From a virus (Duplodnaviria > Heunggongvirae > Uroviricota > Caudoviricetes): 64,000 nt of DNA. The DNA lies in the IMG/VR virus record IMGVR_UViG_3300037454_000941, positions 74,063 to 138,062 of that record; one strand, given 5' to 3'. Below the pieces are notes generated by a model that saw only the letters and a list, made by a program, of their open reading frames with translations, had not been told where the DNA came from and made no database searches. How positions within the stretch are numbered: the stretch's first letter is position 1; each line of letters opens with the position of its first letter. Position numbers and translations under genes: made by a program. Positions 1 to 64,000 of the stretch are shown in pieces.

Positions 1-113
1 TGGGTATCGCCGATGACTTGTTTGGCGAACCCGGTACTGAGATGAAGGAAGGCGATTCGGGTGAAGAGATGGACAACGTCGATTTCGATCTTGCTGCGTT
101 GGACAAAATCTAA
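1..113 (+). CDS. 3' end of an upstream gene with an acidic C-terminal tail (partial)
   Basis: Open frame from base 3 reads GIADDLFGEPGTEMKEGDSGEEMDNVDFDLAALDKI to TAA at 111-113, followed by a terminator hairpin. Confidence 0.6.
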   Translation, partial: GIADDLFGEPGTEMKEGDSGEEMDNVDFDLAALDKI

Positions 114-132
114 TGCGGAGTGACCTATGATG

Positions 133-160
133 AAGGGGAGGGCAACCGCTCTCCCTTTTA
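133..160 (+). terminator. Rho-independent terminator
   Basis: Stem GGGAGGGC/GCTCTCCC with AACC loop, followed by TTTT. Confidence 0.65.
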
Positions 161-188
161 ATATAGTTTTCGGGAAAAAGAGGTTTTT

Positions 189-1331
189 ATGTCCAGAAAT
201 ATTCCAAAGTTGGTGATGTTCAATACAGCAACTCGTTTCCGTTCGGCAATATCATTCCTGTATTCATCTACACATGATGACAACATGCGAGCCCATGTGT
301 GGACTGACGTAAACGATGATGGTCTGGTGGTACTTCATGTGCAGACCGAACATGGGGTGTATGTGAATAGTGACTCAACCATTAAGTCGGAGCCGCTTGA
401 CACCGATGCATGGGTGAATTTGAGGGACTTCTGCGTGTTGTGCAGGGAGGTGTCCCAGGAAAATAACGTGACCCTTTGGGTGGCGGACGGGAGGCTCTAT
501 GTCGCATCGTCGTTCAATGATGATATCGAAGGGTTTGAGCTTGAATGTTACTGCGAGCCGGTGAAACCGTTCGAGTATCATGGATTGGATTCCGATGATG
601 TCGAGACATTGAAGGTCGAACAGGGGTCCTTCTCGGTAGTGACGGACAGTGCATTTGACTTCGAGTGGATGGAAATACATCGCAAGGAGGGCGTGGTTTC
701 ATACCGTTCCGGCAACGAGCGTGTGGTCGTGGCTACGGTGGTGGCGAGCGTGGCCGGTTCCGAGGCAACCAAGGTTGACGGGAATGCGCCGGACTTCGCA
801 ATCAGGATTCCGTGCGACATTTTCAGGATCATCCCGATGCTGGAAGTCGCGCAGGACTGCACCATGCAGATTGACCTGTCGAATCGGCGCATAAGGATTT
901 CGAGTGAAGTGATGCGCATCGATTATGCCTACAAAGATGCGGAATTTCCCGCGATGAGTGCCGATGGATTCGTCGACTACATGAAGTTTGATACGGCGGC
1001 GATGATTGCGACCATCGAGACAATCTATCGTGTCAACTACAAGAACCCTATCGCCGCGGTCGAAATCATGCCTTTGAGTGAGGGGCGTGCATCCATCGAG
1101 TTTAACGTGGAAGGTCGTTACGGGGCGACTGTCACCATGGGTGAAGTGCGCATGTTTGATCTGGAAAAGAAAATCGTGCTACCCATGGATGTGATTACCA
1201 TGATGATTCGTAACGCCAACTGCAAGACGCTCCTGTTGAAGATCGGTGACAATGGCAAGTTGATGCTGTGCTTTGCCAATCGGTTGTTTGCTCGCAAGAC
1301 GTACTATCTTGGAGAAAACCCGGCTACTTGA
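189..1331 (+). CDS. Putative divergent sliding clamp (DnaN/beta-clamp-like)
   Basis: 380 aa, the size of a bacterial beta clamp. Contains alternating beta/helix segments and DnaN-like motifs (FAIRIPCDIFRIIPML; YKDAEFPAM resembling the 'g.FP.y' linker). SD GAGG upstream; near PolB. Confidence 0.45.
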   Translation: MSRNIPKLVMFNTATRFRSAISFLYSSTHDDNMRAHVWTDVNDDGLVVLHVQTEHGVYVNSDSTIKSEPLDTDAWVNLRDFCVLCREVSQENNVTLWVADGRLYVASSFNDDIEGFELECYCEPVKPFEYHGLDSDDVETLKVEQGSFSVVTDSAFDFEWMEIHRKEGVVSYRSGNERVVVATVVASVAGSEATKVDGNAPDFAIRIPCDIFRIIPMLEVAQDCTMQIDLSNRRIRISSEVMRIDYAYKDAEFPAMSADGFVDYMKFDTAAMIATIETIYRVNYKNPIAAVEIMPLSEGRASIEFNVEGRYGATVTMGEVRMFDLEKKIVLPMDVITMMIRNANCKTLLLKIGDNGKLMLCFANRLFARKTYYLGENPAT

Positions 1332-1365
1332 CGGTTGGCCACCAATTAGTTAAATTTGGTAAATT

Positions 1366-2502
1366 ATGATAAGGATTGATGGAAAATATGCGGTAGCCGA
1401 CGTGTTTGTTGGTGGATATGAAGATCTGGACAGCGCGTCCTATGGTCAGATAGTGCAGTTGTTGTCGGTGCCTTGCATGGAAGGCAGCAAGATTGCAATA
1501 ATGCCCGATGTGCACGCCGGTGTCGGGTGTGTGGTTGGGTACACCCAGACATTCACTGATCGGATCGTTCCTAATTTGGTCGGTGTTGACATTGCATGCG
1601 GGATGCTCGTGTGCAAGGTGTCCAGCGAATATCAGTTCGATTACCCCCGTCTTGACAAGGTGGTGCGACAAGGCATACCTTGCGGGATGGCACATCGTAA
1701 GACGATTCACAAATTTGCGAAGAACGTCGATTTGGGCGGGCTTGTCGCAAATGTCGATGCCAACAAATTGCTGTATAGCATTGGAACGTTGGGTGGCGGA
1801 AATCACTTTATCGCCGTAGAGGTTGATAGTGAGGGCAATTCGTGTATCATAATACACTCGGGGTCTCGGTATCTTGGTAATGCGGTGTGTAGATACCACC
1901 AGGATATTGCGATTAAGCGTTACCTGACGAGTAGGAAGGATACCGGCGACACTACCCAGTTCCCATCCAATTTGGCATGGGTCGAGGGTACCGCGACGGA
2001 AGACTATCTTAATGACATGAATATTTGTGCCACATTCTCGGACTGGAACCGGAGGGCCATGCTGCAGGTAATCTTGGATGGCATGGGTATAAAGAATCGC
2101 CATATATTGGGGACGTTCACCACGCTCCACAACTATGTCGATGTGGAGAACCGGGTTATCCGCAAGGGATCTATTTCCCTCAATGAAGGGGAACGGGCGA
2201 TCATCCCGTTAAACATGCGTGACGGTTCGCTGATCGTGGTCGGAAAGGGAAATCCAGATGCGAACTTCTCCGGGCCCCATGGCGCGGGGCGCGTGTTAAG
2301 TCGTGGGACGGCCAAGGCAACTTTGTCGATGGATGAATTCAAGGAATCGATGAAGGGAATCTACACCACATCGGTTTCGCGTGGGACCATAGATGAATCG
2401 CCAATGGCCTACAAACCGATGGATGCGATTATCGCGAATATCGGGAGCATGTGCTCGATTGTCGATACAATCAAGCCGGCTTATAATTTCAAGGCATCTT
2501 AG
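1366..2502 (+). CDS. rtcB: RNA-splicing/repair ligase RtcB
   Basis: Motifs MPDVHAG, VGVDIACGM, GTLGGGNHF, IHSGSR, HNY, RKG, HGAGR, DESPMAYK. Confidence 0.95.
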   Translation: MIRIDGKYAVADVFVGGYEDLDSASYGQIVQLLSVPCMEGSKIAIMPDVHAGVGCVVGYTQTFTDRIVPNLVGVDIACGMLVCKVSSEYQFDYPRLDKVVRQGIPCGMAHRKTIHKFAKNVDLGGLVANVDANKLLYSIGTLGGGNHFIAVEVDSEGNSCIIIHSGSRYLGNAVCRYHQDIAIKRYLTSRKDTGDTTQFPSNLAWVEGTATEDYLNDMNICATFSDWNRRAMLQVILDGMGIKNRHILGTFTTLHNYVDVENRVIRKGSISLNEGERAIIPLNMRDGSLIVVGKGNPDANFSGPHGAGRVLSRGTAKATLSMDEFKESMKGIYTTSVSRGTIDESPMAYKPMDAIIANIGSMCSIVDTIKPAYNFKAS

Positions 2503-3128
2503 TCGGCCTTGATTTCCGGTTCGTCCTTTATCTCGGTGTCATCCGCGCCCGCAGGTTCGCCTTCCGTTGAGACAGACTCTGGCGCTTCATCGCCACCATC
2601 GGATGGTGTGGTGGCGGATAAATTATTCACGTCGGCGGCAGTTTCCGTATTGGTCTCGTTGGTATAGTCATCGAATGCGTTTTCGGCTGTTGCGTCCAGC
2701 GCCGACATGTCTTCGTCACTGAACCCCATAGCGGAATTGTCTATACCACCACCGAACCCGCCGCCGAAGCCACCTCCAAACCCACCATCGGCAGACTGGT
2801 CGCCCTCAACTGGGGCAGCAAACGCCTCGGCACCCGGGTATTCGTCGCCGAAAACATTCTTGAATTCTTCGGCTTCCGGGCTCTGGGTCTCTTCCGGCTT
2901 GGTGAGTTGTGTCTCCACTTCCTTATATGCCTGCTCCCGCATGTCGTTCATGCTGCTTCCGTATGACACCTCATCGGGATTTTGGAGGCGTTCCCGGTTC
3001 AAATCCATTACGGTGTCATGCAACCGGGCCTTTATTTCGCTTACGGGCACCTTGGTTTCGTCATGTAGCTGGTTGACTGCCGGGGATTCATGGCTTGCCG
3101 TGCCGGTTTCGGGGACGTTGAGTTCCAT
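2499..3128 (-). CDS. Acidic low-complexity hypothetical protein (late promoter)
   Basis: 209-aa ORF rich in D/E/G with GGGF repeats. SD AGGAA upstream and TATAAAT on the minus strand at 3162-3168. Confidence 0.7.
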   Translation of the reverse strand: MELNVPETGTASHESPAVNQLHDETKVPVSEIKARLHDTVMDLNRERLQNPDEVSYGSSMNDMREQAYKEVETQLTKPEETQSPEAEEFKNVFGDEYPGAEAFAAPVEGDQSADGGFGGGFGGGFGGGIDNSAMGFSDEDMSALDATAENAFDDYTNETNTETAADVNNLSATTPSDGGDEAPESVSTEGEPAGADDTEIKDEPEIKAD

Positions 3129-3232
3129 TTCGGGGTTCCTAATTTCCTAGTGTATAGCCAGATTTATATTTTTTCGTTTTTTCCACATATTATAAACTTC
3201 CGTCATACGAAAGGAAGATTAGGGGATTTAAC

Positions 3233-3808
3233 ATGCCATACTCCATTGATCAAGACTTGGAAATCATGCAGAAAATCGAAGAGATTTCCAAGGAACCAGT
3301 AAACGAAAGTCAGTACACCGCGGTTCGTAACTGCTGCAAGCCGATTGTTGAATCGATGGCAGTATTTGACGACGTGAAGGTGGACTTCAACAAGTGGACG
3401 AGCTCCGACAAGAAGGTCAACAAGGCCAAGACCGCGAAGACCGGAAATGCGAAGCCCGTTACCAATAACGACACCGTGGACGAAAAGAAGAAGGATGGGC
3501 AGGTGACCGAGGTTACCAATGTCGAAGAAAAGAAGAAGGATGGGCAGGTGACCGAAGTCAAGCAGGAATCTGATAGTGACAAGGCCAAACCGGCACCGGA
3601 AGTCAAGAACTTCGACAGCAAGGCCAAGGGTGCGGCTGAATCCAATCGTTCCGATGCGGATAAACAGAAGCACATCGAGGAAGGCTCTCTTTCCATTGCC
3701 GAGCGCAAGAAGAAGATGAAGGCATTTGTCGAATCGCTCGTGGTTGACGAGGCATCCAGGAAGGCAGCCGACCTGGTGAACAACGAAATCGACAAGATTT
3801 TTGGCTAA
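3233..3808 (+). CDS. K/D/E-rich hypothetical protein, possibly virion-internal
   Basis: 191-aa ORF with SD AGGGGA and TATAAACT at 3191-3198; terminator downstream. Confidence 0.75.
   Translation: MPYSIDQDLEIMQKIEEISKEPVNESQYTAVRNCCKPIVESMAVFDDVKVDFNKWTSSDKKVNKAKTAKTGNAKPVTNNDTVDEKKKDGQVTEVTNVEEKKKDGQVTEVKQESDSDKAKPAPEVKNFDSKAKGAAESNRSDADKQKHIEEGSLSIAERKKKMKAFVESLVVDEASRKAADLVNNEIDKIFG
3482..3555 (+). repeat. In-frame tandem duplication, 45-bp period
   Basis: GAAAAGAAGAAGGATGGGCAGGTGACCGA occurs at 3482-3510 and 3527-3555 (peptide EKKKDGQVTEV twice). Confidence 0.9.
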
Positions 3809-3835
3809 ATAAGAAAAGTAAATCTTCTTTTCACT

Positions 3836-3863
3836 AAAAAATCCGCTTTTTGGCGGATTTTTT
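3836..3863 (+). terminator. Terminator hairpin (potentially bidirectional)
   Basis: AAAAAATCCGC-loop-GCGGATTTTTT. Confidence 0.75.
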
Positions 3864-3878
3864 ACTATATTCTAGCTA

Positions 3879-6800
3879 ATGGTTACGGCTGTGGAACATA
3901 AGGCAGAAGATACTAGCGCGGTCCATCCGATGTGGACCGCCATATATCATGATCGCGACACTGACCAGCTGTTTCTGTGGTATGATACGGGGCGACTGGA
4001 AACCAAGGTAATTTCCAACACATTCTATACTCCATACCGGGGCGAGTTCAACTCGATTCCATGTGGGATGCGGGACATTTACGGCAAGGAAATGTACTCG
4101 GTCACATGCAAATCCAAGGTCGAGTCTGAAATCCGACGAAGGTATGCGGGCCCGAATAACCACCTTTCGGAAATTGACATCGATCCTCGTGCCAGATTCC
4201 TACAACGGCATTATGCTAAGTCCGGAATGCTCAAGCCGGACATGAAGAAAATCAACCTGTGTTTTCTTGATATTGAGGTGGCCACGGTGGGCCGGTTCCC
4301 TGCCGCCCACCGTGCCGAATATCCCATCAACTGCGTTACCGTATATTTTTCCAAGACTGACAATTATGTGACTTTTGGGCTGGGTCGGGATGTCTCCGAT
4401 TACGTCAAGGAGGAAATGGCCAAGGAAAACGGCAGGTATGTGCTGTGCGTTACCGAGCGGGAGCTTCTTGAAAAATTATTTACCGAGATAGGAAACAACC
4501 AAGTTGACATCCTATCGGGTTGGAACTTCTCGTACGATACCACTTACATGGTCAACCGCGCGGCCAAGTTGAAGGTCGACCTGAAACTCATGTCCAGGTT
4601 GCCCGGGCAGTTCAAGAAGTCCTACTTTGATCGCGACGGGAACCTGCAGATTGCCGGCACCGAGGTCATCGACTTTCTCGCTCTGTATCGCAAGTATACG
4701 TTCTCCGAGGAACCTTCATACAAGTTGGATTATATCGGTGGCCTGGTCGTGGGTGAACATAAGGCGCCGTTGCCGGACGGATACAAGTCATGGCAGAACC
4801 ACTGGGATGATTTTATACTGTATAACTTCCAGGACGTTAGGCTTTTAAAGAAGATTGAACTGAAGGTGCGCATGTTCCAACTTGCCGTCATGGCTGCGTC
4901 GGAGGCCCGCGTACCATTCTCATCCGTTTTTGAATCGAAAAAGATGCTCGTGGGATTCGTGATGAACATGCTCCATGAGCAGAATCTCGTGTTCCCGCCA
5001 ATGCAGGCTAAGAGCAAGGAAGAATATCCCGGCGCATTCGTCTATTCTATCCCGGGTTACTATGAGTTCCTGGTCTCGTACGACTACCGTTCCCTCTATC
5101 CTTCCATAATGATGACTTTCAATACGAGTCCTGAGACCAAGGTCATCAAGCCGATAGATTACGTGCTTACCCCGGAAGAGCGTGCCAACCTGATTGAAAG
5201 CCCGTGGACCAACAACGGGAAGTACAAGGTGTATTTCCGCAAGGACAAGGAAGGCATCGTCCCACAGGTTACTCGCAAGTTGTTCGATGGTCGTTCCAAG
5301 TTGAAGAATAAGAAGAAAGCCGCTGAAAAGGCTGGCGATATGGAAATGAAGGAAATATATGACATGATGCAGAAGGTCTATAAGGTCCTCGGCAACTCGT
5401 TGTATGGTCTTCTCGGTTCCAATTTCTTCCCGTTCTATGATGTTGATAACGCTGCATCCATTACCGGCTATGGCCAACGTTTGATTAAATTTACTATTGC
5501 CGAGCTCGCGAAGTATCTTAATGAGGAATTGGTGAATGACCAGCGGTTCATTGACACATTCGGGTATAAGCCGAAGATCGATCCATCATTCCTTGGCACT
5601 ATCAAGGATGACGATGGGCAGATTCTTTACCGTCGCATGAGTCACGGCGATACCGACTCGTTCTATTGTAAGGTGGGTGACATATTCAAGGACTTTGGAG
5701 CCAAGGCCGGCCAAGGGGTGGAAGTCCTGGTGTTTGATGGTCACAAGGAAGTGTACCGTCAAGCATTCGATAATGACCACATCCTTGAATCCAAGCAAAT
5801 TTTCAATGCGGCATGCAACCACTACCTACATGATGTGTGGCATGATCCAGAAAATCGCGCGGTTGACAAGAAAACCGGGCTTACTAAGGTCAAGATTATG
5901 TTCCACGATGGGATTGTCATGGGGAAGCGCTACCGAGTGATATATAACAGGTTCCGCTTGACTGATTTCTGTCGTATCATGGACGCGGCAATGCTTGAAG
6001 AAAAGCTGGATGAATTCATGCTTGCCTACGCAAAGCAGTGGAATTACTATACGAATGAACTGTTCTTGAAGCGGGAGAAATGTATCTACAAGGCGATTGT
6101 AACGGCGAAGAAAAAGTATATTTGCGAAGCCGAATCCAACGAAGACATCGTGTATCTTGACCTTGGCCATAGGGATAAAGATGGAAACTTGGTGCCGGGA
6201 ACGCTTGAACTTGAGCCGCATTTTGCGATTACCGGTCTCGAAATCGTGCGCAGCTCAACGACAGTGTTCAGCCGCGAGCGTATGTTGGACATGGTCAAGC
6301 TCATGTTGAAGACGATGAATCGTGATGAGGTGCGCAAGCGTCTGCTACAGATGAAATCGGAATTTTTCCAGGCCGTGAAGGATAAGAATTATTCGTACAT
6401 TGCGTGTCCCTCCGGTATGAAGGAAGAACCTTTGCCGTATATGAAGATGATTACCATGTCGCGTTCCGAGTTGAAGGATATAGACTGGCGTCGCCGCGCG
6501 GCGTCAGTATGGAACTATCTCATCGAGACAGACCCCGTGCTTACCAAGGAACCATATGAGCCGATATATGCCGGCGACAAGATGAAGTTCATCAAAAAGG
6601 CCGATGATCGGTATGGGGTGTCAATTATATGCTTCAGTGGCGAAAAATGCCCGGACCGTCTGCTACAATTGTTCCATGCCGACTGGGAAGAACAGTGGCA
6701 TGTGTCGGTGGCCCAGGTCCTTGGGAGGCTATTCGAGGCGGTTGGGTGGCCAAAAGAGCTCGAATACGACGAGACCAAGAAGTTACGTGCATGTATTTAG
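3879..6800 (+). CDS. polB: Family B DNA polymerase (T4 gp43-like) with 3'-5' exonuclease
   Basis: ExoI FLDIEV, ExoII GWNFSYD, ExoIII YNFQD; polymerase motifs DYRSLYPSIM, KVLGNSLYG, GDTDS, KKKY. Confidence 0.95.
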   Translation: MVTAVEHKAEDTSAVHPMWTAIYHDRDTDQLFLWYDTGRLETKVISNTFYTPYRGEFNSIPCGMRDIYGKEMYSVTCKSKVESEIRRRYAGPNNHLSEIDIDPRARFLQRHYAKSGMLKPDMKKINLCFLDIEVATVGRFPAAHRAEYPINCVTVYFSKTDNYVTFGLGRDVSDYVKEEMAKENGRYVLCVTERELLEKLFTEIGNNQVDILSGWNFSYDTTYMVNRAAKLKVDLKLMSRLPGQFKKSYFDRDGNLQIAGTEVIDFLALYRKYTFSEEPSYKLDYIGGLVVGEHKAPLPDGYKSWQNHWDDFILYNFQDVRLLKKIELKVRMFQLAVMAASEARVPFSSVFESKKMLVGFVMNMLHEQNLVFPPMQAKSKEEYPGAFVYSIPGYYEFLVSYDYRSLYPSIMMTFNTSPETKVIKPIDYVLTPEERANLIESPWTNNGKYKVYFRKDKEGIVPQVTRKLFDGRSKLKNKKKAAEKAGDMEMKEIYDMMQKVYKVLGNSLYGLLGSNFFPFYDVDNAASITGYGQRLIKFTIAELAKYLNEELVNDQRFIDTFGYKPKIDPSFLGTIKDDDGQILYRRMSHGDTDSFYCKVGDIFKDFGAKAGQGVEVLVFDGHKEVYRQAFDNDHILESKQIFNAACNHYLHDVWHDPENRAVDKKTGLTKVKIMFHDGIVMGKRYRVIYNRFRLTDFCRIMDAAMLEEKLDEFMLAYAKQWNYYTNELFLKREKCIYKAIVTAKKKYICEAESNEDIVYLDLGHRDKDGNLVPGTLELEPHFAITGLEIVRSSTTVFSRERMLDMVKLMLKTMNRDEVRKRLLQMKSEFFQAVKDKNYSYIACPSGMKEEPLPYMKMITMSRSELKDIDWRRRAASVWNYLIETDPVLTKEPYEPIYAGDKMKFIKKADDRYGVSIICFSGEKCPDRLLQLFHADWEEQWHVSVAQVLGRLFEAVGWPKELEYDETKKLRACI

Positions 6801-6861
6801 CGGGTACCGCCGTCTATAAACTGCATACCGATGTAGTTTTACGGAAAACCCCGGGATTTCC

Positions 6862-9800
6862 ATGTACGATTTCGAAAAATATTATGCCAATATCGACGCT
6901 AAGGCCGAAGTCAATATCGACCTAAGTGGAGTCGACATAGAGAAGCCCCAGGGTAACCCGAACGAACACGTGACCAATAACGTAGTGTACTACGTGACCG
7001 GCATCCAGTTGGCGAATGATGCTGATTTTTCTGTTCCAGTCGAAGTTAGCACCAATGACCGCGTCAAGGTGGATGTCAGGGTGGGGAGTGAAACCGAAAC
7101 TTCCTACATATCTATATTGCACCCCCTTGCGGACGTGCTCGACGCGGGAATTGGGAGCGAATGGCATCCCGGCGTGAATCGGGAAAGCCTCCTTGTGCTG
7201 GATTCGACGGATGATCCAAACGAGACGATTTCCTATACCATACTCCATGATTCTAACGGGTCGGTGGGTGAATCCTATGCTTACGCTCGGGTAAGCGTCG
7301 CGCCGCGTTATGAGTTCATTACGGGAAATGGCAATGATGATATCCTTGGCAGGATAAGCGGCAACATGCTGTCTCCCATGCAGGTGAACCAGAATGTCAT
7401 ATCTGACGCCTCCGTGGATAACTTGCCTAACGCGATGCAGGCCATCTATGCGCTACTCGGTCTATACGGCAAGCGGAAGGTCGCGTTGCGCACCATCCGC
7501 AAGATATCCAATAAGACCGCTAGGCGCCGGGCCGTGATTGAGTATGATACGTTCCGCAAGCGCATGGGATTGATTTCGGATTGGTGCGCCGAGAACAACT
7601 ATGGCGTTGATGTGAAATATTATGACCGCTCGATGGCCGAGCCACTTCCGGAGGGTATAGAGGATGCCACTGCCGATGATTACCGGAGGAACAGGAAACA
7701 GGCCAAGGCGAAGCACCGCATCTACCAGGCAGCCGTGTTGGCCGCTGACATTACCCGCACGACGATGAAGCGAAATGCGAGTTTCCTTGATGCATACGGA
7801 ACCGATTTGCCCGCATTCTTGAGTAATCCGAAGACATCCGCTCTGGTGGATAACTTGACGCCCGCCGGAGACGGCGTTACTGCGCTCATCCCCCCGGTAA
7901 AGGATGCCGCGAAGGGGATTTTTTATCCAAGAGAAGAAATCGAGAATGATTTTTATTCGGAGTTCACCGAAGTATATGATGGGTTGAAAGATGCATTGCG
8001 GATCATGCGTCGATATTTGAGTAGCAAGACAAAGCGAAAGATTCGTCGACTGGGTGCGAAATTTAGTCACCATTCGGCGAACGACGGAACACTCTCGGTT
8101 GACCTGGATTCGCTCATAAACCTGTTTGATGCCAATTACGGCATGCTGGGTGTAGGCCAGGCCATGATGTGTACTGGCAATACTGGCTTGCCCGAACAGG
8201 TGACCGTTTATCCCAGGGTGTTCCAGGTGAACGGCGTATTCGAGCAGTCAACCGGTAAAGTGTCTTCTTGGGGGGCTTCGCCTGACACGACGATACCGGG
8301 GAACCGGGGAATTAACGTGATCGGCATGCACTTTGTGTATAGCTCGAATGACTATTCGACCGATGACTATTCGTGGGACAAGGCTGTATGTGAAATGACA
8401 TCAGATGAAGTTCGCTCGGCGCTGGTTGATGCCTATAACTGGGTGCTGAAACGTGATGGGCTGAAACCAATTGACGTTGATGCGCTGGGGCTCGATGATA
8501 CTTCCTTTACCGGTGGGTACAACAGCCTTGTCGACAGTGACATTAGATATCGTCAATGCAAACGGTATATTCAGTTTGTCGGCGCATGGATGAATCTGAT
8601 ACGTTCGTGTGGAACTAAGGAAGGATTTTGGGCCTTCTCCAATTCCCACATGATTGCCCCCGGCGAGTCGATGATGGACTGGCTATTGCGACTCGCGATA
8701 GGTGGTCTGGTCGATTGGAATCTCAGTGGCACGTATCGTGTACTTGATTGGGAAACCGCGTCGAGCCCGGGCGATGGTCCGGTAGATTATTCGTCATTCC
8801 ATCCGGGATATGAACTCGAATGGGGGGTCGAGCCGGATTCCCCTGACGACATAGACGATGCGGTATCCGCCGCATCCATCATGGTCAGCGCGTACAAGGA
8901 AATGAAGGGTCAGTTGCTTACACGCGCACCCTTCATGAGCACCTATCGGATAGTCAGGGCGTGCATGGCCCTGGAAAGCGTTTCCGAGTCAATCGAGGAC
9001 CTGGAAGAGACGGTAGAGCGGATAATATGGTACCAGGCGTTCGTAAATGAATCGGCATTTACCAACCGTTCAATGTATCTCGATCGGGATGCGTGGTTGA
9101 ATCGAGGGGGTAATGACGATGATGACTATGTGGCTTTGCCATTTACCCCATGGGCTCTCCCGGCGAGGTTCATGGTTCCTGTAGCGATGTACCGAAAGGT
9201 AAGGAAGAAATATCGCAGGTGGGGGTTGACCAGGCATAAGACGGTAAAGGTATATGATGGGGTGCGATGGGCGGAAGTCCGTTTCTATGACCTCAACGTA
9301 TATTCGGAATATCCTCAGGTTGAAGAAACGCCGGGCCAGGTGTTTACTTTGGAAAAGCCGGCGTCCGTCAATGGTACCGTAGTTACCTTTGACGAACCGT
9401 TGCCGGAAGAAATATACAATGCCGGCACCGGCGAGCTCACTTTCGACGATCCATCTGCTACGACCATGCAGGTCGTGTTTGATAGTGATATGGTGGCCCA
9501 TTTGGCCGACGGAGCGGATGCACCTGCGCTCGCGGGTGAGCACGAGGTCGTGACGGTCAAGGTTCCTCCCGAGAAAAGCAGGAACGATGGTGACGCGCTC
9601 ACACCCGTGACAGTGCATGTGGAATCGCCGTCGTTACCCTATGACGAAGAAATTCGGAAGAAGGAGTTCGTTGATTACGGTCCGCTGTCCCAGGATAAGT
9701 ATTTTGATGTATACCGGTTTGGGAACGGCGGGTTCCCGGGAATACCGGACCGTGATCGGGTATCCGGCTGGAAGGCCTTCCGTCCAACTTCACGGAAAAT

Positions 9801-11424
9801 CGAGGACATGCGCGAAGGAATCGGCGTATACGACAAGCTCGCCTTCCTGGTTTCCGTGCTGGAACACGAGTTCGGGAAGAACCGGGTTGATCTCATTAAT
9901 ACATGGCGCTCCGGGGAGGACCAAAAGGGAATCTGCACGGGTGGCCCGGAAAGCGAGATGCTTTCATGGCATAATTATGGGCTTGCCGCGAAAATTCTCA
10001 TATACCAGGATGACTGCACAACGCCGATAGTTGACAAGAGTGATGATATGAAACGCCTGGTGAAAGTGGCCAGGGCGCTTACCGACATTTTCTGGGGCGG
10101 GCGCGTGGGTGCTCCGTGCAACTTGGTGTGGTGCGGGCGGCTCAAGGTAAACCCATCACTGTTTGACTGGGAATTTCTTCCGGTGGGCGTGGAGCATAAG
10201 GATGCCATAGTGTTCCGTGAAGCGCTTCTTGCACAGAAGGACCCCGTTCTCGAATGTTCGTATGTGGACGTGGATGCAAATGGACTTGTTGTCCCAGTCA
10301 GGCCGGAAGATTCTCGCCCATATGTTCTTGAATCATCTTCCGGGTATAGGAACGCCGTGATGGCGGGTGGTCACAGGTTCATGGCGCCCGACCGGATTGC
10401 CAATTACGAGACCCCGTCTGATATAGTCCTTTATGATGTGGTGGAATTTATAGATCTCATTAACTTGAAAATGGCCGCCAACGGTAACACGCTCGGCGAT
10501 CGTGGAAACATGTACGAGTGGAAGACGCTGAATGACTCGGCGTGCACGCAGCTAATCAGGTACTTTGCGCTTACAAACAACTTGAAGTCGGCCAAGGCCC
10601 TGCTTGCCGGGGATTTTGTAGAGAAGTATCAGGCGGTCGAGGATGCATACTACTCGACCTCCGTCGTGGACTATGTGAAAAACATGTTGGGGGACCGTTA
10701 CGAGACCGCATACGTCACCATAGACAATAGCCAGGATGCCGGATTCATCACCCTGCATGATGGCAAGCTACATGTGCAGGTCACTGACATTGTGCCGGAC
10801 AACGTGCCGACTATGATGGACATGCATGGACAGCAGAGTGTTGACGAAAATCACATAAAGCGGGGCGTGTGGCGTGACGGGGTGTTCTATGAGACCGGTG
10901 AAATCGAGATTCCGTTCACTGTTACCGATGAACCGGTGATTGAGGGGTATGTCGACGGCGTGCCTGAATATGGAGGTGCGCTCGCGTTGCACCAGGCGGT
11001 CGCATCTGAATTACATGCCGCATTTATCGAAATTCGCGACATGTTTGAGAAATACACCGGCCCGGTCATGTATGATAGGTTCCGCGATGGTCCCAATGCC
11101 GATAAGTTTGAACAGCTTGAAAATGAATTTGGCGCCATTGCGGCCCAGGACCTGGTGAGCTTTGATGAACTCGATGCAATGCTTTCGATGGATGAGATAG
11201 GGCGCAAGGGGGACAATGGAGCTGACGGGGACCGTAACGGGGGACCGGATGACATCTATGAGAAGGTGATTGACAATGCCCAGCTCGCTGGCATGCGAAA
11301 GGCGATCAGAACGACCGAACGCATGCACATCACTAACAGGGGGAACGGGTTGACCCCGGGTCAGATATACCGGGCGGCCATGGGAGGCCGTGCACCGGAC
11401 GCAAACGACATCATGAGCAATTGA
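6862..11424 (+). CDS. Large putative virion structural protein with a degenerate M15-peptidase-like segment
   Basis: 1520-aa ORF behind TATAAACT (6815-6822). Segment INTWRSGEDQ...SWHNYGLAAK resembles M15 'R-S..EQ...SxHNYGLAxD'. Confidence 0.7.
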   Translation: MYDFEKYYANIDAKAEVNIDLSGVDIEKPQGNPNEHVTNNVVYYVTGIQLANDADFSVPVEVSTNDRVKVDVRVGSETETSYISILHPLADVLDAGIGSEWHPGVNRESLLVLDSTDDPNETISYTILHDSNGSVGESYAYARVSVAPRYEFITGNGNDDILGRISGNMLSPMQVNQNVISDASVDNLPNAMQAIYALLGLYGKRKVALRTIRKISNKTARRRAVIEYDTFRKRMGLISDWCAENNYGVDVKYYDRSMAEPLPEGIEDATADDYRRNRKQAKAKHRIYQAAVLAADITRTTMKRNASFLDAYGTDLPAFLSNPKTSALVDNLTPAGDGVTALIPPVKDAAKGIFYPREEIENDFYSEFTEVYDGLKDALRIMRRYLSSKTKRKIRRLGAKFSHHSANDGTLSVDLDSLINLFDANYGMLGVGQAMMCTGNTGLPEQVTVYPRVFQVNGVFEQSTGKVSSWGASPDTTIPGNRGINVIGMHFVYSSNDYSTDDYSWDKAVCEMTSDEVRSALVDAYNWVLKRDGLKPIDVDALGLDDTSFTGGYNSLVDSDIRYRQCKRYIQFVGAWMNLIRSCGTKEGFWAFSNSHMIAPGESMMDWLLRLAIGGLVDWNLSGTYRVLDWETASSPGDGPVDYSSFHPGYELEWGVEPDSPDDIDDAVSAASIMVSAYKEMKGQLLTRAPFMSTYRIVRACMALESVSESIEDLEETVERIIWYQAFVNESAFTNRSMYLDRDAWLNRGGNDDDDYVALPFTPWALPARFMVPVAMYRKVRKKYRRWGLTRHKTVKVYDGVRWAEVRFYDLNVYSEYPQVEETPGQVFTLEKPASVNGTVVTFDEPLPEEIYNAGTGELTFDDPSATTMQVVFDSDMVAHLADGADAPALAGEHEVVTVKVPPEKSRNDGDALTPVTVHVESPSLPYDEEIRKKEFVDYGPLSQDKYFDVYRFGNGGFPGIPDRDRVSGWKAFRPTSRKIEDMREGIGVYDKLAFLVSVLEHEFGKNRVDLINTWRSGEDQKGICTGGPESEMLSWHNYGLAAKILIYQDDCTTPIVDKSDDMKRLVKVARALTDIFWGGRVGAPCNLVWCGRLKVNPSLFDWEFLPVGVEHKDAIVFREALLAQKDPVLECSYVDVDANGLVVPVRPEDSRPYVLESSSGYRNAVMAGGHRFMAPDRIANYETPSDIVLYDVVEFIDLINLKMAANGNTLGDRGNMYEWKTLNDSACTQLIRYFALTNNLKSAKALLAGDFVEKYQAVEDAYYSTSVVDYVKNMLGDRYETAYVTIDNSQDAGFITLHDGKLHVQVTDIVPDNVPTMMDMHGQQSVDENHIKRGVWRDGVFYETGEIEIPFTVTDEPVIEGYVDGVPEYGGALALHQAVASELHAAFIEIRDMFEKYTGPVMYDRFRDGPNADKFEQLENEFGAIAAQDLVSFDELDAMLSMDEIGRKGDNGADGDRNGGPDDIYEKVIDNAQLAGMRKAIRTTERMHITNRGNGLTPGQIYRAAMGGRAPDANDIMSN

Positions 11425-11468
11425 TTCTGGTATAAGCTACAGACGATAACGATTTTGGAAACTGTCGG

Positions 11469-13052
11469 ATGCCCGCACAAGTAGCAATAAAGAAATATAC
11501 AGGCAAGGATTCCGAGTTTGGGACACTGGTTTCGTCCCTGGGAATCAAGCGTGTTGACACGTGCGTACCCTCGACATACAGTTCGGAACGACTGGGTGGT
11601 CGTACGATTCCGGCTGATGACGGGAGCGAATCCGCATTCTATTGTGTATATCGCCCGGACGATCCCAAGTGCAAGGCATATTCGATGGAATGTGTGTTCA
11701 AGGTCCACCTCACGGCTCCTCCTGACCGGCAGTTAACCAACATCAGGCTTTATCCAACGGGACCGCGCCCCCGCGGAAAGCATCCGGCAGTCCTCAGGAT
11801 AGGCAACTCGATTTCGTATTCAAGGCCATCGAATAATCGTTCGCTCATCGCCGTGCACGACATTTGGGAATTTTCGCGCGAACGTCCATTTTACCTGAGT
11901 GTGTCGGGTCTGTATGGACAGGTTCCCCAGCAGCGCCTTGCCCATACTCACTATGTCGTTGAATACCGGGACGTGGGTTATGGAAACGTGGTTTTCCTAG
12001 ACGGTGAGCGCCAGCCGGTCATCCCGGTTGGGGTGTACACCGACAAGACGAAGGAAGTGTCCCTTACATTTGATGACCGGACGTTCGCGGCCAATAAGGA
12101 AACCCTGCGTCCTTGCCTGGCGTTCATCGATCCGGGTTCCGGAAAGGATATCAATAAGATTGCCCATGAACGGGGCATAGGTCCATTTTACAAGGTGGTG
12201 ACCCCCGACTCCAACGGGGGAGTGTTCCCCAGTGATGGCCCGGTGCTGGAACTCAAGGTGAAGAAGACTGGCGATGGCGGTTGGGACCTGATGGAGATGT
12301 TCCCCAATGGTTTGATCTACCAGATACCGAACGATGACGAGTTTGATTACCAGGGATCGGGGTATGTCGTTGCTTGGATGCCATTGTACTTTGGCGAACC
12401 GGGGTGGAATTCTACCGAGTCCGGCGACACCGAGTTGGTCCAAACGGCGTTCGTCCCGAATCGTTGGTTTAAGCGCATTTACACTACGACTGACGGTACG
12501 GTGAAGGAAGAACAACTCCCGGATCATTTTAAGAACAAGCCGGTCGAATATTATGATGTCGTTGCGGCCCCCGGATCAAACGGCGCCCCGGTTTACTACT
12601 TGAATGGGGTTGAGCGCCCGCAACTCATATTCGATATCCACAAGACATACCATTTCTTTAATCGGACTGGCGACAAGTTTCCGATGCGGTTCCTGGGAAA
12701 CATGTTCTCGCCTACAGCCGGAAATCCGGATGAGGTCGTGTCCGCCGGCATAGTTGTGCTGCGCGGAAACACGGTGATGGAAGAACTCTTCGTCAACCCG
12801 GAGCTGATTCTCAAAGCGGGCTCGCGCGTATGCTCGTATCAGTCGTTGTGCACTCCGGGCATGGGCAACGTGATTTACAACCAGCCACTCGCAATGTGCG
12901 GGAGTTACAACATGTGTCGCGTTGGAGGGGGAATATACAATCCCCTGATGGCCGGCGAGACCGATTATGTGTATATGCAGCTTGAAGTTGACGGGGAAAC
13001 TGACCCGGGAAGCTGCATACCGAATATAAAGTTGGAGTACGACGAGGTTTAA
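11469..13052 (+). CDS. Putative virion (baseplate/tail-associated) protein
   Basis: 527-aa ORF in the structural run. VYYLNGVERPQL...TYHF...YQSLCTPGMGNVI resembles cupredoxin-like repeats of T4-like virion proteins. Confidence 0.55.
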   Translation: MPAQVAIKKYTGKDSEFGTLVSSLGIKRVDTCVPSTYSSERLGGRTIPADDGSESAFYCVYRPDDPKCKAYSMECVFKVHLTAPPDRQLTNIRLYPTGPRPRGKHPAVLRIGNSISYSRPSNNRSLIAVHDIWEFSRERPFYLSVSGLYGQVPQQRLAHTHYVVEYRDVGYGNVVFLDGERQPVIPVGVYTDKTKEVSLTFDDRTFAANKETLRPCLAFIDPGSGKDINKIAHERGIGPFYKVVTPDSNGGVFPSDGPVLELKVKKTGDGGWDLMEMFPNGLIYQIPNDDEFDYQGSGYVVAWMPLYFGEPGWNSTESGDTELVQTAFVPNRWFKRIYTTTDGTVKEEQLPDHFKNKPVEYYDVVAAPGSNGAPVYYLNGVERPQLIFDIHKTYHFFNRTGDKFPMRFLGNMFSPTAGNPDEVVSAGIVVLRGNTVMEELFVNPELILKAGSRVCSYQSLCTPGMGNVIYNQPLAMCGSYNMCRVGGGIYNPLMAGETDYVYMQLEVDGETDPGSCIPNIKLEYDEV

Positions 13053-13109
13053 TTTTTTCGGTACACCTATAAACTTTTTGCAAACTCAGCCCAATGGCTG
13101 CACAAAGGA

Positions 13110-14810
13110 ATGAAAAACATGTCACAAGAAATGAACAAGAAAGCTATGGACGCCCTCTTCTGTCTCGAAGATTCGAAGGTCGTCTGTGAAGCCATTGGCG
13201 GTCTTGGACTCGACGCTGCCAACAAGCCAACCGATGATCCGCTGGAATACACCCCGGATAACATCCTGGATGTGGTCGTGAACGACAATCCGGATGGCAT
13301 GCCCGCTTTTCCGCAGGTCGGCCAACAGGAAATGGATGACGAGACGAAAGCCTTCGTTGTCGATCAGCTCGCACAGAAGTTGCAGGCTGATGGCCGAGAG
13401 ACCATCAATGCGGATGACCTTACGCCGTTCGCCGTCGTTATCAAGGGCGAGAACAATATCCCACAGGATCTGGTGTCCTTTACCGACCAGATTATCTCCG
13501 GCAACAATGCCCGACTCGCTTCGCAGAATGTGTCCGAAGCACTTCCGAATGGAGTCACGGCTGACTTGACCAATGGCGGTGCCGGGGGTGAGGAAGTTCC
13601 TCCTCCTGCTCCAGCAGCTCCTGGTGCACCGGAATCGGTTGACCCGAATGCTGCCCCTGCCGCTCCGGGTGCCGAAACCCTGCCGCCTGCTCCGGGTGGC
13701 CTGGAAAATCCGACCGATGCACCAGCCCTTACGACGAATCCGGATGATGGGCTCGGTATCGGTGCAACCGGTGAACCTGCCGGTGAAGGTGGCGACGAAT
13801 TCAATCTCGATGTGCCCGAACCAGGGGGCGAGGTCCCTCCTGCCGGCGATGGCGAATTTACGCTCGATGTCGGCGATGATGCGCTTCCACCCGCTGGAGA
13901 CACCACAGACACTGTCGGGGAACTCAATTTCGAGGACGGTGACGGCGATGCCCAGGCTCCTGCGGGAGATGGTGAACCCGCGTCTTCCGAAGATGCGCTT
14001 TTCAGCACCCTTGACAGCATGAGTGACGAAAAGCTCGATGGCGCCGATGGCGGCGATGGTTCTGAACCGAAGGGTGACGAAACGGGTGCCTCCGATTCCC
14101 CCAAGGATGACGACAAGGGTGGTGACAAGAAGGATGATGAGAAACCTGCAGAAACGGAAGCAGCTGCTGCTCCCGTGACTGAATGTGGTGCAGCTCCTGC
14201 TGAACCTACTCCGGCGGTTGAATGTGGAGCCGCCCCTGCCCCGGAGACTGAACCTACCGTAACGGAAGCTGCCGCACCTAACCCAATCGACCCGGACCTC
14301 GATGCAAAGTTGGAATCGATCAAGAACAACTACATTGAAGCCGTTGCGGCTGACAGGGTGAGGGCGGTCGTTGAATCCTTCCAGCGCAAGCGTGATGATG
14401 CCGACAAGCAAGCTCTCTGCGAAAGCATCATTGCCAACTACATGGCCTCTCAGGAAGCGGCTGAACAAAAGGCGCAGCTTGAATCTGTTACCATGGCCGA
14501 GAAGATTGGCGAACTCGGTGAGAAGGTAGTTGGGCTGTATGGCGCCAAGACGGACCTTGATGCGAAGCTCGAATCCATACTCGATGGCTACATGGCCGCT
14601 AAGGCCAAGGAAGATGAGAGCAAGGCTCTCGATGCTAAGCTCGAATCCATCGTAAACGACTACGTTAATGCCAATGTCGATAAGGCTCCAGAACCGGAAC
14701 CTGCGCCTGCCGTGGTGGAATCCGCCAAGGTACCGGAAAAGTCGGCACTTGATGCAAAGCTCGAGTCCATCATCGCAGAAACCAAGGCCAAGATGGCTGC
14801 CGCTAAGTAA
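13110..14810 (+). CDS. Acidic Pro/Ala-rich putative prohead core/scaffolding protein
   Basis: 566 aa, very acidic, helical C-terminus with four LDAKLESI repeats. TATAAACT at 13068-13075, SD AAAGGA, terminator after. Confidence 0.6.
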   Translation: MKNMSQEMNKKAMDALFCLEDSKVVCEAIGGLGLDAANKPTDDPLEYTPDNILDVVVNDNPDGMPAFPQVGQQEMDDETKAFVVDQLAQKLQADGRETINADDLTPFAVVIKGENNIPQDLVSFTDQIISGNNARLASQNVSEALPNGVTADLTNGGAGGEEVPPPAPAAPGAPESVDPNAAPAAPGAETLPPAPGGLENPTDAPALTTNPDDGLGIGATGEPAGEGGDEFNLDVPEPGGEVPPAGDGEFTLDVGDDALPPAGDTTDTVGELNFEDGDGDAQAPAGDGEPASSEDALFSTLDSMSDEKLDGADGGDGSEPKGDETGASDSPKDDDKGGDKKDDEKPAETEAAAAPVTECGAAPAEPTPAVECGAAPAPETEPTVTEAAAPNPIDPDLDAKLESIKNNYIEAVAADRVRAVVESFQRKRDDADKQALCESIIANYMASQEAAEQKAQLESVTMAEKIGELGEKVVGLYGAKTDLDAKLESILDGYMAAKAKEDESKALDAKLESIVNDYVNANVDKAPEPEPAPAVVESAKVPEKSALDAKLESIIAETKAKMAAAK

Positions 14811-14830
14811 AATGCGGATACAGTGAATTA

Positions 14831-14860
14831 AAGGCGTCGCCGATGGCGGCGCTTTTTCTT
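14831..14860 (+). terminator. Rho-independent terminator
   Basis: GCGTCGCC-GAT-GGCGGCGC followed by TTTTT. Confidence 0.7.
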
Positions 14861-14909
14861 GTGCCCGGAAAGAAGATAGTTTTCAAGGGAAACCCAATAA
14901 ACTGTAAAC

Positions 14910-17132
14910 ATGGGACATTTTAATGGACGACTCAAACAGGCTATAAAGAACGCCGCCGAACGGGCGAGCGGGGCTGAGGGCTCGTTCTATGACATTATCA
15001 AGTCATACAATTTCTTTGATGTAGCTGACCCGGAAAACAAATTGACTGACTGGCAGCGCGCCGCGGTCCGCAAGGAGAATCTGCATCGGTTCAGTGCTCT
15101 GTGTAGTGCCATCTCGGACATGTTTGTCGATTTCCTGGCGAATGACGAATATGGCGTCATGACAACCGTCCTTGAGGATATTGTGAATAAGTTGGACCAG
15201 AGAGGTGCACAGACCGCGGGTGAAATGGATGCGATAGGTGGCATGCTCGGTACGCTTACCAGTGGGGCGAGCGAATCTGCGAGACAGGCACTTTCTTCTG
15301 CCATTGCTGCCGCAATGCAGGGAAACAAGTTTGACCCGGATGTACTCCCCCCGATAAGCATTGGATTGAATGGGTTACCGATTTCCATAGCAAATTTCTA
15401 CAGGCCGGGATTCACGCAGCCGAACTGGCCGTTCCTGTATGAACACGAGACCAGGAAGGAGGCGGGATTCTATGACGATGAGGCCGGGCTGATGCTCGGG
15501 CCGGGAATCCCCATGTCACTTGGTGGAAAGGCGAAGATACTCGTGTTGAAGACGATATTTGCCGTTCCATCGGTGGATGATCATGGGAACCCCGTGGGGG
15601 ATATGGAGGGCGGACTTAGCGAAGAGGAGTTCGAGATAGTCAAGGGGGCGATGGACAAGGGATCGGTCGCCGAGTTGACTGAGAAGGAACGCAAGTTCAC
15701 GCTTACTGCCGAACAATCCCGCGCGTCATATTTCCGATATATCAATTTGGTCCTCTGGGAAGCGATATGTAATAAGAACAATTGGGCATACCTCCATTGG
15801 GGTATACTTTCCCATAACTCGATGCCTGAGCCCATCAAGACAGCCGTATGCAGTTTCCTTCGAACAAACGGGCTGGCGCTGGATGCCAACGTGAACGGGC
15901 CTGCTGCCATGATCAGCTATTGCTTGAATATTGGCATGGCGTATTTGACCGGGCGCAGGAACCCGGTGTGCATTGTTGGTATACCCGGGCAGAAACTGAA
16001 AGCTATCAGGGATAGCGGTTCCAAGGAAGTCGTTGAGGTCACTGAATATGGTAAGGCCACTAGGTACGAGGGCGGTGTCCCGAAGGACACTGCGTTGGCG
16101 AAGTTACATTTCGGGTACATCGCTGATATCCTCATCCGACTAACTAATTCATCCTCGGAACATGATGTTGCGTTACGTAAGCGCAGGGTGGATGAGGCTA
16201 ACCTCATTTACGGTTACTGCGGGTATCCGCGCGTGGAGTACGGCATGTCGCCTGCGGCGATTCCGTATGAACTTAAGGCCGATGCTGTTGCGTCCCGTGG
16301 ATTTATTGAATTGATGAAGTCGACCGTGTACGTGTTCCCCAACCGATCGGGTACATACGGCGCCGGCGCGAACGTCAAGATTCGCATGCAGAACCGGCAT
16401 ATAGATCCGGATGGCACTATCCTGCAAGACCGTTCGAAACAGGTTCTTCAGTGGCTCGGCGCTCAGATAGGGATTGATACCATAGAAGTATCCTCTCTAT
16501 TCAGGGATGAGGAGAAGCAGGGGAACGCGATGGCAAACAACTGGCACCGAGGTAAGCGCATCGCCTATGGCTCGGGCGGTATGCGAGTGAACAAGGTGTA
16601 CATCGACTACGCGGCGTCCCATGGCGGTACGAAGGCGTACACCCCGAGACTGAAATATGATAACGGCCTGAAGGTGCCCGATGCCGACCTTCCTCACGTG
16701 AAGGAGCTCATGGTGGAAGAGGCCAAGCGCGTGGTCGCCGAAGGTGGAAAGGTTTCAAATCACTGCGGGGACCAGACCAAGTACCAGGCAATAGACATTA
16801 GCGCCACTTATATTTCGAAGTATGGCAGGTCGGTGTGTGACAGGGCAGTGGCCGTATGCAAGGATGCGTTGCGTCGCGGCATCATCCAGGGACTGATACT
16901 CCCCGATGGGTGGGGGGATCCCCCGGCAAAGACTGATGAACCGGCGCTTCACATTGAAGTCAACCCGACATTGGAGAGCCCGAGGATACCTATGGCCGCG
17001 GAGGACCCTGCGTCTCTCGCCCCGGACCCGGAAGAGGATATCGCGATTATGGTGCGCAACGACAATCTGACGAATAAGGCGTCACTGGATGCGGTGTTCG
17101 TCAAGGACAGTGTGGACAGGAGGAACGCTTAG
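14910..17132 (+). CDS. Putative virion-associated peptidoglycan hydrolase (GH24-lysozyme-like plus M15 Zn-peptidase-like)
   Basis: YDDEAGLMLGPG and LRKRRVDEANLI resemble GH24 N- and C-terminal motifs. SSLFRDEEKQ...SNHC...AIDI...LHIEV resembles an M15/Hedgehog-fold Zn site. Confidence 0.55.
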   Translation: MGHFNGRLKQAIKNAAERASGAEGSFYDIIKSYNFFDVADPENKLTDWQRAAVRKENLHRFSALCSAISDMFVDFLANDEYGVMTTVLEDIVNKLDQRGAQTAGEMDAIGGMLGTLTSGASESARQALSSAIAAAMQGNKFDPDVLPPISIGLNGLPISIANFYRPGFTQPNWPFLYEHETRKEAGFYDDEAGLMLGPGIPMSLGGKAKILVLKTIFAVPSVDDHGNPVGDMEGGLSEEEFEIVKGAMDKGSVAELTEKERKFTLTAEQSRASYFRYINLVLWEAICNKNNWAYLHWGILSHNSMPEPIKTAVCSFLRTNGLALDANVNGPAAMISYCLNIGMAYLTGRRNPVCIVGIPGQKLKAIRDSGSKEVVEVTEYGKATRYEGGVPKDTALAKLHFGYIADILIRLTNSSSEHDVALRKRRVDEANLIYGYCGYPRVEYGMSPAAIPYELKADAVASRGFIELMKSTVYVFPNRSGTYGAGANVKIRMQNRHIDPDGTILQDRSKQVLQWLGAQIGIDTIEVSSLFRDEEKQGNAMANNWHRGKRIAYGSGGMRVNKVYIDYAASHGGTKAYTPRLKYDNGLKVPDADLPHVKELMVEEAKRVVAEGGKVSNHCGDQTKYQAIDISATYISKYGRSVCDRAVAVCKDALRRGIIQGLILPDGWGDPPAKTDEPALHIEVNPTLESPRIPMAAEDPASLAPDPEEDIAIMVRNDNLTNKASLDAVFVKDSVDRRNA

Positions 17133-17133
17133 T

Positions 17134-17859
17134 ATGGGCAAGCTATATAAGGACAAGAAGAAGGATTTCGATGGAAAGGTGTATGGGTACCTGATTAAGC
17201 GTCTCACCTCGCCGATTACCGATTCTGATGCATACCACATGGGTTATGTTGATGAGTATGGGAACGAAATGAAACCGATTGACGGTTGGGCGTATACCAG
17301 ACTGGATAGGTTGGTGTTCGACCTCAAGAGTATTCTCGGAAGTCGACTTGACGGGATGGGGACAAATTATACCGACATTGATTCGCTCGCGCTCATGGAT
17401 GGGGTTGATGATGTAAAGGGCTATACCAAGCGTTATACCCCGCTTTTGTCGATTATAGAGGAGGCTGCCTACATTCCCCCGGGTCTCCGTGGGAAGGCCG
17501 GCGAGGTAGACGAGACCAGCAACCTGCCGATGTCAGATCGTATATCGTTTGCATTGTCCGTGGCGACATTCCTACTGTTCTCGGCGAAACTAGACCGGTT
17601 CCCAAATGAATACGAGATTGACGGGGATGTCCTCCCCGCAGTCGAGGCAACGTTTGGCGTAAGGTCGCTTGGCTCGATGAGTGAATTTAGGGATTATGCG
17701 AGCAACGCGAAGATTACCGATGGACGCGGTCTCAACGACGATGGGTATCGTCTGTTGGTTAGGGCCGCAAGGCGCATCGTGTCCCAGTCGCTATGTCACA
17801 GGTCATCTGAATCGACCGATGACATGTCATCGAACTGGAGGAGTATCTCGAATGCATAG
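17134..17859 (+). CDS. Hypothetical protein with a motif typical of T4-superfamily phages
   Basis: SD AGGAGG at 17118-17123 favours ATG 17134. N-terminal LIKRLTSPITDSDAYHMGYVDEYGNEMK pattern. Confidence 0.7.
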   Translation: MGKLYKDKKKDFDGKVYGYLIKRLTSPITDSDAYHMGYVDEYGNEMKPIDGWAYTRLDRLVFDLKSILGSRLDGMGTNYTDIDSLALMDGVDDVKGYTKRYTPLLSIIEEAAYIPPGLRGKAGEVDETSNLPMSDRISFALSVATFLLFSAKLDRFPNEYEIDGDVLPAVEATFGVRSLGSMSEFRDYASNAKITDGRGLNDDGYRLLVRAARRIVSQSLCHRSSESTDDMSSNWRSISNA

Positions 17860-18052
17860 GATGTACAACGGGATGCCGCTTTTCGAACTCGAATTCAATG
17901 ACTTCTCCTATGTCGTTGAATGCGTCATGTGTGGAAAGCGTATGCTCGCCCGTAACATTTCTAGCCAGGAACTTAAACAATATTTCGAGTCGGTCCGGCG
18001 CGCCAATTTCGCGGCGACATACGGCGGAACCGTCATAATTTACGGAAGGTAG
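17852..18052 (+). CDS. Small CxxC-containing hypothetical protein
   Basis: 66 aa (MHRMYNG...ECVMCGK...), SD GGAGGAG, fills the gap directly before the portal gene. Confidence 0.55.
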   Translation: MHRMYNGMPLFELEFNDFSYVVECVMCGKRMLARNISSQELKQYFESVRRANFAATYGGTVIIYGR

Positions 18053-18055
18053 AAC

Positions 18056-19768
18056 ATGCTTTTCAAGAAGAACAGGACTCCCGATAACCTAGCAGCCAGG
18101 CTGCTCAATTATGAACGCGAGTACGGCATGGGGAATCCCAAGGGCCAGTATTTTGACCGGGTGTTCAACCGCATAGACACCGAAAGGAAGGTCGAGGCGT
18201 CTAAACACGCGGTCGCGCAGGGAATCAACGACATGCTGTTTCCGAACGGCGCTTCGCCGGACGGGTACAGCACGTACATGCCGATGCCCGGCATTTCCGC
18301 CGAGACCGCGGACCCGGACAAGCTCCACGACGCGATTGCGCAGAAGGAATGTGACCGGTTCTGGCGAAAGAACGTGGAACGGGCGCTCAAGTACGAGACC
18401 GTGGCCGGTCGCTCGGAAGTCAATGAATCGTTAATCCAAATCTGTAACGAGGGCGCATACAAGGATGACAGGGGTGAATCGTGTTCACTCGAAATTGATC
18501 CTGATGCCAAGATAGGCGATGCGACCAAAGATATCCTTCATACCACGTTCCGTCGGAAGGTCCTTAGGGAGTTGCTGAATTTCCGGATAAACGGGTGGCA
18601 GTACATGCGCTACCTCTGCATCCACGGTCGTATATTCTTTGAAGTCGTGTTCGACGAGGAGCGCGGCAATATCCTTGGTGTGAGGATGCTGCGCGAGGAA
18701 AACATGATCATAGTGTATCACGACGACCTCATAGTGGGATTCCGGCAGATGCTTCCGGGCCCGATGGGCGTCAGTACGGGCGGCAAGAACTACAAGGACT
18801 TCTCCCCGAACCAGATACTCTATGCATCCCTCGAATCTACCGGCCCGGGCGGCATCAATGACCCGCGTTCCATTCTGGAGCCGGCAATGAAGCCGTATAA
18901 TCAGCTCAATACCATCGAAGACTCGGTGGTTATGTATCGTATCCTCTGGGGACAGGAAAAGCTCCTCATGAAGGTGGATACCGGTAACATGCCGAAGGAT
19001 AAGGCCGAAAAGTACATGAAGGACCAGGCTAAGGTATTCTCCCGCAAGTTGGATTACAACTCGCAAACGGGTGAAGTTACCAACTTCGGCAAGGCAATCG
19101 GCCTCACGGAACATTACATTGTCAGCCTGTCACAGGGTCGTACCGGCTCCACTATTGAAAGGATGCAGGGCGGAAACAACCTGCAGAATATCGATGACTT
19201 GAAATTCTTCAAGCGCAACCTGGTCAATGCGCTCATGGTTCCGCCGGGACGTATCACCGCGCTCGCCGGCGATAACCAGAACTACACCCAGGGTAAGATT
19301 GGTGAGGTCACTCAGTCCGAAGTGTCATTTGCTGCACTGGTCCAGAGGTATCAGACCCCACTCGAAGCCATTATGGTCCGCCTGTTTGTCATGGTTCTCA
19401 ACACCATGAAGAATGTGGATGATTCCATAAAGACCGAGGTCAACTTCTCCGTCAGGTTCAAGCGTTCGAATGGGTTCCAAAACTTCATTGAGAGCGAAAT
19501 CTGGAATACCAGGCTCGCGACGTTCGACCTCATGGCCAAGCATTGCCGTTCGAAGGAAAACCCGATGGGCATGCTGCCGCGCAAGTTTGCCTTGTTGAAG
19601 GGGCTCAGGATATCCGATGAGGACTACAATGAAATACGCAAGTGGCTCAAGGAAGAGAAGAATGACGAGCTGTATGGTGAGGTCAGTGCCGGCGCAGGGG
19701 GTGCTGGCGGTGGCTCGGGCGGAGGATCGGGAGGTGGCGACTCCGGTGGCCTCGGCGGCCTAATGTAA
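18056..19768 (+). CDS. gp20: Portal protein (T4 gp20-like)
   Basis: SILEPAMKPYNQLNTIEDSVVMYRI...VDTGNMPKDKAEKYM...DYNSQTGEV matches the gp20 signature; Gly-rich C-terminal tail. Confidence 0.93.
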   Translation: MLFKKNRTPDNLAARLLNYEREYGMGNPKGQYFDRVFNRIDTERKVEASKHAVAQGINDMLFPNGASPDGYSTYMPMPGISAETADPDKLHDAIAQKECDRFWRKNVERALKYETVAGRSEVNESLIQICNEGAYKDDRGESCSLEIDPDAKIGDATKDILHTTFRRKVLRELLNFRINGWQYMRYLCIHGRIFFEVVFDEERGNILGVRMLREENMIIVYHDDLIVGFRQMLPGPMGVSTGGKNYKDFSPNQILYASLESTGPGGINDPRSILEPAMKPYNQLNTIEDSVVMYRILWGQEKLLMKVDTGNMPKDKAEKYMKDQAKVFSRKLDYNSQTGEVTNFGKAIGLTEHYIVSLSQGRTGSTIERMQGGNNLQNIDDLKFFKRNLVNALMVPPGRITALAGDNQNYTQGKIGEVTQSEVSFAALVQRYQTPLEAIMVRLFVMVLNTMKNVDDSIKTEVNFSVRFKRSNGFQNFIESEIWNTRLATFDLMAKHCRSKENPMGMLPRKFALLKGLRISDEDYNEIRKWLKEEKNDELYGEVSAGAGGAGGGSGGGSGGGDSGGLGGLM

Positions 19769-19780
19769 CCGAAATATCGT

Positions 19781-19809
19781 AAAAAATCCCGGATTTCCCG
19801 GGATTTTTT
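19781..19809 (+). terminator. Terminator hairpin between portal and MCP
   Basis: AAAAAATCCCGG-ATTTC-CCGGGATTTTTT. Confidence 0.7.
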
Positions 19810-19960
19810 CTGTTTTTTCAAGTTCAGTGCACATTTTTGCATGGTTTTTGGGGCGGGATGTTGAAACATCTAAGCATTATGTCAGAAATCGTTCGGTAGT
19901 GCTTCCGGTCCGGGGCACACTTGCCCGGACGGATCAAACACTGAACAAAAGGTAACAAAA

Positions 19961-21445
19961 ATGCAGGTTATCCAGAACAAGTCCAATACACGTAAGTGGA
20001 AGGCCGTGCTCGAATCCAATTTGGGTCGTCCGCTCCGCAACCGTGGGGAAGCGTCTGCGATTGCAGTGCTTCTTGAAAACCAGAACTTGGTCAACCGTGG
20101 TGCCAAGTTCGAGTCGGCCAACATCACTGCCGATGTGGCCCAGTATCAACAGTATGCCTTGCCGCTCATCCGCCGTCAGTTCCCTGAACTCCTGGCAATG
20201 AACACCGTGGCCGTCATCCCGACAACTACGCCGCAGGGTATCTATTTCGCGCTCCGTTACCTCTACGATAACGAGCCGTTGAAGAGCACGCCGTTCCGTT
20301 ATGGCCAGAAGCAGGAAATCGGTTACGATTTGATTGCTGACCACACCGGTTTCGCAACAACCTTCAACCCGTACAGCACGGGCGCAGGTGAAATGCTCTC
20401 CAATTACTCCGAAGGTACGCAGGAACGCACCGGTAAGGCTTACCCGTTCGACCAGAACTATGGCCAGCTTTACAACAACTTCGGTGGTCTCACCAACGAT
20501 GGTGACGACAGTCTCGGTGGCTACGCCTACAACATCAAGAAGGCCAGTATCAAGGTGATCTCCGGCGCCATCCGCGTTGGTACCCGTGCTATCAAGAGCC
20601 ATTACACGCTGGAACTCCAGCAGGATATGGCTGCTGCACACGGCCAGGACGTTGAGGCCTTGCTCCTCGAAGGTCTCCAGTTCGAAATCCAGCAGAACAT
20701 CGACCGTGAAATCCTCATGGCCATGATCATGGTGGCTCAGAACGAACGCCTCGGTGGTGAAAAGGTTATCACCGTTGACCTTGCCAACACGACTTCCGGT
20801 CCTGCAAAGGGTCGCTGGTCCGCTGAAAGCATTGCTTCCGGCATCGTGAACACGATCATCGCGGTGAGCCGCAAGATTGCCCTCACGACCCGTATGGGCT
20901 CCGGTAACTTCGCTATCGTCTCTCCGGACGTTGGCGCCGCTATCGCCACTCTCAACAACGGTATCTACATCCCGAACGGCTACCTTGGCACTGACGCCAC
21001 GATGCAGCCTGCTGGTGGTGTGGCTGACGCCGGTTCTCTCCTCAACGGTCAGATCAAGCTGTACCAGGATATCTATGCCAACGCTTCCTATGCCCTCGTG
21101 GGCTTCAAGGGACCGCGCCAGGGCGAAAGCGGCATCATCTTCATGCCGTACATCCCGTACATCTTCACGAAGACCGCTGGTCAGGAAGATGGTAGCCCGC
21201 GTCTGATTGTCAAGAGCCGCTACGCTATCGTGGCTAACCTCTTGGGCGCCGGTCAGTTCTACCGCATCATCCAGTTCAAGAACGTGAACAACGTGATTGC
21301 CGGTATCGATCTGAACGAGGCTCCGTGGGAATCCAATGGTTCCTTCACGGGCGACAACCTCGAACCGGGTCTGACCTATCATGACACCTCCAGCGAGCTC
21401 TACAACGCTGCCGGTGGCTTGACTTTCGAAGACAAGAAGTGGTAA
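19961..21445 (+). CDS. gp23: Major capsid protein (T4 gp23-like)
   Basis: KWKAVLES, LLENQ, LPLIRRQFP, RAIKSHYTLELQQDM, EIQQNIDREI, FMPYIP, KSRY; strongly biased high-expression codon usage. Confidence 0.95.
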   Translation: MQVIQNKSNTRKWKAVLESNLGRPLRNRGEASAIAVLLENQNLVNRGAKFESANITADVAQYQQYALPLIRRQFPELLAMNTVAVIPTTTPQGIYFALRYLYDNEPLKSTPFRYGQKQEIGYDLIADHTGFATTFNPYSTGAGEMLSNYSEGTQERTGKAYPFDQNYGQLYNNFGGLTNDGDDSLGGYAYNIKKASIKVISGAIRVGTRAIKSHYTLELQQDMAAAHGQDVEALLLEGLQFEIQQNIDREILMAMIMVAQNERLGGEKVITVDLANTTSGPAKGRWSAESIASGIVNTIIAVSRKIALTTRMGSGNFAIVSPDVGAAIATLNNGIYIPNGYLGTDATMQPAGGVADAGSLLNGQIKLYQDIYANASYALVGFKGPRQGESGIIFMPYIPYIFTKTAGQEDGSPRLIVKSRYAIVANLLGAGQFYRIIQFKNVNNVIAGIDLNEAPWESNGSFTGDNLEPGLTYHDTSSELYNAAGGLTFEDKKW

Positions 21446-21482
21446 TTGTTACCTAACTTGTCCAGAAAGAGGCACAGGAACT

Positions 21483-21514
21483 AATGGGAGCGACCGAAAG
21501 GTCGCTCTCATTTT
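21483..21514 (+). terminator. Strong terminator after MCP
   Basis: AATGGGAGCGACC-GAAA-GGTCGCTCTCATT followed by TTTT. Confidence 0.85.
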
Positions 21515-21588
21515 CTTATAGGATACTCCCGATGGCTCGATAGGTGTTATAAACTGTATGTGACAGTAATTGTCCGGCGGTTAATACT

Positions 21589-22242
21589 ATGGATATGTTT
21601 GAATCACTTGAAATGATGTTGCCGGTGTGTGAAGCGTCCACCGTGGACATTGCGGCGCCAACGGGGACACTGGATGGTTCCCATTACAAGGCCTATGCCC
21701 GGTCTCCGGCTGACATGGACAGTGGCGTATTGAACGATTTGGCGAACTTGGTTGACATGGCGCACGACGCGAAGGGTGTCATTGCGGCACAGCAGGCGAC
21801 CGGACGCGAGCCCATGGCGACACCCGGCGCGTTAGATCAGCTGATGAACAGCATCCTGATAGTATATGTGACATGTGATGACGCACCGGTTGCGGTTACC
21901 AACGTGGTTGATCCATCCAACGAGGACTATCATGGGTACATCCCGCTTTCGTTCTATTCCCTGAAGAGCGGGTATGACCTCGACGGTCGGTTGCAGCAGA
22001 CGTTCTTCTCGATAGACGAGGATTTCCGCGGTACCGGGGTGGCGCGCGAGCTATTCCTTCAGTTGAACGAGAACGGTTCCCCGTGTTTCATCGTAGTTGA
22101 TCCGACGGATGCGCCCACGGTGAGGAACGTGCAGGAGAGCGGTTATGCGAAAGTCGGAAGCATGGAGATAGATGGGTCGGGGAACGAGATGGAACTGTGG
22201 GTCTCGCCGGCAAAGGAGAAGGTGACAGATGCCGACAGGTAA
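21589..22242 (+). CDS. GNAT-fold acetyltransferase-like protein (late)
   Basis: C-terminal FSIDEDFRGTGVARELF matches the acetyl-CoA-binding R/QxxGxA motif; TATAAACT at 21548-21555. Confidence 0.6.
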   Translation: MDMFESLEMMLPVCEASTVDIAAPTGTLDGSHYKAYARSPADMDSGVLNDLANLVDMAHDAKGVIAAQQATGREPMATPGALDQLMNSILIVYVTCDDAPVAVTNVVDPSNEDYHGYIPLSFYSLKSGYDLDGRLQQTFFSIDEDFRGTGVARELFLQLNENGSPCFIVVDPTDAPTVRNVQESGYAKVGSMEIDGSGNEMELWVSPAKEKVTDADR

Positions 22243-23035
22243 GAAGGTGAACTGCGTGTCGTTCACTGTGGACCAGCGCAGGAACACGGACAGTAATTTG
22301 AACTGGGGTACATCCGAACGGATACAGGCTCGTGATAATATCGGGCTTGACGAAGTGCGTGGCGCAGCAAACGGATTGTGCCCATTGGATGAGAATGGGA
22401 AAGTGCCCTCCACAAACATCAACTTTCCTTCTACACCGAAAGGTTTTAGTAAAATTCGATACGGCGAGGGTACCTCTGATGTCATTGATGCGCAGATGTC
22501 GGAGTCGGAACTCAGGGTTGCGCCTGGGGACGGTCTCCGGGCAACCGACACATCCACCGTTTCCAAGCCTCGGCAACTTACGCTAGAACACTCGATGCGC
22601 AATGATGCCACGATTGCGCCATATATGCAGAACGATGCGCTGTTGGTCAGTGATATAAAGAATCATTGTATCAACCACGTGTTGATCAACGATACGACAG
22701 TCCCTAATCCAATTTCGGTGATACACATCTCGCTTCCGGACATCGACACGACATCCGATGAGTACGAGTTTTCCGTAGTGTTTGACTCGGAAGTAGATTG
22801 GTCCCAGCGTGGCATTAATACAGTTCGCCTGGGGGTGTGGGAGGTAAGCCCGGAAGTCGTGGATGATCCGCCGGACAATAATTATCAACCGGGTACCGGG
22901 ACACACACGGTAATGGTTATGAACACGACGGATAGGTATCAGGTTAAGGTGCACGGGGGATGCTGGACGTTATCCCATTATATAATTCCCGCACCGATTC
23001 AGCCCCCGCAGCAGCAACAGCCACCAACACAGTAA
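22229..23035 (+). CDS. Putative fibre/decoration structural protein
   Basis: ERIQARDNIG and GAANGLCPLDENGKVP motifs typical of phage fibre proteins; beta-rich C-terminal half. Confidence 0.55.
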   Translation: MPTGKKVNCVSFTVDQRRNTDSNLNWGTSERIQARDNIGLDEVRGAANGLCPLDENGKVPSTNINFPSTPKGFSKIRYGEGTSDVIDAQMSESELRVAPGDGLRATDTSTVSKPRQLTLEHSMRNDATIAPYMQNDALLVSDIKNHCINHVLINDTTVPNPISVIHISLPDIDTTSDEYEFSVVFDSEVDWSQRGINTVRLGVWEVSPEVVDDPPDNNYQPGTGTHTVMVMNTTDRYQVKVHGGCWTLSHYIIPAPIQPPQQQQPPTQ

Positions 23036-23065
23036 ACGTAGCGGGTCTCAATGCAATCGAACAAG

Positions 23066-23097
23066 GGGGAATGTGTGGATCACATTCCCCATTTTTT
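23066..23097 (+). terminator. Rho-independent terminator
   Basis: GGGGAATGTG-TGGAT-CACATTCCCC followed by ATTTTTT. Confidence 0.8.
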
Positions 23098-23217
23098 AAG
23101 CAGTCGCATGAGTAGTATGTATCCTCCCCGGAGGAGCAGGGCCACGACTATCATGACAATTGACACGCCGATCATGGTCGGCGCGGCTTCGATTTGCATA
23201 TAAATCAACTGGTTCAT
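23080..23217 (-). CDS. Small single-pass membrane protein (45 aa)
   Basis: MNQLIYMQIEAAPTMIGVSIVMIVVALLLRGGYILLMRLLKKWGM; AAAGG just upstream; below the ORF-track cutoff. Confidence 0.4.
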   Translation of the reverse strand: MNQLIYMQIEAAPTMIGVSIVMIVVALLLRGGYILLMRLLKKWGM

Positions 23218-23258
23218 GCCTTTAAACTAGTTTAAAGGTGGAATAACCGGGAGACTGA

Positions 23259-23606
23259 ATGGAATACCAGGCCAGGGACATAAAGGGTTCGCTGATACTG
23301 ACGCCGCTACAGGCGGAATTCATGGACATCCTTCTCCATGCGATGAAGTCGAAGGAGTGTAAGCATGTCCGCGATGCGGGCATGATGATCAAGCCCGGCC
23401 CGGGCAATGAGTATTCGGATTTTGTGGTGACCGTGAAGTGCTCACAAGACCGACGGACGTGCGAAGTCTACCGTAATCGTACGGGCACAATGATATTCGC
23501 AATGTTGAATGGCAGGGTTATTGCCGCCGACTACGAGATAGAATTTGTAGTTGAACACATGAAGCGCAAGTTTAGCGTTTCAGGAACGCCTTCAAATCAT
23601 CCTTGA
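23259..23606 (+). CDS. Hypothetical protein
   Basis: 115-aa ORF with SD GGGAG. Confidence 0.6.
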   Translation: MEYQARDIKGSLILTPLQAEFMDILLHAMKSKECKHVRDAGMMIKPGPGNEYSDFVVTVKCSQDRRTCEVYRNRTGTMIFAMLNGRVIAADYEIEFVVEHMKRKFSVSGTPSNHP

Positions 23607-24435
23607 CGCTCTCGAAGTAATTCTCCCAGATTTCAATGACTCGGTTTATTGTCTTGTCGTCGGTCTTATCCATTTTGATCTTCTTGTCGTTGAACGGCGA
23701 CACGCGGAACACGTTGGATTCCCCGATGTTGGCACACGCCTCGTAGTAGTTGGAATTTCCCGTGCGGGCGACCCATTCGTCGAGGATGTATTCGAGCCAC
23801 CCTATCTTGCTCATGTTACCGCAGGCCGTATTCGGGGTGTCCATGCCGGTGTTGAACGACAGGATCTTGTAGTTGGAGTTTCCCGACTTGGTGAGCCCAG
23901 ACTGCAAAGTCTCTATCGGGTCGTTGGCCCACATCCCGCCATCGCAGAAGCTCTTGCCGTCACGCACTATCACGTCGAAGTATGTGGGGGCGGAGCAACT
24001 GGTGAGAACGGCGAACCATTTTTCCGTCTTTTTGTCCCCCAGGTCCCATACCTTCTCGACTGATTTCCCGTTCATGAAGGTGGTCGGTATGTAGATGGGC
24101 TTTTTCCAGTCACCGACATTGCCCTTGAACGTTTCCTGGAGCATGCGTTTGAGGTTTTCGTGATCGTACGTGGGGAGCTTTCGGTCGAGCACCTTGTACC
24201 AGGGGTACTTTTTGAACATGTTTTTGAGGTTGTCCTTATACATGCTGAAAATTTCATGGGCCTGCATGCCTTCGGCGAGGCCGGCGGCGATTATGGAGCC
24301 GGTGGATGTGCCCGCGTAGGCGAAGCTGATGTCCGCCACCTTTTTTCCCAGTTCCTGTTCCATTCTCTGCATGAATGCGAGGGGGCCGATACCCAGTGCC
24401 CCGCCCCCTGAGATGCTAATTGCCAACTTCTTCAT
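23572..24435 (-). CDS. Patatin-like phospholipase
   Basis: Oxyanion motif SGGGALG, nucleophile elbow GTSTG, catalytic DGG (DGGMWAND). Start ATG at 24435 behind SD AGGCAGG. Confidence 0.9.
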   Translation of the reverse strand: MKKLAISISGGGALGIGPLAFMQRMEQELGKKVADISFAYAGTSTGSIIAAGLAEGMQAHEIFSMYKDNLKNMFKKYPWYKVLDRKLPTYDHENLKRMLQETFKGNVGDWKKPIYIPTTFMNGKSVEKVWDLGDKKTEKWFAVLTSCSAPTYFDVIVRDGKSFCDGGMWANDPIETLQSGLTKSGNSNYKILSFNTGMDTPNTACGNMSKIGWLEYILDEWVARTGNSNYYEACANIGESNVFRVSPFNDKKIKMDKTDDKTINRVIEIWENYFESVKDDLKAFLKR

Positions 24436-24497
24436 CGTTAAACCTGCCTTTTTAGGCAAGTTTATGAATTTTCATGTAATTTTTTGTTATTTTTCTG

Positions 24498-24526
24498 TTG
24501 ACAAACTGTTGATAAGTGTGTATATT
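24498..24526 (+). promoter_or_regulatory. Sigma70-type promoter for the phage sigma gene
   Basis: TTGACA (24498-24503), 17-nt spacer, TG-preceded TATATT (24521-24526). Confidence 0.8.
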
Positions 24527-24557
24527 TAGTGTTGATAAGTAATATGAGGGGTATACA

Positions 24558-25355
24558 TTGCCTGTAATGACGAGTGATTCGGGGGTGGCTGAGCTCATCA
24601 CCGAAATATCTAGGTACAAGATCATTGGACACAAGGCGGAGACTGCCTGTTTCAAGCTGTACCACACCCATCCCGACCCGAAAATACGGGAGGGCGCAAA
24701 GCTGAAAATCATCGAGTCGAACCTGAGGTTCGTGTTTCAGTTTGCGATGGACTACCATAATTTGACGGGGCTCCCGACTACGGACTTCTATGCGGAGGGG
24801 AAGCTGGGTCTGCTGGAAGCCTTTTACAAGTATGACTACCGAACGGGCGTAAAGTTCGATTCGTTCGCCATCTGGGAGGTGCGGCGCCACATGGCGATGA
24901 TTGTCCAGGGAAGAGACCTGGTCCACGTGCCGGTGAGACAGCGCAAGCGTGTACTGAAAGCGCTCCGCGAAGGTAAGCCACTGGACATGAAGTACGGCGA
25001 GGAAGCTGCTAACGCCATTGCCGGCCCGGATTCACTTGACATGCCGGTGGGGGAGGATGGCGAGACTTCGACGTTCATGCTCCATGATATCATACCAGAC
25101 AATGATGCCGAGTCTGGTCCGGACTCGGGCACCATGATGGAGGACTTGCGCGCCTGTCTGGAAGACGAGATGAACCGTGTCCTAGATCCGGTGGAGACAA
25201 AGTTGTTGCGCTCTCTTTACGGCATTGACGGAGAAGGGAGTAGTTTTGAACGTGAGGCGGTGGAGACTGGGCTATCAAAGGACTATATTCGCAAGCTGAA
25301 AAACCAGGCATTGGAAAAGCTACGTGATAGTAAGCGGCTCAACTCACTGCGATAA
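24558..25355 (+). CDS. Sigma70-family RNA polymerase sigma factor (regions 2-4)
   Basis: IIESNLRFVFQFAMDY, EGKLGLLEAFYKYD...KFDSFAIWEVR (region 2), SLDMPVGEDG (region 3), C-terminal HTH IRKLKNQALEKLR (region 4); TTG start with SD GAGGGG. Confidence 0.9.
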   Translation: MPVMTSDSGVAELITEISRYKIIGHKAETACFKLYHTHPDPKIREGAKLKIIESNLRFVFQFAMDYHNLTGLPTTDFYAEGKLGLLEAFYKYDYRTGVKFDSFAIWEVRRHMAMIVQGRDLVHVPVRQRKRVLKALREGKPLDMKYGEEAANAIAGPDSLDMPVGEDGETSTFMLHDIIPDNDAESGPDSGTMMEDLRACLEDEMNRVLDPVETKLLRSLYGIDGEGSSFEREAVETGLSKDYIRKLKNQALEKLRDSKRLNSLR

Positions 25356-25375
25356 ACCAGAATGGATGACTTAAT

Positions 25376-26341
25376 GTGGGATTCTTCTCGAAGATACGTA
25401 ACTTTTTCAAATCGGCACCCGCGGACCGGGATGCTGGGGAGCACGACGATATGAGTATGCCGCAGAATTATTTAGATGATGGCCCTACATTGATTTACAG
25501 CGACGAACCGAACATGTCGGACATGGTGACCGACCAGACCGGGAGGGTGAGGTACAACGCATCGTCGGTGGCCAGGGCATCGAACGCCATGATAGCCAAT
25601 ATTAACCAGACGCACCTTGTTCCGGGACAGGTAGTCCAGCGTCCGAGGCAGAGGCCGGTTCAGCGCCCGGTACAACAGCCGGTGCAGCAACCGGTACAGC
25701 AGCCGGCGCAGCAGCCTGCCCCCGTAGCTCCGGAACAGGAAACCGTGGTTATCCAGCCGCCCCCGCCCCCACAGCCGCAGCAGGTGTACCAGCAGCCAGT
25801 ATATCAGCAGCCGGTCTACCAGCAGCCAGGGTACCAGCAACCATATGGATATCAGCAACAGCCGCCGGCCTATGGGTTCCGGCAGCCCCCACAACAGCCG
25901 CAGCCGGGCGATGACATCAAGTTGGTCGAGGGGGAACAGGTGGCGCTTGCGCCGAACTTCCCCAACTACGAGATGATCCAGGTGAACGATACGTACCACC
26001 TGTACATTGACCTGCCGGGTGTCAAGAAAGAGGACCTTAGCATGAATTTCTCGGGGGGAAGCCTGTATGTCCGCGGACATAGGGATTTGATGTGCGAGCA
26101 ATTTCGACCGAAGGGTGGTAAAGGAAAAGGCAAGGGAAATAAAGGCAAGCGTCCGGTCTATCTGGCCCTGGTGGGCGTGGGGCGGCATTTGCTCGGTGAT
26201 TTCAGTTTCCCATTCTATTTCCCGAAGCCGGTGGACACATCGCCCAAGTCGTTTAAGGCGAACCTCACGGATGGAATACTCCATGTCGAGATGAAGATTG
26301 CCGGTGCCGACACGGGCATCTCGATTGGCATCGGAGGATAG
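25376..26341 (+). CDS. Small heat-shock protein (Hsp20/alpha-crystallin domain) with long Q/P/Y-rich N-terminal extension
   Basis: YHLYIDLPGVKKEDL...LYVRGHR...F.FP.PVD...KANLTDGILHVEM; PVQQ and VYQQP repeats upstream. Confidence 0.85.
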   Translation: MGFFSKIRNFFKSAPADRDAGEHDDMSMPQNYLDDGPTLIYSDEPNMSDMVTDQTGRVRYNASSVARASNAMIANINQTHLVPGQVVQRPRQRPVQRPVQQPVQQPVQQPAQQPAPVAPEQETVVIQPPPPPQPQQVYQQPVYQQPVYQQPGYQQPYGYQQQPPAYGFRQPPQQPQPGDDIKLVEGEQVALAPNFPNYEMIQVNDTYHLYIDLPGVKKEDLSMNFSGGSLYVRGHRDLMCEQFRPKGGKGKGKGNKGKRPVYLALVGVGRHLLGDFSFPFYFPKPVDTSPKSFKANLTDGILHVEMKIAGADTGISIGIGG

Positions 26342-26344
26342 CCC

Positions 26345-26677
26345 ATGGTGAAGTTCGATTTCGTGTTCACGGGTGACTTAATTCTTGTTGAGACCGTTGA
26401 CGATGCGGAATGTACGCCCGGTTCATCCAGACAGTATACCCGTTTCAATACCGAGTGTAAACCGAAGTTGATACGGTTGGCCCACGAATACGCAACCAAG
26501 TGTGCAACGAGTGGAGAACGGTTTGATAACACGGTGAAAGTCGGTCTTGTATTGCGGGACGCCCATTTTATCCTGCATGACATGGAACAGGTAATCGACG
26601 GAAAGGGAAATCCAACGAACCGGGTAAGATTCTTTCTTGATACACGTGAGGATGCAGATGAACGACCACCCATGTAA
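26345..26677 (+). CDS. Hypothetical protein
   Basis: 110-aa ORF starting 3 nt after the Hsp20 stop; SD GGAG. Confidence 0.65.
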   Translation: MVKFDFVFTGDLILVETVDDAECTPGSSRQYTRFNTECKPKLIRLAHEYATKCATSGERFDNTVKVGLVLRDAHFILHDMEQVIDGKGNPTNRVRFFLDTREDADERPPM

Positions 26678-27374
26678 CGGGATTCCCATCAGTGAAAGCG
26701 GGATCGCATATTGCAATATGCACCTGAAGCGGTTCGAGATCCAGCAGACAATTGATCGTGAAATCCTAGTGGCCATGATCCTGGCGGCGCAAACCGAATG
26801 TCTCGGTGGTGAAAAGGTTATCACCGTTGACCTTGCCAACGCGACTGCCGATACTGCAAAGGGTTGCTGGCTCGCTGAAAGCATCGCGAACACGATCATC
26901 GAGGCGAGCCTCAAGATTTCCCCCACGATTTGTATTAACTCCGATAACTTCGCTATCGTCTCCTCGGGCGTTGGCGCCGCTATCGCCACTCTCACCAATG
27001 GTATCTACATCCCGAACGGCCACCTTGACACTGACACCATGATGGGGCCAGATAGCGGTGTGGTTGGTGCCGGTTCTCTTCTTGGCGGTCACATCAAGCT
27101 ATACCAGGATCTCTACGCCAACGCTTCCTATGCCCTCGTGGGCTCCAAGGGGCCGCGTCAGGGTGAAATCTCGGATGCAGGTCGGTTCTACCGCATCATC
27201 CAGTTTAAGAACATGAACGACGTGATTGCCGGTATCGACCCGAACGGGACTCCGTGGGAATCCAATGATTCTTTCACGGATGACAACTCCGAACAGGGCC
27301 TGGCCTATCATGACGCTGTCAGTGGCTTGACTTTCGAAGACAAGAATTCTTTACTCGATGGAGACAAAGCATGA
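26658..27374 (+). CDS. Truncated, internally deleted paralogue of the MCP 3' half (open ORF or young pseudogene)
   Basis: 26733-27345 aligns by eye with MCP 20681-21438 at roughly 80% nucleotide identity, with three in-frame deletions and no stop codon. SD GAGG precedes ATG 26658; ATGA overlap with the next ORF. Confidence 0.85.
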   Translation: MNDHPCNGIPISESGIAYCNMHLKRFEIQQTIDREILVAMILAAQTECLGGEKVITVDLANATADTAKGCWLAESIANTIIEASLKISPTICINSDNFAIVSSGVGAAIATLTNGIYIPNGHLDTDTMMGPDSGVVGAGSLLGGHIKLYQDLYANASYALVGSKGPRQGEISDAGRFYRIIQFKNMNDVIAGIDPNGTPWESNDSFTDDNSEQGLAYHDAVSGLTFEDKNSLLDGDKA

Positions 27375-27550
27375 ATGGACCTATACTTAAACCGATGCTT
27401 CCGTCGATGACGTTTGACCAATACTGTGGCATGCGCTTGATGGAGATTGAATTCCAGCGTGTAATGGATGCGTTCGGTTTCGAAAATGAGACAGAGGATC
27501 TTTCCCCAAGGAATCTGAGACAATTTCCTGATTTTAGTCTACTGAATTAA
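27371..27550 (+). CDS. Small hypothetical protein (59 aa)
   Basis: MNGPILKPMLPSMTFDQYCG...FSLLN; ATGA overlap with the stop of the MCP-like ORF. Confidence 0.5.
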   Translation: MNGPILKPMLPSMTFDQYCGMRLMEIEFQRVMDAFGFENETEDLSPRNLRQFPDFSLLN

Positions 27551-27612
27551 AAGACCATGACCATACAAGGTGTTATTGTGGGTGGGCTAACTCAGTAGAA
27601 ATATAAGGGAAC

Positions 27613-27882
27613 TTATACTCGGTCGTACACAATAACTGTGTTTGGTAGATAAACATGCATTGTAGTGTAGAGATCTGATTTTGCATCATGATACTCATCA
27701 ATGTTAATTATCGTGTTGTCTTTCTTACAGGATTCTATATAAGTGTTTAGTGCCTCTGCGAAGTTGGCCAAATCTTGGGTAGATACGTGAACATCAACTC
27801 TAGTATGGTCTGGATATTCTGCGGATGCCGCTGGGTTATAATCGCCAGTATGAATGGCATTTGTGATGAGATCAATCCAGGG
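27613..27882 (-). other. Start-less 89-codon open frame continuing in frame after the TAA of the DCC-family gene
   Basis: PWIDLITNAIHTGDYNPAASAEYPDHTRVDVHV...VIVYDRV*; AT-rich, no upstream ATG/GTG. Confidence 0.4.
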
Positions 27883-28218
27883 TTAATGTTTCCCGCAGTT
27901 GCATCCGCCTCGTTTAACTACGCCGATTACTTTCCTCACGGGTTTCGCCGCTTTGTAGATTGCCTTCAACCCAGCCTTGCGGTATTTTTCTGGAAGAATC
28001 ATTAGGTAGTCGGTAATCTCGGGGAAGTCGGTCGCCATCCGGTCGACTGCATCGGTGCCGACATAGGAATTTCCCGCCGCATCGATGTACTTGAAGTCCT
28101 TGGCGCCGGATTCCGATGGGTAGTATTCTGCGCGATCCTTCACCTTTGCTTTGATCATGTGCTGGAAATTGGTGCAGATGGCACAGGTCGCGTCGTAGAT
28201 TATTCTCGGTAGGGCCAT
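27883..28218 (-). CDS. DCC1/DUF393-like thiol-disulfide oxidoreductase
   Basis: N-terminal IIYDATCAICTNF (DxxCxxC motif); C-terminal GGCNCGKH. Confidence 0.7.
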   Translation of the reverse strand: MALPRIIYDATCAICTNFQHMIKAKVKDRAEYYPSESGAKDFKYIDAAGNSYVGTDAVDRMATDFPEITDYLMILPEKYRKAGLKAIYKAAKPVRKVIGVVKRGGCNCGKH

Positions 28219-28219
28219 A

Positions 28220-29176
28220 TTAGTCACCTATCTTGACTTTGTATCCACCTTCTCTCGGGAGGGTCCCGAAGGAACCATCGGGATTGATTACGACGGTTTC
28301 GGTAGGTTGGTTAATCACGGTGCACTTTGGGTCCTTGCCGGCGCAGATGTCCTTGTATGGCATGCCCAATATTTCGTCAAGGTTGTCGGCGATCCGGTCC
28401 ATCATGTTGCACTTGGCATCTGACTGGGCGCACTTCATCGGACCATCATCGATCGTCGAGCCATCAAACGGGATTGACCGGTCGTTGAACGTGCTGATGC
28501 TCTGTACGTCATCTATCGATGCATCGAGCATCGGCTGTATCTCGGTCGCCCTGAACGTGAACGTTGGCCACTCGCCGTCGCATGAAGTGAGGAGCTCATT
28601 TGGATTGGATGTCGGTTTTGCCGCGGTGACCATCTGGCCATCGGCTTTCTTTACGACAAACAACGCCGGGATGTTCCCGCAGTGCACTACGTCACCGAGA
28701 TGGAATCCTTCCTGTTGCTGGCAACACTGCCCGGATGATTCAAGGAGGTACATTCGCATGAACTCCCTGCCCATGCCGCGTTCGATACATTCGTTGAGGG
28801 AGATGTCACCTAGACCGAGTCCCTCGCCCACCATGTCGCGTATTCCTTCCGCCGCCTGTTTTATGCCGTCGGTGACTTGTTCGGCGGTTTCAGTATCGTT
28901 CTCCGGTTCCTCAAAGAGGGGGCCGCGTTCGGCATCGGGTGCAGTCACGTTGCCCGAGCATTCGCCCGGCGCATTTTCGGTTGGCTGTTGTGCCTCCGGT
29001 TGACTAGCACCGCCGATCTTGGTGATGGTGGGCTTGGCACCGAACGGCGTAGCGCTGTCTCCGTAGTCGACGTAGATGGCATCTATGTCAGTCTCGGCTT
29101 CCAGGACTGGGCGGGCTATGGGGGCGGACTCTACGTTGCGAGTCAGTTCGAGGAGCTGGTCAAGATCGTCAATCAT
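28220..29176 (-). CDS. Acidic Cys-containing hypothetical protein (late)
   Basis: 318-aa ORF; SD AAGGGA; TATAAACT on the minus strand at 29207-29214. Confidence 0.7.
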   Translation of the reverse strand: MIDDLDQLLELTRNVESAPIARPVLEAETDIDAIYVDYGDSATPFGAKPTITKIGGASQPEAQQPTENAPGECSGNVTAPDAERGPLFEEPENDTETAEQVTDGIKQAAEGIRDMVGEGLGLGDISLNECIERGMGREFMRMYLLESSGQCCQQQEGFHLGDVVHCGNIPALFVVKKADGQMVTAAKPTSNPNELLTSCDGEWPTFTFRATEIQPMLDASIDDVQSISTFNDRSIPFDGSTIDDGPMKCAQSDAKCNMMDRIADNLDEILGMPYKDICAGKDPKCTVINQPTETVVINPDGSFGTLPREGGYKVKIGD

Positions 29177-29209
29177 CGTTGTTGTTCCCTTGTCGTTCTA
29201 GTTCGTAGT

Positions 29210-31078
29210 TTATACTCGGTACTGGGTTTCCGGGAGACCATTCATGGTGGCCGGCGCCATTTGCGGTCCGTATCCAGATTGTGGGTATGCCGGATGCTGA
29301 TATGCCGGATGCTGTGGGTAACGCATGCCTTGTGGTGGAGGATACGGCATGCCGGGGCGTGGGGCGTAACCCTGGGGATAATTTTGCCCATTTGGTACCA
29401 TGGTTGTTCCGATAGCGGCAACCTGTACTCGTTGTGCTGGGGGGATCATGGTTTGCCTGCCGGCTAGTTCAGCGAGACCGCGCTGCTCGGCGACAATTTC
29501 CGGATTCCTCGCAAACTGCAATGCCCGATCCATGTCGGCCACTTCCGCATCGGGGGCAAACACCGCCCGGATCGTGTCCGCCATGGACAGCTCCTCCTCA
29601 GTTCCCTGGAAGGTAGGCGAAGCGGCATGGAACACGGCCCAGTATAGGCTCGTTACGTGGTCATCATGGTTTCCTCCGGATGCGCCCCAAGTGTTCTTGG
29701 TTGGGCGAGTGAAGGACATTAACTCCATAATGGTCTTCTCGTCATGGATCAGCAGATAATGCTTCTGGATGTACGTCTTGAGAAGCATGACGGCGGTCGT
29801 TTTTGTGGCCGACGTGGAATACATGCCACGGAAGTAGCTGTCGTAGTCAACCATGTTCGGGTACTGGAGCGTGGCCGTCATTGTCTGGTAGGCGCGTGCA
29901 CCGGAGCCGCCGTTATACTCAATCGTGAGCGCGGGGAAGTGATATTTGCGGAGAAGTACCATGGACACGGCACAGAAATCTTCGACAGTCACACAGTTTG
30001 ACGAGAGTACGAGCACCTGTTCCAGCTTGCAGCTGGTCTTGGCGTAAAGTATTTGCAATACGTGGTAGTCCTGCCGCATGCCGTATCCGGTATCGAGTGC
30101 GGCAATGTAAACGGCCCCGTCGTGTTCCATCTGCTGTTGATTGAGCGGGCGGTTGAAAATGCGCAACTGGTAGTCATCCTTGATGCGTGGCGTGGCCATC
30201 GGCTTGTCGGGATGGAGATGCTGAAGGGTCTTGTAGTCGATGAGCGTGACTGCGGAACCGACGAACTCGCACATGTATTCCTGGCGGAACCGTTCTTCGC
30301 CGATACGAGCCTTTTCGTCGATGCCCCACTGTTCATCCCTTCCCGGAACTTCGTGCCACAGAACGACCGACCTGACGTACTTTGACTGTAGGTCGTGCGC
30401 GCTCGCGGTGCTTTCCTCCACGGCGTCTTCCCACATGCGGTAAAAGTGGTTCATCCCGTTAGGAGTTGACGTGATGATGACGCGCGTCTTCTTACCGGAT
30501 GATATCGTCGGGAAAACGGATGCCATGAATTCATCCGCCATGCCGGGTCGGAGGAACGCGAATTCGTCCAGGTACAGTAGGTTCGGGGAGAATCCGCGAA
30601 TACCGTCGGAACTGGACGCCGCAATGATTATGCGGCACCCGTTAGCAAACTGTATGGACATTTTGTTCCAGAGCTTAACGCCTGGCTGCAACCAGTACGG
30701 GAGGTTTACGTAGGATTCGCGCAGGAGCTGGAGTTGTTCCTTGGCCAGCATGAGCTTGTTGGCGAGCATCGCTATGAGCTGGTCCTCGTGGAACATCGCC
30801 CACCACAGGATGAACGCCCTGACGATGGTGGATTTACCCACCTGGCGACTCCACTTGTTGATATTGAACCTGTATTTCAGGAACCTACGTATGGCCCGAT
30901 CCTGGAACGGGTACGTCTCCATCAGTTTCGTGCCCTCGTCCTTGGTGTTGATATAGACGTAGTGCCTGATGAAGTATATTGGGTCCTTTGAACAGCGCTC
31001 GATTTCCATCAGTTTGTATGCATCTAACTTGACGGATTCGTTTGCTGCCCTCAGGTTATGTATCCCGTTGAATGGCAT
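29210..31078 (-). CDS. gp17: Terminase large subunit (T4 gp17-like) with Q/P/Y-rich C-terminal tail
   Basis: Walker A SRQVGKST, Walker B LYLDEFAF, STPNG, RFRQEYMCEF, nuclease DTGYG...QDY and NHDDHV. ATG 31078 lies 8 nt after TATAAAC. Confidence 0.95.
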   Translation of the reverse strand: MPFNGIHNLRAANESVKLDAYKLMEIERCSKDPIYFIRHYVYINTKDEGTKLMETYPFQDRAIRRFLKYRFNINKWSRQVGKSTIVRAFILWWAMFHEDQLIAMLANKLMLAKEQLQLLRESYVNLPYWLQPGVKLWNKMSIQFANGCRIIIAASSSDGIRGFSPNLLYLDEFAFLRPGMADEFMASVFPTISSGKKTRVIITSTPNGMNHFYRMWEDAVEESTASAHDLQSKYVRSVVLWHEVPGRDEQWGIDEKARIGEERFRQEYMCEFVGSAVTLIDYKTLQHLHPDKPMATPRIKDDYQLRIFNRPLNQQQMEHDGAVYIAALDTGYGMRQDYHVLQILYAKTSCKLEQVLVLSSNCVTVEDFCAVSMVLLRKYHFPALTIEYNGGSGARAYQTMTATLQYPNMVDYDSYFRGMYSTSATKTTAVMLLKTYIQKHYLLIHDEKTIMELMSFTRPTKNTWGASGGNHDDHVTSLYWAVFHAASPTFQGTEEELSMADTIRAVFAPDAEVADMDRALQFARNPEIVAEQRGLAELAGRQTMIPPAQRVQVAAIGTTMVPNGQNYPQGYAPRPGMPYPPPQGMRYPQHPAYQHPAYPQSGYGPQMAPATMNGLPETQYRV

Positions 31079-31086
31079 AAATAACA

Positions 31087-31096
31087 GTTTATAAAC
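31087..31096. promoter_or_regulatory. Palindromic late-promoter-like site GTTTATAAAC
   Basis: Contains TATAAAC on both strands between the divergent terminase and glycosyltransferase genes. Confidence 0.6.
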
Positions 31097-31160
31097 AGCG
31101 GGTTCACTGATTTTTTGAATAGTATGCAAAAATGGCCTTGAATTTTATTATATTTCATGT

Positions 31161-32015
31161 ATGGACTTTTTGGTAATCACGGCATTTTATGACGGGGGAG
31201 ACCGGTATCGAAGACGGAACCTCGTGGCCACTCTCGCGAATAGCATGAAGGTGTTTCCCGAGGCCCGCATTTGCGTTGCCGAGCAGAATCCATCGGGATG
31301 GTTCGACAGCCTGGGAATGGATCCCGAGCGGATAACCCACGTGACGCGGCAACTTGATGGGGGGTTCTGCAAGACAGCGTTGCTGAATGCGGCTGTCGAG
31401 GCGGTACCGGGCCCGGAAATCATAGTGATGGTTGATGGCGACGTGTTCCTGACGCCCGGGGTGGTCGATTGTATACGGAATAAATGGAACCGGGGGTCGC
31501 TGGTATATCCCTTCTCGGATACTATGTATCTGAATGAGGTCGATACAAGGCTGATTGTTGGGGGCAAGGAGTTACTTCCGGGGGAAAAGTACCACGGGGT
31601 CAACATCGAAAGGCAGACGGGCCTGTGCAACGTGGTTACCAGGGAGAACTGGATAAAGGTTGGGGGATATGATGAGGCGTTCGTGAAATGGGGTGCGGAG
31701 GATGATGCGTTCCTGGTGAAGTGCGCCCGGATTGTTGGCCCGATATACAGGAACACCGACCCGGGGTGCGTGGCCTACCATCTATTCCATCCACGGGTGA
31801 ATACTATGGGATACATGCTCGGGGACGAAGGTTACTTTATGAATCGTCTCAGGGAAGCATGTATTCGTTGCATGAGCGACGATGATCTGAAACTGTATGT
31901 GTCGGGAAAGGCTTCACTGGATGAACTCGTTGAAATATATGGGGAGAGAGGGGAACTGCATCCCGACACGGTATGCGTACAAGGGGAGGAAGTTAAGGAT
32001 GCAGTTCATACGTGA
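31161..32015 (+). CDS. GT-A fold glycosyltransferase (GT2/galactosyltransferase-like)
   Basis: DGD (DxD) in VMVDGDVF; VGGYDEAFVKWGAEDDAF; HLFH. Confidence 0.85.
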   Translation: MDFLVITAFYDGGDRYRRRNLVATLANSMKVFPEARICVAEQNPSGWFDSLGMDPERITHVTRQLDGGFCKTALLNAAVEAVPGPEIIVMVDGDVFLTPGVVDCIRNKWNRGSLVYPFSDTMYLNEVDTRLIVGGKELLPGEKYHGVNIERQTGLCNVVTRENWIKVGGYDEAFVKWGAEDDAFLVKCARIVGPIYRNTDPGCVAYHLFHPRVNTMGYMLGDEGYFMNRLREACIRCMSDDDLKLYVSGKASLDELVEIYGERGELHPDTVCVQGEEVKDAVHT

Positions 32016-32739
32016 CCTGCTTGTGCCGAGGTGGTACAGCAAATTCAACGTCCTGGCAAGGATGTGTGCGTCATCTGACCGGAGATCGTGCTGGTACGAT
32101 GCGGAGTGCGGCGACATGGTGGCGGTGCAGTGTGGTGACGGGCGGGTACTGGCACCGGTCGGTGCCGCGGAGAGGCCCCATTACCTGATTCTCCATGACT
32201 GGGACGAGAAGTATGCGCCGATGGTACGCAATGCGGTTCGGGTAGTTGCACTGGGAAGGTTCGCGGGGGTCCCCCGGGGGGCAAGCATATTGGAAAGTTT
32301 CCCCGTCCCGGAATTTCCACACAGGCCGGTGCATCCCGACAACAATATCCTGGTGGCGGGGGACTGCAGTATGCCGGGTACGTTCGATTTCATAGAGGAA
32401 GTAATGGGGGGCCTGGATAGGGAACTGTCCGTCACAGTGGCCCTGTATGATGGCGGGTCGAGTGGCACGGAGCGGCTCATTTCTGGACTAGTTTACGGGG
32501 AGACGATGTCTTCCTTCAAAAAGGTTCAATGGCGCAAGCGACAGTCATATCCCATGATAACCGCCCTTTATACCACCGCGGGCCTCATTGTACACTCCGG
32601 GGCCGGTGCGCGAGGGTTCCTGCATTCATTGGCAGTCATGTCCGCGTCGAGGGGCGCCGGCCTGATAACTCGGACTGGAGACAACGGGTTTATTCCGACC
32701 ACGATAGGGGAACTTATCGGGGCGATTGGAGAAAAATGA
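31999..32739 (+). CDS. Hypothetical protein, possibly a degenerate glycosyltransferase-associated domain
   Basis: Overlaps the GT 3' end by 17 nt; SD GGAGG before ATG 31999. Confidence 0.5.
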   Translation: MQFIRDLLVPRWYSKFNVLARMCASSDRRSCWYDAECGDMVAVQCGDGRVLAPVGAAERPHYLILHDWDEKYAPMVRNAVRVVALGRFAGVPRGASILESFPVPEFPHRPVHPDNNILVAGDCSMPGTFDFIEEVMGGLDRELSVTVALYDGGSSGTERLISGLVYGETMSSFKKVQWRKRQSYPMITALYTTAGLIVHSGAGARGFLHSLAVMSASRGAGLITRTGDNGFIPTTIGELIGAIGEK

Positions 32740-32784
32740 ATGTAAATGGAAATTTTACAAATCACCCAAATATGCACCAAACCT

Positions 32785-32825
32785 CAATATATGGTGTAGT
32801 TTGGGTTTTTTTCCACAATATGGTG
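32785..32825 (+). promoter_or_regulatory. Tandem NrdR-box-like sites upstream of nrdD
   Basis: CAATATATGGTG (32785-32796) and CACAATATGGTG (32814-32825) resemble the acaCwAtATaTwGtg consensus; further CACCAAAT...GGTG palindromes nearby. Confidence 0.45.
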
Positions 32826-32935
32826 TATTTTTGGGCACCAAATTTACGGTGCGCCGGACATATAAACCAGTTTCTACCCTATCACTTTCTTGGCATCATG
32901 CTGCCGGAAATGTAATAAAAATATAAGGAAAATGT

Positions 32936-35542
32936 ATGAATGATGTAAGCGAAGTCACCGAGGTGGTGACTGCCCCCAAGTTAGCAAAAGTAAACAAGCG
33001 CGACGGAATCCCACAGACCTTCAACCCGAGCAAAATCGAACACTCTTTGAAAACGGTGTTCTACGCGACAAAGACCTCGGTGAGTGATGAAGAGCTCGAT
33101 GAGGCGACCAACCGGATTATTCAGGAACTTCAAGGATACAACACCATTTCCGTTTCTGCGGAAAAGGTGGCCACTGCGGTAAAGAACGTGTTGCGCGACA
33201 AGTGGCCGAAGGCGTACGATGCCTATGTGATTTACAGAGCCAACCGCGACAAGATTAGGGCGACCAAGACCGACATCATCAAGAACATGCCTCTCCTTGG
33301 GACTCTCCGCGAAATCACCGACGCGAAATTCAAGTCATCCAACATCCTCCGTGACAATGCCAACGAATCCGGTGCTACGCCGGCGGGTGCGTACGGCAAG
33401 GTTGCATCTGAAACAAACAAGATGTACAACCTGTTGAACAACATCAACGAGAAGTACGCCCAGATGCACAAGGATGGCTATCTCCACATCCACGATCTCA
33501 ACATGTACAACCTGACTTTCAACTGCCTCTTCGCCCCGATCGGGAAGCTCTTGAAGTCGGGTTTTGATTCTGGTACAGGTTTCATTCGCCGTGCCAATTC
33601 TGTCCAGAGCGCGGCTGCTCTGGCCGCAGTGATTTTCCAGCTCCAGTCGAACCAGCAGTATGGTGGTATCGCATGCGACAACTTCGACTTCGACCTTGCA
33701 CCGTCTGTCGATTGCAGCTTCCGCAGCCATCTCGCCATCAAGCTGAATGACTACTACGACACGACCGGCGACGAAAGGTATAAGGCCTTTGCCGGCGACC
33801 CGGACAATGACAATGACAAGCGCAGCTGGCGCAAGCTCCTGGCCGATGTGACGATGAACCGTCCGCCTGAACATTACTATGACCGCTTCCCGAAGAAGTG
33901 CATCGAGAAGGCCATCAAGATGACCGACATTGAAACGCATCAGGCGATGGAAGCACTTGTCCATAACTTGAATTCTTTGCAGAGCCGCTCCGGCAACCAG
34001 GTTCCGTTCTCCTCCATCAACTTTGGTCTTGATACGTCAAACTGTGGTCGAATGGTCAGCAGGAATCTCATGCGTGCCCAGTACGAAGGCATGGGTGACG
34101 GCCTTACCCCGATTTTCCCGATTTTGATTTTCAAGCTCATGAAGGGCTATACCAAGTATGAAGGCGACCCGAACTACGACCTGTACAACCAGGCAATCGA
34201 ATGTCTCGCCCGCCGCTTCTATCCGAACTTTGTCCGTGTTGATTCCTCCTTCAACCTCCCGTATGTCAAGTACGAATACAAGGAAGTCGAGGACGCAAAC
34301 CCGACATTTAAGTACCGTGGCATGAACGAAGATTTTGAATTCGGCTACGGCGATTACAAGGCCGGTAAAACCACTGCATTTGAATACGATGTGGCCAATG
34401 GTGACTACTGGGAAGTCGTGTCCAAGACTGGCGACAAGCTCAAACTCCGCAAGATTATCCCGAACACCACTATCGCCACTATGGGTTGCCGTACCCGCGT
34501 CATCGGAAACTGCAACGGCCCGGAACAGACGACTGCTCGCGGAAACTTCGCGTTCCATACGATGAACCTCCCGCGCATTGCCATCGAGGCCCATATCAAG
34601 GGCAAGGACGAGGAGAGCCGCAAGAAGATCTTCTTCGAGAAGTTGGATGAGCTCATGAAGGCCGCAAAGGATAGCCTCCTCGACCGCTTCTGGTTCATTT
34701 GCAGCACCAAGACCTACGAGAACTATCCGTTCACGATGCAACAGGGCTTGTACCTGACTTCCGACGACAAGGAACACGAACTCACGGATTCCATTGCCGA
34801 AGTGATGAAACAGTCGACTCTCTCCATCGGTTATATCGGCATTGCCGAAGTAGTCACCCTCCTTACCGGGAAGACGTTCGGCGTTGACCATGACGTTGAT
34901 GAATTTGCACTTTCCATTGTTCAGCACATCCGAGACTACTGCGATAAGACACAGAAGGAAACACACCTTAACTGGTCTTGCTTTGCAACGCCTGCGGAAG
35001 CCGTTGCTGGCAGGTTCGCTTCTATTGACAAGAACAAGTTCACCACGGCGACTGCCGAGAATGATGCCGGCGCCATCTTGAAGCCTGTCAAGGGTCTCGA
35101 AGATGTCAATCTCATGCGCATCTTCGGCAAGGGCTATTACACGAACAGCCACATGATGGATTTCTCCCTGGATACAACCTTGGAAAACAAGATCAAGACC
35201 GAAGCTCCGTTCCACAAAATTACGAACGCCGGCCATATCTTCTACTACAAGCTCAATGGTGACTTGACTAAGAATATCCCGGCTGTCAAGGCCGCGATCG
35301 ACGCGATGTATGAAGGTGACCTTGGATATTTCAGCTGCACTATGGACTCGGACGACTGTTTGGCCTGTGGCTATCACGGCATCATCGATAACGTATGTCC
35401 GAAGTGCGGTTGCAAGGATGAGAACATGTTCGTCCGTGTGCGCCGCATCACGGGTTATTTGACAGGTGCTCCGAAAAAAACTATATTAAAGTCATGGAAC
35501 GATGGCAAACTTGCTGAGTTGGGTGATCGTCATAATATCTAA
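32936..35542 (+). CDS. nrdD: Anaerobic ribonucleoside-triphosphate reductase (class III) with ATP cone
   Basis: N-terminal ATP cone (VNKRDG...FNPSKI), LHIHDL, TMGCRT, FATPAE, YTNSH, Zn ribbon CLACG/CPKCG, glycyl-radical RRITGYL. Confidence 0.96.
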   Translation: MNDVSEVTEVVTAPKLAKVNKRDGIPQTFNPSKIEHSLKTVFYATKTSVSDEELDEATNRIIQELQGYNTISVSAEKVATAVKNVLRDKWPKAYDAYVIYRANRDKIRATKTDIIKNMPLLGTLREITDAKFKSSNILRDNANESGATPAGAYGKVASETNKMYNLLNNINEKYAQMHKDGYLHIHDLNMYNLTFNCLFAPIGKLLKSGFDSGTGFIRRANSVQSAAALAAVIFQLQSNQQYGGIACDNFDFDLAPSVDCSFRSHLAIKLNDYYDTTGDERYKAFAGDPDNDNDKRSWRKLLADVTMNRPPEHYYDRFPKKCIEKAIKMTDIETHQAMEALVHNLNSLQSRSGNQVPFSSINFGLDTSNCGRMVSRNLMRAQYEGMGDGLTPIFPILIFKLMKGYTKYEGDPNYDLYNQAIECLARRFYPNFVRVDSSFNLPYVKYEYKEVEDANPTFKYRGMNEDFEFGYGDYKAGKTTAFEYDVANGDYWEVVSKTGDKLKLRKIIPNTTIATMGCRTRVIGNCNGPEQTTARGNFAFHTMNLPRIAIEAHIKGKDEESRKKIFFEKLDELMKAAKDSLLDRFWFICSTKTYENYPFTMQQGLYLTSDDKEHELTDSIAEVMKQSTLSIGYIGIAEVVTLLTGKTFGVDHDVDEFALSIVQHIRDYCDKTQKETHLNWSCFATPAEAVAGRFASIDKNKFTTATAENDAGAILKPVKGLEDVNLMRIFGKGYYTNSHMMDFSLDTTLENKIKTEAPFHKITNAGHIFYYKLNGDLTKNIPAVKAAIDAMYEGDLGYFSCTMDSDDCLACGYHGIIDNVCPKCGCKDENMFVRVRRITGYLTGAPKKTILKSWNDGKLAELGDRHNI

Positions 35543-35558
35543 TAAATAGATATGAATG

Positions 35559-35583
35559 CCGGCCACTCGATGGCCGGTTTTTT
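35559..35583 (+). terminator. Terminator after nrdD
   Basis: CCGGCCA-CTCGA-TGGCCGG followed by TTTTTT. Confidence 0.75.
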
Positions 35584-35596
35584 GATGGATGGAATT

Positions 35597-37576
35597 ATGG
35601 AACTGATGTATAAATGCGCTATATGTGGGCAGGAATATGGGTTAAATGGGTTTACTAACCATATTCAGCGTACACATAAGATAAAATATCAAGCGTATTA
35701 TGATACCTACGTTGATAAAGCCGAACATTTATGCCCTATTTGCGGGAATAAATGTGCGTTCACGAATTATGCCGGGTATAGAGATACTTGCGGGAATCCC
35801 ACGTGTGTTCGAAAATTACAACATATACACATGAAGGAAAAATATGGGAAATCATGCTGTCGCCCGGAAAAACGCAGAAGCCGCGAGGTTTCTGTAATCG
35901 AATATAAGTTTCACTGCGAATTATGCGGTAGAGGATTTTTGCATAAGAACAAATTGAATGCACACTTAAATAAATTTCACCCATTAGTATCTATTGAGGA
36001 ATATTACAACAAGTATTTTGGCGTGAATGTTGAATATTGTGAAGTTTGTGGGAAAAAAGCCTTATGGAAAGGTGTTCGTTATCATAATACATGCGGTTCA
36101 TCGGAATGTACCGCAAAATTGCGTAGTCAGCACAATGCGATGCATAATCCGGAATATCGCAAGAAAGCTATTGATGGCCAGTTGAATATGAGTGCGGAGC
36201 AGAAGCGGGCTAAGAAAGATAAAATGGAAGCAACCTGTTTGAAAAAATTTGGTGTAAGGCATAATTGGCAATCACCTGAGTGTCGGGAAAAATGTAATAG
36301 TACCAATCTGGCAAAATATGGAACAATGAATATGTTTCGTTGTCCTAAAGCGATACAGACACTTTCGACAAAGTATGGGGTTACCCATTTTTCACATTCG
36401 TCTGAATTTGCGAAACGGCGAAAAAAGAAATATATCCAGGGTGGGCATGGATTTGATAGTAGAGATGAGATAAATTTGTTTAATTTTGCTACTATCTGCG
36501 ACATGACGGTTGTATTACATCCGGATACTCGGTTTACATATGTTTTTAAGGGAAAGACTCATTATTATGAACCTGATTTTGCAATCGATGACCGGTTTTA
36601 TGAAGTGAAAGGTAAACAATTCTTTAAGGATAAGGATGAATCTAAGGAAATGGTGAATCCGTATGACCATTCCATGGATGATTTGTACGAGGCTAAGCAT
36701 CAATGTATGCTCAGTAATGGTGTGCATATAGTTACTGACACTTCCCTATTTGGGTTGATAAAAGAATTTTATGGTATTGAGCTTAGCGAAGAGAAGGTCT
36801 TTTCGATATGTTTTGGAAGTGCGTTTCCGGGCACCGGTAAGTGGCCGGCGAATCATCCGATATGGGATTGTTTTGTGCCTGGACATAAAACGCCCCGAGA
36901 TGCTTGGACTGATGAGCAGATTTTTAGAAGTGCGGTGCGAAATTTATTGACGATTACCATGGATAGCATTTCCCGAAATAAGTATCATGGGTTCTGTAGA
37001 CGACATATAGAGGCTCTTGTTAATGCTGAACATGATATAAACCCATTAGCTCAACTGATTCTAAACCGATTTACTGTCGCAAAATTAGCCCCCAAGGTTA
37101 CTGCATTGAGAGCATCTGAATTGTTGAAAATTATAGAGGGTGCTGGTGTAAGTTTAGCAAATGGAGTGTATTGCCCGATGGCTGGATTTGGTGGTATTGT
37201 TGAAGGCGCTCGCCAATGGTTCACTAGGCGTAATTTAAGCCCGAATATAGAGGCATATGATATCAATATGAATTTCTGTACATGGTATGGTTGGGTTCAG
37301 CGTGATGTAATGGCTCAGGTTGTAACAACTGATAAAACGGTTATAGTATGCCCACCATTTGGTAAGCAATACGAGCACTGGAAGGGAACGCCCGATGAAA
37401 TGTCGGATATCACTTTCCTTGAGTGGGTTGATATCATTAAGGAACATGTGAAAGCTCCTAATTACATTTTTATAGGCCCGGAAACCGATAAACCTAAGTC
37501 AGCATGTGGGTTATTTGCTAGAAAAGTTGGAATTGCGTTGTATAAGGAGAATAGCGATGAACTACAGCAAGATTGA
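35597..37576 (+). CDS. Zinc-finger / PD-(D/E)xK endonuclease / DNA-methyltransferase-like fusion (homing-endonuclease-like insertion)
   Basis: Two C2H2+CxxC modules, KYGV-type repeats, YEPDF...FYEVKG nuclease motif, then YCPMAGFGG (SAM motif I-like), EAYDIN and VCPPF (motif IV-like). Visibly AT-richer than its flanks. Confidence 0.7.
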   Translation: MELMYKCAICGQEYGLNGFTNHIQRTHKIKYQAYYDTYVDKAEHLCPICGNKCAFTNYAGYRDTCGNPTCVRKLQHIHMKEKYGKSCCRPEKRRSREVSVIEYKFHCELCGRGFLHKNKLNAHLNKFHPLVSIEEYYNKYFGVNVEYCEVCGKKALWKGVRYHNTCGSSECTAKLRSQHNAMHNPEYRKKAIDGQLNMSAEQKRAKKDKMEATCLKKFGVRHNWQSPECREKCNSTNLAKYGTMNMFRCPKAIQTLSTKYGVTHFSHSSEFAKRRKKKYIQGGHGFDSRDEINLFNFATICDMTVVLHPDTRFTYVFKGKTHYYEPDFAIDDRFYEVKGKQFFKDKDESKEMVNPYDHSMDDLYEAKHQCMLSNGVHIVTDTSLFGLIKEFYGIELSEEKVFSICFGSAFPGTGKWPANHPIWDCFVPGHKTPRDAWTDEQIFRSAVRNLLTITMDSISRNKYHGFCRRHIEALVNAEHDINPLAQLILNRFTVAKLAPKVTALRASELLKIIEGAGVSLANGVYCPMAGFGGIVEGARQWFTRRNLSPNIEAYDINMNFCTWYGWVQRDVMAQVVTTDKTVIVCPPFGKQYEHWKGTPDEMSDITFLEWVDIIKEHVKAPNYIFIGPETDKPKSACGLFARKVGIALYKENSDELQQD

Positions 37577-38135
37577 TCCGATGTCAATAGTCGATGGGGA
37601 AGGCCTTCGGGTCTCCCTCTTCGTCTCCGGTTGTCGCAATCACTGCAAGGGTTGCTTTAATCCAGAGACCTGGGACTTTTCCTATGGCAAGGAATTCGAT
37701 GCTATTGCCCAGTATGAGGTAATCGAGGCATGCAGGCCCTCCTATATAGCGGGGCTGACCATTTTGGGCGGGGAGCCCTTTGAGGCCGAGAACCAGCGTG
37801 ACCTCATGCCGTTTGTTTGCCGATTTAAGGATGATCTTCCGCAGAAGACATTGTGGATGTTCACTGGATATATTCTGGACAAGGATCTCCTGCCGGGGCA
37901 GCGCAAGTATGACCACATCTTTACGCCCGGTATCCTTGATAAGGTGGATGTTCTTGTTGACGGTCCGTTCATACAGGAACAACGGGACCTGTCCCTGCGA
38001 TTCCGCGGTAGTTCGAACCAGCGACTTTTGACGAGAGAGGATATACAGCGGATCCGGTCTACCGGAGTTTCTGTACGATCTCTGCAATCTTTTGATGCAC
38101 CTCGGGGGGACACGGGATGTTTTCCAGTTCATTGA
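37557..38135 (+). CDS. nrdG: Anaerobic RNR-activating radical SAM protein
   Basis: DGEGLRVSLFVSGCRNHCKGCFNPETW (CxxxCxxC), GLTILGGEP, DVLVDGPF, FRGSSNQR; SD AAGGAG before ATG 37557. Confidence 0.95.
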   Translation: MNYSKIDPMSIVDGEGLRVSLFVSGCRNHCKGCFNPETWDFSYGKEFDAIAQYEVIEACRPSYIAGLTILGGEPFEAENQRDLMPFVCRFKDDLPQKTLWMFTGYILDKDLLPGQRKYDHIFTPGILDKVDVLVDGPFIQEQRDLSLRFRGSSNQRLLTREDIQRIRSTGVSVRSLQSFDAPRGDTGCFPVH

Positions 38136-38508
38136 GTGCATCGTTTAGTTTGAAGGCTGACGATTTCCCGTACATCGTACTCTCGACGTAGGCCTGGTGT
38201 TTCGCCTTGATGGATTCATACATGTCCATTGGGCTGGTAATCGACACTTGGGTCAAGCTGTTGTCACCGAAGGCCATCATGAGGTTTGATGGCCTCGCGA
38301 CTCCGTTCATGACCGAGATGGTCAGCTCCAACTGCCCACACAGGGTCCCCGCCGCATATTCTCCCTTGATGACGTAGTATTCGGTGTTGGCAACTCGATT
38401 CTGGAGGGTCGGCTGCTCGAGAGCGATGTCGGTAGTGGATTCCGTAATGAAAGTCAATGCCTCGACCAGTTTTTGCCGAATGGCCGCCGCTAGTTCTTCC
38501 TTGGTCAT
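38059..38508 (-). CDS. Hypothetical protein
   Basis: 149-aa ORF with SD AAAGGA, convergent with nrdG. Confidence 0.65.
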   Translation of the reverse strand: MTKEELAAAIRQKLVEALTFITESTTDIALEQPTLQNRVANTEYYVIKGEYAAGTLCGQLELTISVMNGVARPSNLMMAFGDNSLTQVSITSPMDMYESIKAKHQAYVESTMYGKSSAFKLNDALNELENIPCPPEVHQKIAEIVQKLR

Positions 38509-38592
38509 ATTTTTCGTTCCTTTTTCACAAAACTATCTTTAAATGTAGTTTAAAAGTGGAAGTTGCATAAACCACGAAAAAGAGGATTGCTA

Positions 38593-39153
38593 ATGCGCTC
38601 TCGTGACGAAATCAAGAGTTTTTTGCGTGGCCCGCAGAAGGATGTTTTGGGTGAAAGGGCAATGGAGTTTGCCAAGTTCGCCCATGATGGGCAGCGTGAC
38701 AGGGGAGGTCATCCATATATTGGGCATATTGAGCGGGTTTCCGAACGTGCCAAAGAGGTATACGCCGATCCGATACTTACCGCGATCGCGATTCTCCATG
38801 ACACCGTTGAAGATGGGGGCTTTACCATATCCGACCTCATGATGTTTTTCCCCGAAGTAGTATGGAAGGTCGTTTCCCTCCTCACGAGGGGAAAGACTGT
38901 GCCGCGCGACAAGTACATCGAGGCGATTGCAGGAAACTATCTGGCCGCCCGCGTCAAGATATGCGACTTGGAGGACAATATCGACATAACTCGCATATCG
39001 AATCCATCGCCAAAGGATTATGAGCGGAGAGATCGGTACTTGGCTGAATATCGCATCCTGCAGGATTCTATCATCGACTGGGAGCGGAGGCTGCCTAAGA
39101 AGGACCTGGAAACGGAAACGTACGCCGCCTGTTACCTGTCAACTCTTTTGTGA
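38593..39153 (+). CDS. Stand-alone RelA/SpoT-type HD hydrolase (small alarmone hydrolase/Mesh1-like)
   Basis: FAKFAHDGQRDRGGHPYIGH, AILHDTVED, VSLLTR, RVKICDLEDN. Confidence 0.85.
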   Translation: MRSRDEIKSFLRGPQKDVLGERAMEFAKFAHDGQRDRGGHPYIGHIERVSERAKEVYADPILTAIAILHDTVEDGGFTISDLMMFFPEVVWKVVSLLTRGKTVPRDKYIEAIAGNYLAARVKICDLEDNIDITRISNPSPKDYERRDRYLAEYRILQDSIIDWERRLPKKDLETETYAACYLSTLL

Positions 39154-39171
39154 ATGTACACAAAAGTTTAC

Positions 39172-39199
39172 AAAAATGCCGCATCATGCGGCATTTTGT
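39172..39199. terminator. Bidirectional terminator between convergent genes
   Basis: AAAATGCCGCA-TCA-TGCGGCATTTT. Confidence 0.75.
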
Positions 39200-39832
39200 T
39201 CATTTTTGGGGAGTGTTTGGCCGGTCGGTGGCGGCCATGATAATCGTCTTGACCACCCTAATGCAGTCTTCCTTGGGAAGCGCGGCGTATCCTTTCTTGG
39301 ACATGTATCGGGAAATGGCCTCGGCGACATTCTTTGTCATGTCACCCGCAGTTGGCGGCTTTGCACCCGATTGCTGCTTCATCTGTTGAGCCACGACGCG
39401 GATTTTCTCGGGATACCCCACCGATATGAGCTCCTTGATTAACGCATCTGCACTCACGGAAGATGCTTCGGGCTGCTGATTTACCTGTTCGGGGCCGATG
39501 ACTGGTTCCTGGGTGTTCGGTTCTGCAGTCGCCGGCTGTTCCTGGGTGGGTTCTGGCTGGGTTGACATATCGGAATCAGTTGATTCGATGTCCCCCGCTT
39601 CCAGCTGTTGCCCGAGTTCGGCAAGTTCGGCAAGTTCGGCATCCTCATCCCACCCGGCATCATCTGGCTCGGCACTTTTATCATCATGATCGGCGGATGG
39701 GTCCTGCGTGGTGGGTTCGCCCTCGGCATCTTCAAGCATGAATTTGCATGCGGAAGATGCGGACTCGTAGAGGAATCTGGCGGTTCCGGAAGATATTCGG
39801 GCAAATTCGTTCAGACGGTCGGAAAGTTGCAT
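39200..39832 (-). CDS. Acidic hypothetical protein, possibly head-internal (late)
   Basis: SD GAGGTG before ATG 39832; TATAAAC on the minus strand at 39852-39858; early FLYES and FMLED motifs. Confidence 0.65.
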   Translation of the reverse strand: MQLSDRLNEFARISSGTARFLYESASSACKFMLEDAEGEPTTQDPSADHDDKSAEPDDAGWDEDAELAELAELGQQLEAGDIESTDSDMSTQPEPTQEQPATAEPNTQEPVIGPEQVNQQPEASSVSADALIKELISVGYPEKIRVVAQQMKQQSGAKPPTAGDMTKNVAEAISRYMSKKGYAALPKEDCIRVVKTIIMAATDRPNTPQK

Positions 39833-39912
39833 AGATGACACCTCGGACAATGTTTATATCCTGGGGCGGGCACATCGACCACCTTTAGCTGGTGAGGTCA
39901 ACTACCCACCGT

Positions 39913-41127
39913 CTAAAGAACGGTGGGCTTGAGGGAGCCCCGGTTTCCCGGTAGTTCCCTCGATTGGCCAGTTGACGGTGGCCTGCCAAGTAGATTCAGC
40001 TTGCCATATATGGGCATAGTGAATGTACTTGGGTGGTAACGGCTAGCTATATTGATGCTCGCATTCCAGTCGGCATCAAGTACCAAGCCGTCGGCAGCAT
40101 AGTAGCGGGTACCCAGCCTCTCGCCATTAGGCAATCCTCGACAGTCGAGTTGGGAAGTGTAGGCCGGTTCAACTGTTGCCACCCGTTTCCCCACGAGTGG
40201 TGCCTTATACTCCAACACCGTCTGGAGTTGCCTTAAAGCAACCTGGCCAAACCGGTTGTTGTGCCGTTTTCTCTTGATTTCTTTATTCTCACCACTTCCG
40301 TTATTTATTTTCTTCCTGGAAGTGGTTTTCTTAATCTTGGTTAAATCTTCAAGGACGATGATTCCTTCTGGCTTTGATAGAATGTAGTTGGCTACTCGGT
40401 AAGTGTAGTCCTTTGACATTCTAGCTTCCTTTCGGTGAAGTTTCTTCAGGTGCCTATTGGCATTCTTTGTTCTCTTGGATGCCAGACATCTTTTCAAGTA
40501 CCGGATTTGCCGTCTACGCTTGTTGAAATCCTTGTCGGAAATGGCCGTTCCGTCCGAACACGTAATCAGCCGCTTGATACCACGGTCTATACCTAGAACA
40601 TCTTCATTTACCACGGATAGCTCCGGTGTCTCGAACTGTACGGTCAACCAGAACTGGTTATCCCGGTAGAACATGTTGCAGTTCTTTGCATTGTAATTGT
40701 CGAACATGTACTGGATAAGCGGATAAGTATCGAATGTACACTGGACTTTCTTGAAACCAGGAACTGTGATATTCACTGAATGGTCGGTCAATTTGCTGTA
40801 AAGCCGCTTATCCAATGTCATCGACAGATTTCGCTTCTTCGGTGTGTTGAATTTTTCCTTGGTCTGTAGACACGTCTTCCAGCTGGCAACGACTTCCTGT
40901 ATTACCTTACAGACCATCTGGCTGCTGAGTGTAGGGTACTGTTTCCTGATATCGTAGTAGAACTTGTAATGCACGTCATACCGGGACATCGGGTGTTCCC
41001 TGAACCCAGTCGTTTCCAGCAAGGCGGATACATAGCCATAGCAGTCCACCTCTGTCTTGAGGCAGTCCAGCATGGCCTGTTCGGTCTCCTTGCTCGGAAA
41101 GTTCAGCTTGACGTTGTAGCTCAGCAT
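39913..41127 (-). CDS. tnpB: RNA-guided nuclease TnpB
   Basis: RuvC triad GIDRG / VLEDL / LDADWNASINIA; Zn-finger cysteines largely lost; stop codon lies inside the right-end hairpin. Confidence 0.9.
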   Translation of the reverse strand: MLSYNVKLNFPSKETEQAMLDCLKTEVDCYGYVSALLETTGFREHPMSRYDVHYKFYYDIRKQYPTLSSQMVCKVIQEVVASWKTCLQTKEKFNTPKKRNLSMTLDKRLYSKLTDHSVNITVPGFKKVQCTFDTYPLIQYMFDNYNAKNCNMFYRDNQFWLTVQFETPELSVVNEDVLGIDRGIKRLITCSDGTAISDKDFNKRRRQIRYLKRCLASKRTKNANRHLKKLHRKEARMSKDYTYRVANYILSKPEGIIVLEDLTKIKKTTSRKKINNGSGENKEIKRKRHNNRFGQVALRQLQTVLEYKAPLVGKRVATVEPAYTSQLDCRGLPNGERLGTRYYAADGLVLDADWNASINIASRYHPSTFTMPIYGKLNLLGRPPSTGQSRELPGNRGSLKPTVL

Positions 41128-41138
41128 AAAAATAAAGC

Positions 41139-41227
41139 CCTCGGTATATGCCTATTGTGGTTGGCGGTCATATACCGAGGACCGAAATTCCTGTTCAGTA
41201 TATGCAAGGCCAACCACGAACTTGCAT
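41139..41227 (-). ncRNA. Putative structured 5' leader: two hairpins with complementary loops
   Basis: Stem 41139-41150/41169-41180 (12 bp) and stem 41202-41208/41221-41227 (7 bp). The loops carry GTGGTTGGC (41157-41165) and its exact complement GCCAACCAC (41209-41217). Confidence 0.6.
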
Positions 41228-41252
41228 CATACCATAAGTTTATATATTCATC

Positions 41253-41441
41253 CTACCATAACGCGAGTGTCGGGTCGGTTATAAAGCCATTTTGCGTTAT
41301 GTCCACTACTTCATCTAAATATGTACATTTATCCAAATCATAGTACGCTATTTTACCACAATCGTGCATGATGGTAACAAATAGATTAGGCTCATATCCA
41401 AATATTTTTTTGTATTTCGCTTTATATGTTACGACATCCAT
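41253..41441 (-). CDS. Small hypothetical cargo protein with its own sigma70 promoter
   Basis: 62 aa; TTGACA (41472-41477)-N17-TATATT (41449-41454) on the minus strand, 7 nt before the ATG. Confidence 0.55.
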   Translation of the reverse strand: MDVVTYKAKYKKIFGYEPNLFVTIMHDCGKIAYYDLDKCTYLDEVVDITQNGFITDPTLALW

Positions 41442-41619
41442 ATACGATAATATACTATATTAGTTGCCGTATGTCAATCAAATTGCTATATTTATGTACA
41501 AGGAGGGCGCAATTCCTCTCACCCACTGAAGATGGGTGAGTTTCCTTGCGCTAGTTTTATGAAAGCCTTTCCATAATTCGGAACAGCCAAAATCAACATT
41601 TTTGCTATATTTTACGGGT

Positions 41620-43260
41620 ATGCTTAAACTCGATCAATTTCTTGAAGAAGTTACAACCGATTTAGAAAAGCGCGGCAAGCCAAAGCCGAAGAACAATCTT
41701 GCTCCTATTGATAAGAGCAAGTTGATTCTGGTGATCAAAGACAGCGACGAGACGGATTCTCTCGATGCTGGCGAATCGGACGCCGATGAAAAGGCCGGGA
41801 CTGACAAGGAACCCGTCCCTGATGTCGATGAAAAGGCCGAAAAGAAGGATGAGGGGAAGTCAGGCCCTAAGTTATTGACCAAGGATGACCTTACCGAAGA
41901 ACAGGCCGATTCGCTGAAGTACATCCGGGAGTTCCTCGAAAGCGAGTGTCACGAAATGGTGCTCTGTGGCCCGGCGGGTACCGGTAAGACCTCGCTGGTG
42001 AACGTTCTGCTGGATGAACTGGATAAGGACAATGTGTCATATGTATGCACCGCGCCGACGAACAAGGCAGTCGAAGTGATAGCCAAGCGTACGGGGCGTC
42101 CGTTCGACCGTACGATTTATTCCCTATGCGGTCTGAAACTGGTGGATATTGATGACACTGAACCGCACCTGGAACGCGAGGGCGAGTCGAAACTTAAGGA
42201 GCAGGATGTTGTCATCATCGACGAGGCGTCGATGGTGGGTACCGAGCTACTCACGAACATAGAGGGGGACCTGATAGAGCATTCTTATGTCAAGGTGATC
42301 TACGTGGGTGACCCATGCCAGATTCCGTCGGTGGAGGATAGCAACGCTGGGTTGTTGCAGTCGCCCGTATTCAACCTGAAATATGGCACCATGCTATCTA
42401 AAGTGATGAGGACGGCTTTGGACAACCCCATCATGAAGACCGTTACGGCGATGAGGGAGACCATCACCCAGCCGGGCGATAACTTCGAGCACGTTACTGA
42501 GGTTGGTGAGGCCGGCGGCATATACTTCTACAGTGAGCGCAATGAGTTCATGGATGCGGTTATCAGGTATTTCACGACGAACGAGTATGCCGAGGATTCA
42601 GACTATGCCCTTGTTGTCGCATATCACAACAAGGCGGTGGATGCGCTCAACCAGGTAGTAAGGAAATACCGGTATCCGGGGGTAACCGCGGAATACACCG
42701 TGGGCGAAGAATTGCGTGTCGCGAGGCCGTTCAGGAAGTTGACCGCGGTCAAGAAGGGGCGCAAGACGTTCTATGACGATGTAAGCGTATATTCCATGGA
42801 AGAGCGTGTGAAGGTGGTCGCAGTGGAGGATATGCCCGATGGGGATCCGGAATACCATATCGGCTGCTACAAGCTGACAGTGGTAAATTTCAGGGCATCC
42901 ACCGGGCACCGTAAGCAGACTACTGCATACGTGGTCAAGAAGTCGGAAGAAGAACACCTCAAGCGGCTGAAGGCGGAATTGGCGATAGAGTGCCGTGCCC
43001 GGGCGAACGAGCTTGGGCAGATGGGGCGGCACAAGTACACCAAGAGGGAGGCCTGGGAACCATATAACAAGATGAAGAACTATTTCTTGTATGTGGGGTA
43101 TATCTATGCACTTACGGCATACAAGGCCCAGGGTACCACGGTGCAGAATGCCTTCGTCGTGGAACGTGACATGAATATGTGTTCTGACATCATTTTGCGG
43201 AATAAGTTGAAATATACGGCTTTTACCCGAGCCGCCAAGGAGCTGCACGTATTGTGCTAG
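41620..43260 (+). CDS. dda: SF1B DNA helicase (T4 Dda/RecD2-like) with acidic N-terminal extension
   Basis: GPAGTGKT, APTNKA, IIDEASMV, VGDPCQ, YALTAYKAQG, KYTAFTRA. Confidence 0.88.
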   Translation: MLKLDQFLEEVTTDLEKRGKPKPKNNLAPIDKSKLILVIKDSDETDSLDAGESDADEKAGTDKEPVPDVDEKAEKKDEGKSGPKLLTKDDLTEEQADSLKYIREFLESECHEMVLCGPAGTGKTSLVNVLLDELDKDNVSYVCTAPTNKAVEVIAKRTGRPFDRTIYSLCGLKLVDIDDTEPHLEREGESKLKEQDVVIIDEASMVGTELLTNIEGDLIEHSYVKVIYVGDPCQIPSVEDSNAGLLQSPVFNLKYGTMLSKVMRTALDNPIMKTVTAMRETITQPGDNFEHVTEVGEAGGIYFYSERNEFMDAVIRYFTTNEYAEDSDYALVVAYHNKAVDALNQVVRKYRYPGVTAEYTVGEELRVARPFRKLTAVKKGRKTFYDDVSVYSMEERVKVVAVEDMPDGDPEYHIGCYKLTVVNFRASTGHRKQTTAYVVKKSEEEHLKRLKAELAIECRARANELGQMGRHKYTKREAWEPYNKMKNYFLYVGYIYALTAYKAQGTTVQNAFVVERDMNMCSDIILRNKLKYTAFTRAAKELHVLC

Positions 43261-43318
43261 TTGCCAGCCGTATATCTCTTTGCTATGTTTAGTATTGGTA
43301 GGGAAAAGGAGTCAAATA

Positions 43319-43504
43319 ATGATTACTCATGCAAGGTTCAAGGATATCGCGGAAGTTGACAAGTTCTTGAATAAGGCCGGGCTGCGGCTCGACGAGGTGC
43401 AGATTACCCACACGGTTAACCGTGGCGGCGGGTTCTATATGGTATTCTATGACGATCCCGAAGCGGACGCCAAGACTAAACAATCAAAGGAAAAGGACAA
43501 ATGA
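43319..43504 (+). CDS. Small hypothetical protein
   Basis: 61 aa with SD AGGAG; overlaps the start of the next gene. Confidence 0.6.
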   Translation: MITHARFKDIAEVDKFLNKAGLRLDEVQITHTVNRGGGFYMVFYDDPEADAKTKQSKEKDK

Positions 43505-44319
43505 CGATTTCAACAAAAATCAAAACCATTACCCCTGAATACGCCAAGACGCTTTTGGAAAATACCAAGGTGGCCGGTGTACTCAATCGCAAACTTAACC
43601 ATCGCGTCGTGACCGAGTACGCGAAGGAAATGCTGGCCAGTCGCTGGAAGTTGAACAGCGAGTCCATCAAGCTGGACGAGGACGGGCTCATCCTTGATGG
43701 GCAGCATCGCCTCATGGCTTGTATCGAGGCAAAGGTTCCGTTCCAGACGCTGATGGCCTGCAATGTTCCGCGCGATACGTTCGATACCATCGACTGTGGC
43801 CGTGTCCGGACTGGGACGCAGGTGCTCCAGATGTCCGGGGTACAGTATCATACCGTGATTACGGGCATCATTAACGGACTGGTCGAGTTCCGCAGCTACG
43901 GGCATATGGCGTCGAAGGAGCGCCACCTCACGCCCTCCGCCGTGCTCGAAGAATACAATGCCCACCCGGATAAGTATGATGAGGCCGCCCGTGTAGCCAT
44001 GCGTTGTATCGCGAATGGCCACTTGATGACGGCCAAGGTCGTGGGCACGCTCTACTATGCTCTCGTCAATGACATTGGCGCGAACAAGGAAAAGGTTGAG
44101 GAATTCTTTGCCGGCATCAACTCGTTCGAGTCATCCGAAAACCAGGCAATCAACAAGATGCGCCGTTGGAACTGTGAACACCGTGACCGCAAGGTGTCGA
44201 ACAAGCTCCGTGTCGCGTATATCATCAAGTCCTGGAACGCGTTCGTGACCAATTCGAAGCCGCCGCGTTTTAGTGAAAACGATGACGAACCTATGCCGTC
44301 TTTCGTGAAGAATGCCTAA
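43501..44319 (+). CDS. ParB/Srx-like (DGQHR) domain protein
   Basis: NRKL...V.EYA.EM...RW......I.LD..G.ILDGQHRLMAC. Confidence 0.8.
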   Translation: MTISTKIKTITPEYAKTLLENTKVAGVLNRKLNHRVVTEYAKEMLASRWKLNSESIKLDEDGLILDGQHRLMACIEAKVPFQTLMACNVPRDTFDTIDCGRVRTGTQVLQMSGVQYHTVITGIINGLVEFRSYGHMASKERHLTPSAVLEEYNAHPDKYDEAARVAMRCIANGHLMTAKVVGTLYYALVNDIGANKEKVEEFFAGINSFESSENQAINKMRRWNCEHRDRKVSNKLRVAYIIKSWNAFVTNSKPPRFSENDDEPMPSFVKNA

Positions 44320-44430
44320 TCGCTCGAAAAAGAACGGTTGCTATGGGCTACCGGGGTTAACCGATGCGTTGGCCCCGGTAGTTTTGTCCGTGAAGTCCAA
44401 TTCTATAATATTCAATGTGGAGAGACGCTG

Positions 44431-45111
44431 ATGGCGTTCAGAAACAATTTTTACATCGCATCATCGATCATTGTATTGCTTGATGAGAATGGTAAGTCTC
44501 TCGGGACAATGAATCCCGGGAAAGCCAGGGCTATTGCCAATGCCCACAATAAGCCTCTTGTATGCGTAAATCCATCCGGGAATCCGCCGGTGTATCGCAT
44601 TGGACCCCCACCGAAAGATGGAATTTCGACTGCGACGGTACGGCTTCTCGATGAAAACGGGGCGCAAATTGGTATCATTTCTAGCTCGGAGGCACGGAAG
44701 ATGGCTGAAGAGCGCGGACTTGACATCATTGTGGTCGCGGCGAACCAGGATCCGCAGGTCGCGCGTCTCGGTAACCGCGGCAAGTATGAATACGAGCAGA
44801 AGCGTAAGCAGCGCGAGATGGACAAGAAGAAACGCGCCGCCGCCAAGGCGACGGAGGTGAGGGATCTTCGATTCCCCTGTAACGGTGGGGATGCCGACCG
44901 GGAGCGCATATTGAAGCAGGGGGATGAGTTCATGGAGCAGGGGCACCCGGTGAACTTCTGCATCCGATTCCCTGGTCGAAAGCTGTCACACTGCGATGAC
45001 GTAATCGAACGTACCAAGGAAGAGATGGGGCGTATCCTGCAGCATGGTGCGGTACACGGTGTTACCCGTGCCGGTAACAGTTTCACGATCGCCTGCATGC
45101 CGAAGAAGTAA
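44431..45111 (+). CDS. infC: Translation initiation factor IF3-like protein with duplicated N-terminal domain
   Basis: Two IF3-N-like units (LLDENGKSLG...NPPVYRI; VRLLDENGAQIG...GLDIIVV...PQVARL), basic helical linker KYEYEQKRKQRE, IF3-C-like VRDLRF...FCIRFPGR; SD GGAGA. Confidence 0.8.
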   Translation: MAFRNNFYIASSIIVLLDENGKSLGTMNPGKARAIANAHNKPLVCVNPSGNPPVYRIGPPPKDGISTATVRLLDENGAQIGIISSSEARKMAEERGLDIIVVAANQDPQVARLGNRGKYEYEQKRKQREMDKKKRAAAKATEVRDLRFPCNGGDADRERILKQGDEFMEQGHPVNFCIRFPGRKLSHCDDVIERTKEEMGRILQHGAVHGVTRAGNSFTIACMPKK

Positions 45112-45112
45112 C

Positions 45113-45868
45113 ATGATCATTGAAGCAACAAACAGATTCGTTTTTACTGAAGTTGCCCGCATGCTGAAGGAACAGTGTGGCGGCAAGCCGGAATATGCCG
45201 ATACCGTGTTCGTCCTTGGACACGTTGATTCTCGGTGTACCATTGATGGTATACGGAAGAAGTATCCAAACAAGAAAGTTGTATTATACCAGCTTGAACA
45301 GATGTATGATGGTTGCAAGTACAACAATCGACACGTGATGGACTGGCTGACCGGGGCGGACGAAATCTGGGACTATGACCTGGACAACATCGAATGGCTC
45401 GCCAGGAAGGGGATCCAGGCATCGTTCCACCCCATGCACTATGCGAGCACGTTGCGCGATGTGCCGAATCTGGAAAAAGATGTCGATGTCCTGTTTTACG
45501 GATTCCTGACGGAGCGTAGGGCCAAGCTGATTCCACAGTTGGCCAATGCCGGATGTGGCAAATGGGCGACTACGTGTGTCATGGGGATATCTGGAGAAAC
45601 CCTGGGAAGATGGATAGGGCGATCCAAGATAATATTGAACATCCATGCGTACGAAAACAACAACCGCCAGGAACAGGTCCGGATGTTCTATCCAGTAATC
45701 AACGGGGCGTGCGTGGTATCTGAGCAGAGTGCCAGGAACTATCTTGAGGGATGCATCACTGAATGTCCGCTTAAGTACCTTTCCGAGACAATCGAGAACA
45801 TATTGAAGAATGACCTGTGGAAGCGGCTTGGTGAGAGCGCGGTCTATAATTTCATGAGGCGACAATGA
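45113..45868 (+). CDS. GT-B-like glycosyltransferase (CgeB/YkvP-type C-terminal motif)
   Basis: DVDVLFYG..TERRAKLI, SKIILNIH, EQVRMFY...NGACVVSE. Confidence 0.7.
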   Translation: MIIEATNRFVFTEVARMLKEQCGGKPEYADTVFVLGHVDSRCTIDGIRKKYPNKKVVLYQLEQMYDGCKYNNRHVMDWLTGADEIWDYDLDNIEWLARKGIQASFHPMHYASTLRDVPNLEKDVDVLFYGFLTERRAKLIPQLANAGCGKWATTCVMGISGETLGRWIGRSKIILNIHAYENNNRQEQVRMFYPVINGACVVSEQSARNYLEGCITECPLKYLSETIENILKNDLWKRLGESAVYNFMRRQ

Positions 45869-46617
45869 GTATTTCTGATATTTGGGACAAATCTGTGCGT
45901 CTCGTTAAGATTGCCGGCGCCGGCGAGACGCGGGTGGTGAACGTAGACGTACCCGGAATATCCACCGACTGGGAGTGGATAAACCAGGCCGGGCATTGTT
46001 TCCGCATTCCGACCTACAAATCCGAAGACGAGCTGCTTGAAACAATCGGGATTCATAAGGGTGACAATGCCATATGCATAGATCGCCATTTCTCGGTGGC
46101 CGCATACCGAACATGCGGGATCCGCGAAATCTGTACGGTATTCTTGTTCACTTCCGATCGGAAATACAAAATTGCCGAGTACGTGTATGATTGTGCTCAG
46201 TCCGTTTACTGTCTTATTCGGCTATGGCGGTTGTCAATCGGAGTTTTCGAGACGGTAATACACGGGAAACGGGGGACGTTCAACTGCAAGCGTATAGGAA
46301 TTAACTCAACCCAGTTGATGGATTTGGTGTTCTATGGTTATAGGAATATCTCGGAATCGACCAGGGGAATGGATCTGCAGTGGCGGAACATTAATGCCAG
46401 GATACCGGTGCGTTATTATGAGGGGGTAAAACGCTTTAAGCGTTTCCTCCCACAGACAAGGATTGCCGCGGCCATAATGATAATGCGCGGGGAGGCCTTA
46501 TCCAAGGTACCGGAAGATAACTTGGAAGATAAGGTGACCGTCGAATATGAATTGTTCAAGGTGTGGCGCCGGGCCAAGCGCCTGGCGAACGGAAGCTGGT
46601 ACGGAACTCACTTGTAA
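45865..46617 (+). CDS. Hypothetical protein
   Basis: 250-aa ORF with ATGA overlap to the upstream gene. Confidence 0.65.
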   Translation: MSISDIWDKSVRLVKIAGAGETRVVNVDVPGISTDWEWINQAGHCFRIPTYKSEDELLETIGIHKGDNAICIDRHFSVAAYRTCGIREICTVFLFTSDRKYKIAEYVYDCAQSVYCLIRLWRLSIGVFETVIHGKRGTFNCKRIGINSTQLMDLVFYGYRNISESTRGMDLQWRNINARIPVRYYEGVKRFKRFLPQTRIAAAIMIMRGEALSKVPEDNLEDKVTVEYELFKVWRRAKRLANGSWYGTHL

Positions 46618-46898
46618 GAACCGCCGAATGGAACATATATGTGGGCGAAGAACCTTTGCCTACACGATGGACACCGTATATACATTCCACGTACGGTGTC
46701 CTCTAGTTTACGGTCATTGCCGAACACGGGTATCTTGCAGTAGGGGCAGCTTATCAATGTCAATGCATGCAGCAGGTCGGTATTCTCACCGAACATAATA
46801 TCAATTGTCCCATCTTCACGCAAGTGTATCACTGCGGCATGTTCTGCCCCCATGTTCTTTATGAACTGGGCGAGTGCCTTGGGATCGCGCAATTCCAT
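46608..46898 (-). CDS. Small zinc-ribbon protein
   Basis: CPYC...CPSC; ATG 46898 abuts the stop of the upstream minus-strand gene. Confidence 0.6.
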   Translation of the reverse strand: MELRDPKALAQFIKNMGAEHAAVIHLREDGTIDIMFGENTDLLHALTLISCPYCKIPVFGNDRKLEDTVRGMYIRCPSCRQRFFAHIYVPFGGSYK

Positions 46899-47170
46899 CA
46901 CAACCTCTGAGCATGGACCAGTCGGGTGAGCGCGCACCAGATGGATACGGCAAATAACATGGCCACTACAAAATTTCCCGTCTTGCCGAGAAATGCCGTC
47001 ATTATGGTTGATGCGACAAGGAACCAGAACACCTGGCGCAGGTTCCAGTTTCGGTCAATCTGGTCATAGAATCCGAGAAACTCCATGGAAGAGAAAAATT
47101 CCCGCTTGATGAATATCCAGGTCAGTTCAATGACGTTTACGTATGGGTCTTGTTCAATTCGTAGCAGCAT
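46898..47170 (-). CDS. Small membrane protein
   Basis: 90 aa with two hydrophobic segments in the C-terminal half. Confidence 0.55.
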   Translation of the reverse strand: MLLRIEQDPYVNVIELTWIFIKREFFSSMEFLGFYDQIDRNWNLRQVFWFLVASTIMTAFLGKTGNFVVAMLFAVSIWCALTRLVHAQRL

Positions 47171-47242
47171 AATACAAAACTATTTCAACTTTTTAACATA
47201 ATCATAGCCCCAAGGCGCCCATTCTTTGCTATATTTTCCAAT

Positions 47243-47455
47243 ATGATTAACGCAAAACGTCTCCAATTTGTCGTATACGGCATAATATTGGGATACGAGC
47301 TACGGCAAATGGTATCCCGTATCCGCTCAAATAGCGGCCCACTAACAATCAACATCGGAATCAAGGGCGCAAAGAAACCAATTGAACCCCCGGAACCCCC
47401 GGAATTTCACTGCAGCCCGGGAAAGGTGATGGAAATGACCGACCAACCGAGGTAG
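47243..47455 (+). CDS. Small hypothetical protein (leaderless start)
   Basis: TGCTATATT 7 nt upstream of the ATG; hydrophobic N-terminus. Confidence 0.55.
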   Translation: MINAKRLQFVVYGIILGYELRQMVSRIRSNSGPLTINIGIKGAKKPIEPPEPPEFHCSPGKVMEMTDQPR

Positions 47456-47494
47456 GCTAATGTTTTTAATGCATTCCAACAGGAAACACACTAA

Positions 47495-49141
47495 ATGGTA
47501 AATGAATCTTCTCGCGGCAAGTTTTGGGATATACTTGCCACCATTTCGAAAGATATCCCCAGAATCCCCACCGACTTTATCACCCCGGATGGTGTGGACT
47601 ACAAGAAGTTGCTCAACCACGTTGCCCACATAAACACCAAGAAATTGCTTCCTTTGGCAACTAGCGGCACTGAGTTGCTATTGACGCTATGGGAGAATAA
47701 GCCGAAGGATTCGTTTGGCGTACAGGCTGTCTCCGCGGCTAGGAACGCGATCGCCCTATACTCGGTCCTGGATGACATCTACATGAATATAATCCCGAGT
47801 ACGTCGGCAGAAAACCGTAGCGACATATTGTTCTGGAAGGAAATCGCCAACCGCTTCAAGTGCGCGATCCCGTTATGCGATAACTATTCGACTTCCGCTT
47901 CGGGCATATTCCCCCTTTCCGACATCTTGATGTATCTCATCAGCAAGGTCAAGGATACTGAATCGATTGAATACATGCCGGACGGTGATATGTATGTATC
48001 CAAGGTGACCATTGAGAAGGTAGGTTTCGCCGGGGAACAGCCGATCATGAATGCGGACGGTACAATCATTTCGAAGGATTCCGTGACGACCTTACTGCAC
48101 TGCAAGTCGTATGGGCGCAACGGACGGCTTGCTGAAGATGTGTATTATACGATAACCATGGAACAAGACAAGGCCGACGATGATGTCTGCGTCGGCTCCA
48201 GAGGCGATGGGGCCTTCACCGGAAGATCGTTCGGCAAAGCATTGATAGAGCATGCCGCGTATGTCAAGGGGTATTCTGACAGTGAATATCGTACTATCGA
48301 ACACGTGATTGTGGCAATGTACCGCCGGCTCGATTTCCGGAAATACCATTTCTTTGTCGACCAGAACAGGATCATGGTATCAAATAACGATTCTTTCTTC
48401 ACGGACAGAGGTGACGGATGGATCAGGTCGAGTGACATGGAGAACCTGCGACTTGAATGCGCCCGGGTATCCAAGTTGAACCTGAAGCGTTCCTATGCAC
48501 TGGTAGGCCCTCCGGGTACGGGCAAGACAGGCATGTGCGAGCATCTGATGGCCGAACTGGCGGAAGACGGCTATACGTTGATTCGCTGCTCCATCGATAA
48601 GCGCACGATGAGCGCAACGTTGAACAAGGTCATCCGCACGACCCTAATGACCTCGAAGTGCGCGATTCTGTTCGATGACCTCGATCTCCTTGATATCAAG
48701 ACCAAGAGCAGCGGCAACGTGGACGAAATGCTCAGCTTCTTTACAGCACTGAAGAAATCGTCTGTCCCGTCAATCGTATTCTCCACGGTCAACAACCCGA
48801 AGAATGTAAACAGCGTCATCATGGGACGCCCCGAGCGAATAGATGAGGTGATTCTGATTGACACGCCGGATGTCAAGATGACCGAGAAGTTGTTGAGGCT
48901 ATACGGGAATCAGAACGGGTACACGATTGCCGATGATGTGTTGGAAACGGTTGCCCGGGAATTGTCTGACGCCAAAATGTCGGTGGCCGACATCAAAAAT
49001 CTGGCCATCATGATGAAGGTAAAGCATGATGCCAAAGATTCATACGATTACAGTGAATTCGAAGAGGGCATCACTACCCTGAAGAGCAATAAGGAAATAT
49101 CCAGGAAGAATTTCTGTGTCGATGGCGACGAGGAAACATAA
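47495..49141 (+). CDS. AAA+ ATPase with long uncharacterised N-terminal region
   Basis: Walker A GPPGTGKT, Walker B ILFDDLD, STVN...RPERIDE (sensor-1/arginine-finger region). Confidence 0.85.
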   Translation: MVNESSRGKFWDILATISKDIPRIPTDFITPDGVDYKKLLNHVAHINTKKLLPLATSGTELLLTLWENKPKDSFGVQAVSAARNAIALYSVLDDIYMNIIPSTSAENRSDILFWKEIANRFKCAIPLCDNYSTSASGIFPLSDILMYLISKVKDTESIEYMPDGDMYVSKVTIEKVGFAGEQPIMNADGTIISKDSVTTLLHCKSYGRNGRLAEDVYYTITMEQDKADDDVCVGSRGDGAFTGRSFGKALIEHAAYVKGYSDSEYRTIEHVIVAMYRRLDFRKYHFFVDQNRIMVSNNDSFFTDRGDGWIRSSDMENLRLECARVSKLNLKRSYALVGPPGTGKTGMCEHLMAELAEDGYTLIRCSIDKRTMSATLNKVIRTTLMTSKCAILFDDLDLLDIKTKSSGNVDEMLSFFTALKKSSVPSIVFSTVNNPKNVNSVIMGRPERIDEVILIDTPDVKMTEKLLRLYGNQNGYTIADDVLETVARELSDAKMSVADIKNLAIMMKVKHDAKDSYDYSEFEEGITTLKSNKEISRKNFCVDGDEET

Positions 49142-49151
49142 GGAGCCAATT

Positions 49152-49898
49152 ATGCCAAAACTTGAACTTGAACGTATATACAACTACATAATTACGTGGA
49201 TTCGCGCGTTTTTCCAGCGTACCGGCGGCAAAACAGCCGTAATCGGGATTTCCGGTGGAAAGGATTCTACCGTGTGCGTGAAATTGCTGGCAGATGCTCT
49301 TGGGCCAGAAAATGTGATAGGCGTGTTCATGCCATGCGGGTACCAACCCGATATACAGGACGCCTATGATGCTGCGGCTGCGGCTGGCATAACCAGGACT
49401 TGTGAAATCGATATTGGGGATGCGAACGCGACTCTAGCGAAGGCTATACCCGGGTTTTCCCAGTCCGAGCAGGCCAAATTGAATCTCCGCCCAAGACTTC
49501 GTATGGCGACTCTGTACGCGGTTGCGCAATCGGTGGACAAGGACGGGGTTCCTGTTAACGGAAGGGTATGCTGCACCGGAAACCGCTGCGAAGCACTTGT
49601 TGGGTATTGCACTCTTTGGGGTGACCTGGCGGGTGATTTCGCCCCAATAGCGTTCCTCACCAAGAGTGAAGTGTGCGAACTGGGTGAATACATGGGATTG
49701 TCGGACCACCTGGTCAACAAGGCCCCGAGCGATGGGCTTAGCGGGAAGACTGACGAAGAATCCCTGGGTGTCACGTATGCTCAAATCGAAGATTATCTTG
49801 CCAACAAGCCACTTGATCCGGAGGTTGCTGGCCGGATCACCAGCATGGCGGGACGTAACCAATTCAAGCGGGAAATCGTGAACATCCCGCACCCGTAG
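49152..49898 (+). CDS. nadE: NH3-dependent NAD+ synthetase
   Basis: PP-loop GISGGKDST, NLRPRLRMATLY, TGNRCE..VGY.TLWGD..GDFAPI..LTKSEV, KAPSDGL, TDEESLGVTY; SD AGGAG. Confidence 0.92.
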   Translation: MPKLELERIYNYIITWIRAFFQRTGGKTAVIGISGGKDSTVCVKLLADALGPENVIGVFMPCGYQPDIQDAYDAAAAAGITRTCEIDIGDANATLAKAIPGFSQSEQAKLNLRPRLRMATLYAVAQSVDKDGVPVNGRVCCTGNRCEALVGYCTLWGDLAGDFAPIAFLTKSEVCELGEYMGLSDHLVNKAPSDGLSGKTDEESLGVTYAQIEDYLANKPLDPEVAGRITSMAGRNQFKREIVNIPHP

Positions 49899-49900
49899 AC

Positions 49901-50692
49901 ATGGCCTATTCAAGACATTATGCGGTCATAAATCGTGATTTCAGTGAGGTGAACGTCGCCCCACTGATTTCTACTATTGAAGGGGCGGTGTACCAGACAA
50001 ATTTACTGAGCGATGACGATCTGGCACACCTGGTGTGGCTTGTCGAGCGGGGATACCTGGACGGCCTATATGTCACCCATCCAAAGCTCGCCGCGGACTT
50101 GTGCAAGGCTAGGCCCGACGGAGCGCCAATCACTGGGTATATAGATTCAATGTGGCGGTCGAATGACAAGGTTGTATACGGCGATGTTGCATACGAGGCA
50201 ATGAATGACCTGATTACACCGAAACTGGTTGGGAAGTCTAACGTCATGGTCGGGATACTTGGGACCGGACGGATGGCGATAACCGCAATGGCCGTACTGT
50301 CCCCGCTATCGCTTTATATAGGAATTGGCTCCCGTGGGGGGAACATGTCCGGTATGAGCGCAATGGCGGAAATTTTGGACAGGCAGGCCGAAATTGCCGG
50401 GAAGCGGACATGTACTGCCGAGTTCATGAACTATGGTGACTTGCCGTTGGACGCGATGGACGTGATAGTAAACGCGACCCCTCTACCGTTTGCCGAAATT
50501 GTGCCGGGTTTTGCACCAAGGGACGGGCAACTGATAGTCGATCTGTCCGGGACGCGGATATCCGAAGGTGCAATTTGTGCAAATGACGTGCGCGCGACGC
50601 AGCTCGGGCTATTGGGGTATCATTGGTGTCCATGCAGTGCGCACCTTCTGGCGGGGCGTATAGAGAAGGCCAAGGAGTATCTTGGTTGCTAA
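49901..50692 (+). CDS. Divergent shikimate-dehydrogenase (AroE)-like NAD(P)-binding protein
   Basis: GLYVTHPK (compare G.NVT.P.K), ILGTGRMA Rossmann glycine motif, DVIVNATPL, LIVDLS. Confidence 0.55.
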   Translation: MAYSRHYAVINRDFSEVNVAPLISTIEGAVYQTNLLSDDDLAHLVWLVERGYLDGLYVTHPKLAADLCKARPDGAPITGYIDSMWRSNDKVVYGDVAYEAMNDLITPKLVGKSNVMVGILGTGRMAITAMAVLSPLSLYIGIGSRGGNMSGMSAMAEILDRQAEIAGKRTCTAEFMNYGDLPLDAMDVIVNATPLPFAEIVPGFAPRDGQLIVDLSGTRISEGAICANDVRATQLGLLGYHWCPCSAHLLAGRIEKAKEYLGC

Positions 50693-50720
50693 AATAACAC
50701 ATTTTTGCTATATTATGGCT

Positions 50721-50912
50721 ATGTTCAAGACATTAAAGAAAATTAACGAAACGGTGGAACTGATAGTGCTCGGGGCGCGCATAGGCAAGATTGTATTGCT
50801 TGCTGAACAGAAATTCCTTGGATATAAACTGCGTACATGCAGAGCCATCCCTATCCACCACCGTGCATCCCATGCTGTGCCGACGAAGAACGATATGGTG
50901 TCGCCAAGATAG
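50721..50912 (+). CDS. Small hypothetical protein (leaderless start)
   Basis: TGCTATATT 6 nt before ATG 50721; overlaps the next ORF by 76 nt, so uncertain. Confidence 0.35.
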   Translation: MFKTLKKINETVELIVLGARIGKIVLLAEQKFLGYKLRTCRAIPIHHRASHAVPTKNDMVSPR

Positions 50913-51139
50913 TCGACTACGTCGATACTCCTGACGGCACTGGTCGGTTCGTCCAGTATGCTGATGGGCGGCGTGGGTTTATAGCCAATGGGTTTGTCCC
51001 GGATGGGTTCGATCTTGAGCATAATGGGCCGAGGTATTCCCCATTTTCAAGTGGGGCGCGGGGTGACATTTCCGGCAGCGAGGGCATGGATGCCCCCAAT
51101 TTTTGGTTCAACAACTCGGACAATGGTGTAAATTTTTAA
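50837..51139 (+). CDS. Small hypothetical protein (late)
   Basis: TATAAACT at 50823-50830, with the TATAAAC core ending 7 nt before the ATG; 100 aa. Confidence 0.55.
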   Translation: MQSHPYPPPCIPCCADEERYGVAKIVDYVDTPDGTGRFVQYADGRRGFIANGFVPDGFDLEHNGPRYSPFSSGARGDISGSEGMDAPNFWFNNSDNGVNF

Positions 51140-51206
51140 TCAATTGTCGCGCGTTTGCGGCAAAAATGCTATATTTTTGTATTATCTACAACAGGAAAGT
51201 TCAATT

Positions 51207-51485
51207 ATGACAGAATTCAAGGAATCTCTTCCGGAAGATTTCCGTGAAGGATACGTAGTGGTCCCGGAATTCAGGATGACTACGCCCGGCATCATCAAGG
51301 TGATGCGGGGGGACATGACCGATGACGAGTGGAAGACGTGGACGCGGGTGAAGTGCATGCGCGAGATCAAGCGCTTGATTTCAGCCGAAGGCGCCAAACC
51401 GGGCCTAAGCACGAAGATTTTCCGCTACCTCACCGACCACGGAATTACCGTGTGTCGGGTCAACTCGCAGCGACCGATACTTTAG
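51207..51485 (+). CDS. Hypothetical protein
   Basis: SD AGGAAA; TGCTATATT at 51167-51175. Confidence 0.6.
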   Translation: MTEFKESLPEDFREGYVVVPEFRMTTPGIIKVMRGDMTDDEWKTWTRVKCMREIKRLISAEGAKPGLSTKIFRYLTDHGITVCRVNSQRPIL

Positions 51486-51494
51486 GGAGTCACC

Positions 51495-52082
51495 ATGAGT
51501 GCGCAGGAAACCGATGGCGAAGTCCAAGAACATGAAGTTCTTGACGAGAACGAAACCGCGATTGACATCACGGTATCTGATTTCACCGTGCAGTACATAT
51601 TCAAGGATCTTCTCTTGGATAGGGCGTCCCCACAGCCTATACGACATTACTCGGCCCGCATGAAGGTGGCCGTGCCGTCGGTTATCGTTCCGTATATCGA
51701 GACTTACATCAAGAACCGCGGAATTGCTGCAGAGCTCGAAGAAGGGAAAGACCCATGCCCGTATCCCTATAATCTCCCCACCGACCTCAGGAAGAAGTGG
51801 AAGAAATGGCTGAAATCCGAGTATCCGGATTTTATCGTAGAGAACAATGAACCCGTTGCACCCGGACAGAAGGTGCGTAGGCGGGAGATGGACTCGGATG
51901 AGATAGCCGCGGCGGTGATCAGCTGTACGCTGGAAGATACCCTTGCCGATTCGCTTGAATACTGTTGGGACAACGTGCTTGGGCCCAAGTTCAAGGATGC
52001 GATACCGGTCCCTCCAGATGGATATAAGATAGGGAGCCGCTACATACACCTCATTAGTTGGAAACCTGAAATGGGGGGCTAG
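51495..52082 (+). CDS. Hypothetical protein
   Basis: 195 aa; SD GGGAG; abuts the exonuclease gene. Confidence 0.65.
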   Translation: MSAQETDGEVQEHEVLDENETAIDITVSDFTVQYIFKDLLLDRASPQPIRHYSARMKVAVPSVIVPYIETYIKNRGIAAELEEGKDPCPYPYNLPTDLRKKWKKWLKSEYPDFIVENNEPVAPGQKVRRREMDSDEIAAAVISCTLEDTLADSLEYCWDNVLGPKFKDAIPVPPDGYKIGSRYIHLISWKPEMGG

Positions 52083-53051
52083 ATGCACGAGTTTTTTGCG
52101 CGGACCAGTGTATTTAACAATATTGCATTTGATGATGAGCGGCATAGCTACACTCTCAATGGAACCCGTACCATCTCAGTTACGAAAGTCACCGGTTCGG
52201 TGGCACCCCCGTTTATCGAGGGGAAGGTGGCCTTGGATAGCGTCAGGAAGAAGCTCAGGAGGGATGAGGTGGTTCCCCCCATGGAACTCCTGCGCCGCGC
52301 GGAAGACCTGTGCCTGCAGTGGAAAGTGAAGAACCTTCTTGCCAGGGCGAAGGGCTCGGCGGTCCATAAGTACATCGAGACCAATCTGGCCAATAAGGTG
52401 CAGCCGTACCCGTCCGATATCGTGATGAATGAGTTCACGAAGGATTTCAAGAAGATGCCCCGCCTTAGGGAGCTGGTCCAGGGTGACCCGGTGAAACCCA
52501 TGTATGACCGGATCACGCCCATGGTCAAGCAGTTCATCAGCGACATCCAGGGAAAGATGCACCGTGTTCGTTCGGAACTCGTGATAGGCAGCCCCAAGTA
52601 CATGGTCTGCGGGATGATCGACCAGATTTTCTACAACATGAAGTCGGGTGGCTTCGAAATATGGGACTGGAAGACGAACAGCGATTTCGATACCGATTCA
52701 AATTTTAAACTTAATGCGCCATGCGCGCACCTGGATAAGTCGAAACTGACTGAATATTCATTGCAGCTGCACTGTTACAAGCGAATTTTTGAGGAAGAGA
52801 CCGGAATCCCGATTGTAAACCTGTATCTTTGTTGGTTCAGTGAGCGGGAACCCACTTACCGAGTGTTCAAGTGTAGGGATCTTTCGAATGAAGCCAAATA
52901 CCTGTTGGAAAATGCGGGCCAGTTGGTTGCGCAGTCGGAAGCGGAGAAAACCCGGTTGACAAAAGAATTTGATGAATACAAGAGGGCCATCGAAAATGGA
53001 ACAGCAGAAACTGGAAGCAATCAAGAAGTCATTTTCGGAACCACAGTCTAA
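52083..53051 (+). CDS. PD-(D/E)xK exonuclease (Cas4/lambda-exonuclease-like fold)
   Basis: ISVTKV, KGSAVHKYIE, SELVI, GMIDQIF, IWDWKT, YSLQLHCY. Confidence 0.85.
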   Translation: MHEFFARTSVFNNIAFDDERHSYTLNGTRTISVTKVTGSVAPPFIEGKVALDSVRKKLRRDEVVPPMELLRRAEDLCLQWKVKNLLARAKGSAVHKYIETNLANKVQPYPSDIVMNEFTKDFKKMPRLRELVQGDPVKPMYDRITPMVKQFISDIQGKMHRVRSELVIGSPKYMVCGMIDQIFYNMKSGGFEIWDWKTNSDFDTDSNFKLNAPCAHLDKSKLTEYSLQLHCYKRIFEEETGIPIVNLYLCWFSEREPTYRVFKCRDLSNEAKYLLENAGQLVAQSEAEKTRLTKEFDEYKRAIENGTAETGSNQEVIFGTTV

Positions 53052-53289
53052 AATATGGCACACCCTGCTGGGTGACATTTCCAAGTTGGAGGCCGAATGG
53101 AAACTGTGCCGGCGTATGTATGATGATGCCACTGCAGTAATCAACGCCGAGAAGATTGGGCCGGAGGTGCGCTTGCTTCTCCGTAACGTCAGCGATTATT
53201 GGAATCGCAGGCGTCTGGCGTTGGAACGGACGATGGAACGTGTCGGTATGAACGAATATCTTGTAAAGTGGAGGGGCAGTGGCCACTAA
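52996..53289 (+). CDS. Helical hypothetical protein
   Basis: Overlapping ORF within a tightly packed operon. Confidence 0.55.
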   Translation: MEQQKLEAIKKSFSEPQSKIWHTLLGDISKLEAEWKLCRRMYDDATAVINAEKIGPEVRLLLRNVSDYWNRRRLALERTMERVGMNEYLVKWRGSGH

Positions 53290-53719
53290 GAAGGAACTTG
53301 CTCGGTTTACTGCCGAGATTATGGATTCATCGGTGCGTACCATCGGTGGTATACAGTTTACCGAGGCAGCCGTACTTTCGGTGTTTTCTCAGATTATGGC
53401 CAATGGGTGTACCGTAGAGGATATTGCCCCCCTTGAACGGGAAAAGAAGGGAGTGAGGCCGGATGAACCATGGAAGGGTCGCGCGATGGCCAGATCGGTT
53501 AATGCCAGTATCGAAGGGACCGTATTGAAAGTGGAATTCGCGGTGCCGGATACTCGTTATGGGAAGATCTTGATGGCGACCGCCGAGACAGCCGGTGGAT
53601 TCGACCGGATCAGGTTCATGCCCGTTGCGCAGGGGGTGCCGGACGCGGATGGCAAGGTTGATCGAGTAAAGCTGGCATATGTTACGTTCACCACGGCGCT
53701 TGCAGGAAAACCGAAATAG
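53279..53719 (+). CDS. Degenerate prohead-protease (T4 gp21/HK97 fold)-like protein
   Basis: EGTVLKVEFAVPDTRYGKILM...IRFMPVAQG...DGKV...L.YVTF parallels gp21 'EG..V.G...ILDTP.GKI...GVSSRG.G...G.V....L...D.V'; catalytic His/Ser motifs absent. Confidence 0.4.
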   Translation: MATKKELARFTAEIMDSSVRTIGGIQFTEAAVLSVFSQIMANGCTVEDIAPLEREKKGVRPDEPWKGRAMARSVNASIEGTVLKVEFAVPDTRYGKILMATAETAGGFDRIRFMPVAQGVPDADGKVDRVKLAYVTFTTALAGKPK

Positions 53720-53728
53720 TTTTCCGGT

Positions 53729-54850
53729 ATGGTTGAACTTAGTGTACTGATTGTTGTTGACGCTGACGGGCATATCCTGGATAAGAATATTTTTCATCGC
53801 CCGGAACTGATATGTGATACTAGAATCATTGATGAGGTCCTGGGGACCGCGGGCATAGTCTCCGAACCGATGATGGACGAGGCCCACCGGTCGCTTACCA
53901 TCGTGTGTCCCAAGGTGGCGATGATGAAGAACGAGCGGACGCTGCTCATATTCTGCGACATGCTTGATGATGAAACCGATACGTGGGCATGCACGGTGTT
54001 TGCTGACGCGGCTATGTTGCCCATTGCGCTTGATTCCGGTGCATGCAAGCGGCTCATAGTGGTCGCGCCCACTAATCGGACTAGCGAGTTCACGTACAGA
54101 AAATGGCGACGGGTTGATACGATTAACCCGATACCGAATACGTCGGACGTGGCCGGCATGGACGTGATGACATATACTCGAATGGACGAGCTGGATATAA
54201 CCGAAGGCGATATGAACGATGAGCTCAATCGGATTATGGCCGAGGTGGAATCCCACATCAGTGACCCGGCATCCGACGAGGACCGTTCCGCGATGTTACG
54301 GGTGATCCAGTTCCTGAAAAATGGGTTGGTCGTACCCGCAGCCCCCAGGGGGGCAAATGAGCACGCCGATTCAATCGACGGTGGGTACGATGACAATCTC
54401 GATCTGCCAATGGATGACATTATGGACAATGTTGCCGGGTACGTGAACACCTTACTGGGCGGCTACGTCAAACTTCCGCTATTTACCAAGCAGTGCGATA
54501 TCCAGAACGATGCACTCAAGCGGCTCATCGAAGTCGAGAAGGTGGCGGCAGACAATTTGGCGAAAAATACACTGCTGTCGCAACAGCTGGATTCCTTGCG
54601 GACGGGGATTGCAACCAATAAGGAACTCTGTGGTTCCAGGCTGCTGGAAGAGGTCGAGGCAACCAATATTAAGTACAACGCGGTAAACGAGTCAATCTAT
54701 GGGTTATGCCTTCAACTGTCCAATGTGGTCAATGAACAGGAGAAGATGAAGAAAGCAAACAAGAAGCTGATGCTGATGTGCAAAACGCTCTGTGCCATAT
54801 TGGTAATCATGGTGGGCGTAATGGTGTTTCTTTTGGCTACTGGGGGTTGA
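53729..54850 (+). CDS. Coiled-coil protein with C-terminal transmembrane anchor
   Basis: Heptad-rich C-terminal third and terminal hydrophobic helix LCAILVIMVGVMVFLLA. Confidence 0.65.
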   Translation: MVELSVLIVVDADGHILDKNIFHRPELICDTRIIDEVLGTAGIVSEPMMDEAHRSLTIVCPKVAMMKNERTLLIFCDMLDDETDTWACTVFADAAMLPIALDSGACKRLIVVAPTNRTSEFTYRKWRRVDTINPIPNTSDVAGMDVMTYTRMDELDITEGDMNDELNRIMAEVESHISDPASDEDRSAMLRVIQFLKNGLVVPAAPRGANEHADSIDGGYDDNLDLPMDDIMDNVAGYVNTLLGGYVKLPLFTKQCDIQNDALKRLIEVEKVAADNLAKNTLLSQQLDSLRTGIATNKELCGSRLLEEVEATNIKYNAVNESIYGLCLQLSNVVNEQEKMKKANKKLMLMCKTLCAILVIMVGVMVFLLATGG

Positions 54851-55333
54851 ATGTCGACATTGCATATAATGGTCGGTATCCCGGGAAGCGGGAAGTCGAC
54901 GTATTCAGAGAGGCTCGCCAAGGAAATCGGGGCCACACGGGTGTCATTGGATGAGATAATGGAATCCATGAGGAGGGGCGGTGGCCGGGCCATGATGATG
55001 AACGGGAGACGCGGGCGCGAAATGGTCATGCAGCGGATTGGTGAGGCGATTCTTCAAGGGGATGTGGTATACGATTCCACAAACGTACATGAACGGGACT
55101 GGCGGCATTACATGGAGTGCTGTCCGCCCGGCACGAAGTTCAAGCTATATTGGTTTGATATATCACCGGATGAGGCGATGCGGAGGCAAGAATTGCGTAC
55201 TAGGAAAGTGCCCGAGCCGGTATTGCGCATGATGTGGATGGCAATGAACGCGGCGAAAAAACGTATCGCGGCAAATTTTTCGCCCGGAGATGTCACTTAT
55301 ATCACGGTCGATGATTGGGTGGAAAATATCTAA
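54851..55333 (+). CDS. P-loop kinase (polynucleotide kinase/AAA_33-like)
   Basis: MVGIPGSGKST, VVYDSTN, RRQELRTRKVPE. Confidence 0.85.
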   Translation: MSTLHIMVGIPGSGKSTYSERLAKEIGATRVSLDEIMESMRRGGGRAMMMNGRRGREMVMQRIGEAILQGDVVYDSTNVHERDWRHYMECCPPGTKFKLYWFDISPDEAMRRQELRTRKVPEPVLRMMWMAMNAAKKRIAANFSPGDVTYITVDDWVENI

Positions 55334-55668
55334 ACTTCCACGTTCATTCCCAGGGTGAGCATGAGATCGTCATCGTTTTCGCTGGCCAGTGAATCGATGC
55401 GTTCTTCCAGCTCGCGCATGCCAATTTCAGGATCCTCGTTTCCCATGGTGAATATTTTCATGTATTGGGTGTCCAGATACATTGTATAGCCGGGGTCACT
55501 GTCTATTGGTCGGCCATCGCTCCAATGTGCGCGTATTCCGAGGTATCCGGGGTCATCATGGAATGACATTGATAATCCCTGTGTGTCACAATACGCCATG
55601 AGCCGGCGAAACTCGGGAAACCGTTCGGGATAGCCCTTTGATTCGAACAGGGATCGTGCTATGTTCAT
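55330..55668 (-). CDS. Hypothetical protein
   Basis: ORF coupled to the upstream GT2 stop codon. Confidence 0.55.
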   Translation of the reverse strand: MNIARSLFESKGYPERFPEFRRLMAYCDTQGLSMSFHDDPGYLGIRAHWSDGRPIDSDPGYTMYLDTQYMKIFTMGNEDPEIGMRELEERIDSLASENDDDLMLTLGMNVEV

Positions 55669-56564
55669 GGGGTCGTCCAATTTCTGTCGCCGACTATGAT
55701 GTCTTTGGGGATGAATATGTGGCCACAGCAGTCCTTTCCTTCCCCTTTCATGAGAAACATGAGTTCTTCGCGTTTGGATTCCAGAATATCGACGAACGTC
55801 TCGTGGTCATATTTTTCTTCGGGCCGCGGATGGTCGGCATGACGTATGCCGGCATGCTTCGCGCAAACGGGATACATTTCTATTCCGGTATAGTACGCTT
55901 CGAGTCCGAGATAACCATCTTCACCGCCCCATTTGCCGCAGAAGTCACTCGAAAACACTTCCTCACGACCGAATAGAGTCTTGTTCAGGTGTCGAATTGA
56001 TTCGATTGCTAGGCGATTCATCCCTATGTTGCAGGTCCAGATAATGCCCGAGTCAACAAAAAAGGCTTCTTTGGTTATTTGCTCCATCCGGGTGAATATC
56101 GGTATCGGGTTATCGCAGTATCCTTCGCGCTGGTCATGCCAATCGTACATTCGTTCGCATCTTCGACCGACCGAAATAGTTGGCGCATCATTTCCGAGGA
56201 TTGACAGATGTCCTTTGATCAGGTTCGGTTCGGGAAATGAATCGCCGTCAATGAATATGACTGCATCATAGCCTTGTGTGATTGCATATTCTATGGCGAC
56301 ATTGCGACAGGCGCCGGCACAGAAATGCTGTACGGGAAAATCCATACACGGGCGACCCATGTTGTCGGGCGTATGGCCCACTACAATTATTTTCACCCTG
56401 CTTCCTTCGAACGCATTTCGTGTTTCCACTAGCTCTCGCGGCGATGGACGGTCGAGAACTACTATGATGCCATCGGGGCGACGGCTTAGGTCGTGAATGG
56501 CTGCCGCCATCTGCGTGGCATGCTGGGATTGGTTCTTGGATACGATTGCCAACAATGATTTCAT
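55665..56564 (-). CDS. GT2-family glycosyltransferase
   Basis: VVLD, AGACRNVAI, IFIDGD, TCNIGM, GKWGGED; TATATT 7 nt before the ATG. Confidence 0.85.
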   Translation of the reverse strand: MKSLLAIVSKNQSQHATQMAAAIHDLSRRPDGIIVVLDRPSPRELVETRNAFEGSRVKIIVVGHTPDNMGRPCMDFPVQHFCAGACRNVAIEYAITQGYDAVIFIDGDSFPEPNLIKGHLSILGNDAPTISVGRRCERMYDWHDQREGYCDNPIPIFTRMEQITKEAFFVDSGIIWTCNIGMNRLAIESIRHLNKTLFGREEVFSSDFCGKWGGEDGYLGLEAYYTGIEMYPVCAKHAGIRHADHPRPEEKYDHETFVDILESKREELMFLMKGEGKDCCGHIFIPKDIIVGDRNWTTP

Positions 56565-56706
56565 AATATTTAATATAGAAATATATATCCATGTTTCAAA
56601 ATATTTTTCATTATTTTTGCAATTTTTAGTTGACACGAGAAATTCTTTATGTTATTTTTATTAACACAAACCAACATCTTATCAACAATATCCCAACGGA
56701 AATTAA

Positions 56707-58044
56707 ATGAGCAAACAAGAAACCGCAGATTCCAAGAAGCTCCTCAAGCTGATTGGGAAACCGACCCCGGACACTCGTTACAACAAGACAGACCTCCCAC
56801 CGGTCAGAAAACTACTGAAACTCTACAACATGGACACGGGAAAGGTGTATCCTTTCTACAAGATCCTCACCAATCTCGGGTGGGTATCTGATCCGGAAGA
56901 GCAGTTTAAGACCAATGTTCGTAAAACGCGCCTTATGTTGAGGCATGAGGCCGAGAACAAGGGGGATCTCAACCAAGATGACCTTGAAGCTGCGGTGAGT
57001 GTGGCATCCGAGGGGCAGATTGCTATTCTCAGGCGAGATGTTGCCAATCTCCAGAAAGAGCTCAACGATACAAAGATCCAAAAGTTCGTTGCGCAGGAAA
57101 TAATCGACTCAATGTCCGAATCGATTAGGACGATAAAGCCCTACAACATAAGCATAAATGTCACCAAAGCGCCGAGGGGGAATGTGGATGGTAAGTTCTA
57201 TAACATCCTCCCGATCTCCGACGTTCATTATGGTGAATACGTGGACTCCCGTGGCATAAATGGTATCAACAATTACAATATGGAAATTTCCAAGAAACGG
57301 CATGAACTGCTGTTCAGGAAGAACTACGAGTTCGCGTCCATCTATGGGTGCGACGAGCTCCATATTTTCATGCTCGGTGACATTTTCTCCGGAAACATTC
57401 ACGCGGAACTCCGTGAAACTAACCAAAAGGTGATCACGGACTGCGTTCTTGATTACTATGGGTTCATCATCGGCCTCATCAACGCATATTCGAAACTCTA
57501 CAAGAAGATTGTCATTTCCTGCGTGGTCGGGAACCATGCCCGCAACACTGACAAGTATCAGTTCAAGAACAAGGGCAAGGATTCTTATGAATATATCCTT
57601 TATGGCTTCATGAAGAAATATTACGATCTGCCGGAATCCCCGAAGAACGTGTCCATGAACCTCACTGATTCAGTGGTCGAGTTCGCCGAGGTTGGTGAAC
57701 AGACGTGGAAACTGGAACACGGTGACCGATACAAGGGCGGCTCCGCGTTTGTCTCCCCACTGGGTATTGTCGCAAGAGACAACTTTAAGGATAAGGGGAT
57801 GTACTGCGCTGAAGATGACCGTGATTTTGATGCGGCCATCATGGGGCACTTCCACAAAAGCGCGGAAATTTATCTCGATGGCACGAACACGCCGATTTAC
57901 CTCAACGCAAGCCTTATTGGACCCAACGAATACTCCGTGCACAAGCTCCATAGCAGCTATCCGGCGGAGAGCTACATCTTTATCACGGATGGAAAGCGGG
58001 TAGTGTCCAAGGGCTCCGTGAACCTGATGGGAATCCAGAGGTAG
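56707..58044 (+). CDS. Calcineurin-like metallophosphoesterase with N-terminal coiled coil
   Basis: SDVHYG, LGDIFSG, VGNHAR, EHGD, MGHFH. Confidence 0.88.
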   Translation: MSKQETADSKKLLKLIGKPTPDTRYNKTDLPPVRKLLKLYNMDTGKVYPFYKILTNLGWVSDPEEQFKTNVRKTRLMLRHEAENKGDLNQDDLEAAVSVASEGQIAILRRDVANLQKELNDTKIQKFVAQEIIDSMSESIRTIKPYNISINVTKAPRGNVDGKFYNILPISDVHYGEYVDSRGINGINNYNMEISKKRHELLFRKNYEFASIYGCDELHIFMLGDIFSGNIHAELRETNQKVITDCVLDYYGFIIGLINAYSKLYKKIVISCVVGNHARNTDKYQFKNKGKDSYEYILYGFMKKYYDLPESPKNVSMNLTDSVVEFAEVGEQTWKLEHGDRYKGGSAFVSPLGIVARDNFKDKGMYCAEDDRDFDAAIMGHFHKSAEIYLDGTNTPIYLNASLIGPNEYSVHKLHSSYPAESYIFITDGKRVVSKGSVNLMGIQR

Positions 58045-58063
58045 TGGATATGGAGAGGGAAGA

Positions 58064-58091
58064 AGGACCCGGCGTGAACCGGGCCTTTTTT
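58064..58091 (+). terminator. Rho-independent terminator
   Basis: AGGACCCGG-CGTGAA-CCGGGCCTTTTTT. Confidence 0.75.
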
Positions 58092-58093
58092 CG

Positions 58094-58122
58094 TTGACAT
58101 CGGAACCAAAATATGCTATATT
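58094..58122 (+). promoter_or_regulatory. Sigma70-type promoter (leaderless) for ligA
   Basis: TTGACA (58094-58099)-N17-TATATT (58117-58122) with extended TG; ATG follows 6 nt later with no SD. Confidence 0.8.
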
Positions 58123-58128
58123 CATGAT

Positions 58129-60228
58129 ATGATAGATTTTACGGAATATTCCCAGATAGTCGATACCATGCAATCTTGGGCCAAGGCCTACGCCGCGGGC
58201 AACCAAACGGTCACTGATGATGTATGGGACAAAAATTATCTCCTGTTGAAGGAGTTCGAGGCGGCAAACCCGGCATTTATCCTTGACAATTCCCCCACCA
58301 GGCATGTCGTAGACGGCGCCGAGGGATTCCGCAAGGTGAAACATGATATCCCGATGATTTCGATTTCCAACTCGAACGGCATCGGGGAGGCCAATGAATG
58401 GTGCACCGACATGATGCGGGTGCGCGGGGTCAAGGAATTCGAACTCGAATACAAGATTGATGGCCTGGGGCTTGCCCTCATCTATAAGGAAGGACAGCTC
58501 GTTGACGCCATCACGCGCGGAACGGATAATGTCGGTGACTCCGTGTGGGAAAATGCTATCCGCATCAAGAGCATCCCGCACCAGATTTCCGTGTTCGGCG
58601 ACATCGAAATTCGCGGGGAGGTCGTCTGGAAGTATGATGACTTCGAACCTACCAACGACCAGCTTGCGGCGGAGGGCAAGAAATGCTTCGCGAACCCCCG
58701 TAACGGCGCCGCGGGCACGTTGAAGATGCATGATCCGGATGAAGTCGAGCGCCGTTGCCTCTCGTTCGTTGCCTATCTCATTGTCAAGGGAAGTTCGAAT
58801 GCGACCCAGATTGCCGACATTGAACTCCTCGAAACGATGGGATTCGAGGTCCCCGAGCATCACGTGGTACAGTCAATCGAACAGTTCACCGCTATTGCCG
58901 AGAGTATGCGCGAACGCCGTTTCCAGCAAGCATACCCCATTGACGGCGTTGTCATTAAGGTGAATGACAAGAGTCGCCATCCCGAATTGGGCTATACCGC
59001 CAAGTCGCCCAACTTTTATCGTGCCTACAAGTTCCCCCCGGAGGAAAAGGAGACTGAACTCCTCGACATTGAACAGTCGGTCGGGATGTCTGGCGCGATC
59101 ACCCCCGTCGCCATTATCAAACCGGTACACCTCGCCATGACAACGGTATCACGGTGTTCCCTCCATAACTGGGACCTCGTGGAATACCTCGGCCTCCATA
59201 AAGGATGCCATGTGGTAATCCGCAAGGCCGGTGAAATTATCCCGGAACTCGTGAAGTGCACGGAAACGGGCCGCACTAAGGATGAATACGAGGTATTGCG
59301 CGAACAGTATGACCGGAAGAAGATTCCCCACGTCGAAGCGTATGCCGGCGCAACACCGGGTGAACGATATGAACGCCCGATGACTTGCCCGTTCTGTAGC
59401 GCGCCGTTGCATTTTGCCCTCAACGCGGATGGCAAGGAACTTGTCGCCTGGGTATGCAACAACGACAGCTGCACTTCCCAGTTTGTCCTGAAACTGACGA
59501 ACTTTGCATCCCGTGGGTGCATGAACATCATGGGACTCGGCGAGAGCATGGCCGAACTGCTGTTCGAATCCGGGAAGGTAGTTTCTTTCGACCAGCTCTA
59601 TGCCCTCACCGTCAACGACTTGGTTGGCCTGGGCAACATCCGTGAGAAGAGCGCACAGAAGCTCATCAATGCGATTAACAAGACCAAGGACAACTATTTG
59701 CATCAGCTTATCGAGGGATTCTCCATTCCGGGGATTGGCCATCAGGCATCCCCGGTATTCGCCACCAGCGTAGCCAAGGCGGGTGGATTCGCCAAGTTCC
59801 TTTCGGAAGATGCTGAGGGGCAGTTTATGCTCGACTTGACACTGAATGCGCGGATGGGCGGCATCAGCGAGCAACTGGTAAAACGGTTTACCGACTTCAT
59901 CGTTCGCAACAAGGAAATGATTGGTCGACTGGTCGCGGCTGGTGTTGCGCAGAAGGTGAAGGAAGCGCAAAGCGTAAAATTGGCCGGACGGGTCTGCATC
60001 ATGACCGGTACCTTCTCCAAGCTGGACCGCGACGTGTTCAAGGACATGGTCGTGACCAATGGGGGGACCATATGTTCCTCCATAACCAAGAAATGCAACC
60101 TTGTGCTGCTGGGTGACAACGCCGGTCCGAAAAAGGTTAAGGCAATCGAAGAATTCAAGAAGGCCGGGCAGCACATCGACGTGTATACGCCGGAAACATT
60201 GGATGACTTCCTTAAATTGCTGGAGTGA
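58129..60228 (+). CDS. ligA: NAD+-dependent DNA ligase
   Basis: EYKIDG adenylation motif, TRG, EIRGEV, NPRNGAAG, DGVVIKVN, AYKFP, KAGEIIPE, Zn finger CPFC...C...C, HhH repeats, C-terminal BRCT (TGTFS...GG....SITKK). Confidence 0.96.
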   Translation: MIDFTEYSQIVDTMQSWAKAYAAGNQTVTDDVWDKNYLLLKEFEAANPAFILDNSPTRHVVDGAEGFRKVKHDIPMISISNSNGIGEANEWCTDMMRVRGVKEFELEYKIDGLGLALIYKEGQLVDAITRGTDNVGDSVWENAIRIKSIPHQISVFGDIEIRGEVVWKYDDFEPTNDQLAAEGKKCFANPRNGAAGTLKMHDPDEVERRCLSFVAYLIVKGSSNATQIADIELLETMGFEVPEHHVVQSIEQFTAIAESMRERRFQQAYPIDGVVIKVNDKSRHPELGYTAKSPNFYRAYKFPPEEKETELLDIEQSVGMSGAITPVAIIKPVHLAMTTVSRCSLHNWDLVEYLGLHKGCHVVIRKAGEIIPELVKCTETGRTKDEYEVLREQYDRKKIPHVEAYAGATPGERYERPMTCPFCSAPLHFALNADGKELVAWVCNNDSCTSQFVLKLTNFASRGCMNIMGLGESMAELLFESGKVVSFDQLYALTVNDLVGLGNIREKSAQKLINAINKTKDNYLHQLIEGFSIPGIGHQASPVFATSVAKAGGFAKFLSEDAEGQFMLDLTLNARMGGISEQLVKRFTDFIVRNKEMIGRLVAAGVAQKVKEAQSVKLAGRVCIMTGTFSKLDRDVFKDMVVTNGGTICSSITKKCNLVLLGDNAGPKKVKAIEEFKKAGQHIDVYTPETLDDFLKLLE

Positions 60229-60596
60229 CCATGAGGGACCTCGGGCAGACAATGGAGCGGCACGGGTACCAGGCCACGTTCATCAAGATTGATGAACGTG
60301 ACCGCTTTGCGTTGCTTTTCAGTGTGCACACGGATACCAGAATCTTCCTATGCGATCACCTGTGGACCCGTACGGGGGACTGGTGCAAGAATCTGGCGCC
60401 GGGTTCCGTAATTCAGTTCACCGCGGTGCCGATAAAGTACGTGAAGCGGCATGGGCATACAACTGGGGAACTCGAAGTGGACATTACGCTGAGCGACGTG
60501 GAGGATGTGAAGAAAGTGTCCGAAATCGCGCTACGGAAAGAAATCAACGAATTCGTGGAGAAAAATGATGAACAAGAACGGCCTGACAACGACTGA
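60225..60596 (+). CDS. Hypothetical beta-rich (OB-fold-like) phage protein
   Basis: DHLW...L.PG..IQF.A....YVK pattern; GTGA overlap with the ligA stop. Confidence 0.55.
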   Translation: MTMRDLGQTMERHGYQATFIKIDERDRFALLFSVHTDTRIFLCDHLWTRTGDWCKNLAPGSVIQFTAVPIKYVKRHGHTTGELEVDITLSDVEDVKKVSEIALRKEINEFVEKNDEQERPDND

Positions 60597-60714
60597 AGTC
60601 ATAGTCCTGGTGATAATCCTATTCCTGATGGCGTTTATCGCCGGCGCAAAGCTGCTCGGGCTGGAATCCTTGCCGGTAGCGGACGCGTTAGGACAGGGCA
60701 TGTCCCTCATGTAA
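60565..60714 (+). CDS. Prepilin-like small membrane peptide (49 aa)
   Basis: MMNKNG-LTTTEVIVLVIILFLMAFIAGA...: basic leader, G at -1, E at +5, then a hydrophobic helix; SD GGAG. Confidence 0.5.
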   Translation: MMNKNGLTTTEVIVLVIILFLMAFIAGAKLLGLESLPVADALGQGMSLM

Positions 60715-60763
60715 TGCTTCGCCGTATATAAATCTGTCTCGTGATGAGACGGAGGTATATCCG

Positions 60764-61717
60764 GTGCAGTACGCAAAGTTTATTGACTATCTTGAAAACC
60801 TGGCCACGGCAACAGACAGCCGCGCACTATGTGAAAGCGCAGCCGGGATACTAATCGAAAACGGAACGGGCCCCTTGGGGACGCTCGCCGAATACATGGT
60901 GAATATTGGCACCTGCTTCAGGGAAATCGCCATAAACATGGGTGACAAGATCACCGAATATGCCATCAACACTACATTCAAGGATAACGCCGGTTACGTT
61001 CTCGACGCATACGAACATGACGTGGAGCCGCGCACGGTGGCCGGCAAGCTCTATGCGGAGACATTGACGTGTCCCCCGAAACCAACTTACGTCGATCAGG
61101 TGTACTATGATCCCAAGAGCTGCGTGCACCGCGGCTGTCCGATGCTTGCGGAAGGGGTCGGGGACGCTGCCAGGTCCATTAAGGAATACGTGAAATCCCA
61201 TGCGATACCGCTCGCAATCAGCGCGGCACTGGGTGCCGGTGCAGCAACGGTCGCACCGAAGGCCGTCGATGACGTGCGGGATGCCGGGCACAAGGCGACC
61301 GAGATGGTCCAGAAGTCCCATGACTTCGTTGCAACGGCTGAACAGGTGCAGAAATGGAATCGAACCGGGGCGATCATTGGCGAGAACATGGACGGGTGGA
61401 AGTATGTCGATCGCACGCAGAAACCGGGCGTGTATGGTCCCCATTTCAGGGGGGTGTCCATGGACGAACTGGCTGCCGAGGATAACCGGATGGATGGCGG
61501 CAAGTTGAAGCTGGGCTGGTGGGTCAGTCCCGACGGTCACAAGGTGTTCTCCACGGTCACTGGTAAGTATTTCGAGCCGAAGAAGGACTTCAACGACCCA
61601 TCGTTTACCAGGGCGGATCTTGGCAATCCGGTCGGAGTCGGCGGACATTACGTGCTCCCCGAGGACAAGTGCTCCGAATGGGACAACGAGGCGTACTACG
61701 GGAAGGGAAATATCTAA
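60764..61717 (+). CDS. Putative head-internal/ejection protein (late)
   Basis: TATAAAT at 60727-60733; MQYAKFIDYLE start, ALCES and MLAEG sites, then hydrophobic AIPLAISAALGAGAA. Confidence 0.55.
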   Translation: MQYAKFIDYLENLATATDSRALCESAAGILIENGTGPLGTLAEYMVNIGTCFREIAINMGDKITEYAINTTFKDNAGYVLDAYEHDVEPRTVAGKLYAETLTCPPKPTYVDQVYYDPKSCVHRGCPMLAEGVGDAARSIKEYVKSHAIPLAISAALGAGAATVAPKAVDDVRDAGHKATEMVQKSHDFVATAEQVQKWNRTGAIIGENMDGWKYVDRTQKPGVYGPHFRGVSMDELAAEDNRMDGGKLKLGWWVSPDGHKVFSTVTGKYFEPKKDFNDPSFTRADLGNPVGVGGHYVLPEDKCSEWDNEAYYGKGNI

Positions 61718-62100
61718 TGGGGAACGATGCGCCAGACATGATCGTGTTCGGCGGTAGAGCCGAGGCTAACGATCCCGAACGGGTCGACGCAGTCACTCGT
61801 TTCAATCGTATGGCCGTGGACGACCCGAGGTACGGGCATAACATGATACTGGACCGTATCGCTTCATTCGATAACAGTGCGCGGTTCACGACGGATGAAG
61901 AGGAGGAATTGGACAAATATGTTCAGACGCTGTTCCTGGAGCCGTTGGGAAGTCGCGGATACGATTTGAATGGCGAGTGCTACGGAGACTATCAGAAGGA
62001 GCAGGCTGCCTCAGCCGGACTGGATTACCAGGAAGAAAATTGCTATGCCGAGAACGCCGCGGATTTCTTGAACTCGTTCGGGATGCTGTTCGCGGATTGA
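61717..62100 (+). CDS. Acidic hypothetical protein
   Basis: TAATG overlap with the upstream gene. Confidence 0.6.
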   Translation: MGNDAPDMIVFGGRAEANDPERVDAVTRFNRMAVDDPRYGHNMILDRIASFDNSARFTTDEEEELDKYVQTLFLEPLGSRGYDLNGECYGDYQKEQAASAGLDYQEENCYAENAADFLNSFGMLFAD

Positions 62101-62154
62101 TCCGAGGCATTTAACGTAGTTTTTACCCCGGAATATAATCACGGGGTTTATTTT

Positions 62155-62742
62155 ATGAACATTGAGGAATACGCTGCCGCGCTTCGCGAGATGGATGATT
62201 GTATACGGCTGTCCGAGGCGCAAATGGAACGGTATGTGGCCGCGACATACAAGAACAACGCCATGCTCATCAAGTCGAGCTTGTATTATAGGATGTTCAC
62301 ACGGCCATGGAGTATCGTATGTGCACCGCTTAACCGGGTTCTCAGGTGGGTAGGGGAGCATGTCCCGCTGGTGGATGAGGATGGAAAGCCGATGAATGAC
62401 GACTTCATCCATTTCACTGCCATGCTCCGGATGGCCGGATATATCACGTGGCGCGATTACGGGTGGCATGTGGTGGACGTGCAGCCGGTGTCGTCGATGG
62501 ATCCGGAGACGTTCAAGAGGTATTTTCGGTCCCAGCATCGTGTGGTTGAGCGCATGCCGGTAAACAGGGCAGCCATAGTCCTTGACGCGCTCTATTCAGA
62601 ATACGCTGAGCGGCATCATATCCACGGAGTCGGCGGATACCACAGGTTCACCGAAAAGACCAGGCGCAAGATTCTTGCCGTTATCAACAAGGCTGACCGT
62701 ACTGAAATCTACTCAAACTTACTCACAGTAAGTCTTTCGTGA
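62155..62742 (+). CDS. Hypothetical protein whose C-terminus overlaps the TnpB element end
   Basis: 195-aa ORF; TATAAT at 62135-62140; last 34 nt overlap tnpB on the opposite strand. Confidence 0.65.
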   Translation: MNIEEYAAALREMDDCIRLSEAQMERYVAATYKNNAMLIKSSLYYRMFTRPWSIVCAPLNRVLRWVGEHVPLVDEDGKPMNDDFIHFTAMLRMAGYITWRDYGWHVVDVQPVSSMDPETFKRYFRSQHRVVERMPVNRAAIVLDALYSEYAERHHIHGVGGYHRFTEKTRRKILAVINKADRTEIYSNLLTVSLS

Positions 62743-64000
62743 TTTCCTATAGTCCGTTTGAACAGACCATTGCAACGGCATTTTTCTAGGCAGTTCCTTA
62801 CTTGCCACCTGAACAAGTTCTTCGGCTGGAAGTACCTATATCCGCTATCTCCTGCCATTTCTAGCAGGTTCCCTCTTAACACGGTCGAGGTAAGGCGGAA
62901 TTTGATATTCTTTGCACTGTGGATGTCGGCATTCTCGGAATGATGGCATTCAACGCAGCAAAATTCTTCTTGGGTTTGGCGGTTCCGGTCGTCGATGCAA
63001 CCGCACTCACCGCACATCTTTGATGTATATTCAGGCTGCACGAGCGAAACCGACAGTCCGTAATGAGGTGCAATATGGATGAACTCATCCTTCAACGAGG
63101 ATAGTCCAGTCCTTAGATGCAACCTTCCTAGATTAAATCCTTTGGCATCGTCAGCATGTAGTCTGCTTCCTTGGAAGCCATCAAGATTCTCCATTGCTAT
63201 ATGCTTTATGCCCTTGGTTGCAAACGATTGGCATAACAGCACAATGGCTCGCTTGTTGGACTCGTTCAGCTTCAGTGTAATGGCTTCAATACGAGCCTTG
63301 TCCTTCTTGGAAATCTTGAACGCATCATGTTCTTCATCCTTGACAAACCGGGCATTGTAGTTCTTCTGCTTCTGGTCTATCTTGAGCAATTCGGTTTCGA
63401 GGTCTACAATCAAGGCATCATCGTTCGGAATGAACTCCCCGTTACTCAATGCAAACATGTTATGTTTGGAGTTCACATCTATGCCGATAGTATTTTTTTC
63501 TGTTATTTCGTCGGTGTTCTTGTATCGGTAGCCATCCCTAGCGAGAACTACGTGGATGTCGTTTCCACGAATTACCATCGTATAGGAGGTATCGGTACCG
63601 TTGCAGTATCGGTTCAACGAACGATGATACGCCTTGTTATACTTGAATGGCATGCTTAGCGTGTTCTTGCTATCGCCTCTATAGCCTTGATTATGCCAGT
63701 CCCAGGAAATCTCGATGAAGTAGTCGAACTTTCCTGTCTCGTTTCTTCTAGCATCTACGATAGGACGCTTGATTCGGCTGCGACCGCTGAATGTAAGTGA
63801 TTCAAAGGTAATCTTTCCGCGCTTCTCGTATTCAGAGAATACGGCAGCCCGTCTTGATAGGGCTAACCTCATGAGACGGGCGAACCCGAACTTGCGAATC
63901 TTGTCTAGTATCACCCGATAGAACTTCTGTTTAGACTCATTGACAGTAGGAATGGCAGATTCAAGCCAATGGACGGTTTCGTCCTTGCCGTATCGTGCAA
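62709..64000 (-). CDS. tnpB: RNA-guided nuclease TnpB (5' end beyond the window)
   Basis: RuvC IGIDVN / IAMENL / NADIHSAKNI and intact Zn ribbon CGEC...CVEC; frame stays open to base 64000. Confidence 0.9.
   Translation of the reverse strand, partial: ARYGKDETVHWLESAIPTVNESKQKFYRVILDKIRKFGFARLMRLALSRRAAVFSEYEKRGKITFESLTFSGRSRIKRPIVDARRNETGKFDYFIEISWDWHNQGYRGDSKNTLSMPFKYNKAYHRSLNRYCNGTDTSYTMVIRGNDIHVVLARDGYRYKNTDEITEKNTIGIDVNSKHNMFALSNGEFIPNDDALIVDLETELLKIDQKQKNYNARFVKDEEHDAFKISKKDKARIEAITLKLNESNKRAIVLLCQSFATKGIKHIAMENLDGFQGSRLHADDAKGFNLGRLHLRTGLSSLKDEFIHIAPHYGLSVSLVQPEYTSKMCGECGCIDDRNRQTQEEFCCVECHHSENADIHSAKNIKFRLTSTVLRGNLLEMAGDSGYRYFQPKNLFRWQVRNCLEKCRCNGLFKRTIGNHERLTVSKFE

Follow-up and report, generated by a model that had tools for sequence, protein, structure and literature searches.

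An open, drifting partial duplicate of the major capsid gene at the variable end of a sigma factor/Hsp20-like operon in a large T4-like rumen phage

Genes and features at the locus

The stretch of DNA analysed here, referred to as the window, comprises 64,000 nucleotides and corresponds to bases 74063-138062 of a 223,861-bp linear viral contig in IMG/VR (CheckV completeness 59%), the source of which is a large T4-like phage of the rumen. A T4-type portal gene (18056-19768; PF07230) is located directly upstream of the gene for the major capsid protein (MCP), a gp23-type protein of 494 amino acids that is encoded on the plus strand (19961-21445) and matches PF07068 (E 2.3e-64), phrog_138 (E 8e-67) and the T4 gp23 structures 5vf3/6uzc (E 1e-25). 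Approximately 3 kb beyond the MCP gene begins a plus-strand operon, which consists of a sigma factor gene (24558-25355; PF04542; PHROG 351, E 5e-32), an Hsp20-like gene (25376-26341) and a gene for a hypothetical protein of 110 amino acids (26345-26677). This last is the final conserved gene of the operon, and its homologue in the related phage L009 (18803-19102; 49% identity across residues 1-102) is likewise the last plus-strand gene there.

The 110-aa gene overlaps by 20 nt an open reading frame (ORF) of 238 codons on the same strand (26658-27374) that holds a copy of part of the capsid gene, hereafter the copy. A first-pass annotation of this DNA had placed the copy after sigma factor, Hsp20 and hypothetical genes, and this location is correct, with the proviso that the Hsp20 match is weak. 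The stop codon of the copy overlaps, in the sequence ATGA (27371-27374), the start of ORF59, an orphan reading frame of 59 codons (27371-27550, plus strand) that is preceded by its own GGAGA (27360-27364). Relatives of ORF59 were sought and seen only within the same lineage, and it is without a Pfam, PHROG or Atlas lead. Nothing else lies downstream of ORF59 on the plus strand; an AT-rich spacer of 329 bp (27553-27881) forms a convergent junction, past which the genes are on the minus strand and include that of the large terminase (29210-31129). Rfam and tRNA scans of 26000-28400 detected no RNA gene, and in a promoter and terminator scan the terminator-like sites were no commoner than in shuffled sequence, and no such site separated the 110-aa gene from the copy.

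Extent and architecture of the capsid-gene copy

The frame of the copy is open from 26637 to 27374, with a TTG at 26637 and an ATG at 26652 as alternative upstream starts, and a Shine-Dalgarno-like GAGGA (26648-26652, plus strand) is positioned 5 nt before the ATG at 26658. The ORF opens with a leader of 25 codons (26658-26731, plus strand) that shows no homology to the MCP gene or to the rest of the record, and within which a self inverted blastn match reveals a perfect 16-nt palindrome, GCATATTGCAATATGC (26706-26721). The duplicated capsid DNA follows (26732-27346, plus strand). It matches positions 20680-21438 of the same strand, a source segment that spans MCP codons 240-492 and ends 7 nt before the last base of the MCP stop codon, and the two segments form a direct repeat whose members are 5.3 kb apart. 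When the flanks of the copy (the 5′ leader and the 3′ tail) were aligned to the flanks of the MCP segment by the Smith-Waterman method, they scored no better than shuffled sequences; homology stops at the ends of the insert.

At the protein level, BLASTP of the 494-aa MCP against the copy product aligns MCP residues 240-389 and 429-492 (E 2e-90), and at the DNA level blastn against the whole record pairs 26732-27168 with 20680-21128 (83.1% identity) and 27169-27346 with 21240-21438 (77.9%). The first-pass annotation had described a diverged copy of the 3′ half of the MCP gene, about 80% identical by eye; alignment upholds the description and gives 91 differences in 615 codon-aligned bases, an identity of 85.2%. 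The three in-frame deletions that it reported (12 nt, 37 codons and 7 codons) are reproduced by the alignment as well. The first removes 12 nt (4 codons; MCP 20829-20840, after copy position 26880) between GCAT repeats, the second 111 nt (37 codons; MCP 21129-21239, after copy position 27168), and the third 21 nt (7 codons; MCP 21384-21404, after copy position 27312). The open frame, the Shine-Dalgarno (SD) sequence and the ATGA overlap that it listed are all present in the sequence.

Occurrence and origin of the copy

Orthologues of the copy product (P0010 and P0012) were found in ENA contigs by way of a 90%-identity cluster, and four ENA contigs, L089 (35 kb), L090, L091 and L092, all carry the copy ORF with the identical three deletions, the 110-aa gene upstream and ORF59 downstream. 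One of the ENA record names states a bovine metagenome (PRJEB23561), and the names as a set show at least two contig-naming styles. Across 10.9 kb, L089 is 97.7% identical to the window, and a contig of 511 bp, L093, represents part of a third, mosaic haplotype. The SD sequence and the start codon are identical in six of six assemblies, in which the leader differs at a single site (26669). Because the same arrangement recurs in independent assemblies, the copy is not an assembly chimera, a possibility that had been raised when it was first described.

The copy was found only in the window and in the near-identical strains L089-L093. Searches of 50,697 GenBank phage records with the copy (blastn and tblastn) gave no match, a search of IMG/VR relatives with the copy found none, and exact-pattern scans of JGI metagenome contigs and IMG/VR for the junction of the second deletion and for the 5′ junction returned no further haplotypes; a look-up of the upstream 110-aa protein led to the same four ENA contigs only. 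Not one of 80 related IMG/VR loci contains another MCP-like stretch within 10 kb of its capsid gene. When the records of five relatives (81% and 91% complete in two cases, 24-67% in the other three) were searched in full, no such copy was found, and the two most complete records also have a single MCP each. A set of protein matches of nearly the same length (P0004-P0009) was considered as a family of truncated copies and rejected, as these are fragments of the relatives' true MCPs.

In a maximum-likelihood tree of homologous codons from 19 sequences (the copy, the MCP of the window and 17 related MCPs), the copy and the MCP of the window form a sister pair with a bootstrap value of 100, and the terminal branch has a length of 0.19 for the copy and about 0 for the MCP. 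The outgroups share the MCP state at the sites where the copy is derived, which make up 79 of the 91 differing sites. The closest relative that covers the insertion site is L009, whose MCP is 93% identical; at its syntenic site the sigma factor, Hsp20-like and hypothetical genes are followed by two unrelated minus-strand genes, and neither the copy nor ORF59 is present. The neighbouring spacer varies even among the strains that share the copy, since the 329 bp of the window are swapped in L089-L092 for 748 bp containing a 220-aa minus-strand gene; the flanks of the spacer are 97-98% identical to those strains, and the interiors are without homology. Judged from the sequence comparisons, the copy is a real, young and lineage-specific partial duplicate of the phage's own capsid gene, and the convergent end of the operon, read in the same way, is a cassette hot spot.

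What remains of the capsid fold

Structural features were mapped onto the copy through an alignment to T4 gp23, in which phmmer pairs MCP residues 199-426 with gp23 residues 254-482 (full-length numbering), together with the published description of the gp23 structure (PMC9546572). In that description, the spine helix includes gp23 residues 292, 306 and 307, and residues 457, 460 and 461 are situated at the quasi-threefold contacts between capsomers (PMC9546572). By this alignment the copy starts at about gp23 residue 295, inside the spine helix, and the 37-codon deletion is equivalent to gp23 residues 446-482, a segment that holds A455, T457, R460 and G461 and contributes to the P-domain sheet and the quasi-threefold contacts (PMC9546572). 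The deleted codons (SGIIFMPYIPY...KSRYAIVAN) consist almost entirely of columns that are invariant among 30 related MCPs, in agreement with the earlier statement that the deletion removes the conserved FMPYIP...KSRY core.

The copy is without the N-arm, the insertion domain and its linkers, the short P-domain helix and the P-domain sheet, and the A-domain region is kept. Its product scores 38.8 bits against PF07068 (cut-off 24.4), and the match covers positions 181-319 of the 376 in the profile; a complete HK97-type fold is not present. An AlphaFold2 model of the MCP built from a 30-sequence alignment had a mean pLDDT of 46.7, too poor to use. Because these parts of the fold are missing, the copy can serve neither as a subunit of the shell nor as a vertex protein of the gp24 type, and by its predicted domain content it is dead as a capsid protein. 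The domain content also supports the initial suspicion that the copy is not a vertex paralogue of the gp24 type and that its fold is crippled.

Selection on the copy

Selection was assessed by counting and by simulation. The differences between copy and MCP are distributed as 26/33/32 over the three codon positions, and the Nei-Gojobori dN/dS is 0.60, a value that is biased downward because of transition bias. When the same 91 substitutions are placed at random, 57.5 +/- 3.8 amino-acid changes are expected, and 56 are observed. Counts of non-synonymous (N) and synonymous (S) changes, polarised by means of the MCP and the outgroups, are 47N:15S on the stem of the copy, 12N:3S on the window tip and 7N:2S on the L089 tip, each in line with a neutral ratio of about 3.3; the MCP branch has 0N and 4S. 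The dN/dS of the copy is about 0.7-1 on every branch, and omega for the MCP is 0-0.08.

Comparison of the window with L089 yields, for the copy, a dN/dS of 0.75 at a dS of 0.057, the dS of neighbouring genes being mostly 0.05-0.09 (range 0.014-0.18). Eight of nine neighbours have a dN/dS within 0-0.12 in this comparison (MCP 0, with a dN of 0; g21589 0; g23259 0; sigma factor 0.03; portal 0.055; patatin-like 0.06; 110-aa gene 0.065; Hsp20-like 0.07), and the ninth, g22229, stands at 0.36. A binomial test is compatible with neutrality of the copy (p 0.53) and rejects an omega of 0.07 (p 1e-10). In a control with randomly placed substitutions, 22 amino-acid changes are observed in the copy where 21.7 are expected; the sigma factor (1 vs 7.9), Hsp20-like (3 vs 14.2) and portal (3 vs 13.6) genes clearly fail this control. 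The confidence limits on omega between strains, derived from 23N:9S, are approximately 0.35-1.8 and are compatible with weak purifying selection.

The changes are also spread without regard to residue class or position. They affect 25 of 105 residues that are invariant and 31 of 100 that are variable among 18 MCPs (Fisher p 0.27), and neither clustering nor a protected patch was found along the copy, the longest unchanged run being 13 where 13.8 is expected (dispersion P 0.39). The radical substitutions pointed out by the first-pass annotation (R>C, F>S and G>D) are present in the window, but several of them are strain-specific and absent from the copy in L089. The spectrum comprises 69 transitions and 22 transversions, with C>T most frequent, and changes fall on 15% of A, 18% of C, 12% of G and 14% of T sites. 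The mismatches are not adenine-specific, and the copy was rejected as the variable repeat of a diversity-generating (DGR) system; because the dS of the copy equals that of its neighbours, there is no hypermutation. Most likely, as far as these substitution patterns indicate, the protein sequence of the copy drifts as if free of selection.

Since the duplication, the 3′ half of the MCP gene has accumulated only 4-7 synonymous changes and the copy about 18. Codon-usage selection on a highly expressed MCP gene and early selection for divergence of a recombinogenic repeat are possibilities that might account for this imbalance.

The preserved reading frame

The frame is open in five of the five full-length assemblies, and no frameshifted allele, which the first-pass annotation had envisaged among relatives, was found; the only indel of 1-2 nt is the loss of one base in L092, 8 nt ahead of the stop. 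If the 91 substitutions are placed at random, the frame stays free of stops in 13% of trials, or in about 10% when the L089 tip is included, and the naive chance that all three deletions are multiples of three is 1/27; for the open frame and the in-frame deletions jointly, the naive P is about 0.004. Since the frame is kept better than strict neutrality predicts, some selection against frame-breaking changes is plausible. The intact frame is a real oddity, and it keeps a functional reading alive as a minority view.

The strand of the copy, its overlap and its SD sequence suggest that transcription and translation of the operon probably still run on into it as the tail. That the frame stays open may be chance, or mutations that break it may be disfavoured through polarity on the 3′ end of the operon, where several hundred bases upstream of ORF59 would go untranslated after a premature stop. 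Such polarity is a weak explanation, because ORF59, an orphan, has an SD sequence of its own and differs between the window and L089 by only three substitutions (two synonymous and one non-synonymous), and because nothing else lies downstream on that strand. The amino-acid sequence of the product would not be what keeps the frame open.

A translated-through relic and the alternatives

The copy is probably a young, translated-through relic, in effect an "open pseudogene", at a hot spot for cassettes. Here, the last 759 nt of the MCP gene would have been duplicated and would have landed, together with an unrelated 25-codon leader and the orphan ORF59, at the variable convergent end of the sigma factor/Hsp20-like operon, after which amino-acid change would have proceeded as expected without selection on the protein. 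Derivation from a parent gene and an omega of about 1 are as expected of a pseudogene; a disrupted frame, which would also be expected, was not found. Partial gene duplicates and pseudogene relics occur in plastic regions of the genomes of T4-like and other large phages. The copy resembles such duplication relics in that it is derived from the same genome, restricted to one lineage, located at a cassette junction, neutral at the local rate and missing parts of the fold, and it departs from typical relics in its frame that is open over 238 codons, its in-frame deletions and its own start codon and SD sequence.

These departures are what an alternative builds on, namely that the copy is a functional, capsid-derived accessory protein, either a decoy or a modulator or inhibitor of assembly, expressed as a fragment that comprises most of the spine helix and the A-domain and subject to very relaxed or arms-race selection, with an average dN/dS near 1. 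We consider this unlikely, though deserving of a hearing: 91 substitutions and three deletions have left the frame intact, six assemblies share the SD sequence, the start codon and the position in the operon, and sister phages keep an 89-aa protein from MCP residues 359-403. However, constraint is seen in no residue class, patch or segment of the copy, the N:S counts are neutral on every branch, and the copy is confined to one species-level lineage. CapRel(SJ46) and Lit/Gol are capsid-sensing defences and provide a rationale for a capsid decoy, but the copy shows no conserved epitope, and neither a sensed epitope nor a surface under selection was found in it. The Gol peptide sensed by Lit presumably lies in the N-terminal region of gp23, and this region is absent from the copy. 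In the papers searched in full text, no phage-encoded decoy made of an MCP fragment was found, and a search for truncated or duplicated MCP copies returned nothing pertinent. The capsid-sensor decoy and the dominant-negative inhibitor of assembly, both put forward in the first-pass annotation, are thus unsupported, the dN/dS being near 1 and the copy absent from relatives, and on the same two findings its functional ideas are largely refuted.

A more specific form of the accessory-protein idea, which we hold to be rather improbable, is that selection does keep the frame and that the copy is a newborn accessory protein, a fragment of A-domain and spine helix that lacks the capsomer-contact surfaces. 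It is similarly doubtful that such a newborn protein would act as a capsid-sensor decoy or as a modulator that caps capsomers and would represent the earliest stage of the path taken by the 89-aa protein of the sister phages. The near-neutral dN/dS would then reflect release from capsid constraints mixed with arms-race change, a suggestion that we regard with equal reserve.

It is very improbable that the copy acts as a silent donor from which variant sequence passes into the MCP gene by gene conversion; a role as recombination donor had also been proposed by the first-pass annotation. The two segments do form a direct repeat of 85% identity, with the copy 5.3 kb from the capsid gene, but the 3′ half of the MCP gene has undergone no non-synonymous change since the duplication and its dN between strains is 0, and because the MCP is without such changes, no copy-derived variants have entered it. 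Moreover, a conversion tract across the deletion junctions would strip invariant core strands, and crossing over within the direct repeat would cost the phage about 6 kb, with the sigma factor gene and part of the MCP gene among the losses.

That the copy is a gp24-like vertex (pentamer) paralogue has almost no probability. It is a second PF07068 match in a genome that otherwise shows no gp24 paralogue, and like T4 gp24 (PDB 1YUE; PMC9546572) it is a second sequence of the gp23 family in a T4-like genome. T4 gp24, in contrast, is a full-length protein with a complete HK97-type fold, conserved in relatives and subject to purifying selection, whereas the copy is a drifting 3′ fragment that covers profile positions 181-319 of 376 only, is without the N-terminal half and the P-domain sheet, evolves neutrally and was found at none of the 80 loci and in none of the five records of relatives. 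Equally negligible is the reading of the copy as an assembly chimera or a DGR-like hypermutation target, which could appeal to a metagenome-assembled contig that is 59% complete and to a copy branch far longer than that of the MCP, but which is contradicted by the same arrangement in four other ENA assemblies and the fragment of a third haplotype, by an ordinary substitution spectrum and by a between-strain divergence equal to the dS of the neighbours.

Capsid-derived fragments in sister phages

A separate capsid-derived ORF, here termed mini-gp23, is conserved in sister rumen phages (the records of L005 and L009). It encodes 88-89 amino acids and sits between a predicted methyltransferase-like ORF, named by eye, and a gene for a P-loop protein; examples are L085:3097-3363 and L086:2559-2828. 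The core of mini-gp23 matches MCP residues 359-403 (hhalign probability 97%, E 6e-11), and the family comprises at least 75 sequence clusters with lengths of 71-102 aa, most of them 86-91. Its dN/dS is 0.35, compared with 0.10-0.11 for its neighbours, and indicates purifying selection. An orthologue was not seen in the record of the window, whose syntenic region is unassembled.

The copy and mini-gp23 are alike in being small ORFs that go back to the C-terminal portion of one capsid protein and lie among non-structural genes. They differ in that mini-gp23 is older and widespread, is conserved in length and core, and covers MCP residues 359-403, partly a region that is deleted in the copy. Since mini-gp23 is conserved, capsid fragments do at times become domesticated in this clade, and this side observation has more potential than the copy itself.

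A second capsid-like ORF beside a sigma factor gene may at first sight suggest a decoy for capsid-sensing immunity. As the protein of the copy does not appear to be under selection, it should not be listed among anti-defence or assembly systems, and an intact frame, an SD sequence and a gene overlap are insufficient to call a function. The value of the copy, regarded as a translated-through relic, would lie in providing a dated example of how a large phage gains a gene fragment at a hot spot and erodes it there.

Capsid gene neighbourhood

The gene for the gp23-type major capsid protein (MCP) lies directly after the portal gene (18056-21445 for the pair), and no prohead protease or scaffold gene was found between the two in this interval. 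Only one full-length gp23-family gene is present in the window's record and in relatives that are up to 91% complete, and no gp24-like paralogue was seen in the same set. A separate plus-strand frame at 53279-53719 was assigned to no family by a Pfam scan at E ≤ 0.01.

Three relatives (L004, L006 and L008) carry an insertion of 5-6 kb between the MCP gene and the next conserved gene, and in L004 (ENA ERZ1024294 scaffold_739) the inserted genes include ones that match DUF7487 and MTES_1575, a Vsr-like endonuclease. In L004 a 551-aa minus-strand gene also intervenes between the portal and MCP genes, and the MCP itself is called as two ORFs (196 and 276 aa) with an internal gap of 20 residues. 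The MCP gene of the near-identical strain contig L089 (L089:3303-4783) looks split, but a real frameshift was rejected, as the appearance is due only to 31 N bases scattered over the equivalent of window positions 20540-20823. Another strain contig, the 511-bp ENA fragment L093, ends in Illumina adapter sequence (L093:448-511), and its phage DNA is therefore about the first 447 bases only.

Antisense frames and the leader of the partial copy

An open frame of 482 codons runs antisense to the MCP gene (19934-21382, minus strand); this most likely reflects MCP codon usage and not a gene. Shorter antisense remnants are kept in the region of the partial MCP copy (26423-26998 and 26766-27092). The novel leader of the copy contains, 10 nt before the 5′ junction of the duplication, a perfect 16-nt palindrome, GCATATTGCAATATGC (26706-26721), which occurs once in the 224-kb record and is unchanged in the six assemblies in which the leader was compared.

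A mini-gp23 family in relatives

Relatives L009 and L005 each have in their records a conserved plus-strand ORF of 88-89 aa (L086:2559-2828 and L085:3097-3363, respectively), here called mini-gp23, flanked by a P-loop protein on one side and on the other by a predicted methyltransferase-like ORF, named by eye from its sequence. By hhalign (probability 97%, E 6e-11), the mini-gp23 core, IKIYSDFYADPNYVLVGYKGK..PGVFFIPYKKPNIF, matches residues 359-403 of the MCP. The family has at least 75 clusters, with lengths of 71-102 aa (mostly 86-91); most of these clusters have a precomputed PF07068 match, and the dN/dS of mini-gp23 is 0.35. No mini-gp23 was found in the window's record, the syntenic region being absent from that assembly.

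Cassette exchange at the convergent junction

An AT-rich spacer of 329 bp (27553-27881) is replaced in L089 by 748 bp (L089:10896-11643) encoding a 220-aa protein on the minus strand, and strains that differ by this swap are 97-98% identical elsewhere. At the same junction L009 has two paralogous minus-strand genes, both starting with MNTNQKKYTAFMESVCKEFN. The convergent junction is a hot spot of cassette exchange.
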